Assembly: GCA_007376485.1 (NCBI GenBank)
Contig: VMGJ01000003.1
Location: 17,252 to 81,251, forward strand
Origin: Parcubacteria group bacterium Licking1014_17
Lineage (GTDB): Bacteria; Patescibacteriota; Minisyncoccia; 2-02-FULL-40-12; IGHO2-01-FULL-4-A
DNA length: 64,000 bases
Reading direction: 5' to 3'
The position numbers and the translations under genes are program-made. The first letter of the stretch is position 1. Each line of letters opens with the position of its first letter. Below, piece after piece: positions 1 to 64,000 of this stretch. The notes under the pieces are model-generated. The model did not search any database and had not been told where the DNA came from. It saw only the letters and a program-made list of their open reading frames with translations.

Positions 1-1701
<1,701 letters not shown>

Positions 1702-1709
1702 CAATCAAA

Positions 1710-3122
1710 ATGACGAAAAATGAAAAGATCAAAGAGCAGTTTGATAGATTAGCCGACAAAAGGGATTACTGGAAAAATAAAAATCGTTTCTATTACAGCG
1801 TTCTTGAAAGTTTCGTCTCTTTTTTGGTGCCTCAAAATAAACGAGTGCTTGAAGTTGGTTGCGGGACCGGCGATCTTCTGGCAAAATTAAGGCCGAGCCA
1901 TGGCGTGGGTATAGATATAAGCTCGAGAATGGTTGAAATAGCGCGCAGAAAATACCCAGATGGGAATTTGGCTTTCCGGGTAAAAAATGTATCTGAATTA
2001 TCGGAGAAATTCGATTATATCGTGGTATCGGATACAATCGGTTATTTGGATGATGTTGAGGATTTTTTTAGGCAACTACGAAAACTCATTGAGCCGAACG
2101 TACGAGTGGTAATTACCCAATACAGCCAATTATGGGAACCAGTGTTTAATTTGGCATCAGTTGTCAGGATGAGAATGCCTTCGCCAGACCAGAATTGGCT
2201 GTCAAAAAATGATATAGAAAATTTTTTGAGTATCGCCGGGCTTGAAGTTATTAAAAAAGGATCAAAAATTCTCATCCCAAAATACATCCCACTTTTATCG
2301 AAAATATCCAATAGATACCTCGTAAATTTGCCAATTTTTAAGTCTCTCGGAACGGTAAATTATTTCGTTGCCAGACCGGTCTTGTTCAACAAAATACCCA
2401 ATCCCTCGGTTTCGATAATAGTTCCGGCACGTAATGAAGTCGGAACAATAATAGACATAGTTAACGAATTGCCGCAAATCGGGAAAAATACTGAAATTAT
2501 TTTTATCGAGGGTCATTCTACCGACAACACGCTCGATGAGATAAAAAAAGCTTTAGCCATCAAAATTCAGGGTAAATCAATACGCTATGCGGTCCAGGAT
2601 GGCAAGGGCAAGGGCGATGCTGTCAGAAAGGGTTTTGATATGGCTACCGGCGATATATTGGTAATTTACGATGCCGATATGACCGTCCCGCCAAAGGAAG
2701 TAGAAAAATTTTACAGGCTGATAGCTGAAGGATGCTGTGATTTTGCCAATGGTTCCAGGTTGGTTTACCCAATGGAAAAGCAATCAATGAGAACCCTAAA
2801 CTACATTGGTAATAAATTTTTCAGCATTGTATTCAGCTGGCTTTTGGAACAGAAGATAAAGGATACTCTTTGCGGTACCAAGGCGCTTTGGAAAAGAGAC
2901 TACGAGGAAATAAAGAGAAACAGAAAATTTTTCGGCAATTTCGATCCATTCGGAGATTTTGACCTGCTTTTCGGCGCGGCAAAGATAAACTTAAAAATTA
3001 TAGATGTGCCTGTCCATTATCGCGATAGAAAGTACGGCGCCACCAATATCAGTCGGTGGAAGCATGGGTGGTTATTGCTGAAAATGGCTTTTTTTGCCAT
3101 GAAAAAAATTAAATTTATCTAA
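1710..3122 (+). CDS. bifunctional class I SAM-dependent methyltransferase / family 2 glycosyltransferase
   Basis: The N-terminal half carries the SAM motif I VLEVGCGTGDLL. The C-terminal half has the GT2 signature (SIIVPARNE, DGKGKGDAV, YDADMT). Single uninterrupted 470-aa ORF. Confidence 0.7.
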   Translation: MTKNEKIKEQFDRLADKRDYWKNKNRFYYSVLESFVSFLVPQNKRVLEVGCGTGDLLAKLRPSHGVGIDISSRMVEIARRKYPDGNLAFRVKNVSELSEKFDYIVVSDTIGYLDDVEDFFRQLRKLIEPNVRVVITQYSQLWEPVFNLASVVRMRMPSPDQNWLSKNDIENFLSIAGLEVIKKGSKILIPKYIPLLSKISNRYLVNLPIFKSLGTVNYFVARPVLFNKIPNPSVSIIVPARNEVGTIIDIVNELPQIGKNTEIIFIEGHSTDNTLDEIKKALAIKIQGKSIRYAVQDGKGKGDAVRKGFDMATGDILVIYDADMTVPPKEVEKFYRLIAEGCCDFANGSRLVYPMEKQSMRTLNYIGNKFFSIVFSWLLEQKIKDTLCGTKALWKRDYEEIKRNRKFFGNFDPFGDFDLLFGAAKINLKIIDVPVHYRDRKYGATNISRWKHGWLLLKMAFFAMKKIKFI

Positions 3123-3123
3123 T

Positions 3124-3798
3124 ATGGAAAGTAGGGATCATTTTGATGCCATAGCCGCAGATTATGATTTTTGGAAAAAAAAGAATTGGTATTACTATGA
3201 AAATCTAAAGAAGATTTTCATAGTAATAATTCCCGAGGGATCAAAAGTACTCGAGATAGGTTGTGGTACGGGCGACATCTTGGCGTCGCTTAAGCCACAA
3301 CAAGGGTTAGGAATCGACATCAGTTACAAAATGGTAGAACTAGCCAACTTGAAATATAAATCCAATAAAAATTTATCTTTCGAAGCAAGGGATATAACAA
3401 AGACAAATGAATTGTTGAATTATCCCTACATTTTAATGGTTGATGTCCTGGAGCACATAGAGAATCTGCAAGACTTTTTCCGACATCTGAATAAAATTAC
3501 ATTAAGCGCTTCAAAAATAATAATCTCCGTGGCGAATCCTTTATGGGAACCTATTCTTTCAATCGCTGAAAAATTAAAACTAAAAATGCCCGAAGGACCT
3601 CACAAAAGGTGGCGATTAAGTGATTTAGAAAATTGGTTTAAAAATTCGGGGTTTTCTATCGTTGATACAAATTATCGCCTATTGATTCCCAAAAAAATAC
3701 CGGCAGCGGACTTTATAAACGCGCGTTTCTATAAACTATCCCTACTGAACCGGCTGGGAATGATCAAATATTGGATATTGAAAAAAAACATTCACTAG
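3124..3798 (+). CDS. class I SAM-dependent methyltransferase
   Basis: VLEIGCGTGDILASL motif I, a paralog of the N-terminal domain of the preceding gene. Starts 2 nt after the upstream stop. Confidence 0.7.
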   Translation: MESRDHFDAIAADYDFWKKKNWYYYENLKKIFIVIIPEGSKVLEIGCGTGDILASLKPQQGLGIDISYKMVELANLKYKSNKNLSFEARDITKTNELLNYPYILMVDVLEHIENLQDFFRHLNKITLSASKIIISVANPLWEPILSIAEKLKLKMPEGPHKRWRLSDLENWFKNSGFSIVDTNYRLLIPKKIPAADFINARFYKLSLLNRLGMIKYWILKKNIH

Positions 3799-3811
3799 GA
3801 AAGAAATTTTT

Positions 3812-6301
3812 CTACTTTTCCGAGGCAGAGACTGACACTATTGTGTTGTTTTTTAAAAACAAAAATAATAATGTCCCAAATATTATTATGCCTATAATCC
3901 CAAACATAAGATTAATGGCACCCGGCTGATCTTGGTATTTAATTTCAACGATACCCGAACCCTCAGGAATTAAAACACCAAGATATGTAACGTTGCCCAA
4001 AAAAGTTTTCAAAGGTTGTGATGGTGGTACATTGCCATCGCCCCAAAATGCTTTCCAGTATTTATCATATGTTACTGGGAGAATCAGTATGCCTGGTAAA
4101 TCGTTATTTTTGATTTCAATCAATCTGTATCCATCGTCCTTTTTCAAAATTTTAAGTTGCGGAAAATGTTTTGAAATCGTTTCTTGGTTTTTCAAAACCG
4201 GTTCGGTTACTATGGCGAATTCATTGGGATTCCAGTTTGAACTAAAGAAATAAGAAAGCGCTTCATTTCTTTCCGTGATTAATTTTTCCTTACGGACAAA
4301 AGTATATTCCGGATAGTTGGTTTTTCGCTGCCAGAGAGATAGTCGATCCGCCGTGAATAATTTTTCCCACTCGGGGTTACGGATAATTAGGTCTTCGGAA
4401 CCTATTACGGTATTAACCCCATTAAGAACGAAGTAGCGGTTAGTAGCCTCCGAAAATTTAATACTCGGCTCGCTCATTCTGAGAGTCCCCAGGTCATTAT
4501 TTAGATAAGCAACGCTTTTCTTGAATTCATCAAACTTTACGGATGGGTCCAGATTTTTTTCAAAAATAAAACGATGGTAATTAAAAAGATCCGCATAAGA
4601 ACTATACATGGGGTTACGATAGCCGGTTATCGTGGAAAGTCCTAGTTGCAGAGGGCTGTTCTGGTGTACTCTCGCCCCTTTCGGTGTTTGTATCAATGCA
4701 ACTCGATCAATTTCCGGATATTTTTTGACCAAGCTTCCAAACTCGGTTTCCGGATAAAATAATTTGCTTGAATTAATGGCAAATGCCACCGGTGCCGCGC
4801 GTAAAAATAATCGCGCGAAGGAGGGAATTATCAAACTGAGTACAATCAGAAAAGTGGCAATGCTTTTTACCAGTCCTTGATTTGCCTCGGGGTTTTTACG
4901 GCTCAAAATAAACATCCCTAGCAAAAAAATCGCCGAGCTCGCGGAAATATAAATTGCTTCAATTAATATCTGGCGATGGCGAAGGTATCTGAAAACTGCA
5001 AAAACTGGAATAAAGACCACCATATATAACAAGGCGACCCCAATAATCCACTGAGCTCTTTTGCTTAATTGAAACTCCCCCCTTATTAGACTTCGCAAGG
5101 CATAGACGGTGGCAAAACTACCAAGCAAAAAAAACAAACCGGACGCGCGTATTGAAGTTTCTTCCCTAAAAGGACTGCCGATAATAACACTCAGAATAAA
5201 TTGGGTAATTCCGGTAAAATACAGAAGCCAAAAAAGAACCATCGTTGTGTAACCGCGATACCGTCTCCAAAATACATAAATACCGATGAAAAACAGAATC
5301 AAAAAAACTGGACCGGGGCTGAATACGCCGGCTGTGTTAGATCCATAAAGACCATAAAATTGTGAATTCCCGAAAAGAACACTGGTCAACTTGCGGTGGA
5401 ATTTAATCGGTTCGTAGCCAATCCATCCCAAGGGATCAAGGGCATAGTCCTTATGCTTTAACAACTCCGAAAGACTGAGATCGATATTTAGCTTGTTTGA
5501 CACGGAGAGAAACGACAAATGCCTTTCCAGAGAAAAATTTAAAACCAAAGCGGTCGCTCCAAACAAAATTCCAGTGACTATCAGCATAACCAAATACCTC
5601 TTTTTTTCGGCGGCAAAAAAATAGCCGACCCCCAATAATACAAAACATAAGCCAGCATACAAGTACAACTGGAAAAAGGCGGAAAGTAAAATACAAAAAA
5701 ATCCGGCTGTTGCCAGAAAAATAAACAGCCTTTTTCTGAAATAAAAATAAAACTGCACCATTCCTAACGTCGCCATTTCGTAACCGATAAGCGACATATT
5801 GTAGGCATCACCAAGAAAAAAATAAGAACACGTAATAGATAAAAATCCGAAAATAACAGAATAAAATATCTCAAATTTTAGAGAACGGGCTATCAGATAA
5901 CCCAAGGTAAAACTGATAAATAAGTATGCCAGCGCGGAAAAATTGGCACTTGAAGTAGTTGGTAAAAATTTATTGAAAAGACGGGTTAAGGTATGGGCAT
6001 TACCGGTATATCCCGCCGTAATCGGATAGCCGTTCATCACTCTTTCCGTATACGAATTCTGGTAGGAATTTTTGGCAAGATAATCAATTTCACCGGCAAT
6101 GAAATTGCTCTCAAAAATATAATCACCATCGCGCTCTTGGCTGCAATTCACCGGAGGATTCAACGACGACCAGGGATAATAACCTCGGCAATAAATCTGA
6201 TCCACCGGCAAAAATGTTTTGCCGGTTAGGTGCAAAACCGTACCAAACAGAGACAAAACAACAGCAAATAAAAATAAAAAAATAATTTCTTTTCTATACA
6301 T
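3812..6301 (-). CDS. YfhO-like large membrane protein (putative GT-C-type glycan transferase/polymerase)
   Basis: 829 aa. Many TM helices in the first ~450 aa, then a soluble domain, then a single C-terminal TM helix. This is the typical YfhO-family architecture. Overlaps the downstream GT2 gene by 8 nt. Confidence 0.5.
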   Translation of the reverse strand: MYRKEIIFLFLFAVVLSLFGTVLHLTGKTFLPVDQIYCRGYYPWSSLNPPVNCSQERDGDYIFESNFIAGEIDYLAKNSYQNSYTERVMNGYPITAGYTGNAHTLTRLFNKFLPTTSSANFSALAYLFISFTLGYLIARSLKFEIFYSVIFGFLSITCSYFFLGDAYNMSLIGYEMATLGMVQFYFYFRKRLFIFLATAGFFCILLSAFFQLYLYAGLCFVLLGVGYFFAAEKKRYLVMLIVTGILFGATALVLNFSLERHLSFLSVSNKLNIDLSLSELLKHKDYALDPLGWIGYEPIKFHRKLTSVLFGNSQFYGLYGSNTAGVFSPGPVFLILFFIGIYVFWRRYRGYTTMVLFWLLYFTGITQFILSVIIGSPFREETSIRASGLFFLLGSFATVYALRSLIRGEFQLSKRAQWIIGVALLYMVVFIPVFAVFRYLRHRQILIEAIYISASSAIFLLGMFILSRKNPEANQGLVKSIATFLIVLSLIIPSFARLFLRAAPVAFAINSSKLFYPETEFGSLVKKYPEIDRVALIQTPKGARVHQNSPLQLGLSTITGYRNPMYSSYADLFNYHRFIFEKNLDPSVKFDEFKKSVAYLNNDLGTLRMSEPSIKFSEATNRYFVLNGVNTVIGSEDLIIRNPEWEKLFTADRLSLWQRKTNYPEYTFVRKEKLITERNEALSYFFSSNWNPNEFAIVTEPVLKNQETISKHFPQLKILKKDDGYRLIEIKNNDLPGILILPVTYDKYWKAFWGDGNVPPSQPLKTFLGNVTYLGVLIPEGSGIVEIKYQDQPGAINLMFGIIGIIIFGTLLFLFLKNNTIVSVSASEK

Positions 6302-7007
6302 TCAGGTTTTTTCTTAGGCGGAATATGTATTTTATGGTTCTCCATATGGTTTTCAGCCGCCCCCTGAAACTTGGTGCCGATTTAGAGGTACCGTGCATCC
6401 TCTTTCCAAATTCAACCAGAAAATCTATAATTTCATATTTTTTCGATTTGGCTATGTATAACAAGTAAAGATCCAGTGAAAAATCCGATGGCGGCTTGGA
6501 AAGGTAGGCGACAAATTCACGTCCGAAAAGTTTCGGCTGGGCGTTAATCTCCCTAAAAATCCTGCCAAGAACTATTGAAGAGATAGTCGACATGCCACCA
6601 GTCAGAACAGACTCCAAAAATCTCCTCTCAATACGACGGCCTTTGATGATGCATTTTTTTCCATCCCGAATGTTTTGTAAATATAACTCATAGGCCCTAA
6701 AAACATCTGCCGGATCGGTTTGAAGGTCGGCGTGTGTCCAGCAGATAACATCACCGATAGCGGCTGAAACGCCCGACATGATGGCGCTGCCATAGCCTTT
6801 ATTAACATCGTAACTCACCGCTTTCATGAACGGGAATCTGCCTGATGCCTCCGCCTCTTTAAGACAAACTCCTGTTTGATCTTTTGATCCGTCATTTACG
6901 CAAACAAGTTCAAAATTACGGTTCTTAACAAATTTCAAAAACTCATTTAACACCAGTAACACGTTTTTCTCCTCATTATAAAACGGTATGACTATTGAAA
7001 ATTTCAT
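6294..7007 (-). CDS. family 2 glycosyltransferase (polyprenyl-phosphate sugar synthase-like, DPM/GtrB type)
   Basis: N-terminal FSIVIPFYNEEKNV, VCVNDGSKDQT and HADLQTDP motifs. Confidence 0.7.
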   Translation of the reverse strand: MKFSIVIPFYNEEKNVLLVLNEFLKFVKNRNFELVCVNDGSKDQTGVCLKEAEASGRFPFMKAVSYDVNKGYGSAIMSGVSAAIGDVICWTHADLQTDPADVFRAYELYLQNIRDGKKCIIKGRRIERRFLESVLTGGMSTISSIVLGRIFREINAQPKLFGREFVAYLSKPPSDFSLDLYLLYIAKSKKYEIIDFLVEFGKRMHGTSKSAPSFRGRLKTIWRTIKYIFRLRKNLNV

Positions 7008-7777
7008 TTTTTGTTCAGTTTAAAATAATTACTCCAGTATTCATATGTTTTCAGCTCAAACGGCGTGCCCCAGCAAAGAAATTTATCCACGTTGAAGATA
7101 TTTACCTTTAGATTGTTACCAATGGCAACGTTCATGCACTCATCAAGGGAAAATTCCGGCCCGCTTTTTATATTCTCTCTAATCATTTGCTCAATATTGT
7201 CAAAACACAATTTGGCCCTTCTAAACGTAAAGTGGCCGACGACGGCATGGTCCTCAAGTGGTGAATTGCTTATAGGTGTTTTATAGAAAACCCTGACTAC
7301 GCGGCCACTCTTTATTTTTATCCACCCATAGGAGGTTGGACTAATTTCCATGGGAGGATAATGGTTGAAAGACCACACCAACACATCTGACCTTTTTATT
7401 GTGCTATCAAATTTAAATTTGTCATATATCACGCCGCTATCGCAAGTGCCTACGGTTAATATTGATTCAGGATCAATGAGTTTTTTTGCAGCGAGACAGC
7501 TATGGGCTTGACCCTTTAATTCTCCTTTTTGAATTGCAATTTTTGATTTTGGATAATACCGCTTCAGAACCTTATCCAGAGAAAATTCATTGACTTGTTT
7601 TTCTGAAACGATAAAAACCAAATCATCGGCTCGGGGCAGACACCGGGTAGCCGCTACGATCATCGGCACGCCGTCAACGGAGATCAGGGGCTTGAGAACA
7701 TGATAACCGGCATCGCTGAATCTTTTGCCTAAGCCGGCTACCAAGACAAGGTTTGTTTTTGTTTTTTTACCGCTCAT
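7004..7777 (-). CDS. sugar-phosphate/phosphocholine nucleotidyltransferase-like (LicC/NTP_transferase family)
   Basis: N-terminal LVAGLGKRF...KPL motif of NTP-transferases. The C-terminal CWGTPFELKTYEYW resembles the LicC family. Confidence 0.55.
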   Translation of the reverse strand: MSGKKTKTNLVLVAGLGKRFSDAGYHVLKPLISVDGVPMIVAATRCLPRADDLVFIVSEKQVNEFSLDKVLKRYYPKSKIAIQKGELKGQAHSCLAAKKLIDPESILTVGTCDSGVIYDKFKFDSTIKRSDVLVWSFNHYPPMEISPTSYGWIKIKSGRVVRVFYKTPISNSPLEDHAVVGHFTFRRAKLCFDNIEQMIRENIKSGPEFSLDECMNVAIGNNLKVNIFNVDKFLCWGTPFELKTYEYWSNYFKLNKK

Positions 7778-8537
7778 TGTTATTGTTCAGAAAAAATTCG
7801 GACCAATACAGATAATCCCGCAAATCGCTAGGCGTCCCCCATTGGCAGAAATAATTTATCGGATAGATACCGCAATTCAAACCATCTTTGATCATCTCGT
7901 TATAAACCATGCTTACGTAATATTCGCCGTTTATTTTTTGTTTTTTATTCACTAGTTTCATAAAATACTTTTTCATCATTGCGCCTGATTTAAAATAATA
8001 AGCACCGCAGGAATGCCAGGAATCAAATTTGTTCGGAGTAAAAGAATGTTTTTCCATTATTTCAAGAATTCGGCCTGACGGTTCTGATTTTACGCCAGCG
8101 TAGAAATTATACCTAAGAAGGTGAGGATGAAAACCGGTATAACAGACAACGGCACCATCCAAATTGTCAAAAACAATTTTTCTCTTGAAATGACCAAAAT
8201 CCCAATGCATATTGAAGTCGCAATAATTAACAATAGCCGGTTCTTCGTCGGCAATATTTTTGAAGCATTCGACAATACTTGATACTGGACCGGAGTTTTT
8301 ATAATCAATTAACTGGATTTTGCCGCTCGGACATACTTTTTTAAGAATTTTTTCCAAATTAAAATTTCTTGCGTGGATTTTGTTGCAGATGAATAAAAAG
8401 TTTTTCTCACCCGGAAAAAGACGAATGACGTGTTCTATCATGCACGCGTCGTCAATTTTAATCAGAGGCTTGGGTTTCTTATAGCCCGCCCTGATAAACC
8501 TCTCACTCAAACCTGCCATTGGTATAATAATCTGCAT
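7767..8537 (-). CDS. nucleotidyltransferase-like paralog (LicC/NTP_transferase family)
   Basis: MAGLSERF...KPKPLIKI at the N-terminus and CQWGTPSDLRDYLYW at the C-terminus. Clear tandem paralog of 7004..7777. Confidence 0.55.
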   Translation of the reverse strand: MQIIIPMAGLSERFIRAGYKKPKPLIKIDDACMIEHVIRLFPGEKNFLFICNKIHARNFNLEKILKKVCPSGKIQLIDYKNSGPVSSIVECFKNIADEEPAIVNYCDFNMHWDFGHFKRKIVFDNLDGAVVCYTGFHPHLLRYNFYAGVKSEPSGRILEIMEKHSFTPNKFDSWHSCGAYYFKSGAMMKKYFMKLVNKKQKINGEYYVSMVYNEMIKDGLNCGIYPINYFCQWGTPSDLRDYLYWSEFFLNNNNER

Positions 8538-8541
8538 AATT

Positions 8542-9213
8542 TTAGCCGGCCAAGATCCCGGATAGCGTTATCTTCTTAAATCCAAGTTCTTTGTTAATTA
8601 TTATTGTACGTATGCCTAGTTTTCTTGCGCCAGCGACGTCGCGTTTGCGATTATCACCCACCATCACTACCTGACTTGGCTTAAGCCCACATTTTTTTAG
8701 CGCAACCCTAAAAATAGCCGCCGAGGGCTTATCACCACCAGCTTCTTCCGAAGTAACCACAAAATCAACGAATCTATCCAGAGCCAATTTTGAAATTTTT
8801 TCAAACTGCACTCTGGCTGTCAGGTCGGTGATAACCACCGTCTTCAGTCCAGCCTTTTTTATTGACCGTAAAAATTCCAGGATTCTAGGACGCAGGTGGA
8901 TTTTATCCATGAAGGATTTCCAGAATACGGCTTCGGCCCGCATAACAATTGTTATAGGAGTCAAGTTGGTTAACTCCTCTAAACAACCCTGAATATATAG
9001 AAACCTTGAATGACTTGAGGCCAGTCCTTTAAGATTAGAATGCGTTTTTTTTCTAGCCCTATTATAAGCTGTGGCTATTTTTTTCTGCGGAATATTTAAT
9101 TTGCCGCTTAAATAATCAAACACCGCTTTTCTTCCGGCCGCATCGCACTCAGCGTAAGAATATAAGGTGTCATCTATATCTATAAAAATTCCATTGATTT
9201 TTTTTAATCCCAT
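8542..9213 (-). CDS. HAD-superfamily hydrolase/phosphatase
   Basis: Motif I FIDIDDTLY (DxDxT) near the N-terminus. A later VMVGDNRKRD matches motif IV. Confidence 0.65.
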   Translation of the reverse strand: MGLKKINGIFIDIDDTLYSYAECDAAGRKAVFDYLSGKLNIPQKKIATAYNRARKKTHSNLKGLASSHSRFLYIQGCLEELTNLTPITIVMRAEAVFWKSFMDKIHLRPRILEFLRSIKKAGLKTVVITDLTARVQFEKISKLALDRFVDFVVTSEEAGGDKPSAAIFRVALKKCGLKPSQVVMVGDNRKRDVAGARKLGIRTIIINKELGFKKITLSGILAG

Positions 9214-9794
9214 AAATTTCCAAACTTAAGGTCAACCATCACGGCATCTGGAGTGTATTTTAGCTTTTTCAGCTTGCGCCGGTATTTCAAAATGTCATCC
9301 GGCCGCCCCCAGCGATCCGGCGAAACCAAACAGGTTTTAAATCCTGATATTTTATTGATAATTTTCTTATCGAGTGGCAACGTTGTATTTGTGTCAATCC
9401 AGAGCCAGTCTAATTTACTTTTTTGTTTTATCGCCATTTCAACGGGTTCGTCTTCGCTATAACGCACGGCGATTTGCCTTATTCCGCTACGAACGGCACG
9501 GTATAAATATGGAAATTCAACGTCCAAAAGAAAATATTTGCTTTTGGAAATCTTGTGTTTTTGTGCGAGTTTTATACATGTTTGTTCTATACCTGATTCC
9601 TTGATGTTGAAAATCAAAAAAGCATGCTCAAAGTTCTTTAAATATTCATCCAAATCATCACCGTCTCCCGGTTCGTGATTTAAATAAACCTTTCCGCTTC
9701 GATTATCATGTCTAACATCAATTTCCACGCCCCAGTTTCCCGGTACTTTAGCCAAGTCTGCGATTTTATTGATTCGATGCGCTATTTTTATCAT
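9204..9794 (-). CDS. hypothetical protein, possible GDPD/PI-PLC-like phosphodiesterase
   Basis: Weak motif resemblance only: an N-terminal IAHR and EIDVRHD...YLNHE pattern. Confidence 0.3.
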   Translation of the reverse strand: MIKIAHRINKIADLAKVPGNWGVEIDVRHDNRSGKVYLNHEPGDGDDLDEYLKNFEHAFLIFNIKESGIEQTCIKLAQKHKISKSKYFLLDVEFPYLYRAVRSGIRQIAVRYSEDEPVEMAIKQKSKLDWLWIDTNTTLPLDKKIINKISGFKTCLVSPDRWGRPDDILKYRRKLKKLKYTPDAVMVDLKFGNLWD

Positions 9795-10612
9795 TTTAAT
9801 ATTGCGTATTTATTCTTCCTATATTTTTCCTGGCGCATATTCCGAATTTTTTTCACTTCGCTCGCGGAAAGAAAGTTTGGCGTTTTCCCCAGTTTTGAAA
9901 TTGAATCAAGTATGTAATTATGCGCTGAATATAATTCAAAAAATAATTCTTTTCGCTCCAGGGCAATATCCATCTTATTCTTTGTGAAAAACACGACAGA
10001 ATCCGGAAAAAGATGATTATTAACATCACATCTCTCTTTTAACACTTTAAAGGGAACTATGCCATTTTTCTCCAGATATTTTTTTGCATATAAATCAGTG
10101 ATCATCATTAAATCAAGAGCTTTTTGAGCGCTATTGTGATGTGTTATTAACCCATGATTTTGTAAAACTATAACCGATGGCAATGTTTTGTTTTTACGAA
10201 TGGCCTTTTTTAACTCTCGGCCTATATCGGCCCCCGGCCGCCTGAATCGCAAGAACAAGAAAGGTAACTTTATTATTTTTCTTAATTCCTGCTCGCCATT
10301 CTTCATACAGCTGAAAACATTAATAGACACCGAGTGTGCATGAATAACATATTTAGAATCAATCAGAACATGTAGGAACGTTTCTATTGAAGGGGTGCTG
10401 GAATCACCGTTAGCGACAACGATCATATCTGGTGAGTTTTTAACCTTGATGTAACCGTAATTTTTCCTAATATCGCGCAGGCAAAAACCCGATGCCTTAA
10501 TAACAATATGGCCGTTAGTTTTTATGGATACATTTCCACCCGGACCCTGAACCAGATCCGGCAAGCTCCCAATGTATTTTGAGATTCTAAGAAAATGTTG
10601 CATTTTTACCAT
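9791..10612 (-). CDS. class II aldolase/adducin-domain protein (fuculose-P aldolase / ribulose-5-P 4-epimerase family)
   Basis: GPGGNVSIK and HAHS motifs typical of class II aldolases. Confidence 0.6.
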   Translation of the reverse strand: MVKMQHFLRISKYIGSLPDLVQGPGGNVSIKTNGHIVIKASGFCLRDIRKNYGYIKVKNSPDMIVVANGDSSTPSIETFLHVLIDSKYVIHAHSVSINVFSCMKNGEQELRKIIKLPFLFLRFRRPGADIGRELKKAIRKNKTLPSVIVLQNHGLITHHNSAQKALDLMMITDLYAKKYLEKNGIVPFKVLKERCDVNNHLFPDSVVFFTKNKMDIALERKELFFELYSAHNYILDSISKLGKTPNFLSASEVKKIRNMRQEKYRKNKYAILK

Positions 10613-11333
10613 TATAAAAGTTATAGAGATAATTTATAAAGAATATCTGATGTACACCCATAAGTCCCGATTCAAACTTGGGGCTACCCTCAACAAGATC
10701 ATTCAGGTTTGGATAAAGCGAATAGGCAACCTTTTCAATTTCAGCCGAATCAACATCACCTTGAATGCATAATTGCTGATAATCAATGGAATGATATTTG
10801 TGTTCGATTTCTAATCTCAGAAGTTTAAGTTCCGCTACGAGGGCGTCTATTTTAATCGAGTTCTTTAGTAAATATCCTAAGGACAAAAAACCGTTTTTGT
10901 CGGTAGTGTAATGAATTGACCAGTCGGCAAATTGTTTTTGAGGATGGATAAATTTTTCCGCATCGGGACGGCGTTTTTCAATTTGTGCGCTAACTGTCTG
11001 GGCTTGATATTTTCTTTCTTTCTGATCACGTAAAATCTTCCATTTCATCCGCAATACCTCGTCTGCTTCCATGTATATTTTAAGATCTGGGAGATTTCTC
11101 ATTTTATCCAGCAAAAAGGTCATCAGACCCTGAAAAACGATGAATTTATTTGGGTGTATTTTAATAGGATCCGTAAATTTCCCGGAATCATGGTCGTAAC
11201 AGACACGATCTATAATTTCCCCGCGCATCAACGTTTCCGCATGTTCGTAATCCGTATGGATATAATTACCCCTGGGGGTCCAAATGTGTGATGTCTTGCC
11301 AATGCGGATCGCTACGTTCCCACCTATGAACAT
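10587..11333 (-). CDS. C-terminal remainder of the PRK/uridine-kinase-family domain, displaced by a +1 frameshift
   Basis: Starting at RGNYIH, ...CYDHDSGKF...IHPNKFIVFQGL continues the PRK/uridine-kinase fold exactly where the previous ORF stops. Removing one G from the GGGGG run at 11275-11279 fuses the two ORFs into ...THLDPRGNYIH... Confidence 0.6.
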   Translation of the reverse strand: MFIGGNVAIRIGKTSHIWTPRGNYIHTDYEHAETLMRGEIIDRVCYDHDSGKFTDPIKIHPNKFIVFQGLMTFLLDKMRNLPDLKIYMEADEVLRMKWKILRDQKERKYQAQTVSAQIEKRRPDAEKFIHPQKQFADWSIHYTTDKNGFLSLGYLLKNSIKIDALVAELKLLRLEIEHKYHSIDYQQLCIQGDVDSAEIEKVAYSLYPNLNDLVEGSPKFESGLMGVHQIFFINYLYNFYNGKNATFS

Positions 11334-13062
11334 CGTCGCCGTTAATGACGACAGTTTTATTATCGCCGGTAATTTTTTTAAGCGTGTCGACGAGCGTTGA
11401 CTTGCCCACGCCTGAGTCTCCAGCTATTGCGATAAGAAAACGCTCTCTGGTCTTTTGAAAAATCTGGTTGCTTTGCATTCCCATCTTATAGGACCAAGCT
11501 AGTAGGACGGCCACGGAAATTTCTAGAGCTGTGAAAAAAATATTTTCCACGATAAATCCTTTGTTCCCGAGAATTTCAAACAAAGTTAGACCGCGCAGAA
11601 ATGAAGGTACCACTGATCTCAAGCTTTCAAATACATCTGAATTTTTCGTGAATGAGAAGAAAAGAATGAAAAAAACATTTACTACGGCAAAACTTATGAT
11701 CGGCGCTTTTTTAAATTTAATAATAAAGAAAACTAAAAACGGAAGCGCCCAGTAATACCATCCGGGCATGGGAGGAACCAGCACAATAAGCGCAGTATAG
11801 GTCAAACCAATGGCTAATATAAGTGAGTCTGAATTTAATTTCTTATAAGAGCCAAATTTGTATATTATCAGAAGAATTGCAGCTGGAACGACAAATAGCG
11901 TTACGTCTCTAAAATAGAAGGGTATAGCCAGAGAAAATATCCTTTGCTGTTCCGGATTATTGAAAACCATGTTTAAAAATCCACCTGAAAGTAAATATGG
12001 ATTCAAAGCCACAAAAGTTAGAAATGAAGCTACCAAATATGATGCCATTTTGGAAAAGCGAACCCCGTTCCGGTAGAGATAGATCAGGTAAAATGGCAAA
12101 GCAGCAATGACGTGTGTTTTTGCCGCAATGCCCAAGCCAAGAATAATAAAAGATAGCAGCTGTTTTTTTCGCACCAAAAAAATTATGGAGAGCATGAGAA
12201 GCGCCGTCGGTATGACGTCTAGTTGGCCATGGAAGTAGTTTATGAAAAATAAAATCGGCGAAGCATAATAAATCCACAAAATCTTTTTTCCATGGGTCGG
12301 AAGCAACGAGCACAAAGATAAGTAGATCAAAACATCAAAAACTAAAATGGGAACCCTCAAAAGAAAAAGCTCCAAATTCAGATTATTGAGCCAGTCAAAT
12401 GGCAATAATTGTTTAGCTGCAATTAGCGGCAATCCCTCAAAAATAAGCATGCCTGAAGGATATGGAAATGGCGTCACAGACAAGGCGTTGAAATATTCGT
12501 ATGGGTTTTTAAAGGTGGCCGCAAAATAATTAATGAAAGGTATAAACCCATTTATTATATAGTGCGAGCCAAATAAAGTTCCGCTAATCAACTTGATTGC
12601 GGAAATAATCCAAAAAGAAATACCAAGATAAGGAACAAATTTCAAAACCCTATCTCGGGATGCATGATTAAAAATCAGATATTTGAGCCCGAAGAAATTA
12701 CTCAAGGTGGAAAAGCAAATTCCGAAAATATTGGCTATAAGAGGGTGCAGTCCGAATTTGACAAGCACACCCAAAACAACAACACTTAGGACCAGGGATG
12801 AAATATAAACTCCTGTATAAAGAATTAATTCAGTGGCTCTGCGTTTAATTACGGGCTGAAATGTCCATCTTCTATTGAGTAGGTATCCAAAAACTAAGCC
12901 ACTGACATATCCGACAACCGTAGCCAAATAGTAATTGACAGAAAAAATTTGAAGGAGCAAAAAAAATAGCCCGTAATTAATAACAGTGCTTAAAGATCCA
13001 ACAACAATAAACCTAGTAAATTGATTGTTTTTTAAACGCATAAACGTCCCAATCGGGCTCAT
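11266..13062 (-). CDS. N-terminal part of a frameshifted gene: GtrA-like domain + large polytopic membrane domain + Walker-A region of a PRK/uridine-kinase-family kinase
   Basis: The N-terminus (FIVVGSLSTVINYGLFFLL...RRWTF) is GtrA-like. About 12 TM helices follow. The C-terminal IAIAGDSGVGKST is a near-exact match to the phosphoribulokinase/uridine kinase P-loop. The ORF stops at 11266. Confidence 0.6.
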   Translation of the reverse strand: MSPIGTFMRLKNNQFTRFIVVGSLSTVINYGLFFLLLQIFSVNYYLATVVGYVSGLVFGYLLNRRWTFQPVIKRRATELILYTGVYISSLVLSVVVLGVLVKFGLHPLIANIFGICFSTLSNFFGLKYLIFNHASRDRVLKFVPYLGISFWIISAIKLISGTLFGSHYIINGFIPFINYFAATFKNPYEYFNALSVTPFPYPSGMLIFEGLPLIAAKQLLPFDWLNNLNLELFLLRVPILVFDVLIYLSLCSLLPTHGKKILWIYYASPILFFINYFHGQLDVIPTALLMLSIIFLVRKKQLLSFIILGLGIAAKTHVIAALPFYLIYLYRNGVRFSKMASYLVASFLTFVALNPYLLSGGFLNMVFNNPEQQRIFSLAIPFYFRDVTLFVVPAAILLIIYKFGSYKKLNSDSLILAIGLTYTALIVLVPPMPGWYYWALPFLVFFIIKFKKAPIISFAVVNVFFILFFSFTKNSDVFESLRSVVPSFLRGLTLFEILGNKGFIVENIFFTALEISVAVLLAWSYKMGMQSNQIFQKTRERFLIAIAGDSGVGKSTLVDTLKKITGDNKTVVINGDDVHRWERSDPHWQDITHLDPQG

Positions 13063-13069
13063 GTCCGAA

Positions 13070-14113
13070 TCAGTTTATGATCTTATTTTCTCGGATGAAT
13101 TTCTTTATTTCTTCCGGCGAAAGAAGAGATTTGTGCGAATAATGTGCTTTGTGGTTGGTCTTGCCTGGTCTTCCAATTTTATAACGGGGCAATTTTTGAT
13201 ATGGAGCGAGTTGCGGAAGAATCACCAGCATATCTTTAGTCTCTATAATATTGCCAGATTCGTGCTCGGCAAAAAGACTTTCGTGTATTTTTTCACCTGC
13301 TCTCATACCGGTAAGAATAACCTTAGGTCTATTTTTAAGACCACGGATTTTTACATATTCATCAATCAGTGAATTAGCTAAATCTTCTATTTTAACAGCC
13401 TTCATTTTGAAGACAAAAATTTCGCCTCCTTGCATTAAGTGAGTTGCATTGACTATTAGCTCAACGGCTTTATTCATTGGCATGAAAAATCTGGTTATCT
13501 CAGGCGAAGTAACAAAAACAGGTCCGCCTTTTTTAATTTGATCTAAAAACAAAGGGATCACAGAACCATTAGACATTATAACATTGCCAAATCTAACACT
13601 AGAAAAAACTGGAAATTTGCGCCCCTTATGAAAATTAGCGGCCGTAATTATTTTTTCTCCCAGTAGTTTTGAAGCGCCTAGCGTTCCCGTCGGATTCACG
13701 GCTTTGTCGGTACTAATATACACAACTCTCTCTACATTGTTATGGATAGCAGCATCGATAACATTTTGAGTTCCCAATACATTAACCTTAACTGCTTCAA
13801 ACGGATTGTATTCACAAAATGGTACATGCTTGTAGGCTGCTGTGTGATAAATGATATTTACTCCCTCAGCCGATCTTCTAATACGATCGGCATCGCGTAC
13901 ATCACCAAGAATAAATCTAAATTTTTCGTCTCTTGTTTTTTTATCTAGACTCTGCTCGAATTTAAAAAGAGAGAATTCGTGAATATCTAATATTCTTATT
14001 GCCTTTGGTTTATATTTTAAGACTTCTAATGCAAGTGCGCCACCAATAGAACCGGCTCCCCCAGTTATAAGTATATTCTTGCCTTTTATGATTTTTTTAG
14101 CATCCTTAACCAT
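13070..14113 (-). CDS. UDP-GlcNAc 4,6-dehydratase-like (PseB/CapD/FlaA1 family) short-chain dehydrogenase
   Basis: ILITGGAGSIG Rossmann motif and YISTDKAVNPTGTLGASKLLGEK matching the CapD/PseB family. First gene of the nonulosonic-acid cluster. Confidence 0.75.
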   Translation of the reverse strand: MVKDAKKIIKGKNILITGGAGSIGGALALEVLKYKPKAIRILDIHEFSLFKFEQSLDKKTRDEKFRFILGDVRDADRIRRSAEGVNIIYHTAAYKHVPFCEYNPFEAVKVNVLGTQNVIDAAIHNNVERVVYISTDKAVNPTGTLGASKLLGEKIITAANFHKGRKFPVFSSVRFGNVIMSNGSVIPLFLDQIKKGGPVFVTSPEITRFFMPMNKAVELIVNATHLMQGGEIFVFKMKAVKIEDLANSLIDEYVKIRGLKNRPKVILTGMRAGEKIHESLFAEHESGNIIETKDMLVILPQLAPYQKLPRYKIGRPGKTNHKAHYSHKSLLSPEEIKKFIRENKIIN

Positions 14114-14823
14114 TTGTTGTGGAATTTATTTCTGTTTCTATAGATAATTTCGGCATTTATAAAGTCATTAATATCGTCCAGATCCAACGATTGCCATCTG
14201 TCCATGATATATGGCCTAATCCTCGCTTTTAAAAAAGAACGCGTTTTTATAAAAACCTCGCGCGATATCAGATATATTGCAGAGCCATTGAGTCGGTATG
14301 TAGCCTGCAATGATTGTCTGTTGGTCTTTCTTATCCAATTCTTATTAAACAAAATATCAATAAAACCATCCTTGATCCCATAAAGCAATTGTTCCGTCGA
14401 ACACATAGAGACTACTCCATCACAATCACCACTATTTAAAATATTTATACAATTGTCAATATCTCTGGAGGTTCTAAGCGGCGAGGTTGTCTGAAGCAAT
14501 AAAATGTAATCTGGAATATAATTCTCGTCCCTTTTCAGTTTTTCTATAAGATGAAGGATTGTATCAACAATAGGACTGGAGTCGGTTGCTAACTCCTTTG
14601 GCCTCAAAAATGGCACCTCAGCATTAAAGCGCCTCGCTATCTTGGCATACTCCTCACTATCTGTTGAAACAATCAGCCTATCTATGTGCCTAGATTTTAA
14701 CGCCTCACTAATGGTGTAATAAATAAGTGGCTTACCGCAAAAACTTTTTATATTCTTATCTTTTATCCCCTTACTGCCACTACGGGCGGGAATAATTGCC
14801 AGAACTTTTTTATTCTTTACCAT
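14086..14823 (-). CDS. CMP-nonulosonic acid synthetase (acylneuraminate/pseudaminate cytidylyltransferase family)
   Basis: N-terminal LAIIPARSGSKGIKDKNIK...GKPLI is the CMP-NeuAc/CMP-Kdo synthetase signature. Confidence 0.7.
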   Translation of the reverse strand: MVKNKKVLAIIPARSGSKGIKDKNIKSFCGKPLIYYTISEALKSRHIDRLIVSTDSEEYAKIARRFNAEVPFLRPKELATDSSPIVDTILHLIEKLKRDENYIPDYILLLQTTSPLRTSRDIDNCINILNSGDCDGVVSMCSTEQLLYGIKDGFIDILFNKNWIRKTNRQSLQATYRLNGSAIYLISREVFIKTRSFLKARIRPYIMDRWQSLDLDDINDFINAEIIYRNRNKFHNKWLRMLKKS

Positions 14824-14827
14824 AATT

Positions 14828-16153
14828 CTAGTTATATTTCTGGAAAACGCCTTTCACTGTCGGTCCTATAAGTTCTTTTTCCAATTTGTCATCGGAGATA
14901 GCCACAGCCAGCTTGGATAGCGCCTGATCGAAAACTTTCAATGTATCCGAAATTTCCTTTCTCTTGTGTGAAAAGGAGACGGCGAAATAACCCTGGAACA
15001 AAATATTTCTACTGACAATTTCCTGCAGAAAAACAGTTCTTATCAACGCTGAAGATTCACCCTTCTTGTCAAAAAAACCCATGCTCAGGTTCGGCGGAAA
15101 CCCAAATACCTTGACGTGATTTTCTATGCCGCGTTTAGCAATCAATTTTTGCAGGCCATTCTGAAGGAGTTTGCCCATTTTCCAAAAATGGTCGGTAACA
15201 CGTTTATTCTTCATTTCTTCTATAGTCGCCATACCTGCGGCCAAAGAAATAGTTTCGGCGCCATGGGTGGTTGAGATAAGAAAAACTTTCGGCGATTTTT
15301 TCTGAATTATTCCCCCAAGTTCCATTATATCTCTGCGTCCGGCAAGTACGGCCAAAGAATAGCCATTGGCAATGCCCTTCCCATATGTTGAGAGGTCTGG
15401 TTTTATGCCAAAATATTTTTGAGCACCGCCTAATCCCCATCTGAATCCGGTTATCATTTCATCAAGAATAAAAACAGCTCTGTTGGCATGGCATAAGTTC
15501 TGTACGGATTTGAGAAAATTATCCCGGGGCGGTTCTGAGGTGGCTGCCTCCATGATTACGCAAGCAATTTTGTTTCTATAGTCGTTGAAAAGTTTTTCTA
15601 AAGTACTAATGTCGTTATACCTGAAACATAGGGTGAGTTTTCTAATTTCCTCCGGGACGCCACTGTCACAGGCCGTGGTTCCGATAAACCAATCGTCATA
15701 ACTGAAGAAAGGGTGGTCTTTGCAAAATGCGATATATTTTCTGCCCGTGTGGGCGCGGGCAAGCTTTATTGCGGCCGTGGTTACGGTTGATCCATTTTTG
15801 GCAAATTTTACCATCTGTGTAGCCGGCAACACTTTTATCAGGTAATCGGCAAGTTCAAATTCAATCGCATGGGGACGACCAAAGTTAGTACCTTCTTTCA
15901 TTTGTCTTGAAACGGCATCGTTGACTTTTTTATAACAGTGGCCCAAAGAAACAGAACGCAAACCCATGCACCAGTCCAGATATTTCTTTCCGTTTTCGTC
16001 CCAGACATAAGCACCGGCTCCTTTAATAATTACCTTCGGAGCATTTGCGGGAAACTGATCATCACCCTTGGAATAAGTATGCGCCGCACCGGGAATAAGC
16101 CGATGTCGTTTATCAATAAGTTTTTTTAACTTTGATTTGTTCATAGCGACCAT
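14828..16153 (-). CDS. class III (GSA-aminomutase-like) PLP-dependent aminotransferase
   Basis: DEMITGFRWGLGGAQ...STYGKGIANG pattern of class III aminotransferases. Confidence 0.65.
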   Translation of the reverse strand: MVAMNKSKLKKLIDKRHRLIPGAAHTYSKGDDQFPANAPKVIIKGAGAYVWDENGKKYLDWCMGLRSVSLGHCYKKVNDAVSRQMKEGTNFGRPHAIEFELADYLIKVLPATQMVKFAKNGSTVTTAAIKLARAHTGRKYIAFCKDHPFFSYDDWFIGTTACDSGVPEEIRKLTLCFRYNDISTLEKLFNDYRNKIACVIMEAATSEPPRDNFLKSVQNLCHANRAVFILDEMITGFRWGLGGAQKYFGIKPDLSTYGKGIANGYSLAVLAGRRDIMELGGIIQKKSPKVFLISTTHGAETISLAAGMATIEEMKNKRVTDHFWKMGKLLQNGLQKLIAKRGIENHVKVFGFPPNLSMGFFDKKGESSALIRTVFLQEIVSRNILFQGYFAVSFSHKRKEISDTLKVFDQALSKLAVAISDDKLEKELIGPTVKGVFQKYN

Positions 16154-16935
16154 TATAAAGCGGTCCAGCCGCCATCCACAATAAGATTATGACCAGTAAC
16201 ATAGCTTGAAGCATCAGACATTAGGAATATTAACGCTCCACATATGTCGCCTGTTTTAGCCATACGGCCCAATGGTGTTTTTTTTGAATAATTTTCCACG
16301 AATTTTTTATCTTGTCCGGCGTATATTCCTCCCGGAGTTATGGTATTGGCTCTTACACCATACCTGCCGAAAGTCGTTGCCAGATAACGTGTAAAATTAA
16401 TCAGTCCCCCTTTCTGGAAACAATAATACTCCGGACAATTAATCTTATCATCGGGGTAAATTGACTGATCGGGTCCTACAACACCATAAATTGAAGCGAT
16501 ATTTATCACGCAACCGCTTCTTTGTTTTTTCATAATTTCCAAAGTTTTTTGAGTAATCAGAAAAACACCGTTAATATTTACATCAGTTGTTTTCTTGAAA
16601 TCGTCTAGGTCTCGCTTTAAAAAATCGGAAACAGGAGCTCGGAGAACGGCATTATTAACTAAGCCATCAATGCGGCCGAATTTTTCAAGGAAATTACGTA
16701 AACAACTTTGAACAGATTCCGGTTTGGTTATATCCAATTTGAGCATTGCGACCTGGCGATCGTATTTACTGAATTTACTTCTTGCTTTTGAAAGTAATTT
16801 GGGATCAATATCGGCGATACCCACATTTGCGCCGCTTTCAAGGAGAGCTTCGGCGAAAACAACGCCCAAAAGACCTGCCCCGCCAGTTACAATAATGCTT
16901 TTATCTTTGAGTAAAAACGATTTCTGGTTAAACAT
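16153..16935 (-). CDS. SDR-family oxidoreductase
   Basis: VTGGAGLLG Rossmann motif, NNA..., and a catalytic Y/K region (IYAGQ). Confidence 0.65.
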   Translation of the reverse strand: MFNQKSFLLKDKSIIVTGGAGLLGVVFAEALLESGANVGIADIDPKLLSKARSKFSKYDRQVAMLKLDITKPESVQSCLRNFLEKFGRIDGLVNNAVLRAPVSDFLKRDLDDFKKTTDVNINGVFLITQKTLEIMKKQRSGCVINIASIYGVVGPDQSIYPDDKINCPEYYCFQKGGLINFTRYLATTFGRYGVRANTITPGGIYAGQDKKFVENYSKKTPLGRMAKTGDICGALIFLMSDASSYVTGHNLIVDGGWTAL

Positions 16936-16946
16936 ATAGGCGTTTA

Positions 16947-18056
16947 TTATAGCATTTTAAATAGCTCTCGGCAAATATACTTAACATCATCCTTGGAAAT
17001 ACCAATGTAAAAAGGAAGTGCGATTGAACCGTTGCTTATTTTCTCAGAAACCGGAAAATCGCCGCGCTTGAAATTAAAACTTTTCCTATAAAAACTGAAC
17101 AGATGAATCGACGGAAAGTAAGTTTTGGCATGAACCCCCGCCTTGTCCAGATTTTTTATTATCTCATCCCTTTGCTTGCGATTTTTGTTGACGGTTATCA
17201 CATATACAAACCAAGAATGATCCCTGCCGGGACCGATTACTGGCGGATTAATGACGTCAGAATCTTTTAGAAATTCGTTGTACCAGCCGGCAATTTCTTT
17301 TTTCTTGTTTATCAGAAAATTTATCTTTTTGATTTGTGAAACTCCAAGCGCAGCACTCATTTCATCAAGTCTGTAGTTATATCCGAGATATTTATGATCA
17401 AGCCAACCCATGTTTGCCGCCCGACCCTGGTTTCTCAAACTGCAGCACAATGCATGAATGCGCTTATTGTCGGTGACGATAATTCCGCCTTCTCCGGTGG
17501 TCATTTGTTTATTTGGATAAAAGGCAAAGACAGCAACGTTGCCAAAAGTTCCGGCTTTTTTTCCGTGATATTTCGCTCCAATACTCTCACAGGCGTCCTC
17601 TATTATTTTTAGTTTATATTTCCTCGCAATTTTAATAATGCGGCCCATGTCGGCAGTTTGACCAAAAACATGTACAACTAGAATTGCCTTGGTTTTGGAA
17701 GTTATCTTTGATTCTATTTTTTCCGGGTCAATGTTAAAGGTTACAGGCTCAATGTCCACAAAAACTGGCTTGGCACCAACATATAAAATAGCATTTGACG
17801 AAGCCACAAAAGAAAATGGGGTCGTAATAACTTCGTCGCCAGCACCGATTCCTATAGTGATTAATGCTAAATGTAGACCGGCCGTACCGCTATTTACGGC
17901 ACATGCGTGCTCGGTCCCGATAAAATCGGCAAATTTTTTCTCAAATTCAACAACCTTGGGACCGATACTTAAATAAGGAGTGTCTAAAACGCTCAGAACC
18001 GACCTTTTGTCGTCTTCGTCTATAAAGGGCCGAGCTATTGGATAGGTTTTTTTCAT
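16947..18056 (-). CDS. DegT/DnrJ/EryC1/StrS-family sugar aminotransferase (PseC-like)
   Basis: Typical DegT family features: a VNSGTAGLHLAL-type motif, HVFGQ..D and IIEDACESIGA. Confidence 0.75.
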   Translation of the reverse strand: MKKTYPIARPFIDEDDKRSVLSVLDTPYLSIGPKVVEFEKKFADFIGTEHACAVNSGTAGLHLALITIGIGAGDEVITTPFSFVASSNAILYVGAKPVFVDIEPVTFNIDPEKIESKITSKTKAILVVHVFGQTADMGRIIKIARKYKLKIIEDACESIGAKYHGKKAGTFGNVAVFAFYPNKQMTTGEGGIIVTDNKRIHALCCSLRNQGRAANMGWLDHKYLGYNYRLDEMSAALGVSQIKKINFLINKKKEIAGWYNEFLKDSDVINPPVIGPGRDHSWFVYVITVNKNRKQRDEIIKNLDKAGVHAKTYFPSIHLFSFYRKSFNFKRGDFPVSEKISNGSIALPFYIGISKDDVKYICRELFKML

Positions 18057-18100
18057 TTTTTGATTATTGAAAGGCCCGGAATTGACCGAGCCTGAAGGTA

Positions 18101-18520
18101 CTATTTCTTAATTTTCTTTACGACTTTGGCTGGCACGCCGAAAGCTATGACGTTACCAGGAATGTCGTGATTGACAAAGCTAAAGGCGCCAACGACCGAA
18201 TTTTTGCCGACGGTGACGCCAGGCATTATAACGCTATGGGAACCGATTCTGCAACCGGCCCCGAGCGTTACTCTGCCTTGCTTGTGATCAATGGTGGAAA
18301 CCGAATAAACGGAACAGTGCGAACCGATTTCTACCCCTTCACCTATCTCAACGCCATGTAAGGCGTTAATGTAGGTAAATGCGCCGATGTCGGTATTTTT
18401 TCCCAGCTTTAAATTTTCCGGGTGTTGGACCATCCAGTTCCACTTGGTAAGTCTGCCATGCTTAATTTCTGGCATTTTCCAGTTGTGAAATCTGGGTTTT
18501 TGAGTTTTTTTCTCTGTCAT
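18101..18520 (-). CDS. hexapeptide-repeat (LbH) sugar N-acetyltransferase
   Basis: Repeated [LIV]G..xx[IV] hexapeptides (IGAFTYINALHGVEIGEGVEIGSHCSV...). Confidence 0.65.
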   Translation of the reverse strand: MTEKKTQKPRFHNWKMPEIKHGRLTKWNWMVQHPENLKLGKNTDIGAFTYINALHGVEIGEGVEIGSHCSVYSVSTIDHKQGRVTLGAGCRIGSHSVIMPGVTVGKNSVVGAFSFVNHDIPGNVIAFGVPAKVVKKIKK

Positions 18521-18534
18521 GATTCTCCTTTCGT

Positions 18535-19188
18535 TTATTTCCTATAACACTTTAACAATTCAAATGATTCAGCAAACTTGAAACCCGATTCTGATGCTCT
18601 TTTTTCCGCCAAGGCTTTAATTGCCCTCAACGACCGCGGGTGAGGATATGTCATTAATTCGCTTTTGTAAGCTTTCATGGCCTTGATTTTATATTTTAAC
18701 GTATCGCTTATGTCTTCAAAAACATTTGCCCTAAAAGAGCCCATTCCCCATTCGGTTTCGGATAGTGTTTCATAGGTATAAATTTCTTCAACCGAACATT
18801 TCCCTATCGGCCGTGTAGCGACAAGACAGGCTTCATAAACAAGCCGATGATCGAAATGCAAATCATCACGATGAGGAATATAAATTGCTTTTGGCACAAA
18901 ATTTTTGATTATTTCCTTTATTTTAAAATTAAGATCTTTTTTGGGAATGGAATCTAATTTGGCCGCCGGAAAACCAAGAAAATATTTTTCCGCAACACCT
19001 AATACAAAACAGGCTCTTGTGATTTCCTTTTCCTTATTTTTTATATACGCAGCCGTCCATTCCGGTTCATATGCCTGGGTGACAAAACAGACGCGTATTT
19101 CGTCGCCCTTACTAGCTCTTTTTTTAATAGTACCGCCGCAACCGAGAACCTCATCGTCGGCATGGGGAGCCACAATTAAGATTTTCAT
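18535..19188 (-). CDS. PIG-L/LmbE-family deacetylase
   Basis: N-terminal ILIVAPHADDEVLGCGGTI and HRDDLHFDH motifs of the LmbE family. Confidence 0.65.
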   Translation of the reverse strand: MKILIVAPHADDEVLGCGGTIKKRASKGDEIRVCFVTQAYEPEWTAAYIKNKEKEITRACFVLGVAEKYFLGFPAAKLDSIPKKDLNFKIKEIIKNFVPKAIYIPHRDDLHFDHRLVYEACLVATRPIGKCSVEEIYTYETLSETEWGMGSFRANVFEDISDTLKYKIKAMKAYKSELMTYPHPRSLRAIKALAEKRASESGFKFAESFELLKCYRK

Positions 19189-19259
19189 TTATCGTTGGGT
19201 TGGATGCTAAATGCCTCAGCAAGATAACATGCCTATAAAAATAGTCAATCGTATTGGAA

Positions 19260-20429
19260 CTAGTAGGTTATGGCCTTTTTGAGCAAATTCGGTGTCAAAG
19301 AAAAATTACTAAGTATGCGTGCAATTTTTTCGCCGGTGCCACCTTTGCCATAGGGATTTCTGCAATTTTTGACTTTCCGCAGATATGTTTTGTCAAAAAT
19401 ACATTTTCTGATCGCTGTGACTATTTTTCTTCTATCATGTGGAACGTCAATCACATTAGAGGATCTTTCGCGGCCTTTTTGGCGTATTCCAATATTGACC
19501 ACCGGAAGGTGAAACACAGAGGTCTCAATGATGCCGCTGGAAGAATTACCAGCCATAACATTGACTAAATTCATCAAACTTAAATAGTCAGTTCTTGGAA
19601 TACTTTTGTATGTCTTAAGAAAGGGGTATTTGGCGGTATATTTTTCCAATACTTTGATCATGGCTCGCCCGCCGGCATCGGCATTCGGATATATAATTAC
19701 CGACTGGTAACCCAAAAACACCAATGCTTTCAGGGTTTCTTCCATCTGTTTGCCTGCCATTTTCAGTTCGGTGGTCACTGGATGTTGGATCACAAGAATC
19801 GCCGGCTCCGCCGGATTCAAATTATATTTTTTGAAAATTTCATCCGGTGATATCAATTTCTCATCTTGAATAAAATCAAGACCCGGAGCACCAACCATAA
19901 AGACCCTGTCTTTTTCTTCGCCCATTTTAATTATCCTTTTCCTGCTGTTCTCTGTAGCAGGAAAATGTATATGAGCAAGCTTTGTTATCGTGTGTCTGAT
20001 AACTTCATCTACATTTCTGTTCTTATCCCCTCCGTGTATATGGGCAACGGGTATGTTCGAATATACACTAGCAATTGATGAAGCAAACGCTTCAACTCTA
20101 TCGCCAAGCACTAAAACAACATCGGGTTTAATCTTTTTAAAAGCATCTACCAGGCCCAAAATACCAACACCAACCGATTTGGCCATGCTTTCTGCAGAAT
20201 CATCCACTGGCGTCATCTTAACCGTCGCATTTATATTAAAGCCATCCTTATTTATTTCTTGAAAAGTTGACCCAAATTCAGACTCCAGGTGCATACCACA
20301 GGCCACAATTGCCAAGTCGAGCTTGCTATTTTTAGCGATTGCTTTCATTGTCGAACTCAAAAGACCGTATTCTGCTCGACTACCGGTTACAATGCATATT
20401 CTTCTTTTCTTGTTTTTATTTTTCATCAT
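19260..20429 (-). CDS. neuC: UDP-N-acetylglucosamine 2-epimerase (NeuC/WecB family; likely the hydrolysing NeuC type)
   Basis: ICIVTGSRAEYGLL, GDRVEAFA and HIHGGD motifs characteristic of UDP-GlcNAc 2-epimerases. Confidence 0.7.
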   Translation of the reverse strand: MMKNKNKKRRICIVTGSRAEYGLLSSTMKAIAKNSKLDLAIVACGMHLESEFGSTFQEINKDGFNINATVKMTPVDDSAESMAKSVGVGILGLVDAFKKIKPDVVLVLGDRVEAFASSIASVYSNIPVAHIHGGDKNRNVDEVIRHTITKLAHIHFPATENSRKRIIKMGEEKDRVFMVGAPGLDFIQDEKLISPDEIFKKYNLNPAEPAILVIQHPVTTELKMAGKQMEETLKALVFLGYQSVIIYPNADAGGRAMIKVLEKYTAKYPFLKTYKSIPRTDYLSLMNLVNVMAGNSSSGIIETSVFHLPVVNIGIRQKGRERSSNVIDVPHDRRKIVTAIRKCIFDKTYLRKVKNCRNPYGKGGTGEKIARILSNFSLTPNLLKKAITY

Positions 20430-21192
20430 TTTTTACAATATCGGCATCCCAAATAATTATTTTTTTGTCATCTCTTACAATATAGGCGCCCTTATAGGGC
20501 CTGGCAAGAGCCCTAATTTTCGCATAGATCAACTCGGGCGCATCTTCGCTTTTTATTTCATTGTCGGAAAATTTTCTCTTTGGAAAAAGAGTTGCCCTTT
20601 TTTCATTCTGGGCAATTCTGGGAGCTTTGCCTTCGGTTAGAAGCGGCAAGTATTTTCTTACAAGTTTATGGCCACTGGCAATTACTTTATCATATACATC
20701 GCCGGCAAAATCGTTTGCTTCAATAATAAACTTCTCCTGACCTATTATGTCACCGGCATCAACTTTGGTTGACAAGTAAAACATTGATAAACCCGATTTT
20801 TTAACACCGCATAGAATGCTGTTTATTATAGGAGCTGGTCCCCGGCCATAGGGCAGAAGGGTGGGATGAAAACCGACAACTCCCTTTGGCGGCAAGTTTA
20901 ACAATGAGTCCGAGATGATTTGTCGCCAACCACAAGCCACAATTAAATCTGGAGCAAGTTTTTTTATCTTGTCTATATTTTCATTGATATTATCCACTCT
21001 TATTATTGGAATTTTGAAACGATTCCATTCTTTAAATGGGACACTATCGTACATAACCGTTTTACTGTCTTCTTTTAAAGTAACTATAGCAACAATTCGA
21101 ATATCCCTTATTAAAATCGCCGACTCAAGCAACTCAATGCCAAGTTTATTTGCCGACATCCAAATAATTTTCATTTTTTTACCTTTTTGCAT
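20416..21192 (-). CDS. formyltransferase-family protein (Fmt/PurN-like N-domain)
   Basis: KIIWMSAN...VVGFHPTLLPYGRGPAPI resembles the formyl-transferase catalytic domain. Confidence 0.55.
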   Translation of the reverse strand: MQKGKKMKIIWMSANKLGIELLESAILIRDIRIVAIVTLKEDSKTVMYDSVPFKEWNRFKIPIIRVDNINENIDKIKKLAPDLIVACGWRQIISDSLLNLPPKGVVGFHPTLLPYGRGPAPIINSILCGVKKSGLSMFYLSTKVDAGDIIGQEKFIIEANDFAGDVYDKVIASGHKLVRKYLPLLTEGKAPRIAQNEKRATLFPKRKFSDNEIKSEDAPELIYAKIRALARPYKGAYIVRDDKKIIIWDADIVKNDEK

Positions 21193-21195
21193 ATT

Positions 21196-22248
21196 TCAAA
21201 AATCGCTAATTTTAAGCTTTTCATCTTTTCTGACTGGACGTCGGATCTTTCTTCCAATAAATTTCATATATTCTGACGGCGGAACACCATACCCCGGCCT
21301 CTTTGCTTCTAAATCATTAGGTTTGATTATGTCGCCGTCTTTTTTGGGTCTGGTGTATACAATGCTTTTTCTTACTAATTTAACAATCTTGAGTTCGCTG
21401 AGTGTCGGCTTTTTGTTTGGATTTCCGAGCATAATTTCAACTTCTCTTATGACCTTAATTTTTTCCAGCAATTCTGTCGGATTAGACGAAGCAATGTGAT
21501 CTGGGCCTTCCATATTTTTGTCCAATGTAAGATGACACTCGTAAAGCGAGGCGCCCAAAGCAACAGAAGCAATTGCAGCTTGATGATCCACAGTGTGATC
21601 CGAATAACCGATAGGAATCTTAAAGTTTTTAATCATATTGGGAATTACTGAAAGATTTACTTCTTCGGGCCGACATGGATATTCCGTAGTACAGTGCATG
21701 ACCGCAATGTGCTTAACGCCGCGTTGATATAAGCACCTAATCGTTCGGCGTATTTCTTCCATTGAAGACATGCCGGTACTGATGATAATCGGTTTCTTGG
21801 TTTTTGCTATTTCGTCTAAAAGAATAAAATTATTCAAATCTCCGGAGCCGATTTTATACACCAGAATACCGATTGACTCCAAAAAATTTACACTCTGTCT
21901 GCCTCCATGAGGAGTCGATAAAAACATAATTTTTTTGCTCTTGCATCTCTTAATTATTAATTTGTAAAAACTCTCTTTCAGCTCCAATTCCTCGAGCATT
22001 GCTAACTGAGTTCGCTTGCGACCGGTATTTTTCATTTGATAAGGTGCCATTTTACTTAGGCCAGTCACAACGTTTTCTGCTCTGAATGTCTGAAATTTGA
22101 TTGCATTGGCACCGGCTTTTGCTGCTGCATCTACTAGTCTTAGTGCTAAATCCAATTTGCCATTATGATTAACGCCGGCTTCAGCAATGATAAAAACAGG
22201 ACAATTTGCGCCTATTTTTTTATCACCAATTTTAATGATAGCAGTCAT
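21196..22248 (-). CDS. neuB: nonulosonic acid synthase (NeuB/PseI/LegI family) with C-terminal SAF domain
   Basis: Typical NeuB family features: AIKFQTF, the core YSDHT, and a C-terminal antifreeze-like domain. Confidence 0.8.
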   Translation of the reverse strand: MTAIIKIGDKKIGANCPVFIIAEAGVNHNGKLDLALRLVDAAAKAGANAIKFQTFRAENVVTGLSKMAPYQMKNTGRKRTQLAMLEELELKESFYKLIIKRCKSKKIMFLSTPHGGRQSVNFLESIGILVYKIGSGDLNNFILLDEIAKTKKPIIISTGMSSMEEIRRTIRCLYQRGVKHIAVMHCTTEYPCRPEEVNLSVIPNMIKNFKIPIGYSDHTVDHQAAIASVALGASLYECHLTLDKNMEGPDHIASSNPTELLEKIKVIREVEIMLGNPNKKPTLSELKIVKLVRKSIVYTRPKKDGDIIKPNDLEAKRPGYGVPPSEYMKFIGRKIRRPVRKDEKLKISDF

Positions 22249-22334
22249 TTATATTAATTTTAGAACAAAATAAAAGAAAAAGTCAATATCAAAAGCAATT
22301 TTTGCAGTAAATGACGAAAATATAAAAACCGAGG

Positions 22335-23843
22335 TTACAATTCAGGAGACTTGATGTGTTTTATTATACGGTCTGAAATCAGACGAATATCCCGGTTGTT
22401 TAGAAGTTTGGCCATGTCTCTTTCGGCCTGCATCTCTGTGAAGTTTATCGAAAAAGAATCCTCCATCAGAGCAGAAGCAAAATCTATCAATTCATCTTCC
22501 TTGTGAACATGATTTTCTAACAGTTGTTTAATCAGCAATGGCAATTCGCTGATATTTTGGCAATTTTTAACCATGGAAAGCGAATTGTAGTAAATTGAAC
22601 CGAAGGTAATGACAGGTTTTTTCAGCAAAACAGATTCCCAACCGGGAGTGCCTGTAATGATAGTGGTTAATTTGGCATTTTTTATTATTTCTATTGAATC
22701 TGTCTCGGTTTTAATGAGCCTTACGTTGGGTATTTTTTTCAATTGCCTATAAAAATTAGGATCGCGGTATCCAGTCATGGTCGGGTGCTCTTTGACATAT
22801 AGCTTAAAATTAATGGGCAACGATTGAGCAATGGCCATGGACATCCAAAGCTGGTCCATAAAATAGGGAGCATACATCAAGAGTGTCAGTTCGGGTTCAA
22901 ATTGAAGAGGAAAGAAAACATAATTTTCATTGTAATCAGGGGCATCAAATTTAGGTAATCTATATTTGCTGGTCCATAGCAGAAAGTTGTGTCTCAAAAA
23001 ATCAATCGGCGAATAACTGAAAACTTTGGGAAAAGAATTATCAAACCAGCCGAAGGTTTTATTGATGAAGTTCTTCATAAATAGCGAAAATTTCCTCCAT
23101 CGGCCCTGGGAAAGTGTATTCCACACCTCGGACGGCCTTACGTAATAGGGCTTCGTGGGTTTGTTTCTGAAATTGTTAATCCACGCGATTGCCTCGTTCC
23201 TGAAAGGGCTTGAATGTTCTCCTGCCCTTATTTTTTTGAACAGTCGATCAGTGCCCGTAAAAACGCCGAAAAGACTTTCGGTGATTCCAGCTTTGTCGGA
23301 GGGGCGGGTTACTCCCAAAACCAGAGTTTTTATCCCCAATCCCCGCGCAACATGATAAAGAAGATTCACACCCATTGCGCCGGCGTCGGTAAAAATTACA
23401 AAGTCAGGCTTGCACTCCATTAGCATTTTCTCAATTTTTTTGATTCTTATCTGGAGCTGCTGTTTTATTTGGTAGTGATTGAAAATCGGGCTAAATTTGG
23501 GGTAGAATTGCCGGGGCCAGTTAATAGACATATGCCTGTCGCTGTAAAATTCCTGCCAAAAGTAGGGATGGCCATATTTTTTTTCAGAAGAAGCAAGATA
23601 ATCTTTATCGACAACTTCATCCTTGGCTTCAATTGCCAGAAAGTCGTCCACAATTATCTGGTCATACTTAATATCTTCCTGGTCGTTGATAAAATCCAGG
23701 GCCTTCTTGCCATAAAGGTACCCGCACCAATTGCTGACGCCAAATCTGCTTCTCAAGTCCAGCACCATCGCGTGCTGCCATCTAATATATGAACGGTTAA
23801 AAAAAATACAACCTCTCATTTGTTTATAATTATTTAAAACCAA
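22335..23843 (-). CDS. capsule-polysaccharide-biosynthesis-like protein (KpsS/LpsZ-like putative glycosyl/nonulosonyl transferase)
   Basis: 502 aa. The central segment FVIFTDAGAMGVNLLYHVARGLGIKTLVLGV resembles the Capsule_synth family. The assignment is tentative. Confidence 0.35.
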   Translation of the reverse strand: MVLNNYKQMRGCIFFNRSYIRWQHAMVLDLRSRFGVSNWCGYLYGKKALDFINDQEDIKYDQIIVDDFLAIEAKDEVVDKDYLASSEKKYGHPYFWQEFYSDRHMSINWPRQFYPKFSPIFNHYQIKQQLQIRIKKIEKMLMECKPDFVIFTDAGAMGVNLLYHVARGLGIKTLVLGVTRPSDKAGITESLFGVFTGTDRLFKKIRAGEHSSPFRNEAIAWINNFRNKPTKPYYVRPSEVWNTLSQGRWRKFSLFMKNFINKTFGWFDNSFPKVFSYSPIDFLRHNFLLWTSKYRLPKFDAPDYNENYVFFPLQFEPELTLLMYAPYFMDQLWMSMAIAQSLPINFKLYVKEHPTMTGYRDPNFYRQLKKIPNVRLIKTETDSIEIIKNAKLTTIITGTPGWESVLLKKPVITFGSIYYNSLSMVKNCQNISELPLLIKQLLENHVHKEDELIDFASALMEDSFSINFTEMQAERDMAKLLNNRDIRLISDRIIKHIKSPEL

Positions 23844-23847
23844 ATGG

Positions 23848-24756
23848 TTATAGATAACTGCGAAATCTTAGGAATAGCCGGTATGCTTTCTCCCCCACCA
23901 ACAAAAACAATAAATTAGCGTACGCCCTTATATTTACCGGATTTATTTTTAGGGCATTCCAAAATAAAACCAAGGCTTCGCGCCTTTTTTCAGGGTAGCA
24001 CATTCGTCCCATTATTAAAAGATGGTTGCTATGTGCTTTGCGGTATTTTTTGTATAAAGGAAGGTGCTTTGAAAGCCCAAATTCATATTCATTAATTCTG
24101 TTATCAATATTCAATTTACTAGTGACAGTTTCCGCATGCCGGTAATATTTATACAAAGGTTCATGAATAAAATCCAAGCTATACTTTTGGGCAATTCTCA
24201 GCCACATATCCCAGTCATCTCCGAACCTAAACTGTTCATCAAAATATCCAACATCCGACAAGACACTGCGTTTAACTATAACTCCGCTGGAGCAAAAAAT
24301 TACGTTTCTCACCAACAATTCTTCCAGATAATTTTCAGATTTTGTAATTCTATAAATGCGTTCTTCATCATGTAGTTCGTCAATGATAAAAGCATCACAT
24401 CCAACCAGGGCTGTGTTATTCTTCCTTGGATGGTCCATCAAATAAACCTGCTTTTCTAGTTTTTTCGGCAGCCACTCGTCGTCATGATCTAAAAAAGCAA
24501 TTAGTTCACCAATAGAGTTTTTTATGCCGGTGTTTTTGGGTCCGGCAGGACCACCGGAATTTTCTTGATATATATACCTAATCCTCGGGTCATTATTTTG
24601 AAATTCGCTGATAATTTCCTTTGTGTTATCAGTAGAACCGTCGTCAACTACTATAAGTTCCCAGTCTCTGAAACTTTGATTTGAAACGCTTTCAATGGTT
24701 CTTTTTATATTTTTGGCACTGTTGAATGCTGGTATAATTATTGAAACTCGTGGCAT
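23848..24756 (-). CDS. family 2 glycosyltransferase
   Basis: VSIIIPAFNSAKNI, VVDDGSTDNT and the DHDDE motif. Confidence 0.7.
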   Translation of the reverse strand: MPRVSIIIPAFNSAKNIKRTIESVSNQSFRDWELIVVDDGSTDNTKEIISEFQNNDPRIRYIYQENSGGPAGPKNTGIKNSIGELIAFLDHDDEWLPKKLEKQVYLMDHPRKNNTALVGCDAFIIDELHDEERIYRITKSENYLEELLVRNVIFCSSGVIVKRSVLSDVGYFDEQFRFGDDWDMWLRIAQKYSLDFIHEPLYKYYRHAETVTSKLNIDNRINEYEFGLSKHLPLYKKYRKAHSNHLLIMGRMCYPEKRREALVLFWNALKINPVNIRAYANLLFLLVGEKAYRLFLRFRSYL

Positions 24757-24760
24757 GTTT

Positions 24761-25744
24761 TTATTTTCTGGCCGTTAGATAAAGTCCCTGGCCTTTCTTG
24801 CTGGCAATGAAAAGAATTACTGCTATCGGCCCAAAAACCACAGATAGGACTTTATCTTTCAAAGCTCCAAATTTAGAAACAATATCTTTATATTCATTTT
24901 TAGGATTTTCAGCGTTTCCCATGTTCGTTTTTTTATTTTTGGATTTTATCAGTTTTCTAATAAAAACTCCAAGTCCTAATCTTAACTTTGAGATGATGTA
25001 ATCTATTGGCAACTCCTCTCTAATGGAAATAGATTTGAAACCAATGGTTTTAGCCATTTCCAGTAAACAACTTTTATTCCATCTGGTAAGGTGATGATAG
25101 GGAAAATCCCAAAATTCATTTTTTGAACCTATACGAGAACGATTTGGCGTGCTTAGACAAAAATAACCTCCGATTTTAATGGACTTGAAGACGGCTTCTA
25201 AAAATTCCTTCGGATTATCAAGGTGTTCTATTATTTCAAGTCCGGTAATGACATCATATTCGTCATTATGCTTATTTAAAAAATTTAAAATATCATCTGA
25301 ATAGACATCTGTAAGACCGTAGTTTTTAGCAGTATTAATCTGATTTTCGTCAAAATCTATGCCAATAGTGTTAAAACCGGCTCTTTTAGCTTCAACTAAA
25401 AATCCACCGGTCCCGCAGCCGACATCAAGCAATTTGCCATTTCTAATTCCCGCCCGCGAAAGGGCATTCAAAAAATACTTATTTATTTTTCTGTTCCGCG
25501 CCATCCAAAGAAAAAAGTCTTTATCTACGACATCGCGATGCCTCAAATTTTGCTCGCAATTCTTATACCATTCTGGTCCCGGATTTTTAAAAGGAGACCA
25601 AAATTGGACTCGGCAAAAACGACACTCAAAAAGAGAGAAATCATCGGTGTCTGATTTGAAATTAGAAATAAACTCAAACCCGCCGATTTTACTTTTACAT
25701 ACCGGGCAAATTAAGGGTTCTATTTGAGTAGGCGGTCCTGACAT
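24761..25744 (-). CDS. class I SAM-dependent methyltransferase with N-terminal Cys4 zinc ribbon
   Basis: CPVCKSK...CRFCRV ribbon, then LLDVGCGTGGFL motif I. Confidence 0.65.
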   Translation of the reverse strand: MSGPPTQIEPLICPVCKSKIGGFEFISNFKSDTDDFSLFECRFCRVQFWSPFKNPGPEWYKNCEQNLRHRDVVDKDFFLWMARNRKINKYFLNALSRAGIRNGKLLDVGCGTGGFLVEAKRAGFNTIGIDFDENQINTAKNYGLTDVYSDDILNFLNKHNDEYDVITGLEIIEHLDNPKEFLEAVFKSIKIGGYFCLSTPNRSRIGSKNEFWDFPYHHLTRWNKSCLLEMAKTIGFKSISIREELPIDYIISKLRLGLGVFIRKLIKSKNKKTNMGNAENPKNEYKDIVSKFGALKDKVLSVVFGPIAVILFIASKKGQGLYLTARK

Positions 25745-25755
25745 GTTTGAGAATA

Positions 25756-26463
25756 TTATTTTACTTTAAGCAGATAACCTCGAGGATTAAAGGTAAGAAA
25801 GAATTTATTACCAACGTCACTAATAATAAAATTTTTATTTTCTTTTAAAAATTCATCTAATGCTTCCATTGGTCCTGGCCCGTGGTCGGGGAAAACAGGG
25901 TGTCCATTTACGTTAGTGTCCTCAACTATCAGATATTGGCCCAGCGTAACAATATCGCTATACAATCTTAATTCTTTCAATACATGTTCTTTGCTGTGAT
26001 CCGAATCTAAAACAACCATGACTTTTTGTGCATTTTTTACGGAATTTCTGACTTTATCAAACATCTCCAAAGAAACAGATGACCCCAAAAAATATTTTAT
26101 TCTCGGGTGTGCCGGCCTGTGAATATCTTCAATGTCTATTGTTATGACTTCGCCATGATGAATAATGTCACAGATTGATGCAAAAAATAAGGCGCCACCA
26201 CCACGAAAAGTGCCACATTCAATTATTAGGTCCGGCTTTAATTTATAAATCAACTCCTGGTAAATCCAGAGATCTAGTGGACACTTCCTCACGGGAATAC
26301 CTAAAAAGTGGGTATCTTTGTAAGTTTTACCAAGTGTGGCGGCAGAATAATACAATTCGTGAAACTGGTTTACAATTTCCTCTTTATTTCCCGAGCTTAT
26401 AAAGGCTTTTTCGCGGATAATCCGCCGCAAGAATTTTAATTCCTTTTTAATCGTTTTAATCAT
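25756..26463 (-). CDS. CmcI/cephalosporin-hydroxylase-family protein (putative sugar O-methyltransferase)
   Basis: DLIIECGTFRGGGALFFA motif typical of the CmcI family. Confidence 0.5.
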   Translation of the reverse strand: MIKTIKKELKFLRRIIREKAFISSGNKEEIVNQFHELYYSAATLGKTYKDTHFLGIPVRKCPLDLWIYQELIYKLKPDLIIECGTFRGGGALFFASICDIIHHGEVITIDIEDIHRPAHPRIKYFLGSSVSLEMFDKVRNSVKNAQKVMVVLDSDHSKEHVLKELRLYSDIVTLGQYLIVEDTNVNGHPVFPDHGPGPMEALDEFLKENKNFIISDVGNKFFLTFNPRGYLLKVK

Positions 26464-26570
26464 ACAGAAACATCAAAAAAAACAAGATTATTCAGTAAAA
26501 TGATAATAGCAAGACAGGAGTTCTTAATCAAATTGACCCAATGCTTGCTAATCTAGACAAAATATGGATA

Positions 26571-27650
26571 TCAATTTATATTTTCAATTAAAATCTCTAA
26601 TTTGTCTACATGGTCATCCCATGTGAATTCCCGGCTGCTGACAATTTTTTTTGCTTCTTGCGCAAGAAAAATAAGTATTTGGGGATTTTTAAAAAGCCTC
26701 CAAGTTGCGTTGGCTATGGCATGCGCATCTTTAGGCGGCACAATGACTCCAGAAAGGCCGTCACGGACAACTTCGGGTATACCGCCTACGGGAGTTGCTA
26801 TTACCGGCAAACCGGCAGCCATAGCCTCAAGAACAGCGTTGGGCATGCCCTCCCACAGTGAAGGAAAAACCAATAGGTCGGCTTCGCTATATGGCGGACT
26901 GCGCCTGCCTAAAAATTTTACATACTTTCCAATACCGAGTTTTTTTACTAATTCTTCCAGTATTTTTTGGCGACGGCCATTGCCGACCAAAATTAATTCA
27001 CAATTAATTCCCGGGAAATTATCTTTGATTATTTTGATTGCCTGAATTAAATAATCCTGACCTTTCTGAATCGTACTCATGGATCCTACATTCAACAACT
27101 TAAAAACGTCGCCGCGGTTATGTTTCGGGATGTTAAAATAAACCGAATCAATGCCGTTACGTATGACTGAAATCTTTTCCCCGGGGATGTAGATCTGACA
27201 GATTAAATCTTTTCTTACGGCTTCGCAATTAGTATAGAATTGGTCAATCTGCCGTTGGGTGGCCCGATTAAACAACTTATTAAAAAAGCCATGTCTTATC
27301 AAAATATTGCTTTCCCGCACTATAAAATTAAATCTGGGCGCAAATATTTTGGCAACTTTAAAAATCATGGTTGAGAAAAGAGAACCGCTTACCACTGCGT
27401 CCGGCTTATTTTTGCGAAGCCACCTAATAAGCTTAACCATTTCTTTTAAATCCAAAAACGAGGCGAAATAAAAAGGTAAGAAATGATCGGTCTTTATTTT
27501 AAGTTCGCTCTGAAGTTCGTTATGCTGATTTTTAAGCATTGGGAAAACAAACACTTCATGACCTCTTCTGGTCATACCATTGACTTCGTGGATAAGAGCA
27601 TACTCACTGCCGCCCTGAGCTAAATCATGTGTTGTAAAAATAATTTTCAT
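26571..27650 (-). CDS. GT4-family glycosyltransferase
   Basis: C-terminal EGMPNAVLEAMAAGLPVIATPVGGIPEVV signature of retaining GT-B GT4 enzymes. Confidence 0.7.
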   Translation of the reverse strand: MKIIFTTHDLAQGGSEYALIHEVNGMTRRGHEVFVFPMLKNQHNELQSELKIKTDHFLPFYFASFLDLKEMVKLIRWLRKNKPDAVVSGSLFSTMIFKVAKIFAPRFNFIVRESNILIRHGFFNKLFNRATQRQIDQFYTNCEAVRKDLICQIYIPGEKISVIRNGIDSVYFNIPKHNRGDVFKLLNVGSMSTIQKGQDYLIQAIKIIKDNFPGINCELILVGNGRRQKILEELVKKLGIGKYVKFLGRRSPPYSEADLLVFPSLWEGMPNAVLEAMAAGLPVIATPVGGIPEVVRDGLSGVIVPPKDAHAIANATWRLFKNPQILIFLAQEAKKIVSSREFTWDDHVDKLEILIENIN

Positions 27651-27657
27651 ATCTTTA

Positions 27658-29139
27658 TTAATTCCTCAACCGTCCTTTTTCAAAATATTCGCCAGAGGAA
27701 CCGATGGAATTAAGATCGGAAAGATTGGCACGATCACCGGTTCCTTTCGTGTTTTTTATGTTTTTGGCCGCTATGATACCCATTTCCAAAGAATGATCCT
27801 GGTTAGTGTATTTAAAACGCCCCGGGCGGCCAATGTACTGAAGATTATTAAAATTATCAAGGTATTTTTTTACTATACCCAGATTTTTTTTATAATCAAC
27901 ATCATAAACCGGGTAATCTTTGCCACCACGAAATACATAACAATTCCTGACTTCCTTCGCATTAAACAAGCCGTATTTTTCAAAAAACGGAAGAACTAAA
28001 GAAAGCAGTTCGTGACCGGAAGAATTGTGACGTTTATCCCCTTCGTTGCAAAAAAACTCAATAAAAAGAGATGTTTTATCCGGCGGCGACATTTTGGGAC
28101 TAAAATTTTTCATCTCGCTTACTCTATCAAAGGGTATCCCCGATTCCGGAAAATAAATCCATTGGTTTTTAGAAACATAATTTTTATCCAATGTTATAAA
28201 TAAACAAACTTGGCTGCGATACTTGAGATATAAGGCCGCATCCAGCACTTCTTGGGGAGGCAGAGGATCTAGTAATTTTACAAAATCAGTTAAGTGTATA
28301 GACTCAATTAAATTTTTAAGCTCAAAGGTTTGTATTTCCCCGCCCATATTCATTTCCACTGAAATAATTCTACTGTCCCTGTGTTTAACGCCTATGGGAA
28401 AACTTTGAAAATATATGGGATGGCCATGTTCTATTATCCTACTTTTAATGGTCTCATAAATTGTACCTGTTCCATAAATCGGATAATAAAATTCATCAAT
28501 GATAGTTTTTATAGAAGCTTTCCTCCTGAAAAGCATTTTCTTAATTAAACTAAGCAACAGTGAAAAAACGTTTAATCCGGCAATTCTTTGTTGGGCCCAG
28601 TCAGCATGGAGTTTAGACGAATCCATCCCCCATATTTTTTCTGTGTAATTAATAATACTGAAATGGGCCAGTGCCCTGCCGAAATTTGCTAGGGCGTAAT
28701 CCTTAAAGTTGTGTATAGGCTTCCTAAAAATTTTGTATTTTATAAACGCCAGGAGATAATCAATACTCATATTGAAAATTTTTGCCGGACCGACAATGCG
28801 TGCGGCCTGGATATAATTTATTGGATAATCAAAAAACCTACCGCCAATGAATTGTTGAGTATGTCTTTCAATCCTTTGCCAATCATCGCCTATTATTTCC
28901 TCGACAAATTTATAAAGACGCTGATTTTTTGAAAAAAAACGATGAGGACCGTAGTCGGTACGGAACACCAAATTTTCCTCTTTTACCAAATAAGTACGCG
29001 CTAAACCTCCAACTGCGTCATTTTTCTCAAAAATGGCAAAATTATATCCGTTCCTGCTTAATTCATAGCCGGCAGCTAATCCAGCTGGTCCGGCTCCGAT
29101 AATAATAGTTTTAAAATATTTAGATTCTTCCGGTTTCAT
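27658..29139 (-). CDS. FAD-dependent oxidoreductase (amine-oxidase / UDP-galactopyranose-mutase-like)
   Basis: N-terminal IIIGAGPAGLAAGYEL...FEKNDAVGGLA dinucleotide-binding fold. Located in the glycan locus. Confidence 0.5.
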   Translation of the reverse strand: MKPEESKYFKTIIIGAGPAGLAAGYELSRNGYNFAIFEKNDAVGGLARTYLVKEENLVFRTDYGPHRFFSKNQRLYKFVEEIIGDDWQRIERHTQQFIGGRFFDYPINYIQAARIVGPAKIFNMSIDYLLAFIKYKIFRKPIHNFKDYALANFGRALAHFSIINYTEKIWGMDSSKLHADWAQQRIAGLNVFSLLLSLIKKMLFRRKASIKTIIDEFYYPIYGTGTIYETIKSRIIEHGHPIYFQSFPIGVKHRDSRIISVEMNMGGEIQTFELKNLIESIHLTDFVKLLDPLPPQEVLDAALYLKYRSQVCLFITLDKNYVSKNQWIYFPESGIPFDRVSEMKNFSPKMSPPDKTSLFIEFFCNEGDKRHNSSGHELLSLVLPFFEKYGLFNAKEVRNCYVFRGGKDYPVYDVDYKKNLGIVKKYLDNFNNLQYIGRPGRFKYTNQDHSLEMGIIAAKNIKNTKGTGDRANLSDLNSIGSSGEYFEKGRLRN

Positions 29140-30511
29140 TTTTATATTTACCGCTGATCAACCGCCGAATTTCCGAGAGAGCGGGTCTCATACTGCCAAA
29201 AAATGATAACAGTAGGAACGGCTGTGCGGGTATACGATAGCGAACATCATAAGAAACTGGGCCAGTCAGTAACATAAATAATATTATAAAAAGAAAAAAG
29301 AAGATAAAATTAGGATCAAATTTCCTATAAAATACAGAATAAAAACTTAAAAGCAATGCTACCCCCCAGAATGCAGACTCAACAAGGTAGCGCCAATGGT
29401 CAGTGGTTTTACGCCAAAGAGATACAAAAGATTTATTCTCGGCCGCCGGATAGCCGGGATGAATAGTTCTGTTGTAAATCTGAATTGCGGATTCTATATC
29501 ACTTTTGAACAAAAAGATGATGCTCCCCTTAATGTGAAAAGTTATATAACCAGCCAGATTGGGCGCCAAATATTTTTTTATCAATGCCAAAATCTTATCT
29601 TGATTTTGAAGAAGCCGCAGATTACCTATACGATTCAGTTCGTTCTGGTAGGATATAAACTCTTCCGGATTTGATTCCCGATTTTTCTCCAAAAAAAGCA
29701 TCAAATTATAATTAGCGAAATTATAGGTGGATAAGGAAGAGAGTGAAAAAACTTTACTTATCCGATAATTTCTTACGCACCAGGGAACCAGCACTACACA
29801 TGACCCGAGAATCATAAAAAACACAGCTAAGACCAATCGGGTTTTAATTTTAACTCTAATCAGCCCAATGAGGGTAATGATTAGTACTAGAACTATGAGA
29901 TAAAGACCTATGGATCTTACTAGGGTCAGGCATCCCAATATTAACCCGCCAGAGAATGCCCAGTAATAATTTATTTCGAAAATTCTTTTAATATACAGAT
30001 AAGTAAAAAGAATGACCAAAAAGACGAATAGGATATCAGAATAAATAACTGCAGTGTAAAAAGAGGTAATCGGATTAATTCCATAAAACAAACCGGCGAA
30101 GAAACCGGCTTTGGGAGAATAGATCTGGCATCCGATTAAAAAAATTAATAAGGAAGTTATTAATAATAGTATAATCTGGAAAAACGGTAAAATCTTTGGA
30201 TTTTTAAAAAACAACAAAATACCAGCCAAAAATAATGGATATCCGGGAGTTCTAAGAGTATCCGGTGCCCCCAAGGAAGAATCAATAGTAAAAACACCTT
30301 TCTCTACAATATTTTCAGCCAGTGTCAGATACTCAGTGGAATCATTTCCCCTAGTAGGATAAATCCTCTGATATAAGCTGCCGCCCTTGTATGACCATGA
30401 CAAAAAAAACGCATAAATAATAAAATTTATCGAAAAAACCAAAATCATCAAAATTTTCCAATAATTACTTTTCAAATCGAGTTTAAACAATTTTCCTTTT
30501 TTCGGCCGCAA
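29120..30511 (-). CDS. GT-C-fold membrane glycosyltransferase (ArnT/PMT_2-like)
   Basis: 463 aa with more than 10 TM helices. N-terminal DSTEYLTLAENIVEKG...RTPGYPLFL resembles the PMT_2/ArnT loop. Confidence 0.5.
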   Translation of the reverse strand: MRPKKGKLFKLDLKSNYWKILMILVFSINFIIYAFFLSWSYKGGSLYQRIYPTRGNDSTEYLTLAENIVEKGVFTIDSSLGAPDTLRTPGYPLFLAGILLFFKNPKILPFFQIILLLITSLLIFLIGCQIYSPKAGFFAGLFYGINPITSFYTAVIYSDILFVFLVILFTYLYIKRIFEINYYWAFSGGLILGCLTLVRSIGLYLIVLVLIITLIGLIRVKIKTRLVLAVFFMILGSCVVLVPWCVRNYRISKVFSLSSLSTYNFANYNLMLFLEKNRESNPEEFISYQNELNRIGNLRLLQNQDKILALIKKYLAPNLAGYITFHIKGSIIFLFKSDIESAIQIYNRTIHPGYPAAENKSFVSLWRKTTDHWRYLVESAFWGVALLLSFYSVFYRKFDPNFIFFFLFIILFMLLTGPVSYDVRYRIPAQPFLLLSFFGSMRPALSEIRRLISGKYKNETGRI

Positions 30512-31031
30512 TTTTGCGACTAAATTGTATGTTGCGTATTTTCATAAAACCCAAAAAATTAAGGGGCAAATCACTACGGACAGTTTTTCGGGCTTTATTG
30601 ATATAAAATATCACTTCCCAACGCCGATAACAATATTTTACTTATTCGCTCAAAATGATGATATAACAGGACATTTTAATGTTGACATAATAGTTAATTA
30701 ATAGTAGGTATTAATGGGCATATAAATTACCCCTGAAATCGGAGGAAGGCGTGGAAAAAAGCAGAGAAGATAAAGTTGCAATTTACCTGAGGTTCAAAGA
30801 CAGGACAATAAAATTCAGAATATGCCCAGAGGATGTCCGGTTGGATGTTACTCTGGATATTGAAGATTGGGGGTGGCAACATTCAGGTGTTGATAGCCCG
30901 CCGAGATGAAGATCATATACTAGTATGGTCAAACGTTGGCAGTTCTTTCACTATTACAAGAGAATCATCTGGGCGATGGCGGATTAGTAAATCCTGAAAG
31001 CCTACAAATTGGTCGGTGAAAGCCGGCCTTT

Positions 31032-32204
31032 TCATTCAGATAAAGAAAGTAACCAACTTTCCATTTTTCCAGCGACAATCTCGTGGCTGAAATTTTTTAA
31101 TATGTGCTCCCGGCCCGCTCTGCCCATATTTTTTCTTAGATTTTCGTCATTGGCCAGTCTTAGGATTACCTCGCTTAATTGTGCCGGGTCTTTGGGCTCG
31201 ATTAAAATTCCAGTTTCATTATTTAAAACTACTTCTGATATGGAGCCGGTATCGGTTGAAATTACCGGCAATTCGCAGGCGGAAGCCTCGGCGATGGAGT
31301 ATCCAAACTGTTCCTCCCAGCCACCGAACGGTTCCGAAGGATAGGCGAAAATGTCGGACGAAGAGAATACGCCGGGCAAATCCTCGTTGGCCAGCCAATT
31401 TATAAAAATAACTTTGTCAGTAATATCCAATTCATTTGCCAATCTTTCAGCTTGGGATATTAAGGGACCGGTGCCAATAATCATCAGTCGGGCATTGGGC
31501 ATGGTTTCATAAACAACTTTAAAAGCTCTAATTAGAGTCAAGACGCCTTTTCTTTCATCAATCACACCAGCAAAAGTAATGACAAAATTATCATCCAGGC
31601 CATATTTCGTGCGGAAATTGGACTTGGCCGTCGGCTGGAAAAGTTTAGTATCAACACCTGAAATCGGTGCACGCAAAAACTTGAAACCAGCTGGAGCATA
31701 GTCCCTTAAAATCTGTTCAGATTTGTGATTGCCACAGATGGCACCGGCGGAATTAGCGACATTTCTTCTTACTACACTTTCCGTAATCTTCAGTTTCATG
31801 CCGTTTAGGCGTTCCCGGTAATGGACATTCTGCCAAGTAAAGAAAACATTTTTCAGCTTCATTTTTCTGGCGATATGACTATTGAATAGTGTCGTCAATA
31901 AATTTGGCTCGGAGGCCGAATAGAGTATGTCGCCAGGGTTGGCAGATTGTTTAAGTATTTTACCGATAGCTGGCATCCAGCCTTTTAATAGCCCCTTGAC
32001 GATGGGATAATTAGAACCGTAAAAAAAAGCTTTGACTGGGATAATTTTAATATCATCCCTGATCGGAGGAACTATGAAGCCGGATCTAGTTTTCCATTTA
32101 GCTGGTAACAAGAAAGTCAGGTTTTTCTTATTTTTAAAATAGTCAAAAACCTTAAAATATCTCTCATAGACGTATGGATATGAAGTTACAAAAATTTTAG
32201 GCAT
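31032..32204 (-). CDS. GT4-family glycosyltransferase
   Basis: EPFGGWEEQFGYSIAEASACELPVISTDTGSISEVV motif. Confidence 0.7.
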   Translation of the reverse strand: MPKIFVTSYPYVYERYFKVFDYFKNKKNLTFLLPAKWKTRSGFIVPPIRDDIKIIPVKAFFYGSNYPIVKGLLKGWMPAIGKILKQSANPGDILYSASEPNLLTTLFNSHIARKMKLKNVFFTWQNVHYRERLNGMKLKITESVVRRNVANSAGAICGNHKSEQILRDYAPAGFKFLRAPISGVDTKLFQPTAKSNFRTKYGLDDNFVITFAGVIDERKGVLTLIRAFKVVYETMPNARLMIIGTGPLISQAERLANELDITDKVIFINWLANEDLPGVFSSSDIFAYPSEPFGGWEEQFGYSIAEASACELPVISTDTGSISEVVLNNETGILIEPKDPAQLSEVILRLANDENLRKNMGRAGREHILKNFSHEIVAGKMESWLLSLSE

Positions 32205-32240
32205 TTCGGGTAAAAGGGTAGTTTTTAAATCCGGGACTGT

Positions 32241-33311
32241 TCAATTTTTGTGCACCGCCTCAATTTTTTTACTTATTTCACCTATAAATTTGCCACAAAT
32301 AATCTCCGGCGTGAAGTTCTCGCTAAATAATTTCTTGGCGTTTAAAGAAATTTCCGATCTAAGTTTATCATCATTTTTCAATATCAAAATGGCATCCGCG
32401 ATGGCATCGGGGTTCGCCGGTTCAACAAGATAGGCATTTTCTTTGTGTTTTAAAGCGTTCCTCACTGCCGGATTGTCTTCGGTAATTATCGCCTTGCCCA
32501 TAGCCATGTATTCATAAACTTTCGTCGGAACAACCATAAGCGCCTTAGTAGTTTTTGCAAAAACCCCTAAACATACGTCAAACTCGGCGATATAATCCGG
32601 CAACCTTTCCAAGGAAACTCTAATTCCTATAAATGTTACATCATCTAACTTTAAATTATATGCTATTTTTCTCATTTCATCATAAGTTTGCCCATTGCCT
32701 AACAACTTAAATTCAATATCCTTGTGGTTCTCGAGTAATTTTGCCGCCCGCAATATATATTCTATGCCATGAAGAGGAATATATGTTCCCTGAAATCCGA
32801 CTGTAAATTTTTCATGGCGGGGAAGAGGCAGGAGTTTAAATATTGAATCATCGGCTCCCACAGGAATTACCAAAAATTTGTCTTTTTCCGCGCCAAATTT
32901 TTCAACAAAATATTTGACGTGTTCCCATGTGTCCAAAACCAAATAATCCGCCAGCCGCACGGACAGCCAGTCCAGCAGATAATAATACAGCGCTCTCGCC
33001 GAATACCTGCTTGATTCGCCTCTGTCTTCGATTACGGTGTTATACAAGGAGATAAAAGAATCCAGCACGACGGGTTTTTGGGTTATTAATTTCGCGAATA
33101 AAACCATCCCCTGGCCGGCAAAACCGATAAACATAAAATCGTACTTATTCCTGACTACCCAATGTTTTTTAAAAAGTCCTATAACATTTAGGGGAAAAGT
33201 TGATCTATCATTGCATTCAATTACATCAACGCCGGCTTCCTTAAAACCCTTCAATAATATTCTATTTCTGGTGTTTTTTACGTTGTATCCTCCGAAATAG
33301 CAAATTCTCAT
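32241..33311 (-). CDS. GT4-family glycosyltransferase
   Basis: GT-B two-Rossmann architecture. C-terminal E-x7-E-type motif (YEYMAMGKAIITEDNPAVRNAL). Confidence 0.6.
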   Translation of the reverse strand: MRICYFGGYNVKNTRNRILLKGFKEAGVDVIECNDRSTFPLNVIGLFKKHWVVRNKYDFMFIGFAGQGMVLFAKLITQKPVVLDSFISLYNTVIEDRGESSRYSARALYYYLLDWLSVRLADYLVLDTWEHVKYFVEKFGAEKDKFLVIPVGADDSIFKLLPLPRHEKFTVGFQGTYIPLHGIEYILRAAKLLENHKDIEFKLLGNGQTYDEMRKIAYNLKLDDVTFIGIRVSLERLPDYIAEFDVCLGVFAKTTKALMVVPTKVYEYMAMGKAIITEDNPAVRNALKHKENAYLVEPANPDAIADAILILKNDDKLRSEISLNAKKLFSENFTPEIICGKFIGEISKKIEAVHKN

Positions 33312-33317
33312 AATAAT

Positions 33318-34382
33318 TTACGCGGCTTTTAAAACGGTGACTAATTTTTCGACTAAGTTTTCTTTTGAATGATCCCTTATTATTATATCCCTGGATATCT
33401 TACGGTAATTGGCCGCATTAGATTCTGGTAGCTTAAACAATTCACTCAGTTTCGCCGCTAAATCGTCCGCGTCTCCTTCTTTAAATAAAAAATTGTTCTT
33501 CATATCTTCATCATAATATCTTTGGAGAGCCTTATTTGAAGCCAAAACCAAACAGCCGGATGACATTGCCTCAAGGATGGTTTTATCAAAACTTCCTGTA
33601 GGCGTGAGATTAATAAAAATTTCCGCCCGTTGGTAGTACGGGCTTATTTCTTTATGGGAAATCCGGCCGAGCCAACTTATTTTTTCCTCAAGGCGCAGCT
33701 CTTTCGCCTGATTTTTCAGTTTTTCCAGATATTTTTCGTCGGCTTCGGAACTCGCTCCTCCGGCGATTGCAAGTTTCATTTTGCTGAAAATATCAGGATT
33801 TTTTTCTCCGATTATTTTCAATGATGAAAGCAAAACACCCAATTTTTTAATCGGCGAAATTCTTCCGAGGAAAAGTAGCGAATTTTTTTCCCTGACGGCA
33901 TCATTGGGCGTGAAATAACTTATATCAATCCCCTGGCCGACCGCCGCCAGTTTTTTGGTTTTGAAAGGAAAAGCTTCCGGCACGGAAGTTATGATTTTAT
34001 CGCAGAAAAAGGCGGCTTTTCTTAATTTCAAAGAATCTTTCCAGACGGCGTACCACATCACGAGCTTTTTACCCAGAAAATATTTTGCCGGTGCGGAAGC
34101 AATAGCCCAAATGGGTGCCATAAAAGCAAAAATCAGGTCATATTCGCCGCGCAAACGCCAAAGCAGGCGCCAGTAACCAAGCATCCGCCCGACTAGCGAA
34201 GGATTATTTTTTTTATCAAGTGAATAAACGGCAATGTTCGGGTGATTCTCAAAACGTCCAGCGTGTTGGGTGATTACGGAAATTTTTTCCATGTTTCGGG
34301 CAAGCCCGTAAACCCAGCCCGGAAAAAAGCCCAGAAGGTCGTCGTTTTCGTCAAGTTTGTTTACAAAAATAAGTAATTTCAT
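33318..34382 (-). CDS. GT4-family glycosyltransferase
   Basis: C-terminal FDKTILEAMSSGCLVLASNKALQRY motif, GT-B fold. Confidence 0.6.
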   Translation of the reverse strand: MKLLIFVNKLDENDDLLGFFPGWVYGLARNMEKISVITQHAGRFENHPNIAVYSLDKKNNPSLVGRMLGYWRLLWRLRGEYDLIFAFMAPIWAIASAPAKYFLGKKLVMWYAVWKDSLKLRKAAFFCDKIITSVPEAFPFKTKKLAAVGQGIDISYFTPNDAVREKNSLLFLGRISPIKKLGVLLSSLKIIGEKNPDIFSKMKLAIAGGASSEADEKYLEKLKNQAKELRLEEKISWLGRISHKEISPYYQRAEIFINLTPTGSFDKTILEAMSSGCLVLASNKALQRYYDEDMKNNFLFKEGDADDLAAKLSELFKLPESNAANYRKISRDIIIRDHSKENLVEKLVTVLKAA

Positions 34383-35488
34383 GGACGCATATATTGTTTA
34401 AGTCCATCTACAAACTTGGCGATTGCTTCTTTCTTCTCGTACGCAGTCGCGGTTTTAACGCATTCTGCCGCCATTTTTGGTAGCAATTCTTCATCTGAAA
34501 TGGCTTTTTTGATTGTTTCCGCTATTTCCTGGGCATCCCAGCCCACAAGCCAGCCATTTTCCCCGTTTGAAACAATATCTTTCATTAAGCCGACTTTCGT
34601 GGAGATAACCGGCACACCGCAAGCCATCGCCTCAAGCGCCACCCTCGGACCGCCTTCATTAAAAGAAGTAACAGCCAGTATTTTTGATTCGTTGATTAAT
34701 TCAGCCACTTCTTTTGAGTCTTTCACCCAGCCGGCGTATTTTATTCTGCCGCCAAGATTATATTTTTTAATGAAAGACTCAACTTTTTTTTCTTCCGGTC
34801 CCCTGCCGACGACTACGGCATTGACGCCGGATAATCGGACTGAATCCAAAAACAGATCTATTCCTTTATTATCGGCAAGTCGCCCGACAAAAATCACATC
34901 ATATTTTTTTTCCAAGCCAAGCGGCTTGAAAGTTTCCAAGTCCAAATATATCGCGTTCAAAAAAACGATTTTATTTTCCGGAACGCCGGCGGTTATTAAA
35001 AATTTTGGCGTTTGGGTTTTATTCATCACCTGCACGGCGGCGACGTTTTTAGCGTCTCGAGCAATAAACTTTTTAGCCAGCCAGCGGTAAAAAGATTCTT
35101 TTATGCCCGCTGATTTAGGATAGCCCGGAACGTGAAAAATCTGCAAAACATAAGGAATTTTATTTTTTCTCCACAAAAGCCAGGTTCCAAAACCATTATA
35201 AAACGGCGGATATTCCTGGACGGTCATCAAATTATAATAATGCTCCCGCGCCAGCTTGTTGCCGCATTTTTTGATCCAAAACGGCTGGAATATTTTATGC
35301 CATGGCGACGGATGAATAAAGACATTGCCGAAAACACAGCCCGGGTCGGTATTATTTTTTCCGGTGCATATTATATCGATTCTGTCCCAATACTTATACA
35401 ACTCCCCGAGTGTATTATAAAAAGCGCCCCTTACGCCGGAAAGTATGTCAGCCGCGCTGTTTCCAGAAATCATTAAAAGTTTAGTCAT
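34379..35488 (-). CDS. GT4-family glycosyltransferase
   Basis: EGGPRVALEAMACGVPVISTKVGLMKDIV motif. Overlaps the upstream gene by 4 nt. Confidence 0.7.
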   Translation of the reverse strand: MTKLLMISGNSAADILSGVRGAFYNTLGELYKYWDRIDIICTGKNNTDPGCVFGNVFIHPSPWHKIFQPFWIKKCGNKLAREHYYNLMTVQEYPPFYNGFGTWLLWRKNKIPYVLQIFHVPGYPKSAGIKESFYRWLAKKFIARDAKNVAAVQVMNKTQTPKFLITAGVPENKIVFLNAIYLDLETFKPLGLEKKYDVIFVGRLADNKGIDLFLDSVRLSGVNAVVVGRGPEEKKVESFIKKYNLGGRIKYAGWVKDSKEVAELINESKILAVTSFNEGGPRVALEAMACGVPVISTKVGLMKDIVSNGENGWLVGWDAQEIAETIKKAISDEELLPKMAAECVKTATAYEKKEAIAKFVDGLKQYMRP

Positions 35489-36674
35489 TGGTCATTTTTT
35501 CATACACATCAATAAATTTGCCTATTTGCAGGTTTATGTCGTAATTCTGCGATTCCTCAATGGCTCGGCCGGACATATATTTTTTCAATTCATCATTTTC
35601 CAGAATTATCTTGATTCTCTGGGCCATCCTGTCCACGTAATTTTCTCCCCTCGCGACCACGAAACCGGTATTGCCCGACTTTATGATTTCCGGCACCGCC
35701 CCAACGCCCAAAGCAACCACCGGCACTCCAGCCGCCATTGCTTCAATGATTGTTATCCCAAATGGCTCATAGAGCGACGAAGTGAGAAAAACCGTCGCCT
35801 GCCGGAAATAATTGCCGATTTCAACGGGCGAAACCTGGGGAATTAGTTTTACTTCATTTATCACGCTCATTTCCCTCGCCAGTTTTTTCAACCTTTCTTC
35901 AATTACTTTACTGCCGCCACCGACCATGTAAAGCAAAAACGGGACTTTACAGATATCTTTAACCCTGCGCGCGACATGAATCTGGGCTTCCACGTTTTTC
36001 CACGGGACAAATCTCTGAACCGAAAGTATTATCGGCCTTTGAAAAGTTTCCGGCCTGATTTGCCCTCCTTCGCTGTTTAGGGGTCGATATGATTCAACAT
36101 TAATAAGATTCGGCAGAACGACAACTTTTTCCGGTTCAATGCCGAGATGATTCAGTAGAATATTTTTTTGAAACTCGGATTGCGCCCATATTAAATCGTA
36201 AAGCCCCAACATTTTTTTCTCTAATCTCAGCAGGAATTTGGTTTTGGCGCTGAAATCAAAAACTTTTTCAATATCCATCACCGCCAGTTCGTCTTTATTG
36301 ATTGTCTCGTAAACATAATCGCCGGCGTATTTAATAAGCATTGGCACTTTTCTTTTGGAGAAAAAACGGCCGGCGATATAACCCAGCTTCCTGACGCTGT
36401 TCGCCTGGACAAGGGATGGCTTGAAATCAAGCCAGATATTTTTTAAGGCCCGCTTCAGCCGGAAATACCTGATTACCGAAGAAAAAATCGGATAATTCCG
36501 CCTCACGTAAAAAACGCGCACGCCGTCTTTCTCTTCAACTAAACTTTTGTCGCCAAAAGTCAGAACGCAAACCTTAATCCCCCGCGCGGCAAGTGCTCGA
36601 GCTTGGTCGTAAACCTGTTTTGCCGGTCCCCCGATTTTTGGCGGATAAACGCCGGTAATTAATAATATATTCAT
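35481..36674 (-). CDS. GT4-family glycosyltransferase
   Basis: EPFGITIIEAMAAGVPVVALGVGAVPEII motif and an N-terminal GGPAKQV motif. Confidence 0.7.
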   Translation of the reverse strand: MNILLITGVYPPKIGGPAKQVYDQARALAARGIKVCVLTFGDKSLVEEKDGVRVFYVRRNYPIFSSVIRYFRLKRALKNIWLDFKPSLVQANSVRKLGYIAGRFFSKRKVPMLIKYAGDYVYETINKDELAVMDIEKVFDFSAKTKFLLRLEKKMLGLYDLIWAQSEFQKNILLNHLGIEPEKVVVLPNLINVESYRPLNSEGGQIRPETFQRPIILSVQRFVPWKNVEAQIHVARRVKDICKVPFLLYMVGGGSKVIEERLKKLAREMSVINEVKLIPQVSPVEIGNYFRQATVFLTSSLYEPFGITIIEAMAAGVPVVALGVGAVPEIIKSGNTGFVVARGENYVDRMAQRIKIILENDELKKYMSGRAIEESQNYDINLQIGKFIDVYEKMTND

Positions 36675-36682
36675 TTATATCG

Positions 36683-37375
36683 CTAACTCATGTCTATTAA
36701 CCCAAAATACAACACCGCCATTAAGCCCTTCAGACCATCTATCCAGCGAATTTTTTTGCCCTCCTTAAAACTTCTCGGTTTATAATAAATGGGCACTTCG
36801 GCAATTTTGAATTTTCTTAATCTGGCGGTGATTTCGGCTTCTACGGCGAATCGGTTGGAAACGAGCCTTCCAGCCAGGTAATTAATCACCCTTCTGTTAA
36901 AAACCTTATACCCGACGTATATATCGGAAAGTTTCTGCCGGTTGATAATATTGGAAACAAAAGACAAAAACCTCACGCCGTAATAAAAGGAGGAATATAT
37001 ATGCCTATTTGATTCATAATACCTATTCCCAAAAATTACATCATACCCCCTCGATAAAATCGGAAATAACAGCGCCGGATAATTTTCTATGCTGTATTCC
37101 AGGTCCGCGTCCTGAATGATGGCAAAATCACCCGTGGCTTTTTTCAAGCCGTTTCTGACAGCCGTGCCCTTGCCTTTATTTATTTCATGGAAGATTTTTA
37201 CATAACGATCGGACAGGCTATTGATAATATCGCGGGAGCCGTCTTTGGAACAGTCGTCAATCAGAATAATCTCCTTATTGACGTCTCCGATATTCACAGC
37301 TTCAACCCTTTTTAACACTTCAGGGAGGTTTTTTTCTTCGTTATAAACAGGAATAATAATGCTTAATGTCTCCAT
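36683..37375 (-). CDS. family 2 glycosyltransferase (polyprenyl-phosphate sugar synthase-like)
   Basis: LSIIIPVYNEEKNL, IDDCSKDGS and QDADLE motifs. Confidence 0.7.
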   Translation of the reverse strand: METLSIIIPVYNEEKNLPEVLKRVEAVNIGDVNKEIILIDDCSKDGSRDIINSLSDRYVKIFHEINKGKGTAVRNGLKKATGDFAIIQDADLEYSIENYPALLFPILSRGYDVIFGNRYYESNRHIYSSFYYGVRFLSFVSNIINRQKLSDIYVGYKVFNRRVINYLAGRLVSNRFAVEAEITARLRKFKIAEVPIYYKPRSFKEGKKIRWIDGLKGLMAVLYFGLIDMS

Positions 37376-37381
37376 AAATTT

Positions 37382-38725
37382 TTATATAAAAATCAGCAGA
37401 AATATAAGACCTTGCACCGGCAAACGATAAGACGCCGCCGCCACGGGACCGGTGAGCACGGCAAAGTAAGCGATTACGATGGCAAAAAAAGCCAGAGCGA
37501 TAAGTGATTTTTTGTTTTTCTCCTGGATGCGGCGGTAAATATTGCACAGGATAAAGGCGTAAATAACTACCCAGAACAATTTCCCGATCCCAAAAAGAAT
37601 CATGTTGTCGAAACTTCTGCCAAATACGTAGGATACAACATCCTTAAAGTTACCCGACTTTAGCATTAACGTTATTGATTCGCTGTTATGGAAATTAATA
37701 CCTACAAGAGGATAAAATTTTTGATAGCCGTCATTGATTAAAAACGGGCATATAGTAAGAATGTGTGCGGCAACGTAGTCAAGCGGGTCGGCTCCGATTA
37801 TTTGGAGGGCGTTTTGCCTCAAATAGTTCCCATATTTGGGATCGTATAAATCCATATTGCCGCTTATACCCAAATCCTTTTCTGCCTTGCTCATAAGCTG
37901 ATTTTGGGCTTTAGTGAAAGAAATATTCTTTTGCGAGGCCAGCGCCAATGCCGCGTTGTAAAGATACAAATTATAAGAAGGGAGTGATGAAATCTGTAGG
38001 CTTTTGAAATCAACATAATTCCTAATTACCCACGGGCTTATAATCACAACAAACACCGCCACGAATACTATTGCTTTCTTAATATACACCCTGGCAATGC
38101 CCCATTTCAAGAAAAATGCGATTAGAAACAAAACGGGAATAAATTCAGCGATAGGCTTGGTCAAAACAGCCAGTGCGAGCGCAACGGCGGAAATCACCAG
38201 ATTCCGGCGGACCGGTTTGAAAAGAACCTTCAAAAAAGCAACGGACGCAATGGTTATCAAAGCCGTGAATATGGAATCGGGCGTAATAATATTGGTATTG
38301 AAATTGGAAAACGGCTCAAGAGCAAACAAAAACGCCGACCAAAAAGCCGGTTTCTCGCCGAAGATATTTTTTATGCCTCGATATAAATAAACGACGGCAA
38401 AAGATATAATCAATCCTTGTAAAACATATGCCGACACCACCCATAACCTGCCGGACAAAAAATTAACCGCGAATAAAAATATCGGGTAGAGCGGAGTTCT
38501 GAACATGGTCGGCGATAAAGGAGCTTGGGCGTCCATTGAAAATACGCCGTGTCTGAAGAGATTTATGCCGGCGTTAAGATACTGGGTGGCGTCATTGTCG
38601 GTAAAATGAATATCCTGCCCGAAGCGCCAAATAACGGTGGCGGCGATAATGAGCTTGAATAAGAGGCTCAGAATAAAGAGCAGCCGCGCCCGGTTTAAAA
38701 CAGGTTGTATTTTAGCGTTGTCCAT
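37382..38725 (-). CDS. polytopic membrane protein (putative GT-C-fold glycosyltransferase)
   Basis: 447 aa, more than 10 TM helices, embedded in the glycosyltransferase operon. Confidence 0.45.
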   Translation of the reverse strand: MDNAKIQPVLNRARLLFILSLLFKLIIAATVIWRFGQDIHFTDNDATQYLNAGINLFRHGVFSMDAQAPLSPTMFRTPLYPIFLFAVNFLSGRLWVVSAYVLQGLIISFAVVYLYRGIKNIFGEKPAFWSAFLFALEPFSNFNTNIITPDSIFTALITIASVAFLKVLFKPVRRNLVISAVALALAVLTKPIAEFIPVLFLIAFFLKWGIARVYIKKAIVFVAVFVVIISPWVIRNYVDFKSLQISSLPSYNLYLYNAALALASQKNISFTKAQNQLMSKAEKDLGISGNMDLYDPKYGNYLRQNALQIIGADPLDYVAAHILTICPFLINDGYQKFYPLVGINFHNSESITLMLKSGNFKDVVSYVFGRSFDNMILFGIGKLFWVVIYAFILCNIYRRIQEKNKKSLIALAFFAIVIAYFAVLTGPVAAASYRLPVQGLIFLLIFI

Positions 38726-38770
38726 AAAATTTGATTCCGTCGTCTCGCCTTATTTTTTTCGCCTCCATAA

Positions 38771-40498
38771 TTATTTTTTTGAGACAATATCCGTTGAATA
38801 TATTCTTATTTCGGGACCATATTGTTCATTCAGCCATAATTCCTTAAACGGATTATAAAAATCTCCGGGAAACGAGGAGGTTCTCCCATTATAGGTGTCG
38901 CCGAATGGAGAAAATACGGCGCGCAAATCCAAATTATTATTGGCATATTCAAAAAGATGGGTCTTATCCCTCATAAAACCGTCCCCGCTGGATAAAACTA
39001 TATAAGATACCCTTTTTTCTTTTAAAAATTCGGGATAGTCGCCAATTTTAAAATACCAGTCATATAGCAGATAACGCGCGGAAGGCGGATATTTTTTATC
39101 TTCAATACTTAATAAAATTCTGTTGTGCCGGCTGGCTGTCTTTACCAAACCGGAAAGTTCGTTGGCTTTTATGCCGTCTTTTGTCGGCAGAATATCCAAT
39201 ATTTGCCTGTCTTCAAGCAACGGCTCCGACGCACTCACGTTGCCGACAATCCAATCCGTAGCCATTTTACGCGTGTCGGGCAAGGTTAGTATAGATATGA
39301 GCCGAAGGTCTTGCAGTAAAATAAAAGCCCCGAAAATTACGCCGATAATTTGTACCGGATATTTAAGGGGAGAACTTGACGCAGAATTATATATTACCGC
39401 CACCGCAATTCCCGAAAGAATAATCATCATTATTTCCAAAGGAATCAGGAACCGCGGCGGAGTAAAACTGTACAAACCGAAAATAATCACAAAAACAGTC
39501 AAATAAACAATGCCGCCGTAATTGCAGCCCTTGATTAATCTTGCCAGTATTTTTTTCTTCCAGAATATAATCAGCCCCGCCAAAGCCACGATGAGAAGCA
39601 CCGGATCATAAACAAGCAGACCATGGGCTATTTGATAAAAACCTTGGCCATTAAACGAAGATACGTCATGTGCCCCGCCGGATAGCGCGATGTCAAAACC
39701 CCCTGCCCCACCGAATGTCTTGACAAACGACAAAAAAAGATAAGGATAACTTATAAAAATTAAAAATAGAGAGCCAACGCCGGAAAAAACTAAAAATTTA
39801 AGCCGGCTGATTTTTTCTCCCAATATTTTCTTGTTAAAAAGCGGAATTAATAGAAAAACACCGGCAAGAAAACCATTCTGCAGGATGCCGGCGGCGAAAC
39901 CAATGCTTAATCCCAGAAGCAAAGCCCTCCAAGCCGATGGCCATTCCGTAAAAAACAAATATAAATAATAAGCCAGCAATAGCGCGAAGCCGGCTATTAT
40001 ATGCGGCCTTTCGAATTTTCCGAAATGAAATAACAGTAAATTAAAAGCCGAAAAGAACGCCGCCGATAGCGCGGCAATTTCCGGCTTTGGCAATTCCAAT
40101 TTTCTTGCCAATTTGCCGGTGGTGTAAAAAGCCAGCGGAATTATTAAAATCCCAAAAAATATTGATATTATGCGGGAAATCAAAAATGAAACGTCGGGAT
40201 TCAAAACGGTGTATTGAATGAAGTTGGAGATCGAACTAAAACCGCCGGTCAGCTTGCCTGCCAGAAACCAGATTCCGTGAACGAAAAGAATCAGATATGG
40301 GGTGATGAAAGGATATTTTACGGGACTGGAAAACGCGTCTAAATTGCCTCTCCGAACGCTTTCGCCGATGTCCATCGCTTCGGAAATATTCTGGGTATCG
40401 CCGATATAGCCCAGCCCGTAATGCAAGCCATAAAAGCGAAGACCCGTGGAAATAAGCAGTATGAGTAAAAATATTATGATTACATTTCTTGAATTCAT
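38771..40498 (-). CDS. polytopic membrane protein (putative GT-C-fold glycosyltransferase, ArnT-like)
   Basis: 575 aa. A TM-rich N-terminal 2/3 plus a soluble C-terminal domain. Same operon as the other transferases. Confidence 0.5.
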   Translation of the reverse strand: MNSRNVIIIFLLILLISTGLRFYGLHYGLGYIGDTQNISEAMDIGESVRRGNLDAFSSPVKYPFITPYLILFVHGIWFLAGKLTGGFSSISNFIQYTVLNPDVSFLISRIISIFFGILIIPLAFYTTGKLARKLELPKPEIAALSAAFFSAFNLLLFHFGKFERPHIIAGFALLLAYYLYLFFTEWPSAWRALLLGLSIGFAAGILQNGFLAGVFLLIPLFNKKILGEKISRLKFLVFSGVGSLFLIFISYPYLFLSFVKTFGGAGGFDIALSGGAHDVSSFNGQGFYQIAHGLLVYDPVLLIVALAGLIIFWKKKILARLIKGCNYGGIVYLTVFVIIFGLYSFTPPRFLIPLEIMMIILSGIAVAVIYNSASSSPLKYPVQIIGVIFGAFILLQDLRLISILTLPDTRKMATDWIVGNVSASEPLLEDRQILDILPTKDGIKANELSGLVKTASRHNRILLSIEDKKYPPSARYLLYDWYFKIGDYPEFLKEKRVSYIVLSSGDGFMRDKTHLFEYANNNLDLRAVFSPFGDTYNGRTSSFPGDFYNPFKELWLNEQYGPEIRIYSTDIVSKK

Positions 40499-40502
40499 CC
40501 GA

Positions 40503-41660
40503 TTAATTTAGTATTTTTCTGTAATTATCGGCAATCAAATCCCAGTTATATTTGTTCCGCACTAATTTCTTTGCCCGCGAGGCAAGATTTTGCCTTAGAT
40601 TATCGTCGGCTAAAATCGCGTCTATGGCTAGAGCAATTGATTCCGGATTGTTTGGTTTACAGGCAATTCCGGTTTCGCCGTCCTTAAGAAAATTTGGAAT
40701 GCCGCCGACAAGAGTCCCGACTATAGGCACCTCCATAGCCATTGCCTCCAAAAAAGCCGTCCCGAGGCCTTCCGAAACGGATGGGCGCGCGAATATGTCA
40801 GACATCGCCAGATATTTGGGCAGGTCGTCGTGTTTTACGGAACCCGCGAATATAACTTTATTTTTTAAACCTAAATTGGACGCAAGTTTTTCCGCTACTC
40901 CCCGCAAATGGCCATTGCCGACAAGCAATAATTTCCAGTTTTTTGTTTTCAACAGCGAACAAGCCACGATAAGGTCTAAAACGCCGTTTTTGGGCACCAA
41001 ACGCGACACGCTTATGATTACTTTTTCGTCCTTATTAATTCCCAGCAGGTTTTTCTCCGATTCCGCCTCGCCGGCATATTTTTCTTTACCGAAAAGTTCA
41101 ATATCAACGCCGTTGGGAATGACAAAGATTTTATTTTCGGAAATGCCCTGCTTGGCAATATATGATTTAAGATAATTACTAATAACCACAATTTTGTCCG
41201 CTTTTTTTATGATTAATTTACGGAAAATACTTTTTAATATCCCCTGTTTATCCAGGCTTTCGCCTTCCTGGACATTCAGGACAAACTGTTTCCCGTAGAA
41301 AATTTTATAAAGCCAGGCGGCGCCACCTCCCTGGGACGCCTGGAGCGCAAAAATATAATTATAGGGACCTTTTTTTTGGGTAAGCCGGGCGGATTTTATG
41401 AAAGCCGAGATTGGGAAAAATATTTTAGGCACGAAAAAGTTCGTAAGAGAAAACCTACCGCCGCAGCGAAAAACATCCGTGTTGCCGATGCGCTCTTCGC
41501 TTTTCAAATCCCGGTCATACGATCCTCCCCGCGAATTAAATCTTGAGGTGATAAGGTCAAAATGAAAATCCGGCAATCTGTCGGTAATATTTTTTACCGC
41601 CAGCTCGGCGCCGCCGATAGAAGGAAGATAAGATGTCGTAAAAATTAAAACTTTTTTCAT
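40503..41660 (-). CDS. GT4-family glycosyltransferase
   Basis: SEGLGTAFLEAMAMEVPIVGTLVGGIPNFL motif. Confidence 0.7.
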   Translation of the reverse strand: MKKVLIFTTSYLPSIGGAELAVKNITDRLPDFHFDLITSRFNSRGGSYDRDLKSEERIGNTDVFRCGGRFSLTNFFVPKIFFPISAFIKSARLTQKKGPYNYIFALQASQGGGAAWLYKIFYGKQFVLNVQEGESLDKQGILKSIFRKLIIKKADKIVVISNYLKSYIAKQGISENKIFVIPNGVDIELFGKEKYAGEAESEKNLLGINKDEKVIISVSRLVPKNGVLDLIVACSLLKTKNWKLLLVGNGHLRGVAEKLASNLGLKNKVIFAGSVKHDDLPKYLAMSDIFARPSVSEGLGTAFLEAMAMEVPIVGTLVGGIPNFLKDGETGIACKPNNPESIALAIDAILADDNLRQNLASRAKKLVRNKYNWDLIADNYRKILN

Positions 41661-41662
41661 TG

Positions 41663-43411
41663 TTATTCGGCAAATTCTATACTAATATCTTTCGCGTCGG
41701 TCAGGGAAAAATAATAATTGGCGGTTTTCTTGTCGCCAAGACCCGAGTACGCCTTGCCTAAAATCAGCAAAACATCCCCATCCCTGGATTCTGCCTTAAT
41801 TTCACTGCCAATAAAAGAGATGGCTTCTTTCGGTTTGCCGGAATTAATTAGGCTTAAAGCGTATACTTTTGTCCGGTATAAACTCGGTTCTTTATGATAT
41901 AAATCCCCGAACAATTCCGCCGCTTCGCCGTATTTTTTCTGGAACATCAGGAGGCGGGCAAGATTCCATTCCGCCGTCTGGTATTCGGGATTAATCTCAA
42001 ACGCTTTTTTGTAATAAGATATGGCGTCGCCGATTCTGCCCTCATGGGCGGCTAACGCGCCTACGACGCTCAAAGTCGGCAAATGCTCGGGGTAAATTGA
42101 ATACGCCTGAATGGCTAAAGGATTGGCTTTATCCCACCGGTTGATTTTCATGTATTCCCGGGAAAGAAGCGCCATCGCATGAACGCTATTTGGCGACTGC
42201 GCCACGGCGCTTTCAAATAAGGTCACATTATTTAACCAATCATTATTGCGATTCACAGTAATAATGACATAAATAATACAAATAAGCCCCAAAAAAGGAT
42301 ATGAAAGATATCTGACCCATTTCTTCCGGGTAATATAAACAATGGTGGTGGCGGTTATAACGGCGATGCCTGCCGATGAAGCATAAAACATCCTTTCGGC
42401 CATTATTGTGCCGATAGGCAAAACGAAATTGGAAACTATAAAATAAAAAGCCAATAAAAGCGCCGCCCCCAGGCCCAGGGCGGTTTTTTTCGTCCGGTCC
42501 CCAAAAATCAGCAAAAGTAATCCGGCAAAAATAAGTAGGCCTAATATAACATAGAGATTAAAAAAATTATTAAGAACCGGAATTTGGTTGTAAGAATAAT
42601 CCGACGAGAGGTGGAATGGAATAAATGTTTTATAGATATAAAGAAGCATTATTTTTAAAGCCGTGAACACGCGCGCCGGCAAAGCCAAAGACGCCAGCGG
42701 GTTATAAACAAAAGCAACCTTAACCGAAAAAATATATTCCTTGAGCGCTATGTACCGCAGAATAAAATAAAGCGCTACCGCTCCCCAATACGGCGCTAAT
42801 TTGTAAAAAACTTCTTTTATGTTTTTGCCCTGACGGATCCACAGCCACCAGACGGCCACCGCTATCAGCCCCAGGCCGCTTTCTTTGGAAAGCATTCCCA
42901 ACAGAAAAAATACCGCCCCCGTCCAATATTTTTCTTTATCTAAAAACAACAGGCTTAAAAGCGAGAAAAATAAGATAAGAACATCCGCCCTACCGGAAAT
43001 GTATGTGACCCCCTCGGTATGTATGGGCATGACAGCGAATAAAATAGAAGATAGATAAGCCAGGCGTTCATCTGAAAACAATTTCCGAGCCAGGACGAAA
43101 ATCAAAAAAATATTCAAGCCGTGAATAATTATATTAACTACGTGGAAGCCGGCCGGATTTGAACCAAATAAATAATTAAAAGCGTAGGAGACCAGGGTGA
43201 AGGGCCTGTAAAGACCAGATTCCGGCTGGTTATAAAATGGTTTGAAAATAAGAGTGGGAATTGAACCTAAACTTCTAATATCCTGGTTTTTTTCTATGGA
43301 TGAATAATCATCAAGAACAAAACCGCCCCCTATGCCATTGCCAAATAAAATAAAGGCCAAAACTATGGCTCCCGTGCATATCAGTAATAGTTTTTTTCTG
43401 TCGGATTTCAT
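41663..43411 (-). CDS. PMT/ArnT-like GT-C membrane glycosyltransferase with C-terminal TPR repeats
   Basis: The N-terminal membrane domain carries a DDYSSIEKN...GLYRPFT loop. The C-terminal ~180 aa show TPR-like repeats (AIQAYSIYPEH..., YKKAFEINPEY..., LARLLMFQKKYGEAAELF). Confidence 0.6.
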   Translation of the reverse strand: MKSDRKKLLLICTGAIVLAFILFGNGIGGGFVLDDYSSIEKNQDIRSLGSIPTLIFKPFYNQPESGLYRPFTLVSYAFNYLFGSNPAGFHVVNIIIHGLNIFLIFVLARKLFSDERLAYLSSILFAVMPIHTEGVTYISGRADVLILFFSLLSLLFLDKEKYWTGAVFFLLGMLSKESGLGLIAVAVWWLWIRQGKNIKEVFYKLAPYWGAVALYFILRYIALKEYIFSVKVAFVYNPLASLALPARVFTALKIMLLYIYKTFIPFHLSSDYSYNQIPVLNNFFNLYVILGLLIFAGLLLLIFGDRTKKTALGLGAALLLAFYFIVSNFVLPIGTIMAERMFYASSAGIAVITATTIVYITRKKWVRYLSYPFLGLICIIYVIITVNRNNDWLNNVTLFESAVAQSPNSVHAMALLSREYMKINRWDKANPLAIQAYSIYPEHLPTLSVVGALAAHEGRIGDAISYYKKAFEINPEYQTAEWNLARLLMFQKKYGEAAELFGDLYHKEPSLYRTKVYALSLINSGKPKEAISFIGSEIKAESRDGDVLLILGKAYSGLGDKKTANYYFSLTDAKDISIEFAE

Positions 43412-43461
43412 TTTGGAATTGGCGCTTCCAAACCAAGGAATTATGTGATATTTTACATTAT

Positions 43462-44676
43462 ATGGGCTTAATTAGCAAATTGCCGGAACAAAATGTTGGC
43501 ATGAAAAAAAGGGTGCTTTTTATTGTAACGGTATCCGAGTGGGGCGGTGCCCAACAGTTTTTATTCAAGCTTATTCGGGGTTTATCCGGAAAAAATTTGG
43601 AATTTTTGGTGGCTGTGGGGAACGACGGGGACGGAACTTTTTACAATAAACTTGCCGGCATGATTAATGTCGTGACTTTAAAACAGCTAAAAAGAAATAT
43701 CAGTCCTGTCAGCGACATAAGGGCTCTTTGGGAAATCAAAAATCTGATTGAGCACTGGGAGCCGGACACGGTTTTTCTGAACAGCTCCATAGCGGGCTTC
43801 ATCGGTTCGGCGGCAGTCAGATTTTTGGTAAAGTCCCCCAAGCCCAGAGTTATCTATCGCATCGGCGGATGGGTTTTCAACGACCCCAAGCCAAAATGGG
43901 AACGATGGCTGTATATCTTGCTTGAAAAAATAAGCTCGCGCTGGAAAGACGTAATTGTCGTCAATAATCTGCCTGATTACAGACAAGCCGATAAATACGG
44001 GATTAAACCGCGTGAGAAACTGGAGTTGGTTTATAACGGCATTGATCCCTATACTTTAGACCTTCTCCCAAAAGAAGAAGCCCGTGGATTGATTCTTGAC
44101 CGCATCGCGAAAAAAACGCCCGCGGCTTACAACCCCGCCTATATTGTCGGGACAATAGCCAATTTTTATAAGACCAAGGGTCTTGAATACCTGGTCAGAA
44201 GCGCGAAATTGCTGCTTGATAAAATTAGAGAAAGAGATACCGGACTGAAAATTCTCTATGTAATAATCGGCGACGGCGAAGAGAGGATGAATCTGGAAAA
44301 AACGATAAAGGAGCTGAATCTCAAAGATAATGTCTTTTTATTCGGCAGAGTTGAAAACGCGCACCGTTACCTGCCGGCATTCGATGTTTTTGTTTTGCCG
44401 TCATTAAAAGAGGGTCATCCTTGGGCGCTTATTGAAGCAATGGCGGCGAAAATCCCCGCGGTTGTAACTTCCGTTGGGGCAAATATTGATATTATCGAAA
44501 ACGGGAAAAACGGGCTGTTAGTGCCCCCGGGAAATTCCGAAGCTCTCGCGGAAGCCGTTGAATTAATGCTCTTGAACGAACATTTAAGATTAAAAGTGGC
44601 TATCGGAGCCCATCAGACGATAGTCCTGAATTTCGACCTCAATAAAATGGTCTCAAGAATCGAATCCTTATTGTAG
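43462..44676 (+). CDS. GT4-family glycosyltransferase (probable true start at the MKKRVLFIV methionine, 43501)
   Basis: EGHPWALIEAMAAKIPAVVTSVGANIDIIENGKNGLLVP motif. Only plus-strand gene in this part of the locus; it diverges from the upstream operon. Confidence 0.7.
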   Translation: MGLISKLPEQNVGMKKRVLFIVTVSEWGGAQQFLFKLIRGLSGKNLEFLVAVGNDGDGTFYNKLAGMINVVTLKQLKRNISPVSDIRALWEIKNLIEHWEPDTVFLNSSIAGFIGSAAVRFLVKSPKPRVIYRIGGWVFNDPKPKWERWLYILLEKISSRWKDVIVVNNLPDYRQADKYGIKPREKLELVYNGIDPYTLDLLPKEEARGLILDRIAKKTPAAYNPAYIVGTIANFYKTKGLEYLVRSAKLLLDKIRERDTGLKILYVIIGDGEERMNLEKTIKELNLKDNVFLFGRVENAHRYLPAFDVFVLPSLKEGHPWALIEAMAAKIPAVVTSVGANIDIIENGKNGLLVPPGNSEALAEAVELMLLNEHLRLKVAIGAHQTIVLNFDLNKMVSRIESLL

Positions 44677-44677
44677 T

Positions 44678-45256
44678 CTAATAAGCAATACTAATTATCG
44701 TTTCGCCGGAGCATTGGGATTCGAATATTTTCAAGTCGCCGTTCACAAACTTGCCGTAAGTAACACGCGCGGTAAGAGAATATTGTTTATAGGGCGCAAT
44801 ATCCTTTTTCATGGTGGCGGTAATATCGTGCTCGCCATCGGGTATTTTCAGGCCTGAAAATATATTCGGACCGACATCAAAGTCCGCTCTGGGTTTAATG
44901 TCCCAGTAAACAAGCCTGCTCGGATGGTCTATATTTTTATAACTTATTTTCGCGTTCGTGCTCTGATAAGTATTTGGGGATATGTACGTAATAATGCCCG
45001 AAATCGAGCAGATTGCCGCGGGAAGATTGCCAATCATTGTATTGACGGGAACGGTCGGCATTGGTCTCGGGGATGTTGGGGCTGGCGAAGGACTCTTTGA
45101 GTCCGGCTTGGGCGGCGTACTGAATGAGATTATTGCTGATGGGTTCGGCGATTCCTCGGCAGGATTTTGTTCTTCTTTTGAAAAATAGGCTGCAATAATC
45201 AAGAAAACTCCCACTATCAAAACTAATAACCAAAATATTTTAATTCTGTTGCTCAT
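44678..45256 (-). CDS. signal-anchored secreted protein with Pro/Ser-rich linker, unknown function
   Basis: N-terminal hydrophobic helix. The PNPSAIISFSTPPKPDSKSPSPAPTSPRPMPT low-complexity linker is followed by a ~120-aa globular region. Confidence 0.5.
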   Translation of the reverse strand: MSNRIKIFWLLVLIVGVFLIIAAYFSKEEQNPAEESPNPSAIISFSTPPKPDSKSPSPAPTSPRPMPTVPVNTMIGNLPAAICSISGIITYISPNTYQSTNAKISYKNIDHPSRLVYWDIKPRADFDVGPNIFSGLKIPDGEHDITATMKKDIAPYKQYSLTARVTYGKFVNGDLKIFESQCSGETIISIAY

Positions 45257-45305
45257 AGCTTATTTAATACACAAAAAACATCAAAATACAAGCCGCCCCC
45301 CAACC

Positions 45306-45332
45306 AAAAACCGCCTTTCGGCGGTTTTTGGT
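45306..45332. terminator. bidirectional rho-independent terminator (copy 1)
   Basis: Perfect hairpin AAAACCGCC-tttc-GGCGGTTTT flanked by A- and T-tracts, immediately 3' of the 705-aa gene. Confidence 0.7.
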
Positions 45333-45368
45333 TTGCATAACCCCGTGTTGAGGTTATGGCGCCTATGC

Positions 45369-47486
45369 TTACAGCTTCGAGAATGTTGGACCGTTCATCG
45401 GGAGGGTTCTTAATATGCCGGCCGTTGAGCCCGTAGCTTGGTTACCAGACGTCCAATTGATTAAACCATTTTGATTATCTCTCAATGCCAACTGAAAGAA
45501 ATCTCTCCTATGGGGAAACCCCGAAAAATTAATTTCAATCCGATACGTTCTGGAACTTCCGGCGCTGATTTCAATATCGTTGCCCGGCGGCAAAAAATCC
45601 AGGATTAGCGGCGCATAAACATTGGGATTGTCCCCGGCTCCTCTTATCGTATCAACGCTTTTGATAGTGCCGTCACTCGCATCATAGGTGGTAGCGACCA
45701 AATCAGTCGCCGCAGAATCACCGGAAGCCACAGCGTCAAAAACAATCGAGCCCGCCGGCAATGAACTGTTATCAAGCCATAATACCGAGTCTGGCGCGCC
45801 CATTGCCGTTATCGTAAACTTAATAACATCATTGGTGTTAACGGGTTCATAGCCGCTGGTCGGTACCATATGAAATTCCGGATAAACCTGGTAAACATAT
45901 ATGTCATTGCTTTTTACGTCATTTATACCCGGAGAGGCGCCATTAAGAACCTGGCCTGAAATTTCGCCAACCGCCCGAAAACTGTCGGTAGTTGAACCTT
46001 TATAATTATCGGAGAAATCAATGGAAAAAAACTTATTATTGGTCGCACCCTGCGATTTGGTTTTGAGATCGGCTTTAACCAATAATTCAGCGGAGGAGTC
46101 CTTGGGTATGTAAGGTCTTGAGTCGCCGGTAAAGGCAAAAATAGCGACACCGCTCGAGTCCGGCATGGCATTTTGGGTCAACTCCTGGCCACTTTTGTTT
46201 TTATAAACAATAGTCGTGTTCGCTACATTGCCGGCAAAATTGATCTTCTCATTAGCGTCCAGCGGCGTGAGTGTTACGCGCTCGATAAAAAAAGCGTCGT
46301 TGCCGGAGGTCACTCTGAATCTGCTGAATTCCGTACCTGTCTGTCCCCAGAACTTAGCCCCGCGCGTTGGCGTCATGGGTGATTGTGAGATATTAAGGAT
46401 TCCAGAACTACCCACAGTTACAATTATCTTTGGGTTAGTAATCCCATTGGGCGGTGCGTCATATGATGCGTGTACTACTCCCCCGACATCATCCGTACCC
46501 GTAATATCCGTGGTAGATTCGATATCAAAGGATAGTGAATCGCTGGAACCAGAAGTGGCGTTTGATGATATATCCCCTTTTACTAATAACCTTTTCGTCG
46601 TACCAGCAGAGATAGTCCAATTGCACGCGCTAAACTGGATAGTGCTGACTGACAAGCTAAGGTTATTAGCCGTTATTATGCAATCCAAAGGCTTACTGGT
46701 ATCGCCTTCAAAAAGCCGAATGGCTGTTATCCTATCGCCTATTGATAAGCCATCATCATTTTGGGGCAGGCTTAGGGATTTCGCGAAAATCATTCCATCA
46801 TCCGAAATATAGCCGGTAAGTTTTATGTCGGTAACATTTACACTGGTACTATCCACGGCGGTAAAGTTTACGCCAAGCATTTCCACGTTGGTGGCCCCTT
46901 TTGCGTAGATTCCGGACTTGGGGTTATCCGCGGGAGTTAGAATTAGCGGACCGCTTAAAACGGGATTTTTCCTAACGACCTCCACTTTATTTACATAGAG
47001 AATCGGCTGGGAAAGTACCGAAGAGCCGGCCAGCAGGCGTATGGTCATTTTATGCCTGCCATCGGCAAAACTTACGCTCTGGCTGTATTTTTTCCACGTA
47101 GCGTTATTATCCACGGTGAAGGTCCGGTAGTTTCTCCCGTCAACTGACAATGCCATTTTAGGCCATTGCTTCAGGGTAGTCCCGGTAGGCTCACCCTCTG
47201 CATAAATATCAACGCTGTAACTCGCCGTGCTTTCAAAATCAAAAGTTTGGGACATCCAACTACTGCCTTTCATCATCACCGTCCCCGAGGCGGTTGATTG
47301 ACATTTAACATACCCGCTTTTTGATTCAATAAATTTGCAACCGCTGACTATGGTTGATGCGTCTTCGGCTGGTATTTGAATCAGCGCCAATTGTCTGCCG
47401 GGTATGTCGGTAAATCCGATAAACAAAAGAAACGCGGCAATAATAACCGCATAACCCGTAATTATAAGAAAATTTTTCTTAAACAT
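45369..47486 (-). CDS. large secreted/cell-surface protein (paralog of 47664..51317), beta-rich Thr/Ser/Gly/Asn-rich
   Basis: N-terminal signal anchor. Long collinear blocks are shared with the 1217-aa neighbour: AKFWGQTGTEFSRFR, SRPYIPKDSSAELLVKADLKTKS, FTITAMG. Both share the C-terminal motif LPMNGPTFSKL. Confidence 0.6.
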   Translation of the reverse strand: MFKKNFLIITGYAVIIAAFLLFIGFTDIPGRQLALIQIPAEDASTIVSGCKFIESKSGYVKCQSTASGTVMMKGSSWMSQTFDFESTASYSVDIYAEGEPTGTTLKQWPKMALSVDGRNYRTFTVDNNATWKKYSQSVSFADGRHKMTIRLLAGSSVLSQPILYVNKVEVVRKNPVLSGPLILTPADNPKSGIYAKGATNVEMLGVNFTAVDSTSVNVTDIKLTGYISDDGMIFAKSLSLPQNDDGLSIGDRITAIRLFEGDTSKPLDCIITANNLSLSVSTIQFSACNWTISAGTTKRLLVKGDISSNATSGSSDSLSFDIESTTDITGTDDVGGVVHASYDAPPNGITNPKIIVTVGSSGILNISQSPMTPTRGAKFWGQTGTEFSRFRVTSGNDAFFIERVTLTPLDANEKINFAGNVANTTIVYKNKSGQELTQNAMPDSSGVAIFAFTGDSRPYIPKDSSAELLVKADLKTKSQGATNNKFFSIDFSDNYKGSTTDSFRAVGEISGQVLNGASPGINDVKSNDIYVYQVYPEFHMVPTSGYEPVNTNDVIKFTITAMGAPDSVLWLDNSSLPAGSIVFDAVASGDSAATDLVATTYDASDGTIKSVDTIRGAGDNPNVYAPLILDFLPPGNDIEISAGSSRTYRIEINFSGFPHRRDFFQLALRDNQNGLINWTSGNQATGSTAGILRTLPMNGPTFSKL

Positions 47487-47600
47487 AAGTGTAACTTTTG
47501 GCCGGCAAGGCGGTTTTTATGCTACGTATCGCCGGCAAATTAGTTGTATGCCACTAATTATATATTAAAAAATAAAAAACTTATTCACAGATGGCAAACC

Positions 47601-47627
47601 AAAAACCGCCTTTCGGCGGTTTTTGGT
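47601..47627. terminator. bidirectional rho-independent terminator (copy 2)
   Basis: Same hairpin, 3' of the 1217-aa gene. Part of a ~110-bp near-identical duplicated block (45304-45414 / 47599-47699). Confidence 0.7.
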
Positions 47628-47663
47628 TTGCATAACCCCGTGTTGAGGTTATGGCGCCTATGC

Positions 47664-50600
47664 TTATAGCTTCGAGAGCGTTGGTCCGTTCATCGGGAGC
47701 AAGCGCAGCGTGCTGGTCGTTGAAGCAGTGTCGGCATCCGCAAGCGAACCGGCTGAATCAGCAACCCAGTTAATCAAGCCGTTTACGTCATCGCGCAAGA
47801 TCAATTGGAAGTAGTCTGATTTGTCATTGAAGCCGGAGAATCCAACTTCAATGCGGAATGTCTTGGATGTGCCACCCGAGATTTCAACGTCTTTGCCGGG
47901 CGACCCGAAGTCCAAAGTCAGCGACGCATAGTAAGACGGACTGTCGCCAACCGCGGAAATCGTGTCCGAACTGATAACCGAACCGTCGGCCATGTCATAG
48001 GTCGTAGCCGTCAGGTTTGTCGTTGTCGTATCACCCGAAGCGACGGCTTCAAACTTGATTGAGCCGGAACCAGTAGCAAGGTTGTCGAAGTACAGCTTGG
48101 AATCGGAAAGACCCATGGCTGTAATCGTGAACTTCAGCACGTCCTTGGTACCCAAAGGCTCGCCGGCGGAGATAGCCACCTGGTCAAGCTTTGGAAACAC
48201 ACGGTAGACGTACATATTGTTGCCTTGCTTGGCGGCAGCCGCGGCATCAATGATACCGGTTGACGCACCATCAATAACTTGGCTTGAGCCGGCGCCAATC
48301 GCTCTGAAACCGTTGGCGGTTGAACCGTTGTAGGTCTTAGAGAAGTCGATTGAGAAGGCAACGTTGTTGGTCGCGCCTGACGACTTGGTCTTCAGGTCCG
48401 CCTTCACAATAAGGTCGGCGCTCGAGTCCTTAGGAATATAAGGCCTGCTGGTGCCGGCAAACGCGAAGGAGACCGAACCAGCCGAGTTAGGCGAAGCGCT
48501 CTGGGTCAGAAGGTTACCGAGAGCATCGGTGTAAGTCACCGAAATGTTATTCACATTATTAACCTCGTTGGTTGATTCACCCGAAGCGCTGGCAATCAAC
48601 GTGAAGCGTTCAATGTAGAAAGCCTCATTCGTAGAAGTCAGCCTGAATCTGCTGAATTCGGTGCCGGTCTGGCCCCAATACTTAGCTTCTTGAGACGGGG
48701 TGGATGGCGATAGCGAAATCGTCATGGAGCCGGTATTGTTGACCCTTATTTTCACAGTCGGCGATGCGGCGGCGCCGTTCGGAAGAGTCGCGTCCGCGTT
48801 CACCGTCTGGCTGGAATCGTCAAGGGCTGTTATATCGGTCGTAGCGGCGACATTAAACGCTATGCCGTCATACGTACTGGACGGAGTGTTCGTCGAGAGG
48901 TCGCCCTTAACCAAGAGTTTCTTGGTCGCGCCGGCAGGAATAGACCAGTTGCAGTTGTTGAACTGAATGGTGCTTGTTGACGAACTTAGATTGTTTGCAA
49001 CCATGACGCAGGATAACGCTGTCCCTGCATCGCCGTCGTACAGCTTAACTCCCGACACTAGATTGCCGACTGACATTGTGGCATCGGCGTCGGATAGGCC
49101 CAGCGACTTGGCGAAGGTCGAGTTGTCATCCGAAACATAACCGGTAAGAGTTATATCGGTGACTTTCAGACTTGAACCAAGAGCCGCCTTGAAGGTCAAG
49201 CCAAGCAAATCAACATTGGCAGTTCCCTTAACATAGGTCGAGCTCTTTGGGTCGCCGGCAAGACCGAGCGTCAATGACGATGTTGAAACCGTCATAGCAT
49301 TGCCGCTTATATCACCGGACGGACTAAAGTCAGCCAAAACGACGGCAGTGTTGGTGCCGCTGTACTTGGCAACAGTCAAGTCGCCGGATGAAGTAGCAAG
49401 AGTGCCGTAGCCGTAGAGAATCGCTTTGATAATACTGTTGTTGGCTATGGCAAGAGTTCCGCTGTTAGATGTCTTGAGGTCGGCGGTTACCTGAAGGGTC
49501 TTGGTCTCTCCGGTAAGCATTTCCATGGTATCAGTGAAATCCTTATAGAGACCGTTCTTGGAACCCGGGCAGGCCGCTGTTATAGCGATAAAGGCAGAAC
49601 CGTCGGAAGGACCGACAAAAACCGTACCCGTGCTCTTGTCTTTAACCTTGATGTCTTCAAGGTCGGTAACGTTTTGCGCCGCGCTGTAGTCATCATAAGT
49701 GCCATCGCCGTTGATGTCCGTGCAGATAACGATTCTGTGCTTTTTTAGCTCAATGGCCTTAGCGGCATTGATTGTGTATTCTAACAGCACATTATCCTGC
49801 GAATTGTCGGCAATATTGGAAGCCGAAGGACCGGAAAAACTCAAAGTGATTACTCCGCCTTGCAGTGTTATGGCATCAGCATCGGATGCGGTCTCAAGCC
49901 CGTTATTGGCCGAAGATAAAGCCATACCAAAACCATATTGATCGCCAACAACATAAACATCAGAATTCAGCTCAAAGTAGAGCTCAACTGTCTCGGCTTT
50001 CTTGCCGCCCAAGTTTCCGTAAACCTGGAATATTTTGTTGTTGCCTTTCTCAATCTTCACGCCCGAACCGAGGTCAAACACCACATAGCCGTTTGACATA
50101 TAACCATCGGCTACTTTCGAACCGCCGGTTTCAAGCGCTAGGCCGGTGATGTCGGCATCCTTTACGGTGCCGTTGTTAATTAATCTCAATCCCCTTACCC
50201 AGCCGGCTTCCGTGGCAGTCGTAATCTTGAATTCGGAAAGTTTGACATGCTGGGCTCCGACATTCGGATTGGAAAGCGAGCCCGATTTGGCAACAGTAAG
50301 AGTGCCACCGTCGCTTCCCGACATTGTGAAGTTAGCGCCAACAATCGGGAAATATCCGCCAAGCGTGCCCGAGGACAAAATTACGTCACCGGACGAAACA
50401 ATATCGAAGTGATTAACATTTCCCCCGGTCGCACTGAGGTCGGCTTTAACTGTAAGGTCTTTTGTGCCATTAACCGAGATGCCCAAGCTGACAAAAGTAA
50501 CCTTACCTGTTGACGAAGACAAACTTTTACCTGAAGTCAGACGGTTGGAACCATCATAGATGTAAACGTTGTCAATATCATCTACGGAACCAGCACCATT

Positions 50601-51317
50601 GCGAGTGATTGTAATGCTGGAAACAGTGCCGGTACCGGTCAATCTGATCTTGGTAAAAGCGATGCCTTGGGCGTTCTTGGTAACGGTTTGACCAGCCGGA
50701 GTGTCGGGAGATAAAGCAACATTAACATTCCCCGCTACCGGCGGTATTGTTGAACCCGGTGTTCTTGTGTAAACGGGAATCTGCGACAAAGAGGTATAAG
50801 GAGTTGAGCTTTTCGGGTACCAACTTTCCTCCCTTGTATTTATGCAGAATACTTTCTTGAAGAAATCGGGGTCTTGCGCCACCGCGTCGCCGCCAGTCAT
50901 CTGGACGGGGTGAAATACGCCGGTATCTTCGCCGGTTACTTCAACCGCCCAAACTTGCTGGGCATTGGTTTCACAATTTCGATACAACCCAGAGGTCGGG
51001 AAAGCATCTCTGACCGTGGGGGTAACATTCTTAACATTGGCAAAACCGCCCAAGTGGGCGTACATGCCAAATATGGCAGGATTCAAAAACAATCTCTTGA
51101 ATCCCAAGTCGTTGACAATATAGACGTCCGGATCGCTGGAGCCGGCAGCACTGATAGTGTTGCCCTCTGTTAATCCGTAGTCGCTCGGTTTGGCTGCGCC
51201 AGCATTTCTGGCTGTCACAAAGATCAAACCGACGGCGAGCACAACGACAAACGCCGCCGCTATAAACGGTAATGATTTTCTTAAATTACTCATGTGTATT
51301 ATTATTTCCATTCTCAT
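47664..51317 (-). CDS. very large secreted/cell-surface protein (1217 aa; probable true start at the MSNLRKSLPFIAAAFVV methionine, 51293)
   Basis: Signal-peptide-like N-terminus. Repetitive beta-rich T/S/G/N composition. C-terminal third is paralogous to the 705-aa protein and ends LPMNGPTLSKL. Confidence 0.6.
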   Translation of the reverse strand: MRMEIIIHMSNLRKSLPFIAAAFVVVLAVGLIFVTARNAGAAKPSDYGLTEGNTISAAGSSDPDVYIVNDLGFKRLFLNPAIFGMYAHLGGFANVKNVTPTVRDAFPTSGLYRNCETNAQQVWAVEVTGEDTGVFHPVQMTGGDAVAQDPDFFKKVFCINTREESWYPKSSTPYTSLSQIPVYTRTPGSTIPPVAGNVNVALSPDTPAGQTVTKNAQGIAFTKIRLTGTGTVSSITITRNGAGSVDDIDNVYIYDGSNRLTSGKSLSSSTGKVTFVSLGISVNGTKDLTVKADLSATGGNVNHFDIVSSGDVILSSGTLGGYFPIVGANFTMSGSDGGTLTVAKSGSLSNPNVGAQHVKLSEFKITTATEAGWVRGLRLINNGTVKDADITGLALETGGSKVADGYMSNGYVVFDLGSGVKIEKGNNKIFQVYGNLGGKKAETVELYFELNSDVYVVGDQYGFGMALSSANNGLETASDADAITLQGGVITLSFSGPSASNIADNSQDNVLLEYTINAAKAIELKKHRIVICTDINGDGTYDDYSAAQNVTDLEDIKVKDKSTGTVFVGPSDGSAFIAITAACPGSKNGLYKDFTDTMEMLTGETKTLQVTADLKTSNSGTLAIANNSIIKAILYGYGTLATSSGDLTVAKYSGTNTAVVLADFSPSGDISGNAMTVSTSSLTLGLAGDPKSSTYVKGTANVDLLGLTFKAALGSSLKVTDITLTGYVSDDNSTFAKSLGLSDADATMSVGNLVSGVKLYDGDAGTALSCVMVANNLSSSTSTIQFNNCNWSIPAGATKKLLVKGDLSTNTPSSTYDGIAFNVAATTDITALDDSSQTVNADATLPNGAAASPTVKIRVNNTGSMTISLSPSTPSQEAKYWGQTGTEFSRFRLTSTNEAFYIERFTLIASASGESTNEVNNVNNISVTYTDALGNLLTQSASPNSAGSVSFAFAGTSRPYIPKDSSADLIVKADLKTKSSGATNNVAFSIDFSKTYNGSTANGFRAIGAGSSQVIDGASTGIIDAAAAAKQGNNMYVYRVFPKLDQVAISAGEPLGTKDVLKFTITAMGLSDSKLYFDNLATGSGSIKFEAVASGDTTTTNLTATTYDMADGSVISSDTISAVGDSPSYYASLTLDFGSPGKDVEISGGTSKTFRIEVGFSGFNDKSDYFQLILRDDVNGLINWVADSAGSLADADTASTTSTLRLLPMNGPTLSKL

Positions 51318-51959
51318 CGCCAGCAGGATTTATAATCCTGATGCCGACAAGAGATTAATCCCTAACGCCTTTACGGGTTCTCTCTGTTATGTTCAGTTGC
51401 AAACCCGGAGTCTGGCCGCGTTATCGCTGGAAGCTGTTTTAATAGTTTTTATATTGCAGCTGCCAGTCTTGCCCCGACCGCTTAAGACTCTTATTTGGGA
51501 ACCTTATAAATTAACTCCTGGCATTCCAAACAACATTCATCAGATTTTAAGCCATTTTCTAGCCAGCCTCGAATATCGGTTTTTAGCCCATATCCGGGGC
51601 AGACTAGTAAAAAACTCACCTCTTTTAGGCTACTAAAAACAATCCAATAATCGCGTAAATTATAGATTTTTTCATCTTTTTACCCGTTTGCTCTTGCAGA
51701 TAATATCAAAACTCTTCCGCGCAGTCAACCAAAAAGACACGACTGTCCGCGGCTAATATTATCATTTACCTAACTACAAACAGTGACGTGTAAGGGTTTC
51801 AAACCTTACACCACACATACTATATTGGCCCCGAAACTGCTATTTATTATAACAACTAACAAATAGCTTTAAAATACTTTCAAGCCCAAAATTGTGGATA
51901 ATTGCAAATAATCACATAATCGAGGCACTGCTAATGACGTCGGGGTACCCGTAAAGATA

Positions 51960-52096
51960 GCGACATAAATGACAAAATTACTATGTCATAGTGACAAAAA
52001 CATTTATGTCACGATATATGACACAGTGACACAATTAGATTGCGACATAAATGACAAATTGACGTGTCACTATGACATAATTGTCATTTATGTCGC
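51960..52096. promoter_or_regulatory. dense array of TGTCA/GCGACA-type repeats (3 copies of a 16-17-bp unit plus three TGTCA-Nx-TGACA palindromes)
   Basis: GCGACATAAATGACAA at 51960-51975 and 52042-52057, and its reverse complement at 52081-52096. TGTCAtagTGACA at 51985-51997. TGTCAcgatataTGACA at 52006-52022. TGTCActaTGACA at 52065-52077. Confidence 0.55.
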
Positions 52097-52608
52097 TATA
52101 GGTTGTCTATCTTCCATATTTTGTCACCTTTGACAAATATGATATTGACGCTTATATCGGAAGAAACTTTATATATGTAAGTGGCGCTCTTGTCGTCCTC
52201 CTTTTTTAAGAGCCACCCGGCTCTCGCCTTTTCAAATTCTGCTATAAGTTTATCCGTTATCCCCTTGTCTTCGCTGGCTATAAACGTTTTTTCCCAGCTT
52301 TCCTGCTTGGATGTCACAAAATAACGGCTCGCAAGTTTAAAATCCTTGCTCTTCAAAGCATCCATAAATAGGTCATAAGTTTCCTCCGGCGTAGCGCCAC
52401 CGATGATATCACCGCTGGCAATAATCGGTTCAGAACCATTTTCTCCCGCGGTTTTATCGCCCTGTATTTTTTTCAATATTCCGGAGAAGTTCAACATACC
52501 CAAAATTGCCGATAGAGCAACGACTCCAAAAATAATGGTGATTATCCAATTTTTACGGAAAAACCCATTGCTCCTTCTGGAGTCGCCAGATATTGCCGGG
52601 TTGTTCAT
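52096..52608 (-). CDS. small membrane-anchored protein (N-terminal TM + ~130-aa extracytoplasmic domain), unknown function
   Basis: 170-aa ORF. Hydrophobic helix WIITIIFGVVALSAILGML. Shares an operon with the upstream regulator gene. Confidence 0.5.
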   Translation of the reverse strand: MNNPAISGDSRRSNGFFRKNWIITIIFGVVALSAILGMLNFSGILKKIQGDKTAGENGSEPIIASGDIIGGATPEETYDLFMDALKSKDFKLASRYFVTSKQESWEKTFIASEDKGITDKLIAEFEKARAGWLLKKEDDKSATYIYKVSSDISVNIIFVKGDKIWKIDNL

Positions 52609-52632
52609 CGATCTAATTTTAACATTACGGAA

Positions 52633-53265
52633 TTAACTCGGCAATCGCGGGATGAAGTAAAACACGCTTTTACCCTGAACTTCCTTCAAAATCACGTTAT
52701 TTTCCAGTAATTCGGAGATTTTTCTCTGGATTGTTCTCCTGCTTATATTTTTAAATTCGGTGTAAACTTCCGAGTTCTGTACCCTCCCTTTTTTAGAAAT
52801 AAAATCAATTATTTTATCCTGCAAATCGCTGGGGGCCCGCCCTCTTTTTCTATTTGCCATACTTTTTTTTATCGTCTTAACCGGTTTATTTTCAGAGATA
52901 TCTTTTCTGGCATCAATTTTTTTCGCTTTTCTCGGAGTAATATTCTTGGCCGGAGAGGATATTACAAGCTTCAAAAGCAATAAATCTTTTTCAATAATCA
53001 TTGTTTGGGACAGGGTTTCGGAAAATAAATGCCGCATTATATACATAACCGATAGGCAGTGATCTAGATAATAACCGATTGATTTCGAGGAAACTTCGTC
53101 AATTTTACCGTTTTCGGTAACAAAAATTGCCGAAATATCGGCAATTTTTCTGGATTCCGTAAAACAAATTTCGCTAAAAAACTTATCAGGCAAGTTTTTG
53201 GCTAAAGTCTCAAGCTCGACGGCCAGATTAATGACAAGGCGCAAGGATGAGTTGTTATCGCTCAT
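52633..53265 (-). CDS. DNA-binding regulator with C-terminal winged-helix HTH (start uncertain: 53265 ATG or 53319 GTG)
   Basis: C-terminal IIDFISKKGRVQNSEVYTEFKNISRRTIQRKISELLENNVILKEVQGKSVFYFIP is a clear wHTH. It is preceded by a basic linker. The N-terminal ~120 aa are of unknown fold. The gene is flanked on both sides by TGTCGC/TGTCA repeat arrays. Confidence 0.55.
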   Translation of the reverse strand: MSDNNSSLRLVINLAVELETLAKNLPDKFFSEICFTESRKIADISAIFVTENGKIDEVSSKSIGYYLDHCLSVMYIMRHLFSETLSQTMIIEKDLLLLKLVISSPAKNITPRKAKKIDARKDISENKPVKTIKKSMANRKRGRAPSDLQDKIIDFISKKGRVQNSEVYTEFKNISRRTIQRKISELLENNVILKEVQGKSVFYFIPRLPS

Positions 53266-53343
53266 TACATAGACATATAGCACAACGCGACACCGCGTCA
53301 ATGCTTGTCGCAATAACACCCATTGTGTCGCGATGTCATTATT

Positions 53344-53398
53344 TGTCGCTATTATGTCGCGATATTGTCGCTATGTTGTCGCGATTCTGTCACTATCT
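53344..53398. promoter_or_regulatory. five tandem 11-bp direct repeats (iteron-like; consensus TGTCGC(G/T)AT(A/T)n)
   Basis: TGTCGC(or TGTCAC) recurs at 53344, 53355, 53366, 53377 and 53388 with exact 11-bp phasing. Two further copies lie at 53306 and 53326. Located between the htrA stop and the regulator start. Confidence 0.6.
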
Positions 53399-54664
53399 GG
53401 AGCTTAATGTCACAGTGACATTCATTTGGCTACCTTGTCGCAGAACTAATAGTGTCACAGTATCACCGCTGCTGTATTTTTGTATTAAGGCGCTAAGAGG
53501 ATTATCGGCTGTCACCTTCGTGCCATTAACTTCAAGAATTATGTCGTTCTCCTTAATGCCGGCTTTATCCGCCGGAGAACCGGGTGCCACGGCTATTTCA
53601 GTCGCGTTCGGGCCCTTGATGACCAAAGCTCCATAATCCACGGCCAGATTATTGCTGTCTTTGATATCCGGGGTAATCATCACATATCTTACGCCAAGGT
53701 AGGCATAAGTAATTTTGCCGGTTTTTGCCACCTGTTGTATATCTTTTTTGGCAATATTAATGGGTGTCGCAAAGCCGATATTCTGAGCCCCGCTGACAAT
53801 AGCCGTGTTTATCCCCATTACTTCTCCGTTCAAGTTGAGCAGCGGACCGCCGGAATTTCCGGGATTAATAGCGGCATCTGTCTGGATTAGCTGCGACAAG
53901 CTTTCCGAAGAACCGCCGGCGCTATCGGATGCCGTTATGGAACGGGAAAGTCCTGAAACCACGCCCCTGGACACGGTGTTGGAAAATTGCCCCAGCGCGT
54001 TTCCGATAGCTATGGCGGTTTGTCCTATCTGAACCTTGGTTGAATCGGCTAATGGCAGGGCTTTTAAGCCGGATACCGGTATTTTAATCACGGCGACATC
54101 ATTAACGGAATCCATGGCTAAAATTTGGGCGGTAAACTCCCTGCCGTCGCTCAAAATAACCGTGAAAGCGGCGCCGTCGATATTGACAACGTGCCTGTTG
54201 GTTAAAATCATACCGTCGGAACTCACGACAAATCCGGTTCCAGCGGCTACCTGCTGTTTTTGTGTTTGGGGCTGTGTCGGAGTTTGGGGCTGATTTTGGC
54301 ACTGATTGCCGAAAAACTGTCTGAAGAATGGGTCAGAACAAAGGTCTTGGAGTGGATAAGTTCCATTTTGGACTACCTGCAGATCTTTTGTTGCGATTAT
54401 GCTGACAACCGAAGGGCTTGACTGCTTAACAACATTTATAATTTTTGCCTCATCGCTTGTGCCGGGTACATAAGCTGGCGGTTGCTGGGTTGCCAAAGAA
54501 GAAGCCGGACCCGAACTCTGAATGTTGTTAGGAATTGTCATTAGAGCCGCTTCGTATCCGAAAATGGCTCCAAAAATCCCCGATATTATAATGCTGGCCA
54601 CTATTGCGCTTATAACAGTATTTTTTTTAACAAAGTTTGCTATTTTTTCTATTATTTTCTCCAT
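53393..54664 (-). CDS. htrA: HtrA/DegP-family periplasmic serine endoprotease with PDZ domain
   Basis: N-terminal TM anchor. The trypsin fold shows TNRHVV (His), a D, and the GNSGGPLLNLNGEVMGINTAI catalytic Ser motif. C-terminal PDZ-like domain. Confidence 0.85.
   Translation of the reverse strand: MEKIIEKIANFVKKNTVISAIVASIIISGIFGAIFGYEAALMTIPNNIQSSGPASSLATQQPPAYVPGTSDEAKIINVVKQSSPSVVSIIATKDLQVVQNGTYPLQDLCSDPFFRQFFGNQCQNQPQTPTQPQTQKQQVAAGTGFVVSSDGMILTNRHVVNIDGAAFTVILSDGREFTAQILAMDSVNDVAVIKIPVSGLKALPLADSTKVQIGQTAIAIGNALGQFSNTVSRGVVSGLSRSITASDSAGGSSESLSQLIQTDAAINPGNSGGPLLNLNGEVMGINTAIVSGAQNIGFATPINIAKKDIQQVAKTGKITYAYLGVRYVMITPDIKDSNNLAVDYGALVIKGPNATEIAVAPGSPADKAGIKENDIILEVNGTKVTADNPLSALIQKYSSGDTVTLLVLRQGSQMNVTVTLSSR
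53407..53421. promoter_or_regulatory. 15-bp perfect palindrome ATGTCACaGTGACAT (same half-site family), inside the 3' end of htrA
   Basis: Direct reading; the half-site TGTCAC matches the repeat family at 51960-52096. Confidence 0.45.
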
Positions 54665-54809
54665 AGATAATGGCTTTTTTAACCAAAAAGCCGGTTATTT
54701 AACCAGTAATCGGCCCTATGTATTACATTATATAATATAACGAAAAAAGAAATCAAAAAGTTTTGGGGGCGGAGCGAACCCCGCTCAAAATTTTCTGTGA
54801 AAATTTTGA

Positions 54810-54901
54810 GCAGGATACTTGAATTAGTCCGAACCGCTTTCGCCGCCTGCGGCGGCGAGGAAAACCCCCCGCGAAATTCTGAAAATGCGGCGAAGCCGCG
54901 C
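54810..54901. repeat. inverted repeat R1, ~92 bp, G+C-rich; partner at 55891-55982
   Basis: The reverse complement of 54810-54901 aligns with 55891-55982. The inner ~60 bp are identical and the outer ~30 bp about 85% identical. The flanking 12-bp-stem hairpin at 54783-54811 is not repeated. Confidence 0.8.
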
Positions 54902-54943
54902 CGATGACAATTTCAAGTTTTTCTTTTGGCGGCAAATTCTTTG

Positions 54944-54989
54944 TTCTTTGAATTATAAAAAAGAGGGGGTCGCTTTCGCAAACCCCCTC
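54944..54989 (-). terminator. rho-independent terminator for the 55013..55675 gene
   Basis: On the minus strand: GAGGGGGT-loop-ACCCCCTC hairpin followed by CTTTTTTAT. Confidence 0.6.
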
Positions 54990-55012
54990 GGTTGAGAAGA
55001 TAGATCTCCGCT

Positions 55013-55675
55013 TCATTGAATACGGCCGGTGAGAAATCCTTTTGCGTTCTCATCCCAGAGAATCTTTCGCGGAGTGGTTTTGGTGACACCAGCTTGCGTC
55101 ACCACACCATCAAGTCGTCCGTTGAAGAAAATCGGAACTCCTTCTCGTAGAGCAGACGAACTCACAGTGTCATTCGCTCGAACGCCGTTGAGAAGCTGGC
55201 TCACACCCCGATTGACGAGATGAATTCCGCCTTTCTCGATCCAGGTTCCGCAGTCATAGGTATGAAGCGAAATCGGTTCGAGAACTTCCTCGCGCATGAG
55301 GTTCTCGCCGGTGATGACGAGAAAATCGGCATCGCTCGGCTGAATGGGAACCTGCTCGGTAACTGGTCCACGAAATAGGCGGTTCCTCTTTACTTCCTGG
55401 AAGCCAGGATGACGCACCGCCGATCCAAATGCGATGACCGCCACGATGTCATCGAGTGGAACGAGGGTGTGATTCACTTTCCATCCCGTCACCAACTTGT
55501 AGAGGTCGGCGAGGTTGATGTAGAAATCTGTGATTGCAGAATTTTGGAAGAATCCTCCGCCCGGATGAACGTATGCTTTTCCGTTCGGGAAATACAGTCT
55601 TCCAAGGCGTGTTGCCTCGAAATACTTCGTGAAATCATCCATGTGCAGAACGGTCTCAACTGCTGTGCTTTTCAT
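55013..55675 (-). CDS. putative Pol-beta-superfamily nucleotidyltransferase, horizontally acquired cargo gene (the ORF extends to 55714, but the start at 55675 is preceded by AAAGGAG)
   Basis: AFGSAVRHPG...PSDADFLVITG fits the hG[GS]x(n)Dh[DE]h nucleotidyltransferase motif (compare kanamycin NTase GSLARGE...SDIDLVVI), with an insertion. Codon usage and G+C are clearly higher than in flanking genes. A strong SD lies 7 nt upstream of the second ATG. Confidence 0.45.
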   Translation of the reverse strand: MKSTAVETVLHMDDFTKYFEATRLGRLYFPNGKAYVHPGGGFFQNSAITDFYINLADLYKLVTGWKVNHTLVPLDDIVAVIAFGSAVRHPGFQEVKRNRLFRGPVTEQVPIQPSDADFLVITGENLMREEVLEPISLHTYDCGTWIEKGGIHLVNRGVSQLLNGVRANDTVSSSALREGVPIFFNGRLDGVVTQAGVTKTTPRKILWDENAKGFLTGRIQ

Positions 55676-55749
55676 CGGTTTTCTCCTTTCAAGGAACTTG
55701 TATTTAGGCCACATTGCCTACGCTTGTAAGAATATAGCATATATGATGC

Positions 55750-57675
55750 TTGAAGTCAATAGTAAACAAAAAATCAGCATCTTTGCTGAAAATTATCTTA
55801 AAAAATCCTTATGAAAATTTTTCTTTTCTGCTTCTACAAAATATGGTTCGAGCCGATGTTTTTAACGGGTTCTTTTGCGGTTTTGATTCGTGCGGCTCCG
55901 CCGCCTTTCCGGATTTTCGCGGGGGGACTTCCTCGCCGCCGCAGGCGGCGAAAGCGGTTCGGACTAATTCAAGTATCCTGCACCACGTTGGAAAAGTCAA
56001 TGCCTCGCCCCGCCTTCGGCGGGTCTCGGCGACCAAATCGTACGGATTTTTCGGGGTAAAAAGAAATTCCCGATTCCGGATTGAAGCTCAACTTGTTGAG
56101 CTCAAAGAATTTGCCGCCAAAGAAAAACTTGAAATTGTCGCTTCCTTTCAGGAAGCCAAAACCGCAAAAGAACCCGGGCGAATTAAATTCGCAGAAATGT
56201 TGTCATTGATTGAGAGAGGGAAAGCAGACGGGATAATTTCATGGCATCCGGATCGTCTCGCAAGAAATTCTGTGGATGGCGGAAAGATTATTCACTTTGT
56301 TGATCGCGGCTTGATTCGTTCCCTCAAATTTCCCTGCTTCTGGTTTGAACCGACACCACAAGGATTATTCATGCTGAACATTGCTTTCGGACAAAGCAAG
56401 TATTTTGTAGACAATTTGCGAGAGAATGTAAAAAGAGGTTTGCGGCAGAAAATCAGAAATGGAGTATGGCCAAGTTGGGCTCCAATTGGCTACACTAACA
56501 ACCCCAAAACGCGCGGTATTGATATTGATAGCGACAAAGCCCCTAAGGTAAAGAAATTGTTTGAAATGTATGCCACCGGAGAATACTCTCTCAACATCCT
56601 CGCAAATTGGTGTGAGAAAAAGAAACTGCTCACTAACGCCGGAAACAAAATATCATTAAGCAATGTTCAGCATATTCTCCAAAACCCTTTCTACATTGGG
56701 TTGATGAGATACAAAGGGGAAATTTTTGAGGGAACACACGAACCGTTAATCTCAAAGAAACTTTTTGATAAATGTCAGGAAGTTATGGTAAAGCGTGGGA
56801 AAGTGAGGCCAGACAGGAAACACTATTTTGCTTTTCTTGGCCTGATGAAATGCGCCTCGTGTGGTTGTTCAATTACGGCTCAATACGCAAAAGGAAATGG
56901 TGGTATTTACACTTACTATCGGTGTACAAAAAAGCGAGGCAAGTGCCAAGAAAAGTATCTTGATGAAAAACAGCTTTTAACACAAATTAAAAACTTCCTG
57001 CAAAAAGTTTCTTTGTCGAGCCAAGACACCGAGAAAGTTTTGGCGGCATTAGGCACAGAAGAAACACAAGCGAAACAACAAGCACAAAGTGAGGCGGTAA
57101 ATCTAAAAGAGCAGTTAGCTCAAATTGAAACAAAGCTCCAGAAATTGCTGGACGTATATCTCGATGATGCACTTACTCAAAAAGAATACGCCACCAAAAA
57201 AGATGTCCTCATTTCCCAAAAGGTCGAGTTAAACGAAAAAATCACCGACTTTGAGCAAAAAGGGGTGTCTTGGCTCGAACCGGCTCGTGAGTTTGTAAAA
57301 TCCTTGAATCAAGCCGCTAATTTACTTGAATCAGAAAATCTTTCCGAAATGACAACATTTCTGAAAAACATCGGCTCGAACCATATTTTACGGAATCGGG
57401 AATTTCTTTTTACCCCGAAAAATCCGTACGATTTGGTCGCCGAGACCCGCCGAAGGCGGGGCGAGGCATTGACTTTTCCAACGTGGTGGTCGTGTTCTGC
57501 CATTGAACCACACCCGCGTTGCCAAGGGGGTTTCGGCGAAACTTCGCCGAAACCCCCTTGGCTGAATTTTTATTTTTTATTTATCCAGTCGGTAACGGAC
57601 TGCCAGAATTTACCCCATGCGTCCGGTTGCCCGGCGCTTTTTTCAATCACGCTCGTTTCTTTATTTTTTGAGTAA
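55750..57675 (+). CDS. large serine recombinase (resolvase/invertase-type catalytic domain + recombinase domain + zinc ribbon + coiled coil). True start and stop are uncertain because the ORF runs through repeats S, R1', R2 and R2'
   Basis: WHPDRLARN (the catalytic DRLxR of serine recombinases), GTHEPLISKKLF, the zinc ribbon CASCGCSITAQY...YYRCTKKRGKC and the coiled-coil C-terminus all match large serine recombinases (A118/Bxb1/TnpX-like). The first in-frame ATG/GTG/TTG before the catalytic region is at 55843 (inside S) or 55750. There is no canonical start just upstream of the putative catalytic Ser (KRNS at aa 104-107 or RVS at aa 91-93). Confidence 0.75.
   Translation: MKSIVNKKSASLLKIILKNPYENFSFLLLQNMVRADVFNGFFCGFDSCGSAAFPDFRGGTSSPPQAAKAVRTNSSILHHVGKVNASPRLRRVSATKSYGFFGVKRNSRFRIEAQLVELKEFAAKEKLEIVASFQEAKTAKEPGRIKFAEMLSLIERGKADGIISWHPDRLARNSVDGGKIIHFVDRGLIRSLKFPCFWFEPTPQGLFMLNIAFGQSKYFVDNLRENVKRGLRQKIRNGVWPSWAPIGYTNNPKTRGIDIDSDKAPKVKKLFEMYATGEYSLNILANWCEKKKLLTNAGNKISLSNVQHILQNPFYIGLMRYKGEIFEGTHEPLISKKLFDKCQEVMVKRGKVRPDRKHYFAFLGLMKCASCGCSITAQYAKGNGGIYTYYRCTKKRGKCQEKYLDEKQLLTQIKNFLQKVSLSSQDTEKVLAALGTEETQAKQQAQSEAVNLKEQLAQIETKLQKLLDVYLDDALTQKEYATKKDVLISQKVELNEKITDFEQKGVSWLEPAREFVKSLNQAANLLESENLSEMTTFLKNIGSNHILRNREFLFTPKNPYDLVAETRRRRGEALTFPTWWSCSAIEPHPRCQGGFGETSPKPPWLNFYFLFIQSVTDCQNLPHASGCPALFSITLVSLFFE
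55838..55863. repeat. 26-bp repeat S (AAAATATGGTTCGAGCCGATGTTTTT); inverted copy at 57364-57389
   Basis: Exact reverse-complement match. The left copy lies 27 bp outside R1'. The right copy abuts R2'. Confidence 0.75.
55891..55982. repeat. inverted repeat R1' (partner of 54810-54901), abutting R2
   Basis: See R1. The R1/R1' pair brackets the nucleotidyltransferase gene. Confidence 0.8.
55982..56079. repeat. inverted repeat R2, 98 bp; perfect inverted partner at 57391-57488
   Basis: The reverse complement of 57391-57488 is identical to 55982-56079 over the full 98 bp. The R2/R2' pair brackets the serine-recombinase core, and both copies lie inside the recombinase reading frame. Confidence 0.85.
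57364..57389. repeat. repeat S' (inverted copy of 55838-55863)
   Basis: Exact match in reverse complement. Confidence 0.75.
57391..57488. repeat. inverted repeat R2' (perfect partner of 55982-56079)
   Basis: See R2. Confidence 0.85.
57521..57583 (+). terminator. strong rho-independent terminator 3' of the recombinase gene
   Basis: 20-bp perfect stem GCCAAGGGGGTTTCGGCGAA-ac-TTCGCCGAAACCCCCTTGGC followed by TGAATTTTTATTTTTTATTT. Confidence 0.8.
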
Positions 57676-57944
57676 ATAATTACAACGTGCTCGTCGGGCT
57701 TTTTGTAGTTTAAATACAATCTGGCAAGTTTATCAAGCCGCTGGTCAATTTCTCCTGAAACTGTCGGCGAAGGCGATGTTTCCTCCACTTGAGTTAGTTC
57801 CGTAACTTTTTTATTTAAGCTTTCAAGTTTTCTGCCGGCGATTACCGCCGAAGGTATTATTCTATACAAAGAAACAAACATAAAACCGGCTACAAGCAAC
57901 AGCCCTATAGTCAACCAGCCCGATTGCAATAATTTTCTGAACAT
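57570..57944 (-). CDS. small membrane-anchored protein, unknown function
   Basis: 124 aa with the N-terminal TM helix LTIGLLLVAGFMFVSLY. Overlaps the next gene's stop by a few nt. Confidence 0.45.
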   Translation of the reverse strand: MFRKLLQSGWLTIGLLLVAGFMFVSLYRIIPSAVIAGRKLESLNKKVTELTQVEETSPSPTVSGEIDQRLDKLARLYLNYKKPDEHVVIIYSKNKETSVIEKSAGQPDAWGKFWQSVTDWINKK

Positions 57945-57946
57945 AA

Positions 57947-58414
57947 TTAACGGATGCGGTTGATGGTTTCCGTGATTCCGTCAGGATCCTTCACTTTTTT
58001 TATAGTCAGCGGATTATCGGATACAGTTCTCAAAACAACATCGCCGTAATCAAAAACTGTTGGCATCAGCCCTTCTTTGCGGTAGCCGACCTCGGAAATG
58101 TCCTTGTACAAAAGTTCAACCGTGGCTCTTGAAAACATGCCTTTGCGCTCGCTTCTGACTACCCGTTGGTTAGTCAGCCATAAGACGTTGTCGCCTCCGG
58201 AAAAAGTCTTGTAGATAACCATTATCAAAGCAAGGCTAACCGCAATTATAACAACCTGATTCCAGTAGCCGAAGAAATCAAAACTAGTCATAAATCTCAA
58301 TACAAAAAGCAGGACGATAATCAAAATCCAGAAAATATACGTTGGCAGGAGAAAAATCCAGTGGCGAGACGTGACCTTTATTAATTTTTCGTTTTGCCGT
58401 AGAATTAGTTTCAT
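57947..58414 (-). CDS. membrane-flanked bacterial PH-domain protein (YdbS/bPH_2-like)
   Basis: Two N-terminal TM helices, then ...LWLTNQRVVRSERKGMFSRATVELLYKDISEV, typical of the bPH_2 family. Confidence 0.5.
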   Translation of the reverse strand: MKLILRQNEKLIKVTSRHWIFLLPTYIFWILIIVLLFVLRFMTSFDFFGYWNQVVIIAVSLALIMVIYKTFSGGDNVLWLTNQRVVRSERKGMFSRATVELLYKDISEVGYRKEGLMPTVFDYGDVVLRTVSDNPLTIKKVKDPDGITETINRIR

Positions 58415-58554
58415 AAGTTTGTGATTAATTATTTATGACCAAGAGAACAATCAAGATTATAACCATCGCGATGTCCATCATGACTATTTTTGCGATGATT
58501 GCTTTTACCCTCGTCGCGGTTTTGAGACTCTACTAATCGAATTATAACCTAAAG

Positions 58555-60357
58555 CTACTTTTTTAGCATCTGGATAAAAACCGAATGGGGGATGTTCACT
58601 TTCCCCGATTCTTTCATGCGCTTTTTGCCCTTTTTCTGCTTTTCAAGCAGTTTTTTCTTGCGGGTTATGTCGCCGCCGTAAAGATAACCGGTTACGTCTT
58701 TTCTCATGGCGCTCAATGTTTCCCTGGCTACAATTTTTCCGCCGATTGCCGCCTGAACGGAAACCGCGAAAAGCTGGCGGGGGAGTATCTTTTTCAATTT
58801 TTCCACAATCCGCCGGCCTTCGTCGTAAGCGTTTTTTTCCGGCACGACTCTTGAAAACGGCTCTACTCTCTCGCCCGCTATTAAAATATCAAGGCGGACC
58901 AGATTCGCCTCCTCCCAGCCGTCTTCCTCGTAATCCATCGATGCGTAGCCGGAGCTGATACTTTTCAGTTTGTCGTAAAATTCCGTAATAATTTCCGAAA
59001 GCGGTACGCGATACTCCAGAATAATCACCTCATGCCCAAGATAGCTCGTGGCGATATAACGGCTTCGGATTTCCGACATCAGATTCATCAAGGCGCCCAG
59101 ATAACTTGAAGGGCTTAAAAGTTTAAGTTTAATCATCGGCTCCTCTATTTTTTTAATTAAATTGGGGTCGGGGATTAATGAAGCCGATCGGATTTTAACC
59201 GCTTCGCCGTTATTGGTGATTACATGGTATTCAACCGACGGCGTGGAAATTATAAGCGACAAATCAAACTCCCGGCGCAGGCGTTCGCTCACGATTTCCA
59301 CGTGCAGCATCCCCAGAAATCCCAGCCGGAATCCCCTGCCGAGCGCCGGCGAAGATTCGGGTTCGTATGTCAGCGAAGCATCGGTAAGTTTTAATTTTCC
59401 CAAGGCGTCTCTTAGCCCGTCATAGCTTTCGCTGTTCTCGGGATAAAAACTGGCAAAAACCATCGGCTTCGGTTCTTTGTAGCCCGGCAATGCCAGTGAA
59501 GCCCGCTCGTTTTCATTAAAATCGCCGGCTATGGTGTCGCCCACCCTGACCTGCCCGACATTTTTCAGCCCGGTAGCGATGTATCCGATGTCTCCCGCTT
59601 TGATTTCCGAATCCTTCCTCAATTCCGGCGCGAAATAGCCGACCTCGATCACTTCGCCGCCCGCCCGTGAAGACACCAGTTTTATCGTATTGCCCGCTTT
59701 CAAACTCCCGTCAAAAACGCGCGCGTAAGCAATCACCCCCTTGAACTTATCAAAAACGGAATCAAAAATTAGGGCGCGAAAAGTTTTTATTTCCGATTCC
59801 CGCGGGGGCGGAACTTTTTCAATCACTTCTTGGAGAACTTTTTCCACCCCTTCTCCGCTTTTGGCGGAAATTCTAAGAATATCCTTTGATTCTATTCCGG
59901 TAAGCACGTTAATTTCTTCTTCAACTTCTTTGACTCTGACGTTCACGAGGTCAATTTTATTTATAACGGGAATAATCACCAGCCCCTGCTTTTTCGCGTG
60001 GCTGTAATTCGCCAGCGTCTGCGCCTGGACCCCTTTTGTCGCGTCAACCAGAAGAATCGCGCCCTCAACGGCGGCTAACGACCGCGAAACCTCGTATGAA
60101 AAATCTACATGCCCGGGGGTATCTATGAGGTTTAATATATATCCCTCGGTGCCAGTAGAATAGCGCATCCTCACCGGCTGGAGTTTAATGGTAATCCCCC
60201 GCTCCCGCTCAAGTTCCATTGAATCAAGATACTGGGCGTGCATCGCCCTTTTTTCAATCGTCCCCGTCAATTCCAAAAACCTGTCCGCCAGAGTGGACTT
60301 GCCATGGTCAATGTGCGCTATAATGCAGAAGTTTCGAATTCTTTCGGAATCGTTCAC
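58555..60357 (-). CDS. lepA: elongation factor 4 (LepA)
   Basis: The N-terminus IRNFCIIAHIDHGKSTLADRFLE, DTPGHVDF and the characteristic LepA C-terminal domain ...RKKKLLEKQKKGKKRMK are all present. Confidence 0.92.
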   Translation of the reverse strand: MNDSERIRNFCIIAHIDHGKSTLADRFLELTGTIEKRAMHAQYLDSMELERERGITIKLQPVRMRYSTGTEGYILNLIDTPGHVDFSYEVSRSLAAVEGAILLVDATKGVQAQTLANYSHAKKQGLVIIPVINKIDLVNVRVKEVEEEINVLTGIESKDILRISAKSGEGVEKVLQEVIEKVPPPRESEIKTFRALIFDSVFDKFKGVIAYARVFDGSLKAGNTIKLVSSRAGGEVIEVGYFAPELRKDSEIKAGDIGYIATGLKNVGQVRVGDTIAGDFNENERASLALPGYKEPKPMVFASFYPENSESYDGLRDALGKLKLTDASLTYEPESSPALGRGFRLGFLGMLHVEIVSERLRREFDLSLIISTPSVEYHVITNNGEAVKIRSASLIPDPNLIKKIEEPMIKLKLLSPSSYLGALMNLMSEIRSRYIATSYLGHEVIILEYRVPLSEIITEFYDKLKSISSGYASMDYEEDGWEEANLVRLDILIAGERVEPFSRVVPEKNAYDEGRRIVEKLKKILPRQLFAVSVQAAIGGKIVARETLSAMRKDVTGYLYGGDITRKKKLLEKQKKGKKRMKESGKVNIPHSVFIQMLKK

Positions 60358-60414
60358 AGCAATAAATTAACACGTTTCCGGAATATGATAAAGACTTTTT
60401 AATTGGCGGAATTT

Positions 60415-62892
60415 TTACTTGAATTCCACCGAGAATTGGCGGTCGGTTTCGAGGTCTGACGAGGAGAAGGCGATGGTTTCTTTTACGCGCATCAAGGGAT
60501 CGTTTGAAGTGATAATTTTGTCGTCTGGCGCTTCTATTGAATAATTAATTTTATCTTTGTTCGTGCCCGGCTGTTTTTGCCACAAAAGATTGTAATTCGC
60601 GTTCTTCATCGCGAGAGCTAAGGGTACTTTGTAGGTAATCCTGACGCCTTGCGTGTTTTTCGGCAGGATATTCATCCAGAAGCCGAAAACGGTCTTGCCG
60701 GATTCTTCAAACACGTCCGCGCCGTAAATCGGCTGGCTGATGGTGGCTTCAAGCGCCGCCAGGTCTGGATCAACGGTAAAATTCTTGCCCGCATATTTAA
60801 CCAGTGGCTTGATGGAAACAATGGATTCGCCCTCGATATTTTCCAAGGTACTGCCTCTGGGCACGTAAACTCTCACGTAAGAGCTGTTCTCCGTATTGTA
60901 AAATTTATGATTTTTGTCGCCGCCGTTATGCTGGCGGTAAATAGAGAGCATATGGAGGGCGTTGTTACCGACGATACTAACGTCAAGTTTCATGGAATTT
61001 TCCGTCACCGCGTCCGCCTTTGAGCCCTTTATATTCGTAAAATTAACCTGCAGATAATCGCCGCCCGAATCGGCAATCGCTCCCGCCGCCCCCAGTTTTT
61101 CGACTGCTTTTTGCAGAGAAGCGTCTTTGAAATAGGCAAGGGCGTGTTTTTCTTGAACGTCCCCGATTATCGCCGTCATTAAATCACGCCACTGTTCCTT
61201 GCCCTGCCCGGCGAATTTTTCAAAAAGTTTCGGCTGTAAATCTTTCAATATCTGTTTGGGTCTGTCCCTGTTGCCCTTGTTTTCAACGACATCCTGGACT
61301 TCGGCGACAAAATTATCAGTCGTGAGGGTCAAATTGTAATCGGGCATTTCAATCGGGCCGGTAATTTTCAGGATATCGGTAATCAATTTGGGAGTAATCG
61401 CGAAAACGCCGCTGACTTTCTGCCCGTCTTCCTTTTCAAAATATTCGGCGAATTTTTTGGCGGAAGCGGAGAAATCAGCGAACCAGCCGACATCGCGCAT
61501 CGCCCATGTCTGGGTTATGCCCTGAAGCTGTTTCGGCGGGATAATTTTTTCTTTCATTTGCCCGTCCGGATTGTAAATATCGTCAACCTTGACGAAAGCC
61601 AGATAGCCCTTGTCGAACGTCAGCAGAGCGTAGCTTCCGGGAAATCCGCCCGTAGGCCTTAGTTCGCTGTTATTCTGCATAAGCATCAAATACGTAACGG
61701 GACCTCTTTCGCCCAAAAAATTCAAAGCCAAATTGGAATAATCAACGGCGTTATTTATATATGAAGAAAATTCAGGAAGCTTGTCTTTGAAACCAATAAA
61801 AGTTTCTCTTTCGCTTTCCGGAATAATTGACGCGCTGACGCCCGCCAGCAGGTCTTTGGCGTTTTCTATATCAACCGCCGCCTCCGCGAGGGAATTTTTC
61901 AGGTCATTGATGAATTTCACCGGCGGATTGGCACTCGACGTTTCCGGAGAAGTCATTATCTTCAGCAGATTTGTCGTGTATAAGACATCCAGCGACTGGG
62001 ATAAAATCTTTCCGGCTTCGGACAGGTTTTTACCCGCTTCCATAAGATTTCTCGCCGAAACGACTTTATCAACGCCGGGAATAGCGCTAAGCGAACTTAT
62101 AATACTGGCTCCGAACATATTCATCGTTCGCGACGCCGATTCAAGCTCCGACTCCGCTTTGGCGAAATTATCGGCGGCGGCTTTGAAATCAAAAGCGGCG
62201 AGATTTTCTTTCGCCTGGCTAAAACTATTCATCGCGCTCAAACCTTTGCCGACGATGCCATGAATGGCTCTCGTCGCTCCGAAGTAGCCGAGACAGCCGA
62301 TTAGTACCAGCGATGCCGCGATTGGCACTAATATTTTCAACCTGTATCTCAAAGCGCTCCTGTCTTTGGGAATCAAAACAGCCGGATGATTATCCACGAA
62401 AGTTTTTGTCTCTCTTTTTCTTTGCAAAAGTTTTCCCAGACGCGCCATTGACGGTTTAAACCACGCGAGGCATGGTTCGTACTCGGGTTCGGGTAATATT
62501 GTGCGACGTGAGGGGAATGTGGCGACGGCTTCTGGTATAGCTGGCGCGACTGCCGCCAAAGAAGCAACGGTTGCGATTCTCTCTCTGGCTTTCTGCCTTC
62601 CCGTTAGTTCCTTATCCGTGACCGCTTTTCCAATCCGCACCGCTCCCCCGTATTTTATTAATTCCGACAAATCGGCTGTCGGCTCGTTAATCAATTGGCA
62701 AAATTCTTCCGAAACCATCTGCTTCATAGCGTGCTTGCTGGCGTGCGAAACTCCCGGCTTAACAGCGCCTTTGTATTTATTATTTGTCTTATCTTCTCTC
62801 TTCTCCGGCTTAGTTGCCTCAATCTCCTGTTCTTTCACATACGAAGCCAAAACCACCATCGGTTCGCCAGTGGGTATAATATCGAACATCAT
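60415..62892 (-). CDS. large membrane-anchored protein (single TM ~aa 185-205 counted from the MMFD start, large extracytoplasmic domain), unknown function. The ORF is open to 63075, but the first 61 codons overlap a highly structured element, so the start at 62892 is preferred
   Basis: 886-aa ORF. The N-terminal 61 codons (MSTIERSECLDKGWQPNQ...CGFCCI) have non-protein-like composition and coincide with nested perfect palindromes. MMFDIIPTGEP is the next start. 57 bp upstream of lepA on the same strand. Confidence 0.5.
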   Translation of the reverse strand: MMFDIIPTGEPMVVLASYVKEQEIEATKPEKREDKTNNKYKGAVKPGVSHASKHAMKQMVSEEFCQLINEPTADLSELIKYGGAVRIGKAVTDKELTGRQKARERIATVASLAAVAPAIPEAVATFPSRRTILPEPEYEPCLAWFKPSMARLGKLLQRKRETKTFVDNHPAVLIPKDRSALRYRLKILVPIAASLVLIGCLGYFGATRAIHGIVGKGLSAMNSFSQAKENLAAFDFKAAADNFAKAESELESASRTMNMFGASIISSLSAIPGVDKVVSARNLMEAGKNLSEAGKILSQSLDVLYTTNLLKIMTSPETSSANPPVKFINDLKNSLAEAAVDIENAKDLLAGVSASIIPESERETFIGFKDKLPEFSSYINNAVDYSNLALNFLGERGPVTYLMLMQNNSELRPTGGFPGSYALLTFDKGYLAFVKVDDIYNPDGQMKEKIIPPKQLQGITQTWAMRDVGWFADFSASAKKFAEYFEKEDGQKVSGVFAITPKLITDILKITGPIEMPDYNLTLTTDNFVAEVQDVVENKGNRDRPKQILKDLQPKLFEKFAGQGKEQWRDLMTAIIGDVQEKHALAYFKDASLQKAVEKLGAAGAIADSGGDYLQVNFTNIKGSKADAVTENSMKLDVSIVGNNALHMLSIYRQHNGGDKNHKFYNTENSSYVRVYVPRGSTLENIEGESIVSIKPLVKYAGKNFTVDPDLAALEATISQPIYGADVFEESGKTVFGFWMNILPKNTQGVRITYKVPLALAMKNANYNLLWQKQPGTNKDKINYSIEAPDDKIITSNDPLMRVKETIAFSSSDLETDRQFSVEFK

Positions 62893-62939
62893 TATATCGC
62901 TCTCGAATTTTTCTTCCACTGGATTAATTATACAACAAA

Positions 62940-63116
62940 ATCCACAAAGCACTTGTGGATGAAAGGGCGTTCGCCGATATGCTTTTTCGGGACTGGATTT
63001 TCTCCAGCGAAGAAAATCCATCTGGTTAGGTTGCCACCCCTTGTCAAGACATTCGCTTCGCTCAATCGTTGACAAGACCCTGCTGGCGGCAACCTAAGCA
63101 GCCCGAAAAAGCATAT
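62940..63116 (-). promoter_or_regulatory. highly structured 5' leader: a three-way-junction fold (15-bp outer stem enclosing two hairpins), followed on the transcribed strand by an 8-bp hairpin plus a U-tract (candidate attenuator or riboswitch-like element)
   Basis: Outer stem ATATGCTTTTTCGGG (62977-62991) / CCCGAAAAAGCATAT (63102-63116). Inner hairpins GGATTTTC/GAAAATCC and TTAGGTTGCC/GGCAACCTAA, the latter with an inner CTTGTCAA/TTGACAAG stem. Terminator-like ATCCACAA-agcac-TTGTGGAT (62940-62960) is followed by UUUUGUUGU on the minus-strand RNA. Confidence 0.45.
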
Positions 63117-63175
63117 TGGCTCACTTACTGTTTTATTTGTTACCAAAATCTCCGCTATTGTTTCGAATTGAGATA

Positions 63176-63216
63176 ATTTATAAAAAGAAAAGGGCTGGAG
63201 TTTTTAATTCCAGCCC
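63176..63216 (-). terminator. rho-independent terminator of the 63237..63713 gene
   Basis: Minus strand: GGGCTGGA-attaaaaac-TCCAGCCC followed by TTTTCTTTTTAT. Confidence 0.65.
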
Positions 63217-63236
63217 GCGGGCCAAGAACCGAAAAG

Positions 63237-63713
63237 TTACTTATGGGAGAGAATTATGCAGCCGGGACCTAAGCCTGCGTAGCGAGGGTGCACGATGGAA
63301 ATGGCACGGACGCGCCACCAACGGTGAAGCAAGCCCCAGCGCGCATGTACAGCCCAAGGAATTCCTCTTCTGTCCTCGATATACGCAAGTAATCCTCCCC
63401 AGCCTTTGGGCTGGATCTTGACAAATTCATAGAAGTGGGCAAGTTTTATGATACGCTTTTCGGGACTCAGCTCGTCCATGATTTCGTAACTAAGGGAAGG
63501 TCGAGTTATACTGCCGAGTATTATCTCCGCTGGTCCGATATCTTCCTCAATAAGATCCAGGAAATTTTCCTCGAAATTGTTTTCGAGAGAAAATTTAATT
63601 CCGTCTGAGTTTCTAGGCCCGAAAGTGTCTTTGGCGACAAAACGTTTACAACCGGGGATTTTAATATCTACCACGATAATTCTCCTCTCAAGAGTGGTCA
63701 TAGAAAGCCACAA
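63237..63713 (-). CDS. hypothetical protein
   Basis: 158-aa ORF with a proper terminator. No recognisable motifs. Confidence 0.4.
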   Translation of the reverse strand: MWLSMTTLERRIIVVDIKIPGCKRFVAKDTFGPRNSDGIKFSLENNFEENFLDLIEEDIGPAEIILGSITRPSLSYEIMDELSPEKRIIKLAHFYEFVKIQPKGWGGLLAYIEDRRGIPWAVHARWGLLHRWWRVRAISIVHPRYAGLGPGCIILSHK

Positions 63714-63902
63714 AGATACAGTGTTTTTGCATTTTAAAAAAACAACTTACCAAGAACTACATACAAACAAAAAAGGGAGTTGTCGTCAAGTAAACGGACT
63801 GATGTCCTATGGCATTACCACAAAGCCCCAACCCTCAATTTAAAACTTCTGCGGAGATTTTGAATCAAATAGAGGAGCGAACAGCGGAAAGCCGAGTCCG
63901 AA

Positions 63903-63936
63903 AGCCAGCCCCCACCGGCGCGCCGGTGGGGGCTGG
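63903..63936. repeat. 34-bp perfect G+C-rich palindrome GCCAGCCCCCACCGGCG|CGCCGGTGGGGGCTGGC, tip of a longer imperfect rod
   Basis: Direct reading. The flanking GCGG/CCGC and CCGAG/CUCGG pairs extend the helix. The window ends at 64000. Confidence 0.5.
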
Positions 63937-64000
63937 CGAGGGAATGCTCGGAAGGTATTCCGCGTATGTGAACGACGAATATTTGCCAAAATCGAAGCTC

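What the first reader, a model, noticed from the sequence alone, without database searches (positions are those of the whole stretch)
62940..63116. Nested perfect palindromes form a three-way-junction structure plus terminator-like hairpin in the 5' region of the large gene upstream of lepA
On the minus-strand RNA, a 15-bp perfect outer stem encloses a long hairpin (10-bp stem with an inner 8-bp stem) and a second 8-bp hairpin. These are followed by a GGCG-aa-CGCC mini-hairpin and an 8-bp hairpin (AUCCACAA/UUGUGGAU) that leads into UUUUGUUGU, then AUGAUG (the preferred start, 62892). Topologically this is an aptamer domain followed by an intrinsic terminator, the layout of transcription-attenuating riboswitches or leader attenuators. 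The all-Watson-Crick, mismatch-free stems are more regular than typical riboswitches. They could also indicate a young palindromic insertion (MITE-like) or a protein-binding DNA site. The ORF call that starts at 63075 would translate straight through this structure into an implausible peptide.
Basis: seen in the sequence. Interest (0 to 1): 0.55.

Follow-up and report, generated by a model that had tools for sequence, protein, structure and literature searches.

The report
New three-way-junction RNA element family
The nested palindromes are real, but they are not a riboswitch for the next gene: they are one copy of an undescribed family of about 160-base folded elements, probably RNAs, found at gene ends in Parcubacteria, with a shape that evolution has kept.

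Summary
Minus strand 63124-62969 folds into a 19-23 bp basal stem and a three-way junction with a long and a short arm (-79.9 kcal/mol; z = -6.5). It is non-coding: homologues of the DUF4012 protein start at MFDI (ATG 62892).

The riboswitch/attenuator reading is not supported. A promoter-like motif conserved upstream of orthologous DUF4012 genes (ATCCACA, about 21 nt, TATAAT, 40-42 nt before the ATG) lies between the element and the ATG. In 76 of 80 DUF4012 loci no copy lies within 3 kb of the gene.

The element belongs to a family absent from Rfam 15. A second copy (88% identity) lies 2.2 kb away, and about 30 distinct relatives occur in other Parcubacteria (Paceibacteria) contigs. Neighbours are unrelated housekeeping genes (lepA, PBP2, greA, lysS, alaS, ileS, dnaE, mreB). 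A copy usually abuts the stop codon of a convergent gene.

The fold is kept by compensatory changes: 33 of 45 pairs on a structure-naive alignment, 94% of cells paired against 36-46% in slid controls. The bulge GCAUGG and the loop CGCUGG are nearly invariant. G.U excess and purine-rich loops favour this strand.

Function is unknown. My best guess is a discrete structured RNA recognised by a trans-acting factor.

The parts
62969..63124 (-). Whole structured element (156 nt): basal stem, three-way junction and two arms. This is the window's copy of the family (subfamily B).
   Evidence: RNAfold gives -79.9 kcal/mol with the described fold. Covariance-model hit of 149-154 bits. z = -6.5 for the wider region.
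63102..63124 (-). 5' strand of the basal stem: GU (closing helix), GA (purine loop), GCC, A (A.C mismatch), then AUAUGCUUUUUCGGG.
   Evidence: Inverted repeat I1, 19 nt at 95%. Perfect 15-mer. Extension seen in every family member.
62969..62991 (-). 3' strand of the basal stem: CCCGAAAAAGCAUAU, C, GGC, GA, AC.
   Evidence: The family-wide GCC-GNA-GC 3' strand pairs with a 5' GC-GNA-GGC strand.
63022..63101 (-). Long arm (hairpin 1): CUG/CAG, then a 13-bp stem with a conserved G.U, the 7-nt bulge AGCAGGG (63084-63078; family consensus (A)GCAUGG), the inner stem CUUGUCAA/UUGACAAG, and the apical module CGAUUGAGC-GAA-GCGAAUGUC.
   Evidence: (I2, I13). 12-14 of its pairs covary in the family. GCA.GG is invariant in 28 sequences.
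62994..63020 (-). Short arm (hairpin 2): a 10-bp stem with loop UCGCUGG (63010-63004). The loop C.CUGG is invariant in the family.
   Evidence: I4. The stem sequence is replaced with compensation in relatives, for example AAAACC/GGUUUU, CUUUUC/GAAAAG and CCGAGC/GCGAGG.
62940..62960 (-). Hairpin AUCCACAA-GUGCU-UUGUGGAU followed by UUUGUUGUA (62939-62931). It may end a transcript of the element. Its 5' arm is the conserved ATCCACA box of the DUF4012 promoter region.
   Evidence: I12; terminator-like, but 1 found against 1.6 expected. The ATCCACA box is conserved in orthologues that have no hairpin partner.
62927..62960 (-). Likely promoter region of the DUF4012 gene: ATCCACA (62960-62954), 21 nt, TATAAT (62932-62927), 34 nt before the ATG.
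   Evidence: The same motif at the same distance occurs in about 25 of 36 orthologous loci. It is the only TCCACA-N18-24-TATAAT in the 64-kb window.
60415..62892 (-). DUF4012 protein gene (825 aa from ATG 62892), followed by lepA (60357-58555).
   Evidence: Pfam PF13196, E = 6e-29; lepA domains. N-terminus fixed by the homologue alignment.
63182..63216 (-). Intrinsic terminator of the upstream 145-aa gene (GGGCUGGAAUUAAAAACUCCAGCCC plus UUUUCUUUUU). A 57-nt spacer separates it from the element.
   Evidence: I6; sequence read.
63237..63674 (-). Upstream gene (145 aa, no Pfam match).

Best explanation
The palindromes are one copy of a conserved, previously undescribed family of structured elements of Parcubacteria/Paceibacteria. 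I read it as an RNA.

Architecture (shown):
- The 5' and 3' ends pair into a basal stem of about 20-25 bp. The stem carries a purine-rich GNA/GNA internal loop near its base.
- The stem opens into a three-way junction.
- The long arm has an asymmetric 7-nt bulge, (A)GCAUGG.
- The short arm has the loop (U)CGCUGG.

Also shown:
- The fold is maintained by compensatory substitutions, while the bulge, the loop and the junction nucleotides stay nearly invariant.
- The element is dispersed in a few copies per contig at the ends of unrelated housekeeping genes.
- It lies upstream of, not inside, the DUF4012 transcription unit.
- The minus strand of the window is the selected strand.

Inferred: it is transcribed as a discrete RNA of about 160-200 nt. 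In the window this would run from the 57-nt spacer after the upstream terminator to the hairpin and U-run at 62960-62931. The RNA would act through recognition of its conserved single-stranded bulge, loop and junction by a trans-acting factor, most likely a protein. The long covarying helices would serve as a rigid scaffold.

It does not sense a ligand to control DUF4012 or lepA.
For: Family and homology:
- A second copy at 88% identity lies 2.2 kb away in the same genome (L001:7580-7744).
- There is a homologue upstream of DUF4012 in L070.
- The covariance model finds L017, L013 and L010 (37-65 bits).
- All 28 metagenome pattern hits are full-length matches of 61-129 bits.

Structure:
- On the MAFFT alignment, made without structure information, 94.4% of cells pair against 36-46% for slid controls.
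- 33 of 45 pairs change on both sides.
- The covariation score is 0.476 against 0.171 for shuffles (0 of 500 reach it).
- The model-made alignment gives 39 of 49 pairs changed on both sides.
- Copies at the orthologous PBP2 site (L093 and L102) differ by several double substitutions.

Constraint: the element is 84-96% identical where flanks are 47-76% identical, or unrelated.

Strand:
- G.U + U.G = 76 against A.C + C.A = 16.
- The tandem G.A and GNA/GNA loops are purine-rich only on this strand.
- The reverse strand scores 15-26 bits against 90-164.

Context:
- Neighbours are unrelated housekeeping genes.
- There is usually 70 nt or more of non-coding DNA on the 5' side, while the 3' end can overlap a convergent stop codon (-18 to +40 nt).
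- No copy lies between divergent genes.
- The window copy sits between a terminator and the conserved DUF4012 promoter motif and is followed by a hairpin and U-run.
Against: - No sigma-70-like promoter is found at a fixed distance upstream of family members or in the window's 57-nt spacer.
- A U-tract after the basal stem is present in only about 60% of members. Where a convergent gene abuts, it partly coincides with C-terminal Lys codons.
- No expression data and no partner protein are known.
- G.T wobbles and tandem G.A pairs are also stable in single-stranded DNA, so a DNA-level role is not excluded.
- Copies tend to come in nearby pairs (window, L093, L102, L104). A plain small-RNA gene does not predict that.
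Confidence: 0.5

Rival explanations
1. It is a cis-acting transcript-boundary module. The element, on one or both strands, would form the 3' end of neighbouring transcripts as a terminator, a roadblock or a protective 3' structure. This is how REP/BIME elements work in enterobacteria. The conserved loops would bind an RNase or a nucleoid protein.
For: - About two thirds of copies abut the stop codon of a convergent gene that has no other recognisable terminator: lepA, PBP2, ileS, greA, lysS, alaS, Bac_transf and the 463-aa gene of L104.
- In L093 the element stands where L102 has a canonical greA terminator.
- No copy lies between divergent genes.
- No dedicated promoter was found.
Against: - In the direction of the convergent gene the stem is rarely followed by a U-run. 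It is strong only in L010.
- On that strand the conserved purine loops become pyrimidine loops and the G.U pairs become A.C mismatches.
- Terminators do not need invariant bulge and loop sequences.
- Where the element is co-directional, the upstream gene already has its own terminator (window 63216-63182; L083, L096).
Confidence: 0.2
2. It is a selfish, DNA-level mobile palindromic repeat (MITE, REP or PATE-like). The hairpins would be kept because a transposase or recombinase recognises the folded single-stranded DNA.
For: - Several copies occur per genome or contig in unrelated intergenic sites: the window genome, L093, L102, L104 and Ga0315280_10000295.
- Presence differs between related loci: 76 of 80 DUF4012 loci lack it near the gene, and the greA-lysS spacer is filled in L093 but empty in L102.
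- 89% identical copies occur with unrelated flanks (L082 against L098).
- G.T and G.A pairs also fold in DNA.
Against: - The termini are the least conserved part and covary instead of keeping a transposase-binding sequence.
- No target-site duplication is visible.
- Copies in one genome are diverged (88% in the window genome; subfamilies A and C side by side in L093) rather than near-identical.
- Orthologous copies are inherited vertically with compensatory change.
- There is no orientation bias relative to co-directional genes (about 9 sense against 9 antisense).
- No transposase was seen in the flanks.
- There are no matches in phage, plasmid or viral collections.
Confidence: 0.17
3. It is a transcription-attenuating riboswitch or leader attenuator of the DUF4012-lepA operon.
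For: In the window, a three-way junction is followed by a hairpin and a U-run ahead of the ATG. L070 also has a copy upstream of DUF4012.
Against: - The conserved promoter motif lies downstream of the junction and overlaps the 'terminator'.
- 76 of 80 orthologous loci lack the element near the gene.
- Most members are convergent to their neighbours and next to unrelated genes.
- The second copy in the same genome faces the 3' end of a gene.
- Rfam gives nothing.
Confidence: 0.03
4. It is a new self-cleaving or otherwise catalytic RNA. Like twister or hammerhead, such RNAs occur in several copies in varied contexts.
For: - The fold is ornate, with about 19 invariant and 27 nearly invariant nucleotides concentrated at the junction, the bulge and the loop.
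- Subfamily A has 'CGGAUGAG-stem-CGAA-GUC', which resembles the hammerhead core around stem II.
- The contexts are varied and there are several copies per contig.
Against: - The hammerhead core is not met. U4 is G, and C3-G5 are base-paired with covariation (CCG/CGG becomes CUG/CAG). There is no A15.1-U16.1 pair, and position 17 would be a paired G.
- The window's own subfamily replaces the G.A tandem with Watson-Crick pairs.
- No Rfam ribozyme model matches.
Confidence: 0.05

Closest known systems
REP/BIME, ERIC and the Bacillus cereus bcr1 repeats (interspersed structured intergenic repeats; from my own knowledge of the literature)
   Same: Palindromic elements of about 100-200 nt that occur in several copies, sit in intergenic regions at gene ends, and are predicted to fold as RNA hairpins.
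   Different: - The copy number here is low: 1 in the 64-kb window plus 1 just outside it.
- The fold is a branched three-way junction with invariant bulge and loop sequences.
- The termini covary instead of being conserved, and no target duplication is seen.
- Orthologous copies persist with compensatory change.
Orphan structured non-coding RNA motifs found by comparative genomics (the Weinberg/Breaker-type candidates in Rfam)
   Same: A conserved secondary structure supported by covariation, conserved unpaired nucleotides, no known function, and a narrow taxonomic range.
   Different: It matches none of the 4227 Rfam 15 families, even at E <= 1-10. It is multi-copy and has no fixed gene association.
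phi29-type packaging RNA (pRNA) (resemblance in architecture only; from my own knowledge)
   Same: A long helix formed by the 5' and 3' ends, a three-way junction, a bulge on one arm and a hairpin loop on the other. In subfamilies A and B these two are partly complementary (CCAGC against GCUGG).
   Different: - There is no phage context and no viral, phage or plasmid match.
- Rfam's pRNA family is not matched.
- The bulge-loop complementarity is not kept in subfamily C or in L013.
Hammerhead ribozyme, type III
   Same: In subfamily A the order of the helices and the local sequence 'AUGA-G...C-GAA' around the short arm match the hammerhead stem II with its tandem G.A pairs.
   Different: Core positions C3-U4-G5, A15.1-U16.1 and H17 are not met. 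The window copy lacks the G.A tandem. No Rfam hammerhead model hits.
Riboswitch with an intrinsic-terminator expression platform
   Same: In the window, a three-way-junction fold is followed by a hairpin and a U-run upstream of an ORF.
   Different: It lies upstream of the conserved promoter motif. It is not linked to any gene family. Most copies are convergent to their neighbours.

Membership tests
Riboswitch / leader attenuator | Lies in the 5' UTR, between the promoter and the regulated ORF. | tested here: not met
   The conserved ATCCACA-N21-TATAAT motif shared with about 25 of 36 orthologues lies downstream of the junction, at 62960-62927. Experimental mapping of the transcription start is still lacking.
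Riboswitch / leader attenuator | Conserved association with one gene family or pathway, upstream and co-directional. | tested here: not met
   Neighbours are lepA, PBP2, greA, lysS, alaS, ileS, dnaE, mreB and glycosyltransferases. 25 of 35 downstream neighbours are convergent. 76 of 80 DUF4012 loci lack it within 3 kb of the gene.
Riboswitch / leader attenuator | Matches a described aptamer class. | tested here: not met
   Rfam 15: no hit at the gathering threshold in the window, and none at E <= 10 on the element or E <= 1 on 8 member loci.
MITE / REP-like mobile palindromic repeat | Several dispersed intergenic copies per genome. | tested here: met
   Two copies in the window genome. Two each in L093, L102, L104 and contig Ga0315280_10000295. 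The density is low: none elsewhere in the 64 kb with filters off.
MITE / REP-like mobile palindromic repeat | Terminal inverted repeats conserved in sequence, flanked by target-site duplications. | tested here: not met
   The basal-stem columns are the most variable and covary (for example GC:17 CG:5 AU:3). No flanking direct repeats were seen by eye.
MITE / REP-like mobile palindromic repeat | Near-identical copies within a genome, and a cognate transposase. | tested here: inconclusive
   Copies are 88% identical in the window genome. Two different subfamilies lie 600 bp apart in L093. No transposase is in the fetched flanks, but whole genomes could not be scanned.
Hammerhead ribozyme | Core of CUGANGA, GAA, the A15.1-U16.1 pair and an unpaired H17 around three helices. 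| tested here: not met
   Subfamily A has CGGAUGA...GAA-GU. CGG is paired with CCG, with covariation to CUG/CAG. Position 17 would be G. Subfamily B lacks the G.A tandem. There are no Rfam hammerhead hits.
Integron attC site | R''/R' boxes (RYYYAAC...GTTRRRY), cassette arrays, and a nearby integron integrase. | tested here: not met
   No such boxes at the ends. Flanking genes are core housekeeping genes, and no integrase is in the flanks.
Intrinsic terminator (hairpin 62960-62940) | A G+C-rich hairpin directly followed by a U-run at the end of a transcription unit. | tested here: inconclusive
   It matches the consensus scan (9 pairs, 3 G-C, tail TTTGTTGTAT), but the scan found 1 site against 1.6 expected by chance. 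Its 5' arm is a conserved promoter-region box, and orthologues lack the 3' arm.
Housekeeping small RNAs (5S, SRP, 6S, RNase P, tmRNA) | Match to the family's covariance model; usually one copy per genome. | tested here: not met
   No Rfam match. ARAGORN finds no tmRNA. Several copies per contig.
New structured RNA family (this report) | Secondary structure conserved through compensatory substitutions across independent lineages. | tested here: met
   33-39 pairs change on both sides; 88-94% of cells are paired against 36-51% in slid controls; 0 of 500 shuffles reach the observed value.
New structured RNA family (this report) | Transcribed as RNA from the strand that carries the fold. | not testable with these tools
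   Only indirect evidence: G.U to A.C = 76:16 and purine-rich loops on this strand. No promoter was found.

The most novel reading that the evidence does not exclude
The element is a new class of complex-folded functional RNA specific to the Candidate Phyla Radiation. It could be a self-processing (catalytic) RNA, or the RNA subunit or decoy of an unknown ribonucleoprotein. Its invariant GCAUGG bulge, CGCUGG loop and k-junction-like three-way junction would form the active or recognition site. Several diverged paralogues per genome would be kept by selection.
Probability: 0.15. Interest if true: 0.85.

Novelty: new variant of a known kind. Interest (0 to 1): 0.6.

Why it matters
Patescibacteria (the Candidate Phyla Radiation) are a large, mostly uncultured part of bacterial diversity. 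They have tiny genomes, and almost nothing is known about their non-coding RNAs.

A branched element of about 160 nt that such reduced genomes keep in several copies is unlikely to be junk. It has dozens of compensatory base-pair changes and about 19 invariant unpaired or junction nucleotides. It is not in Rfam.

It offers three things:
- A defined covariance model for annotating these genomes.
- A correction to the public annotation of the DUF4012 gene, whose start is placed inside the fold.
- A concrete candidate for finding a new RNA-protein or RNA-processing system.

If it turns out to be only a REP-like repeat, it would still be the first such family characterised in this group.

Tried and rejected
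- **Rfam.** I searched the whole window at the gathering threshold, the region at E <= 10, and 8 member loci at E <= 1. Only chance hits appeared (snR32, a terminator fragment of HrrF, leader peptides elsewhere).
- **Other copies in the window.** I looked by pattern and by covariance model with filters off. There are none. The inverted repeat at 12836-12989 lies inside an ORF and is only 82% complementary, so I took it as chance.
- **Phage or plasmid origin.** Two viral contigs pattern scans and blastn against the phage and plasmid collections gave nothing.
- **Retron, DGR or reverse-transcriptase association.** The downstream gene is DUF4012, not a reverse transcriptase. The DGR (bAvd + RT) is 6-9 kb away and is absent from the other member loci examined.
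- **Hammerhead, pRNA, 5S, SRP, 6S, attC, bridge RNA and omega RNA.** All were rejected on defining features (see the membership tests).
- **Type I toxin or small ORF.** AUG-containing frames on either strand are not conserved. Window copy 1 has AGCAGGG, with no AUG.
- **Bulge-loop kissing (CCAGC with GCUGG).** The complementarity is not maintained in subfamily C or in L013, so it is unsupported.
- **Dedicated sigma-70 promoter.** No -10 box with at least 5 of 6 matches lies at a consistent distance.
- **Intrinsic terminator in either direction.** The U-tracts are inconsistent.
- **tRNA linkage.** None.
- **Outward extension of pairing by plain MFE folding.** This gave spurious long-range pairs. 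A greedy helix-extension script replaced it.
- **Literature.** Three full-text searches found no description of such an element.
Full report
**1.

On the minus strand, ATATGCTTTTTCGGG (63116-63102) pairs perfectly with CCCGAAAAAGCATAT (62991-62977). This stem encloses two arms.
- The long arm is 63101-63022. It has a 13-bp stem with one G.U, a 7-nt bulge AGCAGGG, and the inner 8-bp stem CUUGUCAA/UUGACAAG.
- The short arm is 63020-62994. It has 10 bp and the loop UCGCUGG.

RNAfold of 62880-63140 gives -96.2 kcal/mol against -64.8 +/- 4.8 for 200 dinucleotide-preserving shuffles (z = -6.5). The 156-nt unit 63124-62969 alone folds at -79.9 kcal/mol. The hairpin AUCCACAA/UUGUGGAU (62960-62940) with its U-run is also there. 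As a single consensus match it is not above chance: 1 found against 1.6 expected.

**2. The structure is non-coding.**

The downstream ORF is a DUF4012 protein (PF13196, E = 6e-29), followed by lepA. Twenty-one homologues align from 'MFDIKP', and F3, D4 and P7 of the ATG-62892 product are at least 90% conserved. Both the TTG-63075 ORF and the public annotation run through the fold. That annotation is P0001, 868 aa, from 'Parcubacteria group bacterium Licking1014_17'. Its start is ATG 63021, which is the junction A plus the first two bases of the short arm.

**3. The element is not unique.**

- A public contig of the same genome (L001) extends beyond the window. It carries a second copy, 88% identical over 127 nt, about 2.2 kb away and in inverted orientation (L001:7580-7744). 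This copy abuts the stop codon of a sugar-transferase gene.
- Among 80 DUF4012 loci from other species, one (L070, a Yanofskybacteria genome) has a homologue directly upstream of its DUF4012 gene.
- A covariance model built from these three sequences found three more copies just after lepA on the opposite strand, in L017, L013 and L010 (37-65 bits).
- One metagenome scan with a pattern taken from the conserved parts returned 28 loci. All are full-length matches (61-129 bits), and L093 and L102 each carry a second copy.
- A second model built from 31 members added one more diverged copy (L104:6276-6425). It found none elsewhere in the window, even with filters off.

I distinguish four subfamilies: A (the majority), B (the two window-genome copies), C (L010 and L093:4419-4573) and a diverged copy D in L104.

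**4. Selection maintains the fold.**

- On a MAFFT alignment made without any structure information, RNAalifold recovers the same architecture.
- On that alignment 94.4% of cells are standard pairs, against 36-46% when the partners are slid by 1-3 columns.
- 33 of 45 pairs change on both sides.
- The covariation score is 0.476 against 0.171 for shuffles, and 0 of 500 shuffles reach it.
- The model-made alignment gives 39 of 49 pairs changed on both sides.
- The stem of the short arm is replaced outright: AAAACC/GGUUUU, CUUUUC/GAAAAG, CCGAGC/GCGAGG, and GGAUUUUC/GAAAAUCC in the window. Its loop C.CUGG never changes.
- Copies at the orthologous site after PBP2 in L093 and L102 differ by several double substitutions.
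- In related pairs the element is 84-96% identical where flanks are 47-76% identical or unrelated.

**5. Family anatomy corrects one detail.**

A symmetric purine loop (GNA/GNA) and a 2-4 bp G-C closing helix follow. In the window this reads 5' GU-GA-GCC-A-AUAUGC... paired with 3' ...GCAUAU-C-GGC-GA-AC.

Nineteen positions are invariant in 28 sequences. They are concentrated in the bulge GCA.GGU, the loop C.CUGG and the junction. Subfamily A has tandem G.A pairs at the base of the short arm (UGAG/CGAA). With the third helix on the non-bulged strand, this has the topology of a k-junction. That identification rests on my own knowledge and was not tested. Some members carry a further 70-80 nt of pairing on each side, making a longer rod. 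The window copy does not.

**6. Which strand carries the fold.**

On the strand as drawn, G.U + U.G = 76 against A.C + C.A = 16. The counts are not phylogenetically independent. The conserved non-Watson-Crick motifs are purine-rich on this strand and would be pyrimidine loops on the other. The models score the reverse strand at 15-26 bits against 90-164. This points to a single-stranded nucleic acid of this polarity. RNA is the simplest reading, but folded single-stranded DNA is not excluded.

**7. The context rules out a gene-specific leader.**

- Neighbours are unrelated core genes: lepA, PBP2, greA, lysS, alaS, ileS, dnaE, mreB, an M23 peptidase and glycosyltransferases.
- In 25 of 35 cases the gene on the 3' side is convergent. 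Its stop codon lies -18 to +40 nt from the element.
- Within co-directional gene pairs the element is sense about as often as antisense (about 9 each).
- No copy lies between divergent genes.
- The 5' side usually has 70 nt or more of non-coding DNA.
- 76 of 80 DUF4012 loci have no copy within 3 kb of the gene.

Most telling is the region upstream of the DUF4012 ATG. About 25 of 36 orthologous loci have a conserved '(A)TCCACA, about 21 nt, TATAAT', with the TATAAT 40-42 nt before the ATG. The window has it at 62960-62954 and 62932-62927, and it is the only such motif in the 64 kb. Three things follow.
- The junction lies upstream of the probable DUF4012 promoter.
- The 5' arm of the 'terminator' is the conserved ATCCACA box.
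- The orthologues have no 3' arm.

The window layout is therefore, in order:
- the 145-aa gene;
- its terminator (63216-63182);
- a 57-nt spacer;
- the element (63124-62969);
- the promoter region (62960-62927);
- the ATG (62892).

**8. What it is not.**

- It matches no Rfam 15 family.
- It has no phage, plasmid or viral match.
- It is not linked to tRNA genes.
- It is not a hammerhead. The CGG is paired and covaries, and there is no A15.1-U16.1 pair or H17.
- It is not an attC site: there are no R boxes, no integrase, and the neighbours are housekeeping genes.
- It is not a classical MITE. The ends covary rather than being conserved, there is no target duplication, and copies within a genome are diverged.
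- It is not a consistent intrinsic terminator in either direction.
- It has no recognisable sigma-70 promoter of its own.

**9. The most likely mechanism.**

Shown: this is a conserved, strand-specific, branched fold with invariant unpaired nucleotides. It is dispersed at gene ends and is independent of DUF4012 regulation.

Inferred: it is made as a discrete RNA of about 160-200 nt. In the window, that RNA would end at the 62960-62931 hairpin and U-run, which overlaps the next promoter. It would work by presenting its bulge, loop and junction to a trans-acting factor, with the long helices acting as scaffold. I put this at about 0.5.

Rivals:
- a cis-acting transcript-boundary module, like REP/BIME (about 0.2);
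- a mobile element that acts as folded DNA (about 0.17);
- a new ribozyme (about 0.05);
- the original riboswitch reading (about 0.03).

The lack of a promoter and the tendency of copies to occur in nearby pairs (window, L093, L102, L104) are not explained by my preferred reading.

**10. Limits.**

- The source genome has no close relative in the collections. The best DUF4012 homologue is only 41-46% identical.
The single metagenome scan used a pattern specific to subfamily A. The sample is therefore biased towards subfamily A, and copy numbers per genome are rough.
- No expression data were available.

Noticed in passing
window 55933-57562 (L001:15505-17233): A large serine recombinase gene (about 55980-57455, + strand) is flanked by inverted repeats of about 90-100 bp (55977-56078 against 57390-57488). 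Next to it is a 20-bp perfect palindrome (57521-57562). The other public assembly of this genome (L001) has a tRNA-Gly(CCC) at its 3' end. The window lacks 39 nt there (at 57488), so no tRNA is detected in the window. The ENA contig ends inside this region. This suggests an invertible or integrated element at tRNA-Gly, or an assembly variant.
   Followed up: partly
window 51957-52099: A second set of nested perfect palindromes: 19-nt and 15-nt arms at 100% complementarity, with TGACA/TGTCA 'GACATAAATGACAA'-type repeats. It is intergenic, lying before the ORF at 52096-52608 (minus strand). It looks like iterons or an operator array and is unrelated in sequence to the finding.
   Followed up: no
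window 63904-63937: A G+C-rich perfect palindrome of 17 + 17 bp with no loop (GCCAGCCCCCACCGGCG/CGCCGGTGGGGGCTGGC). It lies after the glycosyltransferase gene and is probably that gene's terminator.
   Followed up: no
L001:374-1753 (about 7-8.6 kb beyond the window's 64000 end): A diversity-generating retroelement core: a bAvd accessory gene and a reverse transcriptase. GIY-YIG and RNase H genes are nearby. No link to the element was found.
   Followed up: no
window 62927-62960, and upstream of DUF4012 genes in L002-L070: A gene-specific conserved upstream motif, '(A)TCCACA, about 21 nt, (G)TATAAT(TA)'. Most orthologues also have a conserved 5'-UTR hairpin 'uGCCnaaG...CuuuuGGCa' that ends at the ATG. 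The window's own 5' UTR lacks that hairpin.
   Followed up: partly
L013, L108, L109, L097, L095, L088, L103 (30-85 nt outside the core element): Several family members have an extra conserved outer motif, 'GAGCGA(N)CCC...', with a complementary 3' partner. This extends the rod to about 300 nt. The family may be modular or mosaic.
   Followed up: partly
window 63019-63021 and 63073-63075: The public protein record (868 aa) starts at an ATG inside the three-way junction, and the longest ORF starts at TTG 63075. Both N-terminal extensions are unsupported by homologues, so the annotation should start at 62892.
   Followed up: yes
L093:4574-4900 against L102:1494-1550: Between greA and lysS, L102 has only a canonical terminator and a promoter. 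L093 has a subfamily-C element plus a small ORF of about 60 aa with its own promoter-like and terminator-like sites.
   Followed up: partly
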